Below the pieces are notes generated by a model. The model saw only the letters and a list, made by a program, of their open reading frames with translations, was not told where the DNA came from and did no database searches. A stretch of 63,449 nucleotides of DNA, counting the filler, from Octopus bimaculoides (Eukaryota): assembly GCF_001194135.2 (NCBI RefSeq). It is 5 parts of 4 records of this genome, joined end to end, with 100 filler letters (N's around TTAATTAATTAA, not from the genome) between each part and the next. Parts side by side here need not be neighbours in the genome. Positions count along the whole stretch, not along the records: positions 34,093 to 58,380 come from NC_069008.1; 4 more parts are not named here. The stretch is one strand, 5' to 3'. The position numbers and the translations under genes were made by a program. This document shows positions 1 to 63,449 of this stretch, piece by piece. Within the stretch, counting starts at the first letter, position 1. Every line of letters starts with the position of its first letter.

Positions 1-235
1 GGCACATAAAAGACACCATTTCGAGCGTGGCCGTTTTCGTGCGGGTGACACGTAAAAGCACCCACTACACTCTCTGAGTGGTTGGCGTTAGGAAGGGCAT
101 CCAGCTGTAGAAACTCTGCCAAATTAGACTGGAGCCTGGTGTTGCCATCCGGTTGCACCAGTCCTCAGCCAAATCGTCCAACCCATGCTAGCATGGAAAG
201 CGGACGTTAAACGATGATGATGATGATGATGATGA
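1..235 (+). mobile_element. SINE-like repeat, 3' part with (GAT)n tail (family A)
   Basis: Near-identical to 5664-5900 (GAGTGGTTGGCGTTAGGAAGGGCATCCAGCTGTAGAAAC...CCAACCCATGCTAGCATGGAAAGCGGACGTTAAACGATGATG). A tail fragment of the same family lies inverted near 1305-1350. Confidence 0.8.
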
Positions 236-348
236 TTTACTTAGATATCTTGATAATTTGAACAACTACTGGTATTAGACATAGCTAGTGGCTATATATA
301 TATAGTGCTGTTCATAGTTCATAATATTTACACCAATGGTGTAGTGAA

Positions 349-385
<37 letters not shown>

Positions 386-415
386 AATCTCAACTGTATG
401 AGCCAGAACTCCATG

Positions 416-681
416 ACGTTTGTTCCTTCTCGAGCCATAAGGGCTGGTTTCCTGGTTTCATTGGCGTATAAGTTTTCCACCTGGATGGGACGCCGGTCCA
501 TCACCAGATGCAGGAGGAAAGAGAGAAAGCGAAAAAGTCATCAAAAGTTCACCATTGCCTTCTGCCAGAGCCATGTGCAGCTCAGGTGTTTTGCACATAA
601 ACATATACATCGCCTGGTCTGAGATTTGAACCTACAATCCCTCAAGTCCACTGTTCTGACCACTAGGCCATGTGCCTCCAG
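416..681 (-). mobile_element. tRNA-derived SINE with target-site duplication
   Basis: Minus-strand head GGAGGCACATGGCCTAGTGG (A box) ... GGTTCAAATCT (B box). The 11-bp direct repeat AGAACTCCATG flanks it at 405-415 and 682-692. The head resembles the SINE at 11723-12108. Confidence 0.85.
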
Positions 682-795
682 AGAACTCCATGTAGATTAC
701 CATTAACCAGTCAACTTCCAGTATACAGTGGTTAGGCGACCACTGTACTTAGCAGGGTTACTAGTTACATGTTAGACTAAGAGAAGCAAGATTAC

Positions 796-950
796 CTTTT
801 TCTCCAGCCAATTAACAGCCCATTGCCATTTTGTAGAGGTTTTCATTAACTGATCTTTGGCCAAACCACATCGGTTACACAGTTGCACAAGGAACTTGAT
901 ACATTGGTAGGAACGGGAACTGTCAGACAGGTGGAAACTGCGGATGGTAC
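796..950 (-). CDS. USP24: Internal coding exon of a USP24-like (USP9X/USP24 family) ubiquitin carboxyl-terminal hydrolase, near the C-terminus
   Basis: Acceptor CTCTCTCTCTCATCAG and donor AAG|GTAATC bound a 155-nt exon (2 nt + 51 codons) reading (G)TIRSFHLSDSSRSYQCIKFLVQLCNRCGLAKDQLMKTSTKWQWAVNWLEKK. This matches the recalled vertebrate USP24 segment DSSRCYQCVKFLV...WSWAVQWLQKK. No other exon of this gene was recognised in the window. Confidence 0.8.
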
Positions 951-1089
951 CTGATGAGAGAGAGAGGTTATAGCCATTAGATGCAGGAGTGACTTTGGGC
1001 ACAAGACACATATTACATAGTTGTACAGTATATACACACACACATTATATAGCCATATTGTATACACGTATGCATTGTTTTTTTGTTTT

Positions 1090-1290
1090 TTTTACTTGTT
1101 TCAGTTATTAGACTGTGGCCATGCTGGGGTACTGCCTTAAAAAATTTTAATCAAACAAATTGACTCCAGGACTTGCTTTTTTTTTTTTTAAAGCCAGGTA
1201 CTTATTCTATCATTCCCCTTTAGTGAACTAAGTTTAAAGGATGTAAATACACCAATGCCAGTTTTCAGGCAGTGGTGGGGGGGCAAACAC
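1090..1290 (-). mobile_element. SINE 3' fragment with CCAGCATGGCCAC tail
   Basis: Minus strand ends GGCAGTACCCCAGCATGGCCACAGTCTAATAACTGAAACAAGTAAAAA. The same tail occurs at 4556-4605 on the plus strand. Confidence 0.6.
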
Positions 1291-1414
1291 AAACATATGT
1301 ATCATCGTTTAATGTCCACCTTCCATGCTGGCATGGGTAGGATGGCTTGACAGGAGCCAGCCATTGCAGGATTTCTCTTCAGGTAAAAAAAAAAAAACTG
1401 TTAAATACCCAGTT

Positions 1415-2000
1415 TGTTCAGTGTTGCCATCTATCAGGAATCTCAGACATCAATGTTTCAAGTTGTTTTGATTTTTGTCAATATGATGTACCTAAGAGAG
1501 GTAACTTTAAACAAACTTTTTATAGATGGCAACACTGAGCGAAGCAGGCGTCCTCACACCTTTTTACCATGACAGAGATATTTTCTCCATGGTAACTGCA
1601 GTGAATCTCTATTCTTTAGCAGTTAAAATATGTCATAAACATATTTTAACTAACCTAAATTTTGCTTATGCCTAAGCACTGCTTGACGCCAGCATTGTTT
1701 TCCTCAATTGTGCAATTCACCAGCACAAACCAGTCAATTGAATTACACATGAAGCTATTGTTTTATAAGTTTGTTCAGAGTTGTATCTCTTAGGTACATA
1801 TCCATTGACAAGAGGCAATAAACTCAAAACATCGATGTCTGGGATTCCTGATAAATGGTGACACTGAAAAAAAAAACCATGTTTTCACATCATTTCCCAA
1901 GAAGGGAGATACTTTCCCCACAGTAACTGCAGTGAATTTGCTTTTAGCAGCTGAAATACATCACAGATATATATCTAGCCGAAGTTTTGCATGCCCTTCA
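1415..2000. repeat. Unclassified mosaic of short inverted and direct repeats (possible decayed MITE)
   Basis: 1430-1495 is an inverted copy of 1786-1870. CAGTGTTGCCATCTAT occurs at about 1419 and inverted at about 1522. GTAACTGCAGTGAAT...TTTAGCAG occurs twice (about 1592 and 1922). Confidence 0.5.
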
Positions 2001-2739
2001 TTCTAAATTTAACTGACTAGTTATAGAGATGGCTAGACTTTGGTCAATTCTACTACAGACAACAGGGGGTTGATCTTTAGAATATTTCAGTAACTCTATG
2101 GATATGTTTTTTGGATAAATATTAGCTCTATTTGCAAAATCATAATTACTATCTTTTTTCTAGACTTATTGGCAAATCCTGTTGTACTTAAGTACAAGTT
2201 TTATTTTCTTCTTAAGTATACACCCTGGTAGCCCTAAAGAAAGATTAACCCACCAATTATTTTTCTAGTTTATTTGCTCATTGATTTCAAGCTTTACACT
2301 ACAAAATGGTATGGTTCTAATTTATTAAGCCTTCTTTCCTCATCTCGAGACCCTGTACTTTCCACTTCTTTTATGTATTTGTTCCCACTCTGATGAAGCT
2401 CCATGTACCAAATCGGATGTGCTATAAAGATAACAAATATTATTCTCATAATTTTCTTTGGCGGCACCAATTGACATTGGCAGCAGAAATGGCCATAAGC
2501 AAAGTTCAAGTTTTGCATTAAAAAAATATTTAACCGATGGTAGTCAGTTTGTTTGTTGACCAAAAGTTTTCTCCATTTTCTGCTCATACACAATGCACAA
2601 CACATACACACATGTGCACACACACACATACATCTACACATACGTACATACATATCAAACTATATACGCTCATATATAACTACATATATGTATGTATTAT
2701 GCATCTCAACATGTATGTATGGAATGGAATTCCACATGT

Positions 2740-3047
2740 AAAAAAGAGAGAGAAGGGTGACTATAGAGGCGTACTCCCGGGTGGAATCTGGATGTTACCC
2801 CACTCGGATTTACGGTTGAGAGAGGGTTTGTACTCCTGTATACAGACAGCTTCAGTGACTTGTCTTAGTAGTGCATCAGTGGGATGTGTGGACAAGATAT
2901 TTAATTTAAGTCTCCCTAAGGAGCCCTTGTGGCAGTCTACAGCATGCTGATAGAAGATGGAGTTTGGTTTCATTGAAAAGAAACCAAACTCCATCTTCTA
3001 TCAGCTCAGCATGCTGTAGACTGCCACAAGGGCTCCTTAGGGAGACT
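2740..3047 (-). mobile_element. Penelope-like element fragment (C-terminus of GIY-YIG endonuclease) with fold-back inverted duplication
   Basis: Minus-strand ORF 2761-2994 reads ...SIFYQHAVDCHKG...ILSTHPTDALLRQVTEAVCIQEYKPSLNRKSEWGN, resembling the H-x4-H ... R-x2-EA-x-I ... LN-x-K-x-EWG tail of PLE endonucleases. 2980-3047 is an inverted copy of 2909-2971. Confidence 0.65.
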
Positions 3048-3519
3048 GGATCTAGTGCATATATGTATCTAAGACGTTGTATCAATTCACCGTTAGACGA
3101 TGGTGAGAGGGACAGACGCACACACACACATATGTGTGTGTGTGTGTGTGTGTGTGTTTACATATGTGTATATGCATATGTATATGTGTGCGTATATACA
3201 ACCTTCAACAAAGTAACAGTCATGTATACAACTTGAACTGACGCACATATCCGTACATAAACATATGTTCACATGTACATACATGTGTACACACATACAC
3301 AAACACGTCTACACACTTACCCTATTACTCGCGTACATCCATAAGTACATACGTACATACATACATATATACATACATGTGTATAGGCATGCACACATGC
3401 ATACGCATGTACACAGATGCATACACGCACACATATACACGCACATACATACATACATACATACATGCATACACACGTACGTATATATCATGAACTGTTA
3501 CTTTCTCAGATACAACACA

Positions 3520-3722
3520 GAATTTTGTCAGTGAACAGGTCGCGGTCTCAAAGAGACGAAAATATTTTGACAAATTAAATTTAAATGTTGAAGTGAATCT
3601 GACGGTTTTTGTGTGCTATTTTAAATGGCTTACAAACACCTTCCACGCTCCAATTGTTTTCGTTGCAGCACACGATCTCAGATCAGGTCACGTGCTATGC
3701 AAGTACATCTCCATATATATAC

Positions 3723-3778
<56 letters not shown>

Positions 3779-4440
3779 TTTCAGTAGAGAGTGAAAGAGA
3801 CAGTGAGAGGTGACGGCGTTTGTTGTCTTTTAAAAAGAGAGAAAGAAAGAGTGAGAGAGAAAGAGAGAGAGAGAGAAAGTGAAAGCGACAGTGAGTGGTG
3901 ACGGCGTTTGTTGTCTTTTAAAAAGAGAGAAAGAAAGAGTGAGAGAGAAAGAGAGAGAGAGAGAAAGTGAAAGCGACAGTGAGTGGTGACGGCGTTCATC
4001 GCAAGAGAAGTAGATACATAGGTACATTGTTAAATCGAAATCGGGAGAGGAGAGGGACAGAAAGGAAGTGAAAGAGAAAGAGAGAAAGTGAGAGAGAAAG
4101 TAGAAACAAGTAAAACAATCCCAGTCAGTGGCAGAGAGAGAGAGAGAGAGAGTTGAAAACTTTGTTGTGGACTGACACTTACTGTCTGTCTACCCCCCCC
4201 TCTCTCTCTCTCTCTCTCTCTATGTATGTGTGTGTGTGTGCACATGTGTGTATATTTGTTTGTATATTAATTGTGCGTGTTGCTGTTTTGACTTCCTTTC
4301 TCTGACAGACCTTAAACTCCTATTAAAGGCCCAACCACACACACACATTTCAACTGTAGCCATTCACCAAAAAAACGAGGGAAGTGTTTTGCTCTCAAAA
4401 TTGTTTTCATTATAAAACCAGTTAATAAAAACGTTGCCTT
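3520..4440. repeat. Unclassified interspersed repeat with internal microsatellites and an 88-bp tandem unit
   Basis: GACAGTGAGTGGTGACGGCGTT recurs at 3799, 3887 and 3975 (period 88). The 3780-4120 part is homologous to 11430-11720 plus 12110-12220. Outer boundaries are approximate. Confidence 0.55.
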
Positions 4441-4496
4441 TTTCTTTATACATTTTTTAAGTTAGAATTTCTGGCTCATTTGTAAGTAAACAAAAA

Positions 4497-4610
4497 CCGA
4501 TAGAATAAGCACCAGGCTTACAAGGAATAAGTCCAGGGGTCAATTTCTTCGATTAAAGGGTGGTGCTCCAGCATGGCCACCGTCAAATGACAGAACCAAG
4601 TAAAAGAATG
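4497..4610 (+). mobile_element. SINE 3' fragment
   Basis: GATAGAATAAGCACCAGGCTT...GGTGGTGCTCCAGCATGGCCACC...AAGTAAAAGAAT; same tail as 1090-1290. Confidence 0.6.
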
Positions 4611-4784
4611 CCAGATAAACGTTCCGTACCATTAAACCAAGAATTTTCTTTGATTATGTCCGATGTATTCTAAGGTTAAATAGTAATTCTGTTTACGTTT
4701 GTGTAACAGATATTTTGGTCGGATTATATAGTCATTGGTATTACGTTACTTTCTATATTCTGTAACTGTCACAATATACTTTTC

Positions 4785-4920
4785 TAGGCCTGACATTTTT
4801 GTGGAGAGGGGGGCCAGTTGATTAGATCGACCCAGTACACAACTGGTACTTAATTTATCGACCCCGAAAGGACGAAAGGCAAAGTTGACCTCGGCAGAAT
4901 TTGAACTCAGAACGTAAGGA
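4785..4920 (-). mobile_element. tRNA-SINE of the abundant TTTCATCCTTTCGGGGTCGATAAA family (Meta-domain-like core)
   Basis: Minus strand CGTTCTGAGTTCAAATTCTGCCGAGGTCAACTTTGCCTTTCGTCCTTTCGGGGTCGATAAATTAAGTACCAG. More than 10 related copies occur in the window. Confidence 0.8.
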
Positions 4921-5019
4921 CAGTCATAATATACAAACATTTCTCATGGCATCAGAACACTCTTTACAGATGCTGACATTTTATTATTACTACTACTACT
5001 ACTACTACTACTACAACTA

Positions 5020-5465
5020 TATCATCATCATTTTGAATCTGGGTTTTGTTAACGAGGGTGGCCAGATCTACTTCAATGTCATAGCAACTGCCCTCACACC
5101 ATCTTGCCCAGTTTTGGACGTACTCCCTTCTCAAGCCAACCCTCCCAATCTCCTCCTCCACCTTTTCCTCAGTCTACCTCACTTTCGCTGACCATTCACC
5201 TCAAACTCTAGCACCCCCATCTCAGAGCATGCTCCTCAACCCTCCTCAACCCATGCCCATACCACCGCACTCCATTCGCCCTTGCCAGCCGTTCCACTGA
5301 TTCCTCCAGCCCCAGCATCCCCATCAAGTCCTCAGTCCTCCTCCTCTTATCAAACAGCCTCATGCCACACACTTCTCTCACCATTGCTCTCTCAGCCCTT
5401 CTTAAAATTGCCGTCTCTCTCTCTCTCTCTCCCTCCCATACAGCTCTCACACAACTCCTACAGAC
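5020..5465 (-). mobile_element. RTE-clade LINE, 3' end
   Basis: Minus-strand translation AILRRAERAMVREVCGMRL...EDLMGMLGLEESVERLARANGVRWYGH.LRR is typical of the post-RT region of RTE ORFs. It ends in a (GAT)n-like tail; the 5' side is lost in a gap. Confidence 0.85.
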
Positions 5466-5509
5466 NNNNNNNNNNNNNNNNNNNNNNNNNNNNNNNNNNN
5501 NNNNNNNNN

Positions 5510-5521
5510 TTAATTAATTAA
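5510..5521. other. Artificial assembly linker TTAATTAATTAA inside a 100-bp gap
   Basis: 44 N + TTAATTAATTAA + 44 N. The identical structure occurs at 12399-12410, 34037-34048 and 58425-58436. Confidence 0.95.
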
Positions 5522-5565
5522 NNNNNNNNNNNNNNNNNNNNNNNNNNNNNNNNNNNNNNNNNNNN

Positions 5566-5654
<89 letters not shown>

Positions 5655-5663
5655 ATTATTATT

Positions 5664-5900
5664 AAAAAACGCCATTTTGAGCGTGGCCGTTGTCAGTACC
5701 GCGTGACTGGCCCTCGTGCTGGTGTCACGTAAAAGCACCCACTACACTCTCGGAGTGGTTGGCGTTAGGAAGGGCATCCAGCTGTAGAAACTCTGCCAGA
5801 TCAGATTGGAGCCTGGTGCAGCCATCCGGTTCGCCAGTCCTCAGTCAAATCGTCCAACCCATACTAGCATGGAAAGCGGAAGTTAAACGATGATGATGAT
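5664..5900 (+). mobile_element. SINE-like repeat family A, 5'-truncated, (GAT)n tail
   Basis: Second copy of 1-235. Confidence 0.8.
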
Positions 5901-6589
5901 GAAGATAATGATTGAGTGAAAGAGCAGTGCATGCCATCAAAGTGGCACTGGAGTAAAATATACGAAGCCCAAAATACCCATCATGACTACCTGTCTGATA
6001 AGGGTATACCAGGCACATGCATCACAACCATATGTGCACGACATGGTGATCTCATATCAAGATAAACAGCGCATGACCTCGCAGGTGTGGCCCAGTTAGA
6101 ATTTTCTTCAGGTCGAGTGGCCCATCCGGCTCAAAAGGTCCCTGAATAAGGTCTGTTTAAGGATGTTGAGCAAAACACCCATTTTTCCAAAGGTGAATTA
6201 TTCAAACTCCAAAGAATTCCTCTCAACACATGGTTATGATGCTCCCCCACTACTTCTGCTCATAATCAGAGATGCACATATCGTCAGCCACCAAGAGACA
6301 TGCTCAACTGGTTAAGGTCAACCAATTGACAAGCAAATCTGGTATTAAACAGAATATTTGCTGTAGCCCATCTTTTATACCAAGACAAAACAATGTAGAT
6401 GATAACACTTCCAATCAATTAAGTTATTATCATTCTTCTTCTTCTTCTTCTTCTTCTTATTATTATTATTAATATGTCTGGACTCAAGGACGACGCATGA
6501 GCGTTCAACTTGACGAACGACCAGCACAAATGATTTGTTTATAGTGATCAAATATATGTGTCGCACTTTAGCTCACTCTCTCCATCAAA

Positions 6590-6750
6590 TCGACGTTATC
6601 TGAGCTGGCCACGTATCAGGTATCGAAGTGATCGCAGAGCAACCCGAGAGGAAGTGCTTTGCTCAAGATCACAGCGCACCACCCGGTCTGTAAACTGAAA
6701 CCACGATTCCGGGATCGTGAGTACAGTACTCTAACCATTAGGCCATACTC
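6590..6750 (-). mobile_element. tRNA-derived SINE with CORE-like segment
   Basis: Minus strand TATGGCCTAATGGTTAGAG (A box) ... GGTTTCAGTTT ... GTGATCTTGAGCAAAGCACTT. Confidence 0.65.
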
Positions 6751-6784
6751 CATCATAACAACAACAACAACAACAATAATGATA

Positions 6785-7700
6785 ATAATCCTTTCCACTA
6801 AAGGCACAAGGCCTGAAATTTTTGGGGAGGGGACTAGTTGATTACATCTACCCCAGCGTTTCACTAGTACTTAATTTATCGACTCTAAGAGGATGAAGGG
6901 CAAAGTCGACCTCGGCGGAATTTGAACTCAGAACGTAGAGACGAACGAAACGTCACTAAGCATTTTGCTCGACTTGCTAACGGTTCTGCCAGCTCCCCGT
7001 CCGAAACAACGTAAATAATCGTTTTTTTTCTACTCTAGGCACAAGGTCTGAAATTTTGAGGTGAGGGAAGGGGGATAGCCAATTACATCGACCCCAGTGT
7101 TTCACTTGTACTTAATTTATCGACTCCGAAAGGATGAAAAGCAAAGTCTACCTCGACAGAATTTGAACTCAGAACGCAGAGACAGATGAAATGCCGCTAA
7201 GCATTTTGCCCGGCCAACTAATGATTCTGCCAGTTCACCGCCCTAAACAACGTAAATAATAGGTTTCAAATTTTGGCACAAGGCCAGCAATTTTAGAGAG
7301 GGGGTAACTCAATTATATGGAACCAGTGTTTCACTGGTACTTATTTTATTGAACCCGAAAGGATGAAAAGCAAAGTCTACCTCAGCGGAATTTGAACTCA
7401 GAACGTACCGACGGACGAAATACGGCTAAGCGTTTCTCCCGGCGTGCTAACTATTCTGCCAGCCTACCGCCTTTAACAATGTAAATAATCCTTTCTATTA
7501 CAGGCACAAGGCCTGAAATTTGGGTGAAGGGACTAGTCGATTACATGGTACTCAATTTATTGACCCCGAAGGGATGAAAGGCAAAGTCTATCTCGGCGGA
7601 ATTTGAACTCAGAACGTAGCTGCAGACGAAATAATGCTAAGCATTTCCCCGGCGTGCTAACAATTCTGCCGACTCAGCGCCTTAAATAACGTAAATAATA
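6785..7700 (-). mobile_element. Four head-to-tail SINE copies (Meta-like family) separated by AACAACGTAAATAAT-like spacers
   Basis: Units of about 220-240 bp start near 6785, 7014, 7256 and 7483; each contains GGAATTTGAACTCAGAACG. Confidence 0.9.
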
Positions 7701-8684
7701 TTAACACTAAGGCAGAACATTTGACCCTGCTCTTTGTCAACTGAAATCTTCGTCGTTATCGACGAAGAGCTTTCAGTCGTTCAATTATTTGAAGTTTTAC
7801 TGGCGAAGTGAAAAATGGTTAAGGGTTCCATAGACACGTATACGTAATTAATCGTACAGTATAGCAAAATATGACAGGTAGATGTTTTAAAATTACAGGT
7901 AAAATCTAAAGCGGGAGAGAAAGAGTGTAGAGAGGGGGAGAATCAACTCTAGTTCTGGGTTGAGACTTCATTTGTCACCCCGAAATAATTAAAGGCACTA
8001 TTGTCTTTTTGTGAAATTTGAACGCGAAGCTGCCAAATGCCGGAAAATATCACACTGTTAACGATATGGATTAGAATACCTAAAGACATTCTGTTCCACA
8101 CCCACAGCCAATCCACAGACAATAAAGTAAATAAATATCAGAAATAATATAAAAGGAAATCATGCTTTTCGTATACATTCTTCTGTCAGAGGTGAAACTG
8201 CTTTCTTCGTCATTTGATTAACTTACGTGAGTAGAAAGTGTTAAAATATGTTGAGCATGTTCATTGGTTTGCATTGTTTTGCTTTGTCTTTTAGGTAAAT
8301 CTAAGTTTTTTTTTTTTTTTGTTTTTTTCTTTTTCTTTTTATCCTGTTAATAGCAGTGAACTAAATGAATGTTATTTTCAGGGCGGAGTGCTTTACAGTT
8401 AATCCCCAGGAAGAGTATTGCACACACACACACACACACACACACATGCGATTATTTGGCAAGCGGTGCCGATTTTACACTAAAGTAAATAATAATAATA
8501 ATAATAGTAATAATATTTTATAAGCCTGAAGCTTATAATATATATATATTTATGTTCCGTACCTATTATAATTACTTAATATACAAGCCGAAAAAGTAGG
8601 GACAAGCAACTGAGTGGCACCGACAAAGAAGTCTGAGAAATATTTGCGCTAGAGAAATTCCTCAACAATATTCCCAAGTCAATA

Positions 8685-8880
8685 ATAATCCTTTCCAATT
8701 TTGACATACGGCCAGCAATTTTAACGAGAGGGGGAAGTCGAATACTTCAACCCTAGTGCCTTACTGGTACTTATTTAATCGACGTCGAAAGTTTGAATGG
8801 CAAAGTCGACCTTGGCGGCATTTGAGCTCACAGCACGTAAAGAAGTGGAAGAAATGCCACAAAACTTTTTGTCCAGCGCG
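8685..8880 (-). mobile_element. Diverged SINE (Meta-like family)
   Basis: CTGGTACTTATTTAATCGACG...GGCAAAGTCGACCTTGGCGGCATTTGAGCTC. Confidence 0.75.
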
Positions 8881-10167
8881 AATAATAACAGTTGCTTTAC
8901 GGAAAGGTGCAAACAACATCATTAACTTGTAAGCAGTTAATGTTTTATTTTAAAATATACTGATTATATTACAGTTTCCTTCATCTCTCTCTTTCTCTAC
9001 CACACACACACACAAACACGCGTGTACACGCACACACACACACATATTTTTAGGAAAGTTTTAATTTAAATTCGAACACTTTAAAACAAAAGTTTGCGTC
9101 ATTGAATAAAAAAAAGAATTGTCATTATCAACATAATGGTTAATCCATTTTAAATGCCAAGTACATTTGTTGGTTAAATTGCAGTGTGTCACAGACGGTA
9201 GTTATCTCTTTCAAAGTACACTAGTTTAGCAATGTACCGACAGTTAGTAGTAATCCGAGCCACTCGCTAAGAAGCCTAACATAAACCAAAGTCAGCCGCA
9301 TTTTCTGGCAACGTCATTTCTGCTCCTATCTGTGCTAGTTTTATTCACATTTTTTTTTATTTCTCCGCACTCACACATTTGACATATATGGAATAAAACA
9401 AGTAGATACCAAATCGCAGATATTACCAGTCAATATTTGCTACAGATAATGAGCGAGTCGCAATTCTTTATTTGGCTAAAGTTTTTACCTTGATATTCTT
9501 ATAGTTACTTATGAAGATATGTATGTATGTATGTATAAGCATAGACTTGTAACAAAAAGAGACAAAAAGAGAGAAGGTACTTCATGTACCTTTAAAAAAA
9601 AAAAAGCCTGAGGTGACCGTGGTCTTTTCCGTAGGCTTTTCTCTCCACGGATAAACTTAATCTGTTCCCCGTTTTTTTACATTGACTGTGATACACGATC
9701 CCTATTGATCGCCCCCCTTTTCTTCCCGCGATCCCTTTTGNNNNNNNNNNNNNNNNNNNNNNNNNNNNNNNNNNNNNNNNNNNNNNNNNNNNNCCCCCCC
9801 CAAGACAAGCTCTACATTGTAATTTGTCCATTTTCTGTATTTAGCCCTCGGTGGCTATAATAAAAAGATATCTATCTACATACATACATTCATGAATGCA
9901 TATATACATTACACACACATACGCACTCACAAACACACGCACACAAACATACACATATATATAAACACAACAGCGTTTCTTACACATAGCGCATAATGTA
10001 CCGAACGGTTATTGTTATCAATATATGTATGCATATATGCATCTATGCATACACACACACACTGTACATATGTGTGTGTGCGCGCGTGCGTGTATGAATA
10101 TGTATATATCTATGTGCATATAAATATTTATACATGTATGTTTATATAAATGAATGTATGTATTAAA

Positions 10168-10331
10168 GTATGCATATATATAAATGTATGCATATATATA
10201 AATGTATGCATATATATAAATGTATGCATATATATAAATGTATGCATATATATAAATGTATGCATATATATAAATGTATGTATATATAAATGTATGTATA
10301 TATAAATGTATGTATATATAAATGTATGTAT
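10168..10331. repeat. 16-18 bp AT-rich minisatellite (GCATATATATAAATGTAT)n running into a gap
   Basis: Direct reading of the sequence. Confidence 0.9.
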
Positions 10332-10674
10332 NNNNNNNNNNNNNNNNNNNNNNNNNNNNNNNNNNNNNNNNNNNNNNNNNNNNNNNNNNNNNNNNNNNNN
10401 NNNNNNNNNNNNNNNNNNNNNNNNNNNNNNNNNNNNNNNNNNNNNNNNNNNNNNNNNNNNNNNNNNNNNNNNNNNNNNNNNNNNNNNNNNNNNNNNNNNN
10501 NNNNNNNNNNNNNNNNNNNNNNNNNNNNNNNNNNNNNNNNNNNNNNNNNNNNNNNNNNNNNNNNNNNNNNNNNNNNNNNNNNNNNNNNNNNNNNNNNNNN
10601 NNNNNNNNNNNNNNNNNNNNNNNNNNNNNNNNNNNNNNNNNNNNNNNNNNNNNNNNNNNNNNNNNNNNNNNNNN

Positions 10675-10707
<33 letters not shown>

Positions 10708-10728
10708 CATATATATATATATAAATGT

Positions 10729-11165
10729 ATATATAATAGTTAAACAGAACGTCAAACATTAAGGCAAGGCAAATATCCCAAGTCATATACAATATTATTA
10801 TAAGAAGAAATTCAATATCTTTTCGCCGTTTCTGGGATATACCCGAGTATTGGATATTCCGTCATCAGAGACAAATAGGGGAAAAATATGGAAAATAAAA
10901 ATGGTATATATCACTAAGATGACAATACAGAGGAAGGGAGTAAAAGAATAAGGAGATGGAAAGAGAGAAGAAAAAAAGTTCTCATTTTCCATATTTTTTC
11001 CCATGATTTTTTCGCCTATTTGTCTCTGATTATGGAATTTTCTATTCTCGGGGATAACCCAGAAACAGCTGTAAGATTTTGAATTTCTCTCTATAATAAT
11101 ATTGTATATGACTTGGGATATTTGCCTTGCCTTAATGCTTGCCGTCCTGTTTAACTATTATATAT
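10729..11165. mobile_element. Inverted pair of Penelope-like pseudo-LTR fragments with degenerate hammerhead motifs
   Basis: Arms 10729-10896 and 10984-11165 are imperfect inverted repeats. The right arm has CTGATTA...GAAACAGCTGTAAGAT; the left arm (minus strand) has CTGATGA...GAAAC. Confidence 0.65.
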
Positions 11166-11319
11166 CCGCTGAATCGGAAATCTACAATGGCTCCGTAACT
11201 ACCGTCTCGGCTATAACCTTGGAGCTCCAGTAATCCGTTACAGCATTTATCTACCGTACTTAATAGTCTAGTTCACCTGTGAACTAAAACCCCATACTTT
11301 GTATAAATGTGTGTGTGTG

Positions 11320-11353
<34 letters not shown>

Positions 11354-11592
11354 GATATATATATAAATGTATATCAATAATATTAATAAGCTTTGTACAT
11401 TCCTGTTGTGTGCACCACACTTCTTTGGAGTTGCAATGCGAGAGAGAGGAGGACTGAGAGGAAGTAAGAGAGAGAGTCAGAGTGAAAGAAAGAGTGAGAG
11501 AGGCAGTGGGTGGTGACGGCGTTCGTTTTGCGTTTTTAAATGTTTCAGAGAAAGAAAGAGAGTGAGAGAGAGAGAGATAAAAAGTGAGAGAG

Positions 11593-11640
<48 letters not shown>

Positions 11641-11722
11641 AGAGACAGTGAGTGGTGGCGGCGTTCGTTTTGTGTTTCTAATGTTTATCACATCGCAAGA
11701 GAAGTAGATACATAGATACATA

Positions 11723-12108
11723 TTTTTGTGTTGGCACTCCGTCGCTTACGACGTCGAGGGTTCCAGTTAATCCGATCAACGGAACAGCCTGCTCGTGAAA
11801 TTAACGTGCAAGTGGCTGAGCACTCCACAGACACATGTACCCTTAACGTAGTTCTCGGGGATATCCAGCGTGACACAGTGTGACAAGGCTGGCCCTTTGA
11901 ATTACAGGCACAACAGAAACAGGAAGAAAGAGTGAGAGAAAGTTGTGGTGGAAGAGTACAGCAGGGTTCGCCACCATCCCCTGCCGGAGCCTCGTGGAGC
12001 TTTAGGTGTTTTCGCTCAATAAACACTCACAAGGCCCGGTCTGAGAATTGAAACCGCGATCCTATGACCGCGAGTCCGCTGCCCTAACCACTGGGCCATT
12101 GCACCTCC
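11723..12108 (-). mobile_element. Near full-length tRNA-derived SINE inserted into an older repeat
   Basis: Head GGAGGTGCAATGGCCCAGTGGTTAGGG...GGTTTCAATTCTCAGACC. Its flanks rejoin into the uninterrupted sequence seen at about 3990-4050. A partial related copy lies at 12232-12312. Confidence 0.85.
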
Positions 12109-12316
12109 ATATACACATTGTTAAATCAAATGCGGAAGAGAAGGGTGACACAAAGGAAGTGAAAGAGTAATAGAGAAAGTGAGAGAAACAGTAGATACAT
12201 AAATCCGAAGAAAAGTTCATGGACATGCATAATGTTAACATAGTTCTCAGGGAGATTCAGCCTCACAGAGAATATGACAAGGCTGGCCCCTTTGAATTAC
12301 AGCTACAACTCGAGAC

Positions 12317-12354
<38 letters not shown>

Positions 12355-12790
12355 NNNNNNNNNNNNNNNNNNNNNNNNNNNNNNNNNNNNNNNNNNNNTT
12401 AATTAATTAANNNNNNNNNNNNNNNNNNNNNNNNNNNNNNNNNNNNNNNNNNNNTATATATATATATATATATATATATGCACTTACACAACCACGCGTG
12501 TGTATATGTATTACTGTGTTCTTTATCTCCATCCATACTTCCACGTCGTGCCAGAAATTTTTGCATATCAGCTTCTCATCGCTCAGCTCTATTCGTTTCG
12601 CAGCTATGTGTTCGGTAAAAATTCAGTCAGGGAGATTTCAGGAAGGTAGATTTCGCAAAAGACAATACATACTTTGCATGTGGAATGAAGCATTGAAATA
12701 AATTCCACAATAGCCTTTTCTTCAATTCTTTCATATTGCATTTTTTTTTTTTTTTTTTTTTTTGTTTTTTAGGCTGAGATTTGATTTAAT

Positions 12791-12993
12791 TTACTCTTCC
12801 TTTTCACGCTTTTGGTTTTGGCGTTGCTTTCTTTTGGTTGCTGGAGATTTTTTTCTTTTTTTGCGTGTAGTAGTCGAGGAATTTCTCTTGTTGCTGTAAA
12901 TCTTGTTATTGTCTTGGCTGTTGTTGTTGTTCTTGCCTTCTTGTACTGAAAATTCTACAAGATTTTCTTTTTTGCTAATACCAGGTATCATTA
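12791..12993 (-). CDS. Candidate terminal exon, K/R/N-rich tail, unknown protein
   Basis: Acceptor CATTCATGTTTCAG, then MIPGISKKENLVEFSVQEGKNNNNSQ...RKKRKKSPATKRKQRQNQKREKEE*. It is phase-compatible with 13140-13181. No family was recognised. Confidence 0.3.
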
Positions 12994-13139
12994 CTGAAAC
13001 ATGAATGTGTATGTGCCTCTTTTACTCTCCTTTCTTGGTCTCTGTCTAACTCTCCATATATAATATATATATATAATTATGTATACTGTGAACACTTTAT
13101 TTTCCTTTTCACAATCATCTGAGCACAATGAACTCTTAC

Positions 13140-13181
13140 ATTTTGTAACCTGTCCATGTATAGTCTCATCGTCCGTCACCT
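13140..13181 (-). CDS. Candidate 42-nt internal exon (VTDDETIHGQVTK)
   Basis: Weak acceptor TTTGAAACAG and donor T|GTAAGA. It splices in frame (TTA, Leu) to 12791-12993 across a 146-nt intron. Confidence 0.25.
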
Positions 13182-13199
13182 CTGTTTCAAATTTAACAA

Positions 13200-13523
13200 G
13201 CTATTATTATTACCACATTTAACATACTTAGCTTTTTGCTGGAGGTGACATTAATATACCAGCTTTTCACATCCTGTGAACTAAGGTGATACTTTCTTTA
13301 CAAGTCTCGAAAACTTTTTGGAGACTCCTTGCATTGCCAGGTAATGCTGTTTTCTGGATATGTTCCGTTTTCATATTTATTTCTATCTTATCCAACCAAT
13401 TTTTAATTTCTTTTCTCACTGCACCTAGGGCATCAACAATTATCGACACAATGTACAGACTTTTCATTGACCACTTGATTTGATTTCTTTCCTCAGTGCT
13501 ACATATGGCGTCAGTTTTTCTCG
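13200..13523 (-). mobile_element. R4/Dong-like (RLE-type) non-LTR retrotransposon, extreme 3' end
   Basis: Minus strand EKLTPYVALRKEIK/WSMKSLYIVSIIVDALGAV...IQKTALPGNARSLQKVFE corresponds to the KY-L-EI-W...IVGALG...LQK-ALLGTARILRKVL RLE tail. Both ends lie in (TAA)n. Confidence 0.8.
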
Positions 13524-14384
13524 TATTATTATTATTTTTATCATCATCATCATCATCATCATCAATCATCATCATCATCATTATTAATATTATTATTAAA
13601 TTTGTATTTTGCCCTGGGCGATCGTGTACAGCTCTCTATGTGTTTTTAGATTTATCACGATTGTACTTAATGGAAAATTAAGTACAAATTTACCAATAAG
13701 AAGACTTTTGAACATTTGTGTCCACAGCGTTTAGCTTGAGGTGAAAATAAAAAATATGGATAATCCTTGGACATTTCTATATTTTCATATTCTGTAAACA
13801 ATGTTTTACGAGAAATATTACTACAATTTATGGGGTAGTCGTGAGAGGTATTTGCTACCGTGATGGTAGTACAAACGTAAATAGACATATCCCTTAGAAA
13901 TAAACCTGTAAATTTTTATTTTGAAGCAGATCTTAGAAAAGAAAAAGCAGGAAAAAAAATATTACTTAATCACACTAAACATAACGGCACACATTATAAA
14001 TGAAAGTATTTTATTGTTATTAATGACAACAATAATATTAGTTTCTGTAGTGTGGCTAATCATAGAGAATATCTGAACAAAAGTTGTCTGGAATGAAAAG
14101 AAAGAGACATGGAAGGAGTGTGTTATGATGATCGGCACACGTAACGGCAAACAATAAAAGAGCAACGCACCTTACTACTGCCCCCAAAATGGACGAGCAA
14201 TTTCACATGGCACCTAGCGAAAACTTGCTGGATACCCTGGCTCTTCTATCAAAAGATGTGGTTTCCATCATGCGCAACAGAATATATATGGCTGTGTTTA
14301 ACTAGTCTACAATAATGCCAGAAGCAGTGACAAATACAGCACAAGATAGCTACATGAAAACAATAACAACACCAGCAACAACTG

Positions 14385-14485
14385 AATCACGCTGAGTAGA
14401 TTGGAACAACGTGAAATAAAGTGTCTTACTCAAGGACACAACGCGACGCTGGGCAACGAAATCACGATCGTGAACCTAATACCCT
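14385..14485 (-). mobile_element. CORE-like SINE fragment
   Basis: Minus strand GTGTCCTTGAGTAAGACACTTTATTTCACGTTGTTCCAATCTACTCAGC. Confidence 0.6.
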
Positions 14486-15062
14486 AATAACTAAAATATG
14501 TGCCTTCACAAATGCAAATATGAAAAGAGTAAAATAAGGGGCAAAGAAGCACACAACAAAGAAAAGAAAAAAACGAAAACAAAGTAAACAGATGAAGAGC
14601 AACAATTTCTTCTAATATAATAAATCTTAGCTCAAGGAAATAACGCAGAATATTCAAAGACGAACTAAGATTTACAGTACTTTGCAAGTTAAACAGAATT
14701 GACATAACTGCGCGCCCTTGATAGCAGGGAAACACAGACGTTAGTTGTAAGGACACATAAACAATTAGGTTCAGAATATAAGGTATATGTGAATGACAGC
14801 GTACGTGTAAAAGCACAGGTAAAAGCACTAAAACATTAGTGTATTTCAGCACCAAATTTCTCAAAAATCCTTACTGGTGCAATAGATTGCACTTGAACAC
14901 CGATTCAGAATTGGTTAAGTGAACGGAGAGTCGTGCGGTGCCCGACTTAACTATTAATCTTACTTTTACTATATCTATAATTACAACGTACTTTTTGGAA
15001 ATTATTCCCGTACACATATGTAGGAATATATGTGTGTATGTATATTATCATTATTATTATTA

Positions 15063-15126
<64 letters not shown>

Positions 15127-15138
15127 CATTATTATTAT

Positions 15139-15810
15139 AGATGTTGCACAGTATACAATACCGTGTGGTTGTTGATTGACGATATTGTGTCTACTGGAGG
15201 TTTGTACTGTCTGTCAAGTCACAACAAGGATCTCAGAGAGACAGTACTTTACAAAATATGCGTGCAGTTCCAAGTAATGCCGACTTTTACAATACATCTA
15301 GATTGTAAGGTATCCCTAAGTTTTTCAGATTTGTTTTTTCAAATTGGGTGGTATTAAACCCAACGCTCCGATAACAATAGGGATAAATTTTATGTTCGTC
15401 TCTTGTAGCTGCCACATCTTAGCGATCTCAATTCTCAGGTCACCATATTTATCAACTTTTCATCTTTCTTTCATGATGATATGTTGATCTCCTGGCACTG
15501 CTACGTCGATTATTAGGCACTGTTGTTTCGACCCTTTTCCCATACGTTCTGCAGAGGTCCGACGCACTTGTATGGTATATATTCTTTTTCACTGAATTCG
15601 TATTCAATACCTGGTCCTGGGCCGCAATGATTAGGCTTTCAGTATTCTTTTTTAGGTCACCCTTGTTGAGCCACCTCCATGATGCTTCCTAGTCTTTTAA
15701 TTTGTTGGTTTCACGGTGGAACTTACCATGTAATTCCATACGGAATACGGTTTCTTCTCGCTCGTTGGTTGTTCTTGTTCAAAATTCATGAGCACTCTCA
15801 AGTTCATTTG
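15139..15810 (-). mobile_element. R4/Dong-like non-LTR retrotransposon, 3' fragment with internal deletion
   Basis: Minus strand LHGKFHRE...SWRWLNKGDLKKNTESLIIAAQDQVLNTN...DLCR...VET / CLIIDVAVPGD...KVDKYGDLRIEIAKMW...IPIVIGALG...KSALLGTARIFCKVL, with stops. Flanked by long (TTA)n on both sides. Confidence 0.9.
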
Positions 15811-15819
15811 TTATTGTTA

Positions 15820-15856
<37 letters not shown>

Positions 15857-15866
15857 NNNNNNNNNN

Positions 15867-15911
<45 letters not shown>

Positions 15912-16612
15912 GAATAGATTTCTGTTGACTGAATCATCTCTAGCGTATAGCTAGTATTCATATTTTCCTTTTTGATATTGAATGCAAATCGAAGCAAATC
16001 AGCAGCAGTTTCCATAAGCAATTTAATAGAAGTAAACTGAAGATTGCCAAATAATTCACTCGTTCCTCAACTATGCCAGTTGGAAAGAAATTACTATTGT
16101 TATACAACAGTAATATAGATATTACAAATATGAACTTGTGTTGAATAGACGAATAGGCCAAGATATTATAAAGAAAATTTATAGAAATTGTGAATCGATG
16201 GCTTATATAGATCACTGGCAGTTATTTGCAGGGACTGATAGGGGCGATTAAAAGATGAAAAATATAGTGATTTAATAAAAAAAAATATCAAAATCTGATG
16301 AGGCGAAACGAAATAACATCGAGTGTTTATCTCAAACATCCACATTGCTCTGACTGCCAAAAATGGCCACCATTTTGTTTTGATTGTTCAATTTATTTAT
16401 TTATTTATTTATTCATTAGGAGAATCGATATATATTCCAGAAAACAATTACATACACACAAATTACACGTATATACATTCACAGGCAGTCATAAACACAT
16501 ACATGCACATACAAACAACCTTCGAAATATCTCACAGTCTACTACATACTGACCGATATAGGGGAAAGAAACTCTGCGTAAGAGTATTCAGTTTTTTGTC
16601 TTATATAGACAC

Positions 16613-16671
<59 letters not shown>

Positions 16672-17507
16672 NNNNNNNNNNNNNNNNNNNNNNNNNNNNN
16701 NNNNNNNNNNNNNNNNNNNNNNNNNNNNNNNNNNNNNNNNNNNNNNNNNNNNNNNNNNNNNNNNNNNNNNNNNNNNNNNNNNNNNNNNNNNNNNNNNNNN
16801 NNNNNNNNNNNNNNNNNNNNNNNNNNNNNNNNNNNNNNNNNNNNNNNNNNNNNNNNNNNNNNNNNNNNNNNNNNNNNNNNNNNNNNNNNNNNNNNNNNNN
16901 NNNNNNNNNNNNNNNNNNNNNNNNNNNNNNNNNNNNNNNNNNNNNNNNNNNNNNNNNNNNNNNNNNNNNNNNNNNNNNNNNNNNNNNNNNNNNNNNNNNN
17001 NNNNNNNNNNNNNNNNNNNNNNNNNNNNNNNNNNNNNNNNNNNNNNNNNNNNNNNNNNNNNNNNNNNNNNNNNNNNNNNNNNNNNNNNNNNNNNNNNNNN
17101 NNNNNNNNNNNNNNNNNNNNNNNNNNNNNNNNNNNNNNNNNNNNNNNNNNNNNNNNNNNNNNNNNNNNNNNNNNNNNNNNNNNNNNNNNNNNNNNNNNNN
17201 NNNNNNNNNNNNNNNNNNNNNNNNNNNNNNNNNNNNNNNNNNNNNNNNNNNNNNNNNNNNNNNNNNNNNNNNNNNNNNNNNNNNNNNNNNNNNNNNNNNN
17301 NNNNNNNNNNNNNNNNNNNNNNNNNNNNNNNNNNNNNNNNNNNNNNNNNNNNNNNNNNNNNNNNNNNNNNNNNNNNNNNNNNNNNNNNNNNNNNNNNNNN
17401 NNNNNNNNNNNNNNNNNNNNNNNNNNNNNNNNNNNNNNNNNNNNNNNNNNNNNNNNNNNNNNNNNNNNNNNNNNNNNNNNNNNNNNNNNNNNNNNNNNNN
17501 NNNNNNN

Positions 17508-17539
<32 letters not shown>

Positions 17540-17737
17540 CACATACACACGCATACACGCACATGCATACACCCACACCAACACACATAATCACTTAATC
17601 ACTCATGCATATGCACACACATAATAGTTTGCATGAAACTGGACTTTTGATTTAATCTCGTAATTGTTCTCAGCGAGAAAATGATTATATATGTGTTTAT
17701 ATATGTATATACACATACACACACGCACACACATATG

Positions 17738-17790
<53 letters not shown>

Positions 17791-17917
17791 GGGGACCTGG
17801 AGACGACCTTCTTCGGAAATCTTAGGTAATGCCTTTATTTCGACAATTCGGTGTTAAAGGGAAACAGGAACAAAATGGTCGAATGATTTGAAGACAGAGA
17901 CAGGGGAGAGAAAGAGA

Positions 17918-18023
<106 letters not shown>

Positions 18024-18878
18024 TAGGCAGGGTCGCGAGAAAGATTACAGTGAAAAGTATTATGAGAGAAAACGGGATTAAGCGAGCAGTATGAGCGGAG
18101 CGGAGTGGAATCAGTGAAAGTAAATAATGTTGACAAACTTATTTTGGAATTTAGGGGGAAAAATAAATAAGTATTTTTTAAAAAATTTATTCTCGAAACG
18201 AAATTGCTATTTGACCTCAACAAAACAAACATCAATTGTTAGAATCTATCCTTACAAGTACAAATATCGGCTGCATTAATTACGCGTTTGCCCTATTGAC
18301 AATTGCTGCATCATGCCAACAAACAAATATTTAGAAACTGATGAGTAATTCTGTGTTTATTCGTCAACAAGAATAACAGCAACGAGATGAGAGATGATTA
18401 TAGCCGGCGGTGGAGGTAGTAGTAGCGGTGGTATGGTCGTGGTCGTGGTCGTGGTGGTGCAACTGGTCGTACTGGAGATAGTCATTCAAGCCATGACCAT
18501 TCTTTCCTTTTCACGAATATTCTATTCATGATTCCATTAACCAAAAGTGTATTGCTCTCACTTTTCAAGACGGCCGATTGTGGTATAAAGGAAATTTGGT
18601 TGCAATATCCAATAGGGCTTGCGTCTACGTATACGGACATGCATGCGTATATGTTTCAATGTATAGATGTATGGATGAATGTATGGACGTATGTATGTGT
18701 GTGTACGTGTGTGTGTGTGTGCGTGCGTGTGTGTGTACACAAGCAAAATAGCTAGTTGTAAAATCTCTAGAAGAGATCAGAGTAGTAACTCTACTAACAA
18801 GTAAAGTCAATCGCCACGTCAAAGTGGTTGCTCCAAGTATATGCATATATATATACATACACACACACTCATATATAC

Positions 18879-18909
<31 letters not shown>

Positions 18910-21811
18910 TGTATGTATGTATAAATATGCATATATACACAAATACCTACACACATACGTATATGTAAGTATGTTTCGACGATTATCGTGGTGCGGTTAT
19001 AGTTGGTCGAGGTGTTGATGTTTGTAATTACAGAATGTGAATGTGGTAATTACTGATTTAATAACATTTTTTAGCATGGCCCCAAGTCAGACTTCATCGA
19101 TCTTTCTGACTAATAATCAAAGTTGTTCTTATAGTGCCCATCCCATCTTTTCAAACATATTTCACCAAAATTAAAAGAACACAATAGAGCCAATATCTGA
19201 GGGAGATTTCACTGCTGTTTTAAGCATCAAAATATTACCCAGATCCTTCGTTTATTTTTTTATTCTTTTCTCCAAGAGTTAACTCAAAATCAGAGTATCC
19301 AACGTGAGATCCTTTTAAACGCGTTATTATATACTTGAAATAAATTTAACTGTTATTTCTAGCAAGTTGATCTACCAAATGGAAGCTGCATTATTGATGG
19401 CATGGCTTTAGGGTTTATGGAGTTAGTGTATACGATATTATATTTGAATTGTACGGCAGTGTCAAGTCGAGAAAGAGCGTAATGTCTTATTAACTGTTTG
19501 ATAGCCAAGAGAAGTTAATATTCAACGTCAGGCCTAATGGAATTGTTTTCTTAGCTTCTCATATTGGCAAAATATGAAATGATGTTATGTATTACAAAGC
19601 AAAGATCAACTGCATATTGCTGAGATATGCTTTCAAGTCATATTTTGATCGTTGCCCAGATTCAGTGGACCGTCAAAGTCAAGGAATATCCTTTATTGTA
19701 TTGTCGTTCAGACCTGTAGTTTTCTGACCGAGTATTAAGGAGAAGTATTATGTGTACGCGTGCATACATGCATATGTATCTCTGTTATTTCAACTTTCCA
19801 TGTGTATATGTATGTATATAAACATACATGCACACATACAAATATATCATTTTCCCCTTTACATATAAGCGCATACAATATATCGTTTTTCACGGTAGAA
19901 CTCGAAGTAGATAAAGTTAGAAATAACAACGTGTAAATATTGGATTATAAACATTCTTGGGTGGAAAAACTTGAAGGGTGCCCACAGAACACTAATGTTT
20001 ACATGTTATTATTTATAGCTTTATCTACTTCGAGTTTGATCGTTAAAAACGATCTATTTCATGTCACTCGGAGTTTATATATTCTTTTGATAGAAACAAT
20101 GTTTGTATATATGTAAGTATATATGTATGTATATGTATGTATATGTATGTATGTATNNNNNNNNNNNNNNNNNNNNNNNNNNNNNNNNNNNNNNNNNNNN
20201 NNNNNNNNNNNNNNNNNNNNNNNNNNNNNNNNNNNNNNNNNNNNNNNNNNNNNNNNNNNNNNNNNNNNNNNNNNNNNNNNNNNNNNNNNNNNNNNNNNNN
20301 NNNNNNNNNNNNNNNNNNNNNNNNNNNNNNNNNNNNNNNNNNNNNNNNNNNNNNNNNNNNNNNNNNNNNNNNNNNNNNNNNNNNNNNNNNNNNNNNNNNN
20401 NNNNNNNNNNNNNNNNNNNNNNNNNNNNNNNNNNNNNNNNNNNNNNNNNNNNNNNNNNNNNNNNNNNNNNNNNNNNNNNNNNNNNNNNNNNNNNNNNNNN
20501 NNNNNNNNNNNNNNNNNNNNNNNNNNNNNNNNNNNNNNNNNNNNNNNNNNNNNNNNNNNNNNNNNNNNNNNNNNNNNNNNNNNNNNNNNNNNNNNNNNNN
20601 NNNNNNNNNNNNNNNNNNNNNNNNNNNNNNNNNNNNNNNNNNNNNNNNNNNNNNNNNNNNNNNNNNNNNNNNNNNNNNNNNNNNNNNNNNNNNNNNNNNN
20701 NNNNNNNNNNNNNNNNNNNNNNNNNNNNNNNNNNNNNNNNNNNNNNNNNNNNNNNNNNNNNNNNNNNNNNNNNNNNNNNNNNNNNNNNNNNNNNNNNNNN
20801 NNNNNNNNNNNNNNNNNNNNNNNNNNNNNNNNNNNNNNNNNNNNNNNNNNNNNNNNNNNNNNNNNNNNNNNNNNNNNNNNNNNNNNNNNNNNNNNNNNNN
20901 NNNNNNNNNNNNNNNNNNNNNTATATATATATCGTAGTGCAAGAGCTGTAGAATGTAAAAACAATATATTTTTACATAATGTAAACAATATCTGATACAA
21001 AACACAATATGTTGTTTTACGAAGGTAGACAGGTGTATTATACAAAATATGGACACTTCACTTTGAGATTCGTCCAGAGTGAACTCCTCACACATTTGTT
21101 ATAGACTAACGTCGTTTCCTAGGGAATTAATCAGAAATGTTAATCAGAGGTTTATAACATTTGTAGCGACATTCATGAACCTGGCTGTCTTTTATTCACG
21201 GTCAAGTAATATTTAGTTTAAGATGATTCGCTCTGCTACATGCAATGATTGTGACTCTTGCTTTTATTAAGGGAGAATCGGTTGTCATATTACATTTGAT
21301 GGATGTGGTTTTTGTTCATGTCTGGCATTAAGTGTCTATGTAAAAAGGAAAGTGAAAGTAAACTTATCTACGCGATAATGTGAGTGATGTATGTATGCAT
21401 GTATGCATGTGTATTTGTATGTTGTTAGAAACAACATTAAGCAGGGTTTTTTTTTATATATATTGTGTGTAATATATACAAAAAAAGCAAAAAAGCTTTC
21501 AGTGTGTGTCAAAGGTGATAGAATGTGACTTAGAGTAAACCAAATCATCTCCCATTGCCTTGTTGTAGTGTGACAGCAAATTTCTAATCCAAAAAAATAA
21601 GTGAGGTTATAATACATAGGTGGATGTCAGCCAGCAGTGTAATTAAAGAGAAAGAGAGTGAAAATACAGTATACCCTTGTGTACTAGCGATAGTCGCAGA
21701 TAGGTTGCTTGTAAGTTGGACGGGTAGATAGATAGAGGAGTAGGTAGATAGAGAACTACTATAGGTAAATAGATATAGATCGATGGATAGCTTCAGGTGA
21801 ATATATGGACT

Positions 21812-21898
<87 letters not shown>

Positions 21899-22149
21899 TA
21901 ATGGATGGATGGATGGATGGATGGATGGATGGATGGATGGATGGATGAGTGGATGGATGGATGGGTGGATAATCAGATAGCTGGTATCGAGTAAGAGAAA
22001 AACAAACCTATAAACAGATCGATAGCTAGCTAGATCGCTATATCATGAAAATGTATGTATGTATGTATGTATATATATATGTATGTATGTATGTATGTAT
22101 ATATGTATGCATATATGTATGCATGTATGTATGTATTATGTATGTATGT

Positions 22150-22213
<64 letters not shown>

Positions 22214-23004
22214 TTGTGTGTATCTAAAAGGTTCTAAAATACAATATATTTATGTATGTGTGTGCTTGTATATGTACTCTTGCTGCTGTATGTATGTATG
22301 TATGTATGTATGTATGTATATTTTTGCTGCGGCTCCGTGAATATATATAGATGCACTAAGATAGATACAATATATCACATGGATGGATGAAAAAAGAAGA
22401 CAGCATGGCACAAAACCAACAAAGAAATGCGGAAAATACAATGATATATTTCATTGCAAATGATGCTTTATGGTATGTCATCATGGTGTATTTACATTGT
22501 TACTCGTACATCGTAGTTATATGTCATAATAACTTGATATTGATGATAATTACATATTAAGTATATTTAAAATAGATATTGGTAAGAGAGATACAAACAC
22601 TATTAGGTCATTTACTTTAGTTCAAGTGTAGTACATCTATAGGTTGCCCCCACCAACACGCAACTAGTATACAAACCCAAAATATACAATACTAACGTAC
22701 ACATATATAATCATAAAAGTTGTTGTAATATATTACAATGTCGAGAGAAACGTAATTGCCTGAAATCTATAAATTATTCTATGATCTGTAAGTCATTCCA
22801 GCTGAATGTATACTTCCCCTAATATGTACATATTTAAAACTATATTCAGACTGTTGATATCAGAATAACGACCTGGCTCAGTTTACTAACTTATCATCGA
22901 AAACGAGCAACTCTGAGTACTGGAAATTGAAGCCTTTGCAGCTATAATGCATTAAAGAATACTCTACAATTGTATTGAGTCCTGTAATTTAACGATTCTG
23001 GTTA

Positions 23005-23660
23005 GAAGTGATCGGAGCAGTTGTACTGCTTACACTATTGTATGCTTATGAGACTTGGACAGTTTATGAACGACACGCCAAACGGCTAAACCGCTTCCAC
23101 ATAGACTCCCCTGGAAAATCGCTGAATGTCATTCGGCAAGACGAGGTCCCAGACAAAGAGGTCCTCTCTCGAGCTGATCTACCAAGCACTTAGACATTGT
23201 TGAGGAGAGCACAGGTCAGGTGGGCAGGTCACCTTGTTTGGAAGTCTGAAACATGACTCCTCAAAACATTGTTTTACAACGAACTCGCAGAAGGAAAGCG
23301 CATGCGAAATGGACAGCGAAAGCGTTTCAAAGATACTCTCAGCGCCTCATGGAAGTGCTTTGAGATTAACTCCGACACCTGGGAAACCCAAGCACAAGAC
23401 CGCCCTACGTGGAGAAGCTGTTCTAACAAAGGTGCCGCCTCCTACAAACAGACCAGGATCGCAGTAGCACAAAGAAATTTGAGCCGTGTCAAGTCCAAAT
23501 CCTACTCCTTACCTTCAGGCTCAGTAAAACACCAAGGGGCGACCTGTGGCACAACCTTCCGAGCACGTATGAGACTGATCGACCACAGCCCGACACATTA
23601 TGTCCCATTTTCTTTTCCTATGTGGTATCCTTGGTCATCGTCGAAAATGACGAGCGAACA
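23005..23660 (+). mobile_element. RTE/BovB-like LINE, 3' fragment
   Basis: AVVLLTLLYAYETWTVYERHAKRLNRFH...DEVPDKEVLSRADLPS...RAQVRWAGH...LFYNELAEGKR...GQRKRFKDTL...DTWETQAQDRPTWRS...CGTTFRARMRLIDH, with stops and frameshifts. Confidence 0.92.
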
Positions 23661-24574
23661 TATTTATATACGTACATACATACACATACAAATGCATATA
23701 TACATATGTATACTTATATGTGTGTGTGATTGGGTGTTCGTATCTATTCGTGCTTGTGTGTGTGTGTGTGTGTGTGTGTGTTTATTTTTCCATCTTTAAC
23801 TTAAGAGGGAGTGAAGTGTTGCTGGCCTGTTAAAGGGTCCTCGAAAATAATGGAATGGAAGAAACTATTATCCCATCGGTGACCAGGCCTCAATGCTTGC
23901 CATAGAATCGATTCTACTGAAGTTTTCCAGAGGGCTTCTGTGTTTAAAGATCAAATATAAAATTTTAAAAAATCAATCTCAGCAGCTATTGTTGTTTAAT
24001 CTAGGTCAGCCTTTATTTTGGCATAGTATATCAAAGACAACGTTATACAACGTTTGCGTTGATGTATAGAATGGTACAGTATGATTTAAATTAATTTTGA
24101 CTGATGCTTCTAGAATTGCACATTGACCGAACATATATGAGGCCCCATTGTCAGTTCAAGAGAAACGTCTTAATATATGAAGACGAAACATGATGCGCAG
24201 GCGCATAATAATATTTGCCGTTTCATTAATTTAAGGAATCCGCACTGTAATACAGTTTATAATCCAATTCTAGGCGATTTTATTGTTGTTGTTGTTATTA
24301 TATGGTGAGTTGTGTACACGCAGTTGATTAGTGTTTGTTTTCTTCTATAGGTATCATTGTGAAGATCTTCGTTTGCGGAGGAACATCTGAATGCTCTTCT
24401 TTAAATAGATTTCACCACTGGCGTTTGTTTTTATGTCCGAACGGACGCTCTGTTTGTACTTATAGGATAATAATGAATATCTTCGCAAATAGGTTTGTAC
24501 ATCGAAACCATAGAATAAAACAGAACAAAAATATTCAACATAGTAAAAAGAGATTGAAGCCTGATTGTGTTGTG

Positions 24575-24728
24575 AGAATCTTGCATATCTCGCTTCCCAA
24601 TCACATGATTTTGGGTTCATTCTCACTGCGTGGAACCTTGGCAAAGTGTCTCTACTATAACCGTGGGACGATCAAAGCTTTTCAAGTGGATTTGGTGACC
24701 GAAAACTGAAAGACGACCGTCGTAAATA

Positions 24729-24809
<81 letters not shown>

Positions 24810-24810
24810 T
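24575..24810 (+). mobile_element. CORE-like tRNA SINE followed by (GT)n
   Basis: GCTTCCCAATCACATG...GGGTTCATTCTCACTGCGTGGAACCTTGGCAAAGTGTCTCTACTAT...GTGGATTTGGTGACCGAAAACTGAAAGA. A related head is embedded in the ZNF upstream blocks. Confidence 0.75.
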
Positions 24811-38984: not shown

Positions 38985-39840
38985 TCAGTTTCAGCTCAAA
39001 GCCGTGGCAATGCTGGGGCACTGCCGTATTGCTATACTTATTATTAAGAGCCTCCTCTGATATGTGGCATATTTTGTGAATAAGGGAGTTTGATGTTACT
39101 GCCCTCATTTGTGCCTCCTGCTGGTGGGTTCATCTGGATCTCTAGACAAGAAGAGATCCATTTTTGTTTTGAAAACATCTACATCTACTTTGTGTAGGTT
39201 CTTCAGTGTCTTTGGGAGAATATGAAACCTAGGCTGTTGCAGTAACCGGTCCTGAAGCACAATGGCATTGTTGGGATCTTTGGCACTGTGCAGTGGTGAA
39301 CTGTTCTGGCATTTGTGCCGTTTCTGCCATCTCACCGTCTTTGTTGCCAATGTCCATATTGTTTGTGAAGCAGAGATCCAATATGTTATTCGGCCTGGTT
39401 GGTCTGAGCTCAATTTTCTCTATGAATGGGGCACTGGTGAGGCTGAGCAGGGACTCGACGACCTGTATTTGTTTACAAAGAGTCATTCCTCAGAGCATCA
39501 GGCCATCGTACCATTTGACACTTGGGAAATTGAAATCACCCATAAGAAAGACACTCACGTGATGTTCCAGTTTCTTGAGGGGTTTCTTTTATTCTTGTGA
39601 AGCAATCTTCAAACTTGCCTGGTGTGGTTTGGAGCATCTAGTGGGCGATGTGTATTGCATATGACTATATTGTGTTGTCTTATGTATATAACATGTCATA
39701 TATTGAATTTGAGTATGACAGTAGGACCTGGGGTGTGAGGTCCTCACGAATGTACAAAGCAACTCCACCATGGGTCCTTTCCCTTCTGCCCATTTGCAGT
39801 ATGGTATATTTTGGTACGTGTACTTCTACATCCTCTATAT
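38985..39840 (-). mobile_element. CR1/L2-like LINE with APE fragment joined directly to the ORF2 C-terminus and 3' tail
   Basis: RPTRPNNILDLCFTNN (end of endonuclease), then NARTVHHCTVPKIP...YCNSLGF / ILPKTLKNLHKVDVDVFKTKMDLFLSRDPDEPT and a SINE-like tail. Homologous to 53800-54290. Confidence 0.8.
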
Positions 39841-39844
39841 AGGG

Positions 39845-39877
<33 letters not shown>

Positions 39878-40214
39878 ATGCAAGAGAGTCAGGGGTTGAG
39901 GATTCAACCCACTATCCAATATACTGCTGGGAGGGTACCCAATTATTGTTACACTAGTGTTATACCAAGTGTAATAAGTGGGAGCGGGTAAAAGCGGGGG
40001 TTGTTTTACCCTAAATTCATATATCAATTAGAAAATGGAGGATAATATGCTGTACCCAACGACTTGCAGACAGTGTATCCCGTTGAATTCATTAACTTAA
40101 TTTGTAACTAAAGTGACATAAAAACCACAAAGTACAAGTGTTTATGACAAACCATGTTATATTGACAACCGGGTTTACAAATAAAAGTACATAAATTTGA
40201 GAATAAACAAACTT

Positions 40215-40343
40215 AATCTTACAGCTGTTTCGGCCTAGCGTTGGCATGCCCAATTCTATCCGAATAGCTCCTGCTGGAGTAATTAGCAGATGAAATGCTG
40301 AAATGGAAGTACATGCACGATTTGCTAGACCTCTTCAGAGATC
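40215..40343 (-). ncRNA. Minimal type I hammerhead ribozyme, probably in a Penelope-like pseudo-LTR
   Basis: Minus strand GATCT-CTGAAGA-GGTCTAGC-[84 nt]-GCTAGGCC-GAAAC-AGCT-GTA-AGATT. It has an intact CUGANGA/GAAA core, an 8-bp stem II with a G-C closing pair, a palindromic stem III loop, a GUA cleavage triplet and a 5-bp stem I. Confidence 0.8.
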
Positions 40344-40869
40344 CACAAAAAATTCCATACAAATATACAGTAAGAGATAAAAACAAAAATGAAATAGAAA
40401 TAAAAACAAAAATAAGGGTATAGCAAGAGTAAAATAAATAAATGAAAAATGAAAATATAACATATAAAAAATATAAATTTATAGGGCACATAAAAAGCCT
40501 ACAAACAGTACATGAGGTCATACAAATAGTTATAGACACTCCAATATATAAGTCCGTGTGCATAACCATACTTAGATGTTCAATGAGTCAAGATCATATA
40601 TATATATATATGTGAGTACACATGTGTGTCTATATACATCTATCCGCTCACACATAGGTATACATCTACAAATATGTATACACAGGCATTCTCCTATGTG
40701 CATGGTCTCTGGTACCATGATACCAACGCTATCTACTGTGTTTCGAAGGCTGTTTATGTTTTGTTTTTTTTAAAAATTTTGCTGAGTGTCAGTTCCGTAT
40801 ATTTTGGATGGGTTTGTGTGGAAGTTCATTTCATAGGAGTTCTTAATATTCTAGTAGCAGTAACAGTGA

Positions 40870-40902
<33 letters not shown>

Positions 40903-41142
40903 TAATATGCCAAACTTTCTAACTTTGTGGTGTAGGATATCCTGTTACTTCTTCCAGCGGGTAATACAGAGGTCCCTACATAATGAAAAGGGCATGGAAG
41001 TAGGGGAGGAGACGGAGAAAATTTGAAAAGAAAGAAAAAAACCAAAATTTTTCGAAAAACATTATTCTCAGACTCATAATTTTCATTACATAAAACAGAA
41101 ATATCAAAAAGAAAAAGTAGTTTACAAAAGAATCCATACAAA

Positions 41143-42315
41143 CTACCCTTTTCTTTTCTCTCCTGTATGAATAAGTTTGTGTTCAGTTAAATGACTATTT
41201 CGAGAGAATGATTTACCACAAAAATCACAATGATATGGCTTCTCTCCTGTATGAATACGTTTGTGCTTAGTTAAGACACTACTATCAGAGAATGATTTAC
41301 CACAGATATCACAGTGGTATGGCTTCTCTCCTGTATGACTACGTTTGTGTTTAGTTAAATCACCATTTTGAGAGAATGATTTACCACAGATATCACATTG
41401 ATAAGGCTTCTCTCCTGTATGAGTAAGTTTATGTCTATGTAAGGTACTACTTTCAGAGAATGATTTACCACAGATATCACAATAATATGGCTTCTCTCCT
41501 GTATGTATACGTTTGTGTGTAGAAATATTACTACTACCAGAGAATGATTTACCACAAATATCACAATAAAATGGCTTCTCTCCAGTATGAATACGTTTGT
41601 GAGTAGAAAGAATACTATTCAGTGAAAATGATTTACCACAGATATCACAATGATAAGGCTTCTCTCCTGTATGAATATGTTTATGTGTAGTTAAGTCATT
41701 ACATTTGGAGAATGATTTACCACAAATATCACAATGATATGGCTTCTCTCCTGTATGAATGTATTTGTGTCTTGGTAATGTACTACTATGAGAGAATGAT
41801 TTACCACAGATATCACAATGATATGGTTTCTCTCCTGTATGAATACGTTTGTGTGTAGAAAGATTACTACTCTGAGAGAATGATTTACCACAGATATCAC
41901 AATGAAATGGTTTCTCTCCTGAATGAATACGTCTATGTTTAGTTAAGTGACCATTTTGAGAGAATGATTTACCACAGATTTCACAGTGATACGGCTCCTC
42001 TCCAGTATGAGTAAGTCTGTGTACAGTTAAGTGACCAGTTTGAGAGAATGATTTACCACAGATATCACAATGATATGGCTTCTCCCGTGAATGAAAACGT
42101 TTGTGTTTAGTTAAGTAGCCTTCGCAGGAGAATGATTTGCCACAGATATCACAGTAATACAGCTTCTTTCTTTTATGAATATGCTTGTGTTCAGTGAGGT
42201 CACTTTTTCGAGAGAAGGACCTTTTACAGGCATCACAGTCATATGACAACTTTCCTGTCTCTTTAATCATGTCTTCACAGGAAATGAATTCTTCAAGCTT
42301 CTCACTCTTTTCCAT
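41143..42315 (-). CDS. C2H2 zinc-finger protein, ZNF gene 2 (390 aa, 13 fingers)
   Basis: Intact ORF: 47 aa through finger 1, then 12 x 28 aa, then TGEKRKG. Confidence 0.95.
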
Positions 42316-42705
42316 TATTTTTCTCCTTGAATCACAATGTGTGTATATATATATATATTGTTCTTGTTTTCCTTCATATAATTCACTCTTTACAAAGAAT
42401 TTGCTATGTACATCATTTTCTTGCAGTCTTCAAAGATGATAAATATTGAGGATGTATCTTCAGTTATCCCAATGTCATATGATGTTCTGAAATAATAAAG
42501 AAACACTGGTGTAAAATATGGAGGCTACTTAAAAAATACAGATTCAAAAGTGGAAAATTTACTTTTCTTCAGAAATAAACATTTACCTGAACAATTGAAC
42601 TTATAATTTGACAATGTTGTTTAGCCCTGAGGCATCTCTAACTGAGCACATTCAGCCTGTCTCTCTAGCATTGTATATCTAGGACTACATTATCCAATAC
42701 AGTCT

Positions 42706-42903
42706 TCAATATATATCCATTTCCTGAAAGTTAAGAGGGAAAAATCGGATCTTGTGAATTTTCTGAAAGTCCTCTCCCCCGCCACAGGTACGTTTGCGCA
42801 AATTTTTTATTTTCGTATTCGTTTTCTAAACAGTTGTTAACACCCAGCAAGCTGGGTTTTTTTCTTCTTTTTTTTTCGTTAACGGGTGAGGATTTTTATA
42901 TAG
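42706..42903 (-). mobile_element. Short insertion shared with ZNF gene 3 upstream region; possible Helitron 5' end
   Basis: Homologous, in gene orientation, to 45732-45890. The minus strand begins TCTATATAAAAA. Not seen upstream of genes 1 and 4. Confidence 0.45.
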
Positions 42904-43087
42904 ACCGATGGTTCCAAGTTCAGTCCCACTGCATAGCACCTTGAACAAGTTATGAGAAAACAAATTCCTATTGGTTTTGGCACACATCTGTACTTGTATC
43001 AAGAAACAAACATTCCATAAATTTTATTAAAGTATTGGATTCTTACTGAACATTTCTGTGATTGGAGTGTACCTCAGAATATCTCTG

Positions 43088-43816
43088 GGTACTATTCAAG
43101 TGTGGTCCCGGTGCGCGCACTCGCGCAAGCGAGTCGTGACTAGTCGATCCTACGACTACCTAGCGCGCGTGTGCGTCATGCGCAAAACATGAATAAGAGT
43201 TTTTTTTCTAAACAAAGTAAATAATTATTTTTAAACGAAGTAAATAAATTATTCACTGCCTGTTTTGGGTAAAGAGTCCATTAAAAAGTCGATCTTTCAA
43301 AATCTACTGTTGTTCAATGGTGTCAGTACATGAGGGACAGTACAAGTAATTATCTTTTGCGTGACCCCAACCAAATTGGTGGACTTGGGCANNNNNNNNN
43401 NNNNNNNNNNNNNNNNNNNNNNNNNNNNNNNNNNNNNNNNNNNNNNNNNNGGAGGATGGGATTGAGAGGATAAAAATAGGTTTTTAGTCTTTGTACCTGA
43501 CCGTTCTTCTGAAACTTATTCAAAAATCTATCAAACCAGGGACGACTATATATTCTGATTGTTGGAGTGCGTCGTACAATGGGATTACTGAAATAGATGT
43601 GACTCCAAAATACACCCTGGAAGAACGTAAAACGACGTTTTAAGATTAAGATGGAGAAGATTCAACAAAAAAAAAAAATTACTTTGTTTTATTTGCTCTG
43701 TTTTAAAAAACCCTCATACATGTTTTTCGCATAAGCGCTAGCTAGTCGTAGGATCGACTAGTCACGACTAGCTAGTGCGAGTGCGCGCACCGGGACCACT
43801 CTTCTTGAATAATACC
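43088..43816 (+). mobile_element. Merlin (IS1016-like) DNA transposon, internally deleted derivative
   Basis: About 100-bp imperfect TIRs starting GGTA(C/T)TATTCAAG and an 8-bp TSD TATCTCTG/TATTTCTG; the empty site is present in the paralogous blocks. Internal translation LSKSTVVQWCQYMRD...QIGGLG [gap] ...FLVFVPDRSSET/LIQKSIKPGTTIYSDCW is Merlin transposase-like. Confidence 0.88.
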
Positions 43817-45039
43817 TATTTCTGAAACTAAAACACTCAACAAAGACGCATAAATCATAGGCATCCTTTTCCCATTGCTAGAAATAGCAGCGAAATCGCA
43901 CACAAATTATAAACATCTCTCATACATAAAAGATGAAGGAGACAAAATAGAAACAAGTCACAACCAGAATGTTTACAAAATTAGATTAAATATTTTCCTT
44001 GTGTAATACTTACGGAAATGTTTCAAAAAGGAAAGTATGTGTATAATAAGTATTAAACGTACTTTAATTGAGTGTGTGAAGTTGAGAAACGTATCAAAAG
44101 TGTTTGTAGAAGTTAATTAAAAGAAATACATGCACGAGAGAAACTTATTTTAAAAAACCAAAACGGAACTACAATCACGGCGCATGCGTATATAGTGTAT
44201 GAAACCCATGGGAGCTAACTCTTGTCCATACTTTTCAGCATAATGCCATTCCTGGTCTGTCTGTCTGTGTAACAAAAATTTCCTTGAACTAGTTTTAGAT
44301 ATTTTATGTGAAGGTAATTCTAAGTAGCAACACTGATTATAATCCTCCTAATAACTCTTACTTGGTGCCAACTTCTACATGTTCCAAGCCAGCTTATATA
44401 AGTCTCCCTGTCTGTCGAGCAACAGACAGCCCCATCGCGGTTCCATTAAGAGCAGGGGACGAAGCGAATGATACTAGCGCTATGAGACACATTCACAAAG
44501 AACATGCAATATATCAATATATGTGAAGGGGCGAAAACAGGATGAGGTAGAAGACTGAAAGCAAATGACCGAGGCTTGTATGGATAGTAACGTCATTGTT
44601 TTCAACCGGTTAAAACACATGTAGTGAAATAGATATACGATGTCACACAAACGTACAGCTGTGTCTGCGCATGCGCGTACATGTTTTGATAGATAGATAG
44701 ATAAAATGTGTGTATATATAGACATACAGACGCATATATATATATATATATACACCGCACAACGCTTTGTTGACAATCCATAGCAGTAATTATTTTCCCT
44801 CAATAGACGTCAGTGATTGGTTGAAATTACCGAAACACGACAATTTTTTTTACATAAAATAACTTCGAATACAAAAATTTTCTATCAGTTCTATAAGACA
44901 AAATATACAAGTATACGAAGTTTGAAAGTGTTTCGGTAGGAAACACACTAAATAAAACATAAATAAAAAGTGGCGTCTGCCAAATCAGAAAGATCCGCCA
45001 ATTGCATACGTATATATATGCGCTTGTGCCTATGTCCAC

Positions 45040-45731
45040 TAATTCATCCTGTTTTCGATCCTTACATATATTGATATATTGCATGATCTTTGTGAATGAC
45101 AGCCTCATTGAGCCAGTATCGATCGCTTCGCTACCAGTTCTTCGTGTAACCACGTTGGGGCTATTTGTTGTTCGACAGACAGGGAGACTTATAAGCTAGC
45201 TTGGAACATGTAGAAGTTGGCACCAGGAATGTTACGAGGATTATAATCAGTGTTTCTACTTAGAATTACATTCACATAAAATATCTAAAACTATTTGAAG
45301 AAAAATTTTGTTACATAGACCAGGCATGGTATTAACCTGAAAAGTACGGACAAGAGTTGGCTCCCATGTGTTTCATATAAAATATACGCATGCGCCATAA
45401 TTGTAGTTCCGTTTTGGTTTTTAAAAGAAGTTTCTCTCGTGCGTGTATTTCTTTTAATTAACTTCTACAAACACTTTTCATACGTTTTTCAACTTCACAC
45501 ACACTCAATTAAAGTACGTTTAATACATATTATACACACACTTTTGACAACTCTTTCCTTTATGAAATATTTCCGTAAGTATTACACCGAAAATATTTAA
45601 TCTTTTAATTCTGTAGACGATCTGGTTGGGACTTGTTTCTATTTTGCCTCCTTCATCTTTTATGCATGAGAGATGTTTATGATTTGTGTGAGATTTCGCT
45701 TATATTTCTAGCAATGGGAAAGGGATGTCGA
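45040..45731. promoter_or_regulatory. Upstream block B3 of ZNF gene 3, inverted relative to B2 (43820-44550)
   Basis: Reverse-complement homology; CGCATGCGC (45387) and TTGTAGTTCC (45401); GTAAGT donor-like site at 45575. Confidence 0.55.
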
Positions 45732-45949
45732 TTAATATAAAGATCTTCACCCGTCAACAAAAACAAAAACAAAAACAAACAGCCTGGTAGGTGTTAACTG
45801 TAGAAAAGGAATATGACCAAAAAAATTGCGCAAACGAACTTCGGGTGGGAGGAGAGGACTTTCGGGAAAATGCATATATATTGTTTTTTTTATTGCGTAA
45901 TCGCCTCAGGTCTAAACAGCAATGTCAAATTGTAAGCTCAGTTGTTCAG

Positions 45950-46048
45950 GTAAATGTTTATTGCTGTAGAAAGGTAAATTTTCCACTTTTGAATCTGTAT
46001 TTTTAAGTAGCCTCCATATATTACACTAATGTTTCTTTATTATTTCAG
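45950..46048 (+). other. Predicted 99-nt 5'UTR intron of ZNF gene 3 (equivalent 96-nt intron 51132-51227 in gene 4)
   Basis: CAG|GTAAAT donor and TTTATTATTTCAG acceptor. Both are conserved upstream of genes 1-4; the acceptor is also present in gene 5. Confidence 0.55.
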
Positions 46049-46209
46049 AACATCATATGACATTGGGATAACTGAAGATACATCCTCAATATTTATCATA
46101 TTTTAAGACTGAAAGCAATTGATGTACTAAGCAAATTCTTTGTAAAGAGTGAACTATAAGAAGGAAAGCAAGAACAATATATATACATTGTGATTTGAGG
46201 AGAAAAATA

Positions 46210-47382
46210 ATGGAAAAGAGTGAGAAGATTGAAGAATTGATGCCCTGTGAAGATATGATTAAAGAGATAAGAAAGTTGTCAAATGAGTGTGATGTCTGTA
46301 AAAGGTCCTTCTCTCAAGAAAGTGACCTAATTGAACACAAACATATTCATAGAAAAGAAAAGCTATATCATTGTGACATCTGTGGTAAATCATTCTCTCA
46401 CAGTAGTAACCTTTCTAAACACAAGCGGGTTCACAGAAGAGAGAAGTCCTATCATTGTGATATCTGTGGTAAATCGTTCTCTCAAAGTAGTAATCTTTCT
46501 ACACACATACGTATTCATACAGGAGAGAAGCCATATCATTGTGATATCTGTGGTAAATCATTCTCTCATAATCGTAACTTAACTGTACACAGACATAGTC
46601 ATACTGGACAGGAGCCATATCACTGTGATATCTGTGGTAAATCATTCTCTCAAAATAGTCAGTTAACTAAACATAAACGTATTCATTCAGGAGAGAAACC
46701 ATTTCATTGTGATATCTGTGGTAAATCATTCACTGACTGTAGTAATTTAAATTCACACAAACGTATTCATACAGGAGAGAAGCCATATAATTGTGATATC
46801 TGCAGTAAATCATTCTCCAGTAATAGTCACTTAACTGCACACATACGTTTTCATACACAGGAGAAGCCATATCATTGTGATACATGTGGTAAATCATTCT
46901 CTCAAAATAGTCACTTAACTGTACACGTACGTATTCATACAGGAGAGAAACCATATCAGTGTGATATCTGTGGTAAATCATTCTCTGATAGTAGTGTTTT
47001 ACCAAGACACAAATGTATTCATGCGGGAGAGAAACCATATCACTGTGATATCTGTGGTAAATCATTCTTTGATAGTAGTAATTTAACTAGACACAAACTT
47101 ACTCATACAGGAGAGAAGCCTTATCAATGTGATATCTGTGGTAAATCATTTTCTCAAAATGGTGATTTAACTAAACATAAACGTATTCATACAGGAGAGA
47201 AGCCATATCATTGTGATATCTGTGGTAAATCATTCTCTAATAGTAGTGTCTTAACTAAACATAAACGTAGTCACACAGGAGAGAACACATATCATTGTGA
47301 TTTTTGTGGTAAATCATTCTCTCGAAATAGTCATTTAACTGAACACAAACTTATTCATACAGGAGAGAAAAGAAAAGGGTAG
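46210..47382 (+). CDS. C2H2 zinc-finger protein, ZNF gene 3 (390 aa from ATG, 13 fingers)
   Basis: Intact ORF. The ATG at 46210 (MEKSEK) is preferred over the upstream TTG at 46195. Confidence 0.95.
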
Positions 47383-49069
47383 TTTGTATGGGTTCTTTTG
47401 TAAACTACTTTAATATTCCTGTGATTTATGTAAAATTTCTTTGTTTCCAAATTTTATCCCTATCTCCCCTACTTCCTTGCCCTTTTCGTAATGTAGAGTC
47501 CTCCGTTCCAGAATACCTCCTCCTGCCAACTCTATACATGGTTCTTTATTGAATATCACTTCCACAATTTACTGTATATTTATTAATTTTTCTATACAAA
47601 ACAAAAGAGACTGCAAAGGGAAAGCATAGGGCATAACTACACTTTAGTGCTCCACTACAGACTATTTTCTCATAAATTTCAAGAGTCATGTTTTATATCA
47701 AACTCAGTAAAGGTCTGGATTACAATTATCTTACTAAAATTTGAAGAAAAAATTTCTCAAGGAGAGTGTCATCCTTTTCGACTCCACCTTGGTTTTATCA
47801 GGGATCATAGCTATCATAGCCCAATTGATTAGGAAAAGGGATAGCCTAGGCGAGTGCCAGTAAGGCGAAGTTGGAAACGATTGCGCTTATTACATGTCAC
47901 CGTCATGGAAGCAAGGCCGCTGCTCTGGCAGTGATCTTGCTCGGATGGTGCTGTTAGCACTCCACTGGCACGGGTGCCAGTCATCGAATTTGGTTCTGTT
48001 TCGATCTCACTTGCCCCAACAGGTCTTCGCACGCTGAGTTTAGTGTCCAATTAAGGAAGGTTGGCATGTGTGCCAGTCAACAAATTTGGTTCAATTTTCG
48101 ATTTCATTTTTCTTTCTGTCAGCAAGATTTGGTTGCTGTTTCTAGTAACTCGAGCGACCAGGTAAAGGCTCTCTCATTGCCTCGTCTTGTTCCCTTCGTC
48201 ACTTGTTGTTTAGTCCTCAGTCGGATCTGATTGAACAGATATGATGTCCCAACTGTGACCATTCCATCTTTCTTCCCAGACATAATGGACTCTACGTGTT
48301 TATCACAGGATAGAGGTTTTTCTATTCTGTATATAAGAAAAAGTTTGGCTATGTTTTCTAGCAGGTCATGCAACCACATACAGGCTCCGTCGTTGGTCTG
48401 TCTCAGTAATAATTTTGTTGTAATTTTAGCCTCAGATCAACCCTAATGCAGCAAATCTATGTTGCCATAAAAACATCTCTGGTTATTAAAGAAGGGCTTT
48501 GTTAGGTGAGTGGGTGGACCCGAAAGTTGTTGTTCGCAAACAGCAGCAGTAGTTTTTTTCAGCTGACTACACATCATTAATTGGTTAAAATTACCCAAAT
48601 ACGACAACTTTAACACAAAATGACTTCTAAAATACAAAATTTTGTCAAGAACGTTAAGAGTAAACCCTGTTCTAAGTGACACATTCTACCAGTATCCGAA
48701 GTTTCAAAGTGTTTAGTTAAAAAAAAAATTAATTAAAAAATCTGTTGGTCAGATTGAAAAGATTCCATTTTAGACGGTTTCTAAAGTGGAGTGTTTTTGG
48801 ACCTTGGCTACAGCAATAACTAGTCCACTCATTGTGGATCCTTTCTTTAGGCTTTATTTTTCAGCAGTTTGACATACTTAATAAAAGCAATTTGTTTCAG
48901 ATTTTGTATTTCTTGTGCTGCAAATTTGATATGAAACTGTTCTTTTACATCTGGGAGGAGTCATATTTAAATAAAGCCTAAAAACACACACAGCAGGTGT
49001 TGTTTGTCTGTTTCATTTTTTACATTGCTTTCTTTTCAAAGTACTTGATGTTTGTTTGAGGCCCCATCT

Positions 49070-50250
49070 ATAGTTTTACCAATTTATTTGGCCAATCGAT
49101 ACAGAAAGGAGCCAATTGCATACGTATGTGCTTGTATGTTACATACACACAGCCACACACACATAGTTGTACATGCGTGTGAGTTCCTATATCTGTTCCT
49201 CTTCTTGTGTTCTCACTGAATTAAACAATGGCCGTGCTATCCAAACAAACCTCGGTCGTTTGCTTTCAGTCCACTACCTCATCCTATTTTCACTCCTTCA
49301 CATGTATTGGTATATTGCATGTTCTTTGTGAATGAAAGTCTTATTGAGCTTGTGTCATTCGCTTCGCTTCCAGCTCTTCGTGTAACTGGGTTGGGACTAT
49401 TTGCTGCTTGATAGACAGGGAAAACTTATAGGCTAGCTTGGAACATGTGGAAGTTAGCATCAGGAATGTTAGGAGGATTATAATCAGTGTTTCTATTAAG
49501 AATTACCTTCACATAAAATACCTAAAACTAATTCAAGAAAATTTTTATTACATGACAGACAGTTAAGGAATTGCATTAAGCCAATAAGTACGGACAGGAG
49601 TTAGCTCCCGTGTGTTTCATACAAAATATACGCATGCGCCATACTTGTAGATCCGCTAGAGGGTCTCGTGCATGAATTTCTCTTAACTTCTACAAACACT
49701 TTTGACACTCAATTAAAGTACGTTTAATTCCTATTATACACACTCTTTATAAGAACTCTTTCCCTTATAAAACATTTCCGTAAGTATTACACAATGAAAA
49801 TATTTAATCTTTTAATGCTGTTGTCTCCTTCATCTTTTATGCATGGGAAATGTTTATGATTTGTGTGTGATTTCGCTGCTATTTCTAGAAATAGGAAAGG
49901 GATGTCTGTAATTTATGCGAGATTTGACTGCCATTTCTAGCTATGGAAGGGAGATGTCTATTATTTGTACGAGTTTTGGCAGCTATTTCTAGTTATTGAA
50001 GACAGATGCCTGTGAGGTTTGGCTGCTATTTCTGCCTATGCAAGCCCCCATCTACACTCTCCATTGTTGCCTCGTTAGTCTGTTATATGTTTTAGTTTGA
50101 GAAATATTCTGAAGTACACTCCAATCACTGAACTGTTCAGTAAGAATTCGATACTTTATTATAATTTATGGAATGTTTGTTTCTTGATATAAGTACAGAT
50201 GTGTGCCGAAACCACTAGTAATTTATTTTCTCATAACTTGTTCAAGGTGC
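49070..50250. promoter_or_regulatory. Upstream block B4 of ZNF gene 4
   Basis: Homologous to B0-B3; CGCATGCGC at 49631 and GTAAGT at 49780. Confidence 0.55.
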
Positions 50251-50332
50251 TGTGCTGTGGAACAGAGTTGTAAATTCCATTACTTGAAACAAGGATAAAA
50301 ATTTCAAAGCAAGATATTATCTTACAATATTA

Positions 50333-50571
50333 GGCACTGTCATGGTATTAGCTGTCAGAAGTGGTGTTTTCAAACGCATGGATATAGGTGTCGAATCTAT
50401 TCCAATAACTTTCGAGTGATAGATAGATAGAGAGAGAGAGAGACAGATAGCTCGCTCCAGCCAGTCATGGTATTAGCTGTCAGTAGCCAAAGAATCAACA
50501 CAAACCAGCAGTAATGTTCCTTGTCAGATTTTTCTACTTTCACTTCTGACAGCTAATACCATGACAGTGCC
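50333..50571. mobile_element. 239-bp MITE with perfect 31-bp TIRs and 8-bp TSD
   Basis: TIR GGCACTGTCATGGTATTAGCTGTCAGAAGTG at 50333-50363 and inverted at 50541-50571. TSD CAATATTA at 50325-50332 and 50572-50579. The empty site lies upstream of gene 1 (about 37600-37625). Confidence 0.92.
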
Positions 50572-51388
50572 CAATATTATTCTTTTTGTTTCTGTCAATT
50601 TTGGGGCGTTTCTGATGCTTATAGTTAGGAAGGTAATGACGAATGGAGAAATATTTATTGAGAAGGCAAATGGAAACAAAGTCAGAAATAGTGGAATCTA
50701 TGAAAAATGTAAAAGAAGCACAACTGAAAGAGAGAGAGAGGGAGATGATTTACACTCTACAGGGTGATTCAAAAGTCACCACACTTAAGAACAATTTTTT
50801 TTTAAAAGAAACAGTTTTTCTATTTAACTGTTTCTTATAACGAAATGAATTTTTCCTATGCATGGTGACTTTTGAATCACCCTGTAAATTGTAGAATTTT
50901 AAAAACAATTTGCTTCATAGCTGTGGTCACATGACCTGCTAGAAATAACAGTGCATTTCTCTTAAATTTCACCTTTCATTTATGAATATTGAAAACTATA
51001 TTGGAGGATGATGTCTTAGATATACAATACTAAAGAGTATGACAAGACGGAATGTCTTTAATTGTATTTCTGCTCAGTTAGAGATGCTCAGGGCGAAACA
51101 ACATTGTCAAATTATAAGTTCAGTTATTCAGGTAAATGTTTATTTCTGGAGAAATGTAAATTTTCCACTTTTGAATCTGTATTTTTAAGTAGCCTCCATA
51201 TTTTACACTGATGTATCTTTATTTCAGAATATCATATGACATTGGGATAACTGAAGATACATCCTCAATATTTATCATCTTTTAAGACTGAAAGAAAATG
51301 ATGTACAAAGCAAATTCTTTGTAAAGAGTGAACTATAAGAAGGAAAACAAGAACATTATATATACATTGTGATTTGAGGAGAAAAATA

Positions 51389-52852
51389 ATGGAAAAGAGT
51401 GAGAAGGTTGAAGCGTTCATTTCTGATGTCTGTAAAAGGTCCTTCTCTCGAAAAAGTGACCTAACTGAACACAAACATATTCGAATAAGAAAGAAGCCAT
51501 ATAATTGTGATATCTGTGGTAAATCATTCTCTCAAACTAGTAATTTAACTGTACACAGACTAATTCATACTGGAGAGGAGCCATATCACTGTGATATCTG
51601 TGGTAAATCATTTTCTCAAAATGATCACCTCACTAAACATAAACGTATTCATTCAGGAGAGAAACCATTTCATTGTGATATCTGTAGTAAATCATTCTCT
51701 CAGAGTAGTAATCTTTCTAGACACATACGTATTCATACTGGAGAGGAGCCATATCACTGTGATATCTGTGGTAAATCATTCTCTCATAGTAGTGCTTTAC
51801 CAAGACACAAATATATTCATACAGGAGAGAAACAATATCATTGTGTTATCTGTGGTAAATCATTCTGTGACAGTAGTGCTTTACCAAGACACAAACGTAT
51901 TCATACAGGAGAGAAGTCATATCATTGTGATATCTGTGGTAAATCTTTCCCTGTTGGTAGTGACTTAACTAAACACAAACGTATTCATACAGGAGAGAAA
52001 CCATATCATTGTGATATTTGTGATAAATCATTCTCTTGGATTAGTAATCTTTCTACACACAAGCGTATCCATACAGGAGAGAAGTCATATCACTGTGATA
52101 TCTGTGGTAAATCATTCTCTCAAAATGGTGACTTGACTACACACAAACATACTCATACAGGAGAGAAACCATATCATTGTGATATTTGTGGTAAATCATT
52201 CTCTAGGAGTAGTAATCTTTCTACACACAAACGTATTCACACAGGTGAGAAGTCATATCATTGTGATATCTGTAGTAAGTCATTCTCCAAATGTAATGAC
52301 TTAACTAGACATAAACATATTCATACAGGAGAGAAGCCTTATCAGTGTGATATCTGTGGTAAATCATTCTCTCTGAATAGTATCCTTTCTAGGCACAAGC
52401 GTATTCATACTGGAGAGAAGCCATATTACTGTGATATTTGTGGTAAATCATTCTCTGGTAGTAGTAATCTTTCTATACACAAACGTATACATACAGGAGA
52501 GAAGCCATATTATTGTGATATCTGTGGTAAATCATTCTCTGAAAGTAGTACTTTTCATAGACACAAACTTACTCATACAGGAGAGAAGCCTTATCAATGT
52601 GATATCTGTGATAAATCATTCAATCAAAATGGTGACTTAACTAAACACAAACGTATTCATACAGGAGAGAAGCCATACCACTGTGATATCTGTGGTAAAT
52701 CATTTTCTAATAGTAGTGACTTAACTAAACATAAACGTAGTCATACAGGAGAGAAACCATATCATTGTGATATCTGTGGTAAATCATTCTCTCGAAATAG
52801 TCATTTAAATGAACACAAACTTATTCATACAGGAGAAAAAAGAAAAGGGTAG
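51389..52852 (+). CDS. C2H2 zinc-finger protein, ZNF gene 4 (487 aa from ATG, 16 intact fingers + 1 degenerate)
   Basis: Intact ORF. The first finger lacks Cys1 because of a 15-codon in-frame deletion, and its last His is replaced by Arg. Confidence 0.95.
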   Translation: MEKSEKVEAFISDVCKRSFSRKSDLTEHKHIRIRKKPYNCDICGKSFSQTSNLTVHRLIHTGEEPYHCDICGKSFSQNDHLTKHKRIHSGEKPFHCDICSKSFSQSSNLSRHIRIHTGEEPYHCDICGKSFSHSSALPRHKYIHTGEKQYHCVICGKSFCDSSALPRHKRIHTGEKSYHCDICGKSFPVGSDLTKHKRIHTGEKPYHCDICDKSFSWISNLSTHKRIHTGEKSYHCDICGKSFSQNGDLTTHKHTHTGEKPYHCDICGKSFSRSSNLSTHKRIHTGEKSYHCDICSKSFSKCNDLTRHKHIHTGEKPYQCDICGKSFSLNSILSRHKRIHTGEKPYYCDICGKSFSGSSNLSIHKRIHTGEKPYYCDICGKSFSESSTFHRHKLTHTGEKPYQCDICDKSFNQNGDLTKHKRIHTGEKPYHCDICGKSFSNSSDLTKHKRSHTGEKPYHCDICGKSFSRNSHLNEHKLIHTGEKRKG

Positions 52853-53508
52853 TTTGTATGAGTTCTTTTGTAAACTACTTATTCTTTTTAATATTTCTGA
52901 TTTATATAATAAAAATTATGATTCTGAAAACAATGTTTTTCCAAAAATTTCAGTTTTTTTCTTTCTTTCCAAATCTTCTCCCCTACTTGGAATACCAATT
53001 TACTGTATATTTATTCTTTATTAATTTTTCAGTACAAAACGGAAGAGACTGCAAAGGGAAAATAATGGGGCATAACTGTAGTTTAGTGCTCCTCTACAGA
53101 CTATTTTGGGGGTTTTCAAACTTTTTGACTTATAAACGCATATGAAATTTATACATAAATATTTGCTTAAAATAACATATATTTTTACATTTCTTTATTT
53201 AACAGTATTTAACAAATAGGCTTATTGTCAATTAAAAGATTTTGATTAAAAAACATATATAAAATCAAATTGCCCATAAAAAGTATTTGCTGTCTACGGA
53301 TCCCCTGTCTTGTCCTTCGCGGACCACAGTTTGGACTATTTTCTCATAATTTTCAGAAGAATTGTGCTTTATATCAAACTGAGTAAAGGTCTAGATTACA
53401 GTTATTTTACTAAATTTTGAAGTAAAAGTTTCTCAAGGAGAGTGTCATCCTTTTCGACTCCACCTTGGTTTTATCAGAGATCATAGCCCAATTGATTAGG
53501 AAAAGAGG

Positions 53509-53780
53509 TAGCCTACATGAGATGCAGTTTCATTAAGTGCCAGGGAGAAGCACTCTAGATGCTCTTCTGAATAAGACAACTGCTGGGAAAGAATTTACAG
53601 AAAAATAAACCTCTGTATTTGGCTTTTGCTGACATGGACAACTCTTTTGGCAGGCTTCCTTGCTCCTTTATTTGGTAGTTTATGTGGTAGCTTGGGATGC
53701 ATGAGTGGTTTGTGACCCTAGGCGATGAATTCTCAATGCGCAATGGTAAGTCTTTTACCACTGATGTTAAATGAAACTAG
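53509..53780 (+). mobile_element. RTE-type reverse transcriptase fragment in 3' flank of gene 4
   Basis: EMQF.*VPGRSTLDALL / RQLL...KNKPLYLAFADMDNSFGRLPCSFIW...LGMHEWFV. An inverted copy lies at 56887-57094. Confidence 0.85.
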
Positions 53781-53789
53781 CATGCTCTT

Positions 53790-54790
53790 GATTGAGCTGT
53801 GGCTCTGTTGTGAAATGGAGATCCAATATGTTATTTGCCCTGTTTGGTCTGAGCTCATTTTTCTCTATGAATAGGGCACTGGTGAGGTTAAGCAGGGACT
53901 CCACCTGTACTTGTTTGCAATGAGTCATTCTTCAGAGCATGAGGGCCCCTGGCCATTTGACACTGAGGAAATTGAAATCACCCATAACAAAAACACTCAC
54001 ATGATGTTCCAGTTTCTTGAGGGTTTCTTTTATTCTTGTGAGGCAATCTCCAAATTTCTATGTGTAGTTTGGATCATCCGTTGGGCGATATGTATTGCAT
54101 GACTTTACTGGGTTGTCTTATGTATACAACTACTTATAGTGTCATATACTGAATTTGAGTGTGACAGTAGGATCTGGGGCATGATGTGTTCACAGATGTA
54201 TCCAGCAACTTCACCATGGGTCCTTTCCCTTCTGTCCATTTGCAGTATAGTATATTTTGGTGCGTGTACTTTTGCATCTTTTATATCAGGCCTAAGATGA
54301 GTTTCCACAAGTGCTATGCATAAGACTTGATTGCATGAGCAGTGTCTCTCTGGAAAAAGATTTTGCATTTGTTGTTGTCATGCAACAGGCCGCCAATATT
54401 TAGTTAAAATATTGGCATGACGATTGTGCTAGCATTAGGTGAAGCCATCCTGAGTCTGTTGATTGTGGCAGTCTTGTGCAGTGGTGGGCGAGGTTCAGTT
54501 TGCACTTAATGTAGCCAGGTCAGCTGTTGCACGATCTTTTGCACCATGCACAAAAATGACTTTTGCTCAGTTGCTGCATTTCGTATAACATCTGAAGAGA
54601 GCACTGCATCCACATACTTCCTCTTTGGAGAAGATTAGTGCCTTGCCTCTGAGAAGTATTTCTCCTGAAGGCTCTCGTAGTTTTGGCAGGGTCTCAGTTG
54701 AGCAAACAGTGTGTACCATCTTCCCCATGCTAACATTTGGCTTGCAGGTAAAATGTGCACGTGCTCGTCTTCACTCCATATTTTTATTCC
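53790..54790 (-). mobile_element. CR1/L2-like LINE 5' part: ORF1 Cys/His-rich remnant plus APE endonuclease
   Basis: ORF 54105-54368 has IALVETHLRPDIKDAKVHAPKYTILQMDRRERTHGEVAGY (APE). Upstream CTFYLQAKC*HG...C resembles CCCH fingers. Same family as 38985-39840. Confidence 0.8.
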
Positions 54791-55164
54791 CTAGTGTCGA
54801 GTATTCCATTGGAGCCTCCATATTTAGGTTGCTTTTTGTTTGCTGGTTTCGGCTATAGTTTCAGTTCTTTCATCTTTTCCTTTTTCTATTGTATGTTTTT
54901 GCTTGTGGTCTTTCCTTCCTTTACTGATAGTAGCCCTTACATTCCCCTGGGTTGTCCACAGGGGTGGGGACTCCATTCTTTTGTAGGACTACTGTCACGG
55001 AGAGACTTCTGGTTTTTGCTATCTTTTCCCTACTTTATCAGCCTGGAGATGGGAGCGATGATCTCCCTTGGATATATTATACGGGTACAAAATGTGTGCT
55101 GATAACGAACTGGAAACGATGTTTTCCAGGCGCTGAAAGACGTACATACATACATACACACACA

Positions 55165-55722
55165 CAGAGGTTGGACTAAATAATGGAAACACCTTAAAAT
55201 TTCAAACAAATTTATTTTAATATGGGGTAGGACCACCTTTGGCAGTAATTACAGCTTGAATTCTATTAAGTATGGACTCATACAAAGTTTAAATTTTTGT
55301 CCATTCTTCAGCTAAATCAGTCTCCAGTTCCTGTAGCGATGATGGTGGCGGATATCGACTCCTTACTTGTTTTTCTAAAATGCACCATAAATGTTCAATA
55401 ATATTGAGATCTGGGGACTGTAGTAGCCAGATAAGAAACTCAACTTCACTAGAATGTTCCTCGTACCATTCAGTAACAACTTTAGCGATGTGAATTGATG
55501 CATTATCATCCCGAAAGATTGTGTTTCCCTCCAGAAACAGTTCCGCAACCATAGGATGAATTTGATCAGATAAAATGCTTAGTCTTGACCATTAATTCTG
55601 CCATGAAGGGAAACCATTGGGCCAAATGATTTCCAAGATATAGCCCCCTAGATCATCACAGATCCTCCTCCATGTTTAATGTTGGAAGAAGGCAGTCTGG
55701 GTCAAATGCTTCTTTTGGCTGT
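55165..55722 (-). mobile_element. Tc1-like transposon, 3' half
   Basis: KHGGGSVMI*GAISW...FRDDNASIH...QSPDLNIIEHLW (DD34E spacing); TIR-like end CAGAGGTTGGACTAAATAATGGAAACACC. Confidence 0.92.
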
Positions 55723-55829
55723 GTATATATATATATGTGCATATACATATATATATATATATATAGTTCTGCAACACATCACCGCTTACTTTACAAATTG
55801 TGAAATTTGTGATTACACGTATGCTGTAG

Positions 55830-56853
55830 TTTGCAATGTTTGTCCTGGACAGGAAATTAGAACAAAGAGAAATGCAAAATTTTGCATTAAACTTGGGAAG
55901 TCTGCTTTGGCAACAAGTCAATGGATTATATGCAATGTTTTGAGTGGCACAGGTGCTTCAAAATTGGAAGAATGTTCCTGGAAGACCATGAACAATACTA
56001 GAAGACCTACCATGTGCATCATCTCCAGATGTGTGGAGAAAATTGATCAGCTTGTGCATGAGGATTATCAGAGAACAATCGTCATTCCTGATGTAGTTAG
56101 TGTCTGCATCTGCTCAGTTTGTCCCCTGCCTGCTGACCACTGATTAGAAAGTGCATCATATCAACGTCTATCAAGATCTGTGTCAGCGTGCCACTGATGA
56201 CCCATGTTTGATGTCAAGGATCATCACTGGTGACAAGAGCTGGGTCTACAGATATAACGTGAGACAAATCAGCAGTCATCACAATGGAAGAGACACAACA
56301 GAGCCACAGCTCAATCAAGAGCATGCTAGTTTCTTTTGACATCTGTGGTAAAAGACTTACCATTGCACATGGAGAATTCATCCCCTAGGGTCAGGTTGTC
56401 AATAGAGAGTTCTACTGTGACATTTTGAAGCATTTGTGAGAGGACATTCAACAAAAGCAACAGAGTTTTGAAGTAGGGAGGAATGGATTCTTCACAACAA
56501 GAATGTGTCCTCTCGCTGAGCTCTCCTCCCTCGTAAGTTTCTTGCCAAAAACATGGTATTGCTTCTGCATCTGCTCTATTCACCAGACTCATCAGCTGTG
56601 GACCTCCATCTCTTCCCCAAGATGAAAATGCAACTCAAATGTTGCCATTTTAAAAACATTGTCGAGATCCAGAACTAATCACAGAAGGTCCTCGACTCAC
56701 TTAAATGAAACAACTTTGAGGTCAGATTCCAAGAGTGGCAGGAACGCTGGGACCGGTGTATTGCTGTTCAAGGCGACAATTTCAGAGATGATGTCAAGAC
56801 ACAACTAGTAATGAAATATAACTCGTCTGAGAACCTTTTGAAACCACCTTGTA
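55830..56853 (+). mobile_element. Decayed mariner-like transposon
   Basis: KFCIKLGKSA, SRIITGDKSWVY, EF..GQVVNREFYCDILKHL and LYSPD...D.HLFPKMKMQL are mariner motifs, with frameshifts. It ends ...TTTTGAAACCACCTTGTA. Confidence 0.88.
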
Positions 56854-56886
56854 TGCATTTGAGAGGACATTCAGCTTGTATGCTGT

Positions 56887-57094
56887 TCACAAACCACTCA
56901 TCTATCCCAAGCTACCACATAGACCACCAGATAAAGGAGCAAAGAAGCCTGCCAAAAGATTTGTCCATGTCAGCAAAAGCCAAATACAGAGGTTTATTTT
57001 TCTCTGAATTCTTTCCCAGCACTTGCCTTATTCAGAAGAGCATCTAGAGTGCTTCTCCCTGGCACTTAACGAAACTGCATCTCATCTAGGCTAC
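56887..57094 (-). mobile_element. RTE-type RT fragment in 3' flank of gene 5 (co-duplicated with gene)
   Basis: Reverse complement of 53509-53716. Confidence 0.88.
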
Positions 57095-57340
57095 ATCTTT
57101 ACCTGGAAGTGATAGTCATTAACAAACCATGTATAGGGTTAGTAGAAGGTGTTGTTCCAGAAGAGAGTTTCCCACATTATGAAAAGGGCATGGGAGTAGG
57201 GGAGAGGATGGGGAGAGAATTTGGAAAGAAAGAAAAAGACTGAAATTTTTAGGAAACCATTATTTTCAGATTCATAATTTTTATTACATAAATCAGAAAT
57301 ATTATAAAGAAAAAGTAGTTTATAAAAGAACTCATACAAA

Positions 57341-58177
57341 CTACCCTTTTCTTTTCTCTCCCGTATGAATAAATTTGTGTTCAGTTAAATGACTATTTCG
57401 AGAGAATGATTTGCCACAAAAATCACAGTAATATGGTTTCTCTCCTGTATGAATACGTTTGTGTCTTGGTAAAGCACTACTGTCAGAGAATGATTTACCA
57501 CAGATATCACAATGATATGGCTTTTTTCCTGTATGAGTACGTATATGTCTAGTTAAATTACAATTTTGAGAAAATGATTTACCACAGATATCACATTGAT
57601 AAGGCTTCTCTCCTGTATGAGTACGTTTGTGTTTAGTTAAGTCACAACTATCAGAGAATGATTTACCACAGATATCACAGTGATATGGTTTCTCTCCAGT
57701 ATGAGCACGCTTGTGTGAAGTTAAAGCATTACTATGAGAGAAGGATTTACCACAGATATCACAATGAAATGGTTTCTCTCCTGTATGAATACGTTTATGT
57801 CTAGCTAAGTGACTACTGTCAGAGGATGATTTACCACAGATATCACAATGATATGGCTTTTTTCCTGTATGAGTAAGTTTGTGTGAAGTTAAAGCATTAC
57901 TATAAGAGAAGGATTTACCACAGATATCACAATGAAATGGTTTCTCTCCTGTATGAATACGTTTATGTCTAGATAAGTGACTACTGTCAGAGAATGATTT
58001 ACCACAGATATCACATTGATACAGCTTCTTTCTCCTATGAATATGTTTGTGTTCAATTAGGTCACTTTTTCGAGAGAAGGACCTTTTACAGACATCACAG
58101 TCATATGATGGCTTTCTCATCTCTTTTATCACGTCTTCATGAGAAATCACTTCTTCAACCTTCTCACTCTTTTCCAT
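57341..58177 (-). CDS. C2H2 zinc-finger protein, ZNF gene 5 (278 aa from ATG, 9 fingers)
   Basis: Intact ORF from MEKSEK to TGEKRKG. A 168-bp two-finger tandem duplication occurs at 57713/57881. AATAAA (minus strand) at 57280-57285. Confidence 0.95.
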
Positions 58178-60839
58178 TATTTTTCTCCTCAAATCACAAT
58201 GTATATATAATGTTCTTGTTTTCCTTCTTATAGTTCACTCTTTACAAAGAATTTGCTTTGTACATCAATTCCTACCAGTCTTAAAATATGATAAATATTG
58301 AGGATGTATCTTCAGTTATCCCAATATCATATGATGTTCTGAAATAATAAAGATACATCAGTGTAAAATATGGAGGCTACNNNNNNNNNNNNNNNNNNNN
58401 NNNNNNNNNNNNNNNNNNNNNNNNTTAATTAATTAANNNNNNNNNNNNNNNNNNNNNNNNNNNNNNNNNNNNNNNNNNNNTATATATGCACCTCATACGC
58501 ACACGTGTGTGTTTGTGTGCGTGTGTGTGTATTTGTGTATGTATGTGTTTCTTTTGGTAATGTATATTATTTTTAACCATTACCTTTTACTTCTTTCAGT
58601 GATTGGATAAATAATCATGTCCTAGATACGTTATAATTGTATAAAATTTGAGATGATCATTGGCCAGAACAATTTTAATTGCAAGTGTTTTCCATGAAAC
58701 TGAAGTGTACTAAATAACAATAACAACATAAGTGATAAATCGAAAAAGGACAAACAAAGCGAATTCTGTATCCTGTTAGAAACACTGGTAAATCCTGCCT
58801 TTCGAAACGCTGCAGGCCTATAAGTGCATGCGTTAAACACGTGTAACAAGCAAGACTAGTGCCAACAATTATAATATGGCAATGAATGAAAGTAAATAAA
58901 TAAATGACAACAAATCTGTCTTCAACATCTTCCTCAATACCGAAATTAAACATTTGAGTTAAGCTATTAATTTGAAAAATAGCAATAAACTTCCATGCCA
59001 TGACCTCTAATGGCAGCTCCTGAGCATTAAATTCATTGCTAAATTTTCTTTGAAAATATTTGAATTAATTGATTGTTCATTGGGTAAATAAATTTGAACA
59101 ATTTTCACGCTTAGTCAATGCTAATATTATTCGTAATGAATCTCTCAAGGCCATACGTAATAAAACAGAAAAAAATTACAAGGGAAATATTTGAAGATAA
59201 TTAAGTTATACAAAAAAGAAAAAAAACTCGTCTGTAGTGTATTGTCTACTGAGTGTCCATTTTAATTAAATAAGGAATTTTATAGATTTTTTCCTTGTTG
59301 AGACTGTTATTGTTATTTAGTACACGTCAGACTTCATGGAGTACACTTGCAATCAAACGTGCTTCGGCCACAACTCTCCCGAATTTTATAATTTCCTATC
59401 GTATCTAGGACGAAATTTATCAGTTGCAAAGATGATATTTTAAAAGAAATAGGGCTGTTATTTTTAGCAGACTGCCCGAGTACAAGATACCTCATTGGCT
59501 GTTGTTTTCACCCTGTCTCATATGATTACAATTCAGTTATTATACTTAACTCTTCTCATTTCTTTATTGCCCACAAGGGGCTAATTTTGTTAACGTTTCT
59601 TATTTCTTTATACTTAACTCTTCTTGATGCACTAAATATTGATCTTTTGTTTCAGAATTTTAACGCCACCCTTTAATTGTTCAGTGCTAAATATTCCGCA
59701 TTAAAGTGAAATATGTAGCAACAAAGGAAAAGTGTCTACGTGGTCGACTGACTTGTCAGATGTACCTGCCAAATTTGTATTCAGTCTCATTTTTATCCTC
59801 TCAAAACATTATACAATCTACAATGCAGTTAGGAGTCTTGTTCACTCTGGTAGGATGGGCATGGTTGGAATACCTTTAGTCATAGATATAAACGCAGAAA
59901 TGACCTGGGGCCAGACAATAATAAAAAATACAGCTCATTTCAAGTAACTTGAAAGTATTTTCTAAATTTATTTGCTAAAACGGAATTTAGTTACAATTTT
60001 ACACATTTATCAAGAGAAAATCTAAAAGTTATTTTTGTAGACATAGTTACAGAATTTCGAAATGTGATATAATTTTTTTTCTTTTCTTACNNNNNNNNNN
60101 NNNNNNNNNNNNNNNNNNNNNNNNNNNNNNNNNNNNNNNNNNNNNNNNNNNNNNNNNNNNNNNNNNNNNNNNNNNNNNNNNNNNNNNNNNNNNNNNNNNN
60201 NNNNNNNNNNNNNNNNNNNNNNNNNNNNNNNNNNNNNNNNNNNNNNNNNNNNNNNNNNNNNNNNNNNNNNNNNNNNNNNNNNNNNNNNNNNNNNNNNNNN
60301 NNNNNNNNNNNNNNNNNNNNNNNNNNNNNNNNNNNNNNNNNNNNNNNNNNNNNNNNNNNNNNNNNNNNNNNNNNNNNNNNNNNNNNNNNNNNNNNNNNNN
60401 NNNNNNNNNNNNNNNNNNNNNNNNNNNNNNNNNNNNNAAAAATTCAGTTTTAGCAAATAAAATATTGCATATCCTTACCTAAGGGTTTGTATAAAAAAAG
60501 TCATTACCAACTTTTTTAGTCACATTTTATATAACTGATTTATGAAGCAGCAACATAAATTTAAGAAGTTCCAACAACTAAATGTATGGGAATATTTAGT
60601 TTCGTAAATTCACAAACTGAGATCGAATTCTACCAGCATCCTATAAATATTTATTGTCTTTCTATCCTATGAACCAGTAATGTTTTTGGTCACTTAAAAT
60701 AAAATATTCTTTCTTCACTTGCCGAACAAATCGCTAATATGAAAATCTCAAACTTTTGTTCATTCTCCTTTTTATTGCAACCGTGTCAGTCTTAGACATA
60801 TAATGGTTTCCGAATTAAGCACATGACCACCTATTTAAA

Positions 60840-61820
60840 GGAGGAGGGTTTGTTGAATGCGTCAAATATAGTAACTGCTGGTACTTCATTTTATCGATCA
60901 GGAAGAATGAAAGGAAGAGCTGACAGCTTCGGGAATTAAATTCAGAACTTAAACAACCGGAAGAAATACGAGTAACTTTTTCCGACGCTCCAGCGGAAAA
61001 TACTGGTTTAAAATTTTGGCACAAGGCCCGCAATTTTAAAGAAAGGGACTAGTGTATATTACATCGACTCCAGTGCTCAACCGTTACTTATTTTTATCGA
61101 CGCTGCAAAGATGAAACACCACAAATTCTATATTTTTCATTTCTTACACTAGTTCCATTTAATAAGTGTTTATCATGTCTCTGCTTTTCATAATTTAAAT
61201 CTATTCTACTAAAGCAACTGTTGAGTTAAATGTCGGACAAACAACAGTGGAATTTGAACTAACAAGCATAAAGACAGGCGGAATGTGGTTAAGCAGTTTA
61301 GCTAGGCGCAGTAATGACTCTGCCAGCTCACCGCCTTAAAGTTGAATAATATTGGTTTCATATTTTAACGCAAGGCCAGCATTTCGGGGGAGGGAGTAAG
61401 TCTATCACATCGACTCCAGTGCTCAACTATTACTTATTTTTATCGACACTGCGAGGATGAAACAAAAGTCAACCTCGGCGGAATTTGAACTAATAACATA
61501 TTGGCGGATGGAATGCGGTGAAGCATTTTGACCGGGTGCAGTAATGATCCTATCATCTCGCTGCCTTAGGATCGAATAATAATCCTTTCTATTCATAGGC
61601 ACAAGGCCTGAAGTTTGGGGGGAGGGGGCAAGTCGATTAGATCGATCTCACTACTCAACTGGTACTTAACTTATCGACCGCGAAAGGATGAAAGGCAAAG
61701 TCGACCTCTGCGGAATTTGAACTCAGAACGTGCAGACAGACGAAATGACGCTAAACGTTTCGCCCAGCATGCTAGCTATTCTGCCAGCTCACCGCATTCC
61801 TTAGGATCGAATAATAATAA
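60840..61820 (-). mobile_element. Stack of four Meta-like SINE copies, one interrupted by a ~130-bp insertion
   Basis: Repeated TACTTA..TTTATCGAC / GGAATTTGAACT cores. The last copy is flanked by a CCTTAGGATCGAATAATAAT direct repeat (about 61564 and 61799). Confidence 0.85.
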
Positions 61821-62479
61821 CATGCAGTTGTCTACCACAATGCATGTATAGTTAAATCATTGCAAATCTCGTATATAATGAACGAAAGCTATAAGACAAA
61901 TGGTTATTTACATTGGTTTTACATGCTGATAATGTAAGATTTTATCTCTTATAGACGCCAATACGCACACACGTATATATCAGATCTATGTACACACACA
62001 CTAACACACACGCACACACATATACATACACACATACATACACACACAATATAATTTAAATATACGTATAGATGTGTTTATATGCAAAGTTACATAAGAA
62101 TACCCACACATGTATATGTATGTATGTAGATATGTATATAAATATATATTTATAAACACTCATTGCGATGAATATAAAAACGTATCAGATCGCTTGCCAA
62201 ATAGCAAATTAGGTGTCAACCTTTGCAGTTTTAATGAATGGAAATTATATGTTCATTAATCGTTATTTACTATAGAGACGTCGAGTTTTGCTTCTCTTGG
62301 CAGATTACTCTGTAATTAGACGTAAATGATCTGATTCATACGATTTATTGTTTGTGATTTGTTTCATGCGCATTATGGCTGCGTCTTACCAAAATATGCT
62401 TACGTACATTGTCATCATATACAAGGGTACACAAAGATAAGTATGTAGCTTACTATTCACAAGAGCATACGCACGCGCG

Positions 62480-62526
<47 letters not shown>

Positions 62527-63091
62527 TTGCATTAATGTTTGTTTCTTTGTGAAATTGTAAACACACTAATATATACGTGTAATAAAACATAAAATGAAGG
62601 ATCACTTAATACATGTAAGTAGAGTATTGCAATAATATATTTTAACAAATAAAATGCTGAGACACAATGTCAATCTTTCTTTGTGTAAAATTAAATTATA
62701 CACATACACACACACACGTAAACACATACACATTCACATACAAACATACAAACTTACACACATATGTGTATAACTAACGTTGGATTCAGTTAATGTCGAG
62801 TTCCTTATTTAACGGCTTAATAAATGACAACATTGCACAAAATAAAGTTTTAAATTACTCATTGATTATATACTATTTCTTCACACATCAACTCATGCCT
62901 ATATTGGCTATTAACATCTCGCAGACATTATCATCTTTTCACCTATCCTAATACAGGTACATACCGCACACAATAGTTTCAACACATTACATTTATAGTT
63001 ACCAAATTTCTCATAACTTACATTTTTATTCAGTATAGCGAATTCCATTTTTTCTTACTTATTACCTACATCGTTGGATTTATAACTCTAT

Positions 63092-63205
63092 AGATTTATA
63101 GATCTCTCTCCAGCCTCGCCTTTTGTGATATATAAACACAATATAACATAAGATTCATAGGTCTCTCTCCAGTCTCACCCTTTGTTATATATAAACACAA
63201 TGTAA
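63092..63205. repeat. Two tandem copies of a 59-bp unit
   Basis: AGATT(T/C)ATAG(A/G)TCTCTCTCCAG...ATATATAAACACAAT at 63092 and 63151. Confidence 0.85.
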
Positions 63206-63449
63206 AATTACATTGATGGATCTCTTAGCACGTTTTAGTAGAATACATATTCATTAACAATTATAAGGACAAGGTTGAAAGGAATTTCGAAATTCCAGCT
63301 CGTCTCTTTCATCAGACAGTCCAATGAAGACAATCATGTCGCAACTTCGAAGTCACTGTCAAGTTTATTACTCATATAAGTTAAATGACTGAAACATGTA
63401 AAACAATAAAACAATAAAACTATATATACACACACACGCATATATATAT

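Follow-up and report, generated by a model that had tools for sequence, protein, structure and literature searches.

In our analysis of Octopus bimaculoides DNA (NCBI RefSeq assembly GCF_001194135.2), a hammerhead-type motif was identified on the minus strand at positions 40343-40215 of the window, that is, the whole 63,449-nucleotide stretch of DNA that was analyzed. The motif, which resides in the 24-kb piece derived from NC_069008.1 (positions 34,093 to 58,380), is a genuine minimal type I hammerhead sequence of the kind found in Penelope-like elements (PLEs), and is probably an orphan from a truncated or decayed copy near a zinc-finger gene. A retroelement origin is the most likely one for this motif. 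A truncated or decayed PLE, or a non-autonomous derivative, would have landed approximately 0.8 kb downstream of the O. bimaculoides zinc-finger gene. When still part of the retroelement, a motif of this type would lie within the terminal repeats, where it is thought to process the precursor RNA of the element itself, and it would be activated when two copies pair through their palindromic helix III.

Architecture of the hammerhead motif

All invariant hammerhead nucleotides are present in the motif (CUGAAGA, GAAA, U16.1 and A17), and it agrees with the invariant core at each position (C3 U4 G5 A6 N7 G8 A9, G12 A13 A14, A15.1-U16.1, H17). Three helices can be formed: helix I with 5 bp, helix II with 8 bp, and helix III with 2 bp in the monomer and 8 bp in the dimer. 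The 5' strand of helix I, GATCT (GAUCU; 40343-40339), pairs with the 3' strand AGATT (AGAUU; 40219-40215) and includes one G-U among its 5 bp. It is followed by the core box CTGAAGA (C3-U4-G5-A6-A7-G8-A9; 40338-40332), an exact match to CUGANGA. The 5' strand of helix II, GGTCTAGC (RNA GGUCUAGC; 40331-40324), whose first base is G10.1, forms 8 bp with the 3' strand GCTAGGCC (RNA GCUAGGCC; 40239-40232), whose last base is C11.1, so that the helix contains the G10.1-C11.1 pair together with one U-G pair. Beyond these 8 bp, helix II opens into a 5-nt/3-nt internal loop, and the 84-nt domain that it closes (40323-40240) is predicted to form an imperfect extension of the hairpin. The core nucleotides G12-A13-A14 (40231-40229) are located within GAAAC (40231-40227) and lead into the palindromic helix III, ACAGCUGU (40228-40221), in which A15.1-U16.1 and C15.2-G16.2 pair around the loop AGCU (40226-40223). 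The position of the GTA triplet (40222-40220) relative to the core places the predicted cleavage site between A17 (40220) and A1.1 (40219).

Through inspection, we observed no unpaired base after A9, and a one-base shift broke helix II at its second pair. Neither a loop 1-loop 2 contact nor a pseudoknot was apparent by inspection, helix I being an open helix of 5 bp without a loop 1; loop-loop contact is important for fast hammerhead cleavage at physiological Mg2+ (PMC3088659). The two G-U pairs represent the sole departures from full intactness, a state of preservation that would be surprising in a neutral relic of great age; intactness is, however, also the very reason that the motif was flagged. 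The minus-strand core, the stem lengths and the predicted cut at 40220/40219 that had been reported in a preliminary description of this DNA were all reproduced. Its term "complete minimal hammerhead" fits the core as well as helix III, but the element itself is larger, as 84 nt separate one arm of helix II from the other. No copy of the 84-nt domain was found elsewhere in the 24-kb piece. On inspection, neither splice sites nor a target-site duplication could be made out convincingly, and the idea that the domain is a mini-intron or was inserted later was set aside.

The published features of metazoan PLE minimal hammerheads (min-HHRs) are a helix II of 7-8 bp, a helix I of 4-5 bp, the G10.1-C11.1 pair, and a palindrome comprising 15.2-16.2 and loop 3 (PMC4209133). 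The octopus motif displays all four, and the earlier assignment to a Penelope-type minimal architecture with a palindromic, dimer-capable helix III is thereby upheld.

Detection, chance expectation and solitude of the motif

The hammerhead search that the preliminary description had recommended gave a divided answer. A descriptor scan of the 24-kb piece returned this motif as its sole match, whereas the Rfam hammerhead models reported no match even at E<=10 when cmscan was applied to the 24-kb piece and to the 201 nt around the motif, probably because of the 84-nt insert and the minimal helix III. Nearby Rfam matches to mir-297/mir-466 were far below threshold and were dismissed as artefacts of TA/CA microsatellites. 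If the 84-nt domain, which probably helps to hide the motif from the Rfam models, is a family trait, standard hammerhead searches would undercount such elements.

We considered whether the motif could be a chance match to the hammerhead consensus, without ribozyme ancestry. Dinucleotide shuffles yielded 0.04 permissive matches per piece, and 0.0007 when the stems had to be as long as those observed, a value that already includes 100-nt spacer freedom, and when a short palindromic helix III was also required, the expectation decreased to approximately 2e-6 per piece, or approximately 0.2 per 2.7-Gb genome. In 50 Mb of Markov-simulated sequence, there was one permissive match and none with a helix II of at least 6 bp, and a motif like the present one was thus absent. 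In favor of chance, the hammerhead consensus is short and random matches to it are expected in large data sets (PMC3088659). In addition, the motif is unscored by any Rfam hammerhead model, its fold energy is ordinary (z = -0.34 for 151 nt and -1.0 for 129 nt), and the search had additional freedom because of the 84-nt spacer. However, this freedom is counted in the shuffle expectation, and the motif also possesses features beyond those required for a match, namely the G10.1-C11.1 pair and an exact 8-nt palindrome. A chance origin is very unlikely.

The motif is solitary. No second or degenerate hammerhead that might act as a dimer partner was found within 24-29 kb; a candidate at 36116-36250, obtained by a search allowing one core mismatch or bulge, was rejected because it was weak, with a 4-bp stem, and at chance level. 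No tandem array covers the motif, and hence the repeats of approximately 170-400 bp that characterize retrozymes are missing. Among ORFs of at least 100 aa in the piece, none encoded RT/GIY-YIG, and a Pfam search of the three minus-strand frames, the strand of the motif, across 38700-40620 returned nothing beyond a weak match to a LINE endonuclease. Neither a PLE reading frame nor a recognizable terminal repeat adjoins the motif, and no tRNA-like SINE head was found near it. Its surroundings are repeat-rich, containing microsatellites and a LINE fragment, and a segment of approximately 718 bp holding the hammerhead is bracketed by (TA)10 (39858-39877) and (TA)8 (40596-40611) microsatellites, which may correspond to a retroelement target site. 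An exact 22-mer scan of metagenome contigs gave 0 matches, and the product of a 116-aa ORF covering the motif was absent from the public record by exact look-up. A HMMER search with the frame-1 translation across the motif against 1.84 billion representatives produced a single match, which was set aside as an unrelated tandem-repeat protein with a score made up of 16 weak stretches.

Most PLE-type motifs are dispersed single elements, probably derived from truncated PLEs, and most genomic copies are without an ORF (PMC4209133). PLEs are also recognized among the repeat classes of the congener O. vulgaris, where an expansion at approximately 56 My has been reported (PMC13282606). Dispersed retroelement-type hammerheads are known in thousands in many animal genomes, and the octopus motif, as it stands, is one more of them and matters little beyond annotation. 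As no description of cephalopod hammerhead motifs turned up in our literature search, the motif can be used as a seed from which to catalogue the PLE-type ribozymes of octopus genomes.

Expected activity and the neighboring zinc-finger gene

The helix II domain (100 nt) folded with -29.1 kcal/mol (z = -2.08), a stability that was equalled by 9 of 200 shuffles. The minimum-energy fold of the isolated 129 nt contains helices I and II. In context, fold prediction indicated that a local hairpin sequesters the CUGAAGA box, with the hammerhead fold disfavored by 9.5-12.8 kcal/mol and accounting for 1e-7 to 1e-9 of the predicted ensemble. Cofolding of two trimmed copies resulted in an 8-bp intermolecular helix III. 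For published min-HHRs, cleavage was undetectable with single ribozymes and little with dimers (PMC4209133). We expect that the solitary octopus motif would cleave poorly or not at all, owing to its 2-bp helix III, the lack of loop-loop contacts, the 84-nt helix II domain, the rival hairpin and its solitude.

The neighboring gene, gene 2, is a C2H2 zinc-finger ORF of 390 aa on the minus strand (41143-42315), with approximately 12 fingers at a periodicity of 84 bp and a TAG stop at 41145-41143. The motif starts 799 nt past this stop on the same strand, in line with the sense orientation and the distance of approximately 800 nt given in the preliminary description. Two further observations made there proved correct: in the alignment, AATGAA in gene 2 (41087-41082, minus strand) takes the place of AATAAA in its paralogs, genes 4 and 5, which end at 52852 (plus strand) and 57341 (minus strand), respectively, and a rescan detected neither AATAAA nor ATTAAA from the stop up to the motif, or indeed within 1500 nt. 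Loss of the poly(A) signal is not specific to the neighbor of the ribozyme, as a third paralog, gene 3 (ending at 47382), has also lost AATAAA, by deletion, and a canonical signal is missing over 1.1-1.3 kb in genes 1 and 3. Variant hexamers are present between the gene 2 stop and the motif (AATGAA twice, AATATA, TTTAAA, CATAAA and TATAAA), and the U/GU-rich stretch past the gene 2 AATGAA is retained.

The 3' flank common to the paralogs comprises approximately 180 nt (40966-41142, minus strand) and delimits the duplicated unit. In a BLAST search against the piece, the gene 2 flank had 85-89% identity to genes 4 and 5 and 83-97% identity to gene 3, the latter in two short pieces, and no homology among the paralogs was found past approximately 40966. 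Because this homology ends approximately 180 nt past the stop, the motif falls beyond the conserved 3' region, in repeat-rich DNA that is unrelated. In the public assembly gene calls, exact look-up found the products of genes 3 and 4 on record but not those of genes 2 and 5. When the full-length gene 2 protein was used as a query, vertebrate C2H2 proteins with at most 62% identity dominated the matches, and no orthologue was discerned; a query with the 56-aa N-terminus gave 0 candidates even though word-sharing paralogs were present in the collection, and this negative therefore carries no weight.

The preliminary description had gone on to propose that the gene 2 transcript may continue through the hammerhead and cleave itself, resulting in paralog-specific control. 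According to this proposal, gene 2 lost its poly(A) signal, its transcripts run for at least 800 nt, and the hammerhead cuts them, leading to a down-regulation similar to that of Clec2. Our results do not support it: the motif is located off the conserved 3' flank, gene 3 is likewise without a signal and yet has no ribozyme, five kinds of variant hexamer precede the motif, as does the retained U/GU-rich stretch, the dimer partner is absent, the core has a competitor in the local hairpin, cleavage by single min-HHRs is undetectable in vitro (PMC4209133), and gene 2 itself is missing from the public gene calls. The points in its favor are the shared strand and the distance from the stop, the replacement of AATAAA without another canonical signal nearby, a motif that is intact beyond chance, and the tendency of exon-overlapping retrozyme copies in Xenopus toward 3' UTRs (bioRxiv 10.64898/2026.07.22.740005). 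On balance, we consider such control of gene 2 highly improbable, and the shared strand and the AATAAA-to-AATGAA change are probably coincidences. Least probable of all is the co-option of a Penelope-type hammerhead, in which, after poly(A) loss in one lineage-specific zinc-finger paralog, the ribozyme would cut read-through transcripts, perhaps aided by host factors or transcript-transcript pairing, and the 84-nt domain might serve as a regulatory module. Such co-option, if true, would constitute paralog-specific post-transcriptional control, the first such case outside mammals. Cleavage of read-through transcripts would represent a rare ribozyme domesticated for mRNA control, which is unlikely on present evidence.

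Alternatively, the motif could be a competent hammerhead of some other transcript, such as an expressed retroelement remnant, a non-coding RNA or an RNA polymerase II read-through product, unrelated to the gene 2 mRNA level. The intact core and helices, the presence of helices I and II in the minimum-energy fold of the isolated sequence, and the ability of helix III to join two copies are consistent with this, and the (TA)n-bracketed segment could be an insertion unit. However, the tandem arrangement needed by retrozymes and their circular RNAs is lacking. Hammerhead cleavage leaves a 5'-hydroxyl, a poor entry for the 5'-3' exonuclease in termination. We regard a competent ribozyme of another transcript as unlikely, and an orphan hammerhead sequence from a truncated or decayed PLE copy as the probable explanation.

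Comparison with known hammerhead systems

The hammerheads of newt and salamander satellite 2 and of avocado sunblotch viroid resemble the octopus motif in their weak helix III and palindromic loop, and in that activity is expected only as a pair. In those systems, tandem or multimeric transcripts unite two copies, whereas the octopus motif is solitary. Discontinuous hammerheads in the 3' UTRs of mammalian Clec2 genes, reportedly described by Martick et al. in 2008, are said to carry an insertion in helix I, to reside in a documented 3' UTR, to be conserved across species and to cleave efficiently. Clec2 hammerheads and the octopus motif have in common a sense-strand location downstream of a coding region and a long insertion in one helix, and the proposed effect, a lower mRNA level, is also shared. 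By contrast, the insertion is in helix I in Clec2 and in helix II in the octopus motif, whose activity is doubtful.

Metazoan non-LTR retrozymes (Cervera & de la Pena 2020, PMC7229834; Li et al. 2026 bioRxiv) are likewise of type I. They share with the octopus motif a helix III of 2 bp that ends in a tetraloop, AT-rich surroundings and a presumed PLE-dependent origin. They are organized as tandem repeats of approximately 170-400 bp, whereas the octopus motif is one copy without an array. Canonical retrozyme hammerheads also have a helix II of 4 bp, a helix I of 6 bp and loop 1-loop 2 contacts, and the octopus motif has no such loops.

PLE min-HHRs (Cervera & de la Pena 2014, PMC4209133) usually contain an unpaired base between A9 and 10.1, which the octopus motif does not, and have a small helix II loop in place of the 84-nt domain, a feature not described for PLE min-HHRs. 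Their site is the terminal repeat of an RT/GIY-YIG element, whereas neither is near the octopus motif. The octopus motif agrees with them in its type I topology, its 8-bp helix II and 5-bp helix I, its G10.1-C11.1 pair and its very short helix III, whose palindromic loop could form a dimer. Like most genomic copies, it is a dispersed single copy without an adjacent retroelement ORF.

Architecture and predicted folding of the hammerhead motif

Reading the minus strand from 40100 to 41300, we were able to position every block of the type I hammerhead reported in the preliminary description, and the motif was reproduced exactly. Helix I pairs GAUCU (40343-40339) with AGAUU (40219-40215) over 5 bp, one of them G-U, and is followed by the core box CUGAAGA (40338-40332), whereupon helix II joins GGUCUAGC (40331-40324) to GCUAGGCC (40239-40232) over 8 bp, including one U-G and opening with the canonical G10.1-C11.1. 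The core GAA (40231-40229) leads into helix III (ACAGCUGU, 40228-40221), in which A15.1-U16.1 and C15.2-G16.2 enclose a self-complementary AGCU loop; since A17 lies at 40220, the cut is predicted between 40220 and 40219. The term "complete minimal" suits the core and helix III but not the element as a whole, which spans 129 nt with 84 nt (40323-40240) between the helix II arms. This helix II domain is the single correction to an observation otherwise confirmed as a whole. The DNA at the motif is identical in the public assembly (GCA_001194135.2, CM046628.1).

Through a scan of both strands of the 24-kb piece holding the motif and the zinc-finger genes (34,093-58,380), with loops of at most 100 nt in helix II and 60 nt in helix III allowed, we found this motif as the sole descriptor site. 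Across 1500 dinucleotide-preserving shuffles, the permissive descriptor gave 0.04 matches per piece and the descriptor with the observed stem lengths gave 0.0007. Once the compact palindromic helix III was also demanded, a feature outside the descriptor requirement, the analytic expectation fell to ~2e-6 per piece, or ~0.2 per 2.7-Gb genome, and 50 Mb of Markov-simulated sequence contained one permissive match and none whose helix II reached 6 bp. In an Infernal-type search, proposed earlier as a check, the Rfam hammerhead covariance models were without a match at E<=10 in the 24-kb piece and in 201 nt searched alone, probably because of the long helix II insert and the near-absent helix III.

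Folded alone, the 129-nt element had an MFE of -33.9 kcal/mol (z = -1.0), with helices I and II present and the CAG of helix III paired with C3-U4-G5. The hammerhead-constrained fold reached -29.1 kcal/mol, ~2e-4 of the ensemble, and this share was ~2e-7 with 30 nt of flank and ~1e-9 with 100 nt. In a 151-nt segment with flanks of 10-12 nt per side, a local hairpin, GGAUCUC-UGAA-GAGGUCU, was predicted to tie up the beginning of helix II together with helix I and the core box, and this competitor would form ~90 nt ahead of transcription of the helix II 3' arm. The helix II domain (100 nt) was predicted to adopt an imperfect extended hairpin (-29.1 kcal/mol, z = -2.08), and two copies of the 8-nt helix III palindrome are predicted to be able to pair. 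The energy models leave out tertiary stabilisation, and their predictions argue against efficient hammerhead folding without ruling it out.

Zinc-finger paralogs and the origin of the motif

Five paralogous C2H2 zinc-finger ORFs (g1 to g5) lie in the piece, and the motif is downstream of g2 (41143-42315, minus strand). Alignment of the 3' flanks placed AATAAA at +56 nt from the stop in g4 (51389-52852) and g5 (ending at 57341, minus strand), and confirmed that g2 reads AATGAA in the aligned position (41087-41082). In g3 (46210-47382; flank 47382-47440), a deletion takes out AATAAA, so that with g2 two of the four comparable paralogs are without the canonical signal. The remaining paralog, g1 (36305-36925), is disrupted and includes an assembly gap, seen as an N run; its C-terminus is divergent (…GEKPIHRTML versus …HTGEKRKG in the family), and it is likely a pseudogene or an assembly problem. 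Past the stop, neither AATAAA nor ATTAAA was found for 1500 nt in g2, upholding their reported absence between stop and motif, nor for ~1100 nt in g3 or 1300 nt in g1; signal loss is therefore not peculiar to the ribozyme-bearing g2.

From the g2 stop to the motif, the variant hexamers are AATGAA (+56, +313), AATATA (+340), TTTAAA (+369), CATAAA (+385) and TATAAA (+660). AAUGAA is one of the minor hexamers in animal use, and the U/GU-rich stretch after the first g2 copy is retained. Homology between the paralog 3' flanks stops ~180 nt past the stop, and the ancestral 3' end probably lay inside the common flank. In the public record (GCA_001194135.2, CM046628.1, ~15.18-15.20 Mb), ATG-start products of the plus-strand paralogs g3 and g4 are called; those of g2 and g5, which are intact minus-strand ORFs, are not among the called genes in CM046628.1: 15176150-15202792.

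Collectively, the low expectations from scan, shuffles, analytic estimate and simulation favour descent from a real hammerhead over coincidence; a chance match is very unlikely, and we treat the motif as such a descendant, even allowing for an unspecified number of first-stage windows. It is unlikely, too, that it is an active ribozyme serving another transcript. The preliminary description held that g2 transcripts read through and self-cleave at the hammerhead. Co-orientation with g2 and proximity speak for this, with no further support, but the hammerhead sits outside the ~180-nt common flank, in unrelated DNA, and g3 and g1 are likewise without a canonical signal. The regulatory role was not upheld and is the least likely of these readings, whereas the identity of the motif and its likely origin stood. 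We consider it probable that the motif is an orphan hammerhead of the Penelope-like element (PLE) type from a truncated or decayed retroelement copy. As a solitary monomer it would probably have weak activity or none, and it would have no connection with the AATGAA change.

Repeats around the motif

No PLE reading frame was found near the motif. Pfam searched with the three minus-strand frames of 38700-40620 gave a single match, a weak one to Exo_endo_phos_2 (LINE endonuclease; E = 0.0034) at ~39350-39620, minus strand, within an internally deleted LINE-like repeat. The two copies of this repeat (39363-39840 and 53808-54286) share orientation and 83.5% identity; the former appears to be a non-autonomous LINE with an internal deletion, because endonuclease fragments (GGVALYIRED, MGDFNFP, LDLCFTNN) are fused to an ORF2 C-terminal tail (FKTKMDLFL..PDEP). 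Tracts of (TA)n at 39858-39877 and 40596-40611 flank a ~718-bp segment containing the hammerhead, and PLEs reportedly prefer microsatellite targets (PMC8557442); as one idea, this segment could be a retroelement insertion unit and the tracts its split microsatellite target.

Between the zinc-finger genes, we also observed an ~83-bp interspersed repeat that is probably part of a SINE or MITE, with five or more copies at 84-90% identity (38800-38883, 35273-35358, 44363-44422 and, on the minus strand, 45162-45244 and 49398-49480). A ~130-nt hairpin with long, near-perfect terminal arms (50752-50890, minus strand) gave sub-threshold matches to plant miRNA precursors (MIR9481, E = 0.00065; 34.5 bits, gathering score 130) and is better read as the remnant of an inverted-repeat transposon than as a miRNA. 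Matches to mir-297, mir-466, mir-1277 and a pestivirus 3'-UTR (40595-40684, 44685-44768, 55703-55782) were rejected as composition artefacts, being sub-threshold and all on TA/CA-rich microsatellites.

Comparison with known hammerhead families

Canonical retrozyme hammerheads are arranged in tandem and make loop-loop contacts, with a helix II of 4 bp and a helix I of 6 bp (PMC7229834). Retrozyme identity was rejected because no tandem array was found over the motif and no second hammerhead copy in the piece or surrounding public DNA (24-29 kb).

PLEs are recognised among the repeat classes of O. vulgaris, a congener of the source species O. bimaculoides, and their expansion there is reported at ~56 My (PMC13282606); our literature search found no paper on hammerheads in cephalopods. 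In metazoans, the minimal hammerheads of PLEs are defined by five features (Cervera and de la Pena, PMC4209133), namely a helix II longer than usual (7-8 bp), a helix I of 4-5 bp, G10.1-C11.1, a palindromic 15.2-16.2 pair with loop 3, and one unpaired nucleotide separating position 9 from 10.1. Such motifs number thousands per genome from cnidarians to vertebrates, mostly as dispersed singles probably derived from truncated PLEs, and their cleavage was undetectable for single motifs and slight for dimeric or trimeric constructs (PMC4209133). The octopus motif differs in having no unpaired base between 9 and 10.1, and in its large helix II domain, which is absent from the family description, but it presents four of the five features, an architecture that agrees with the PLE-type identity originally suggested for it.
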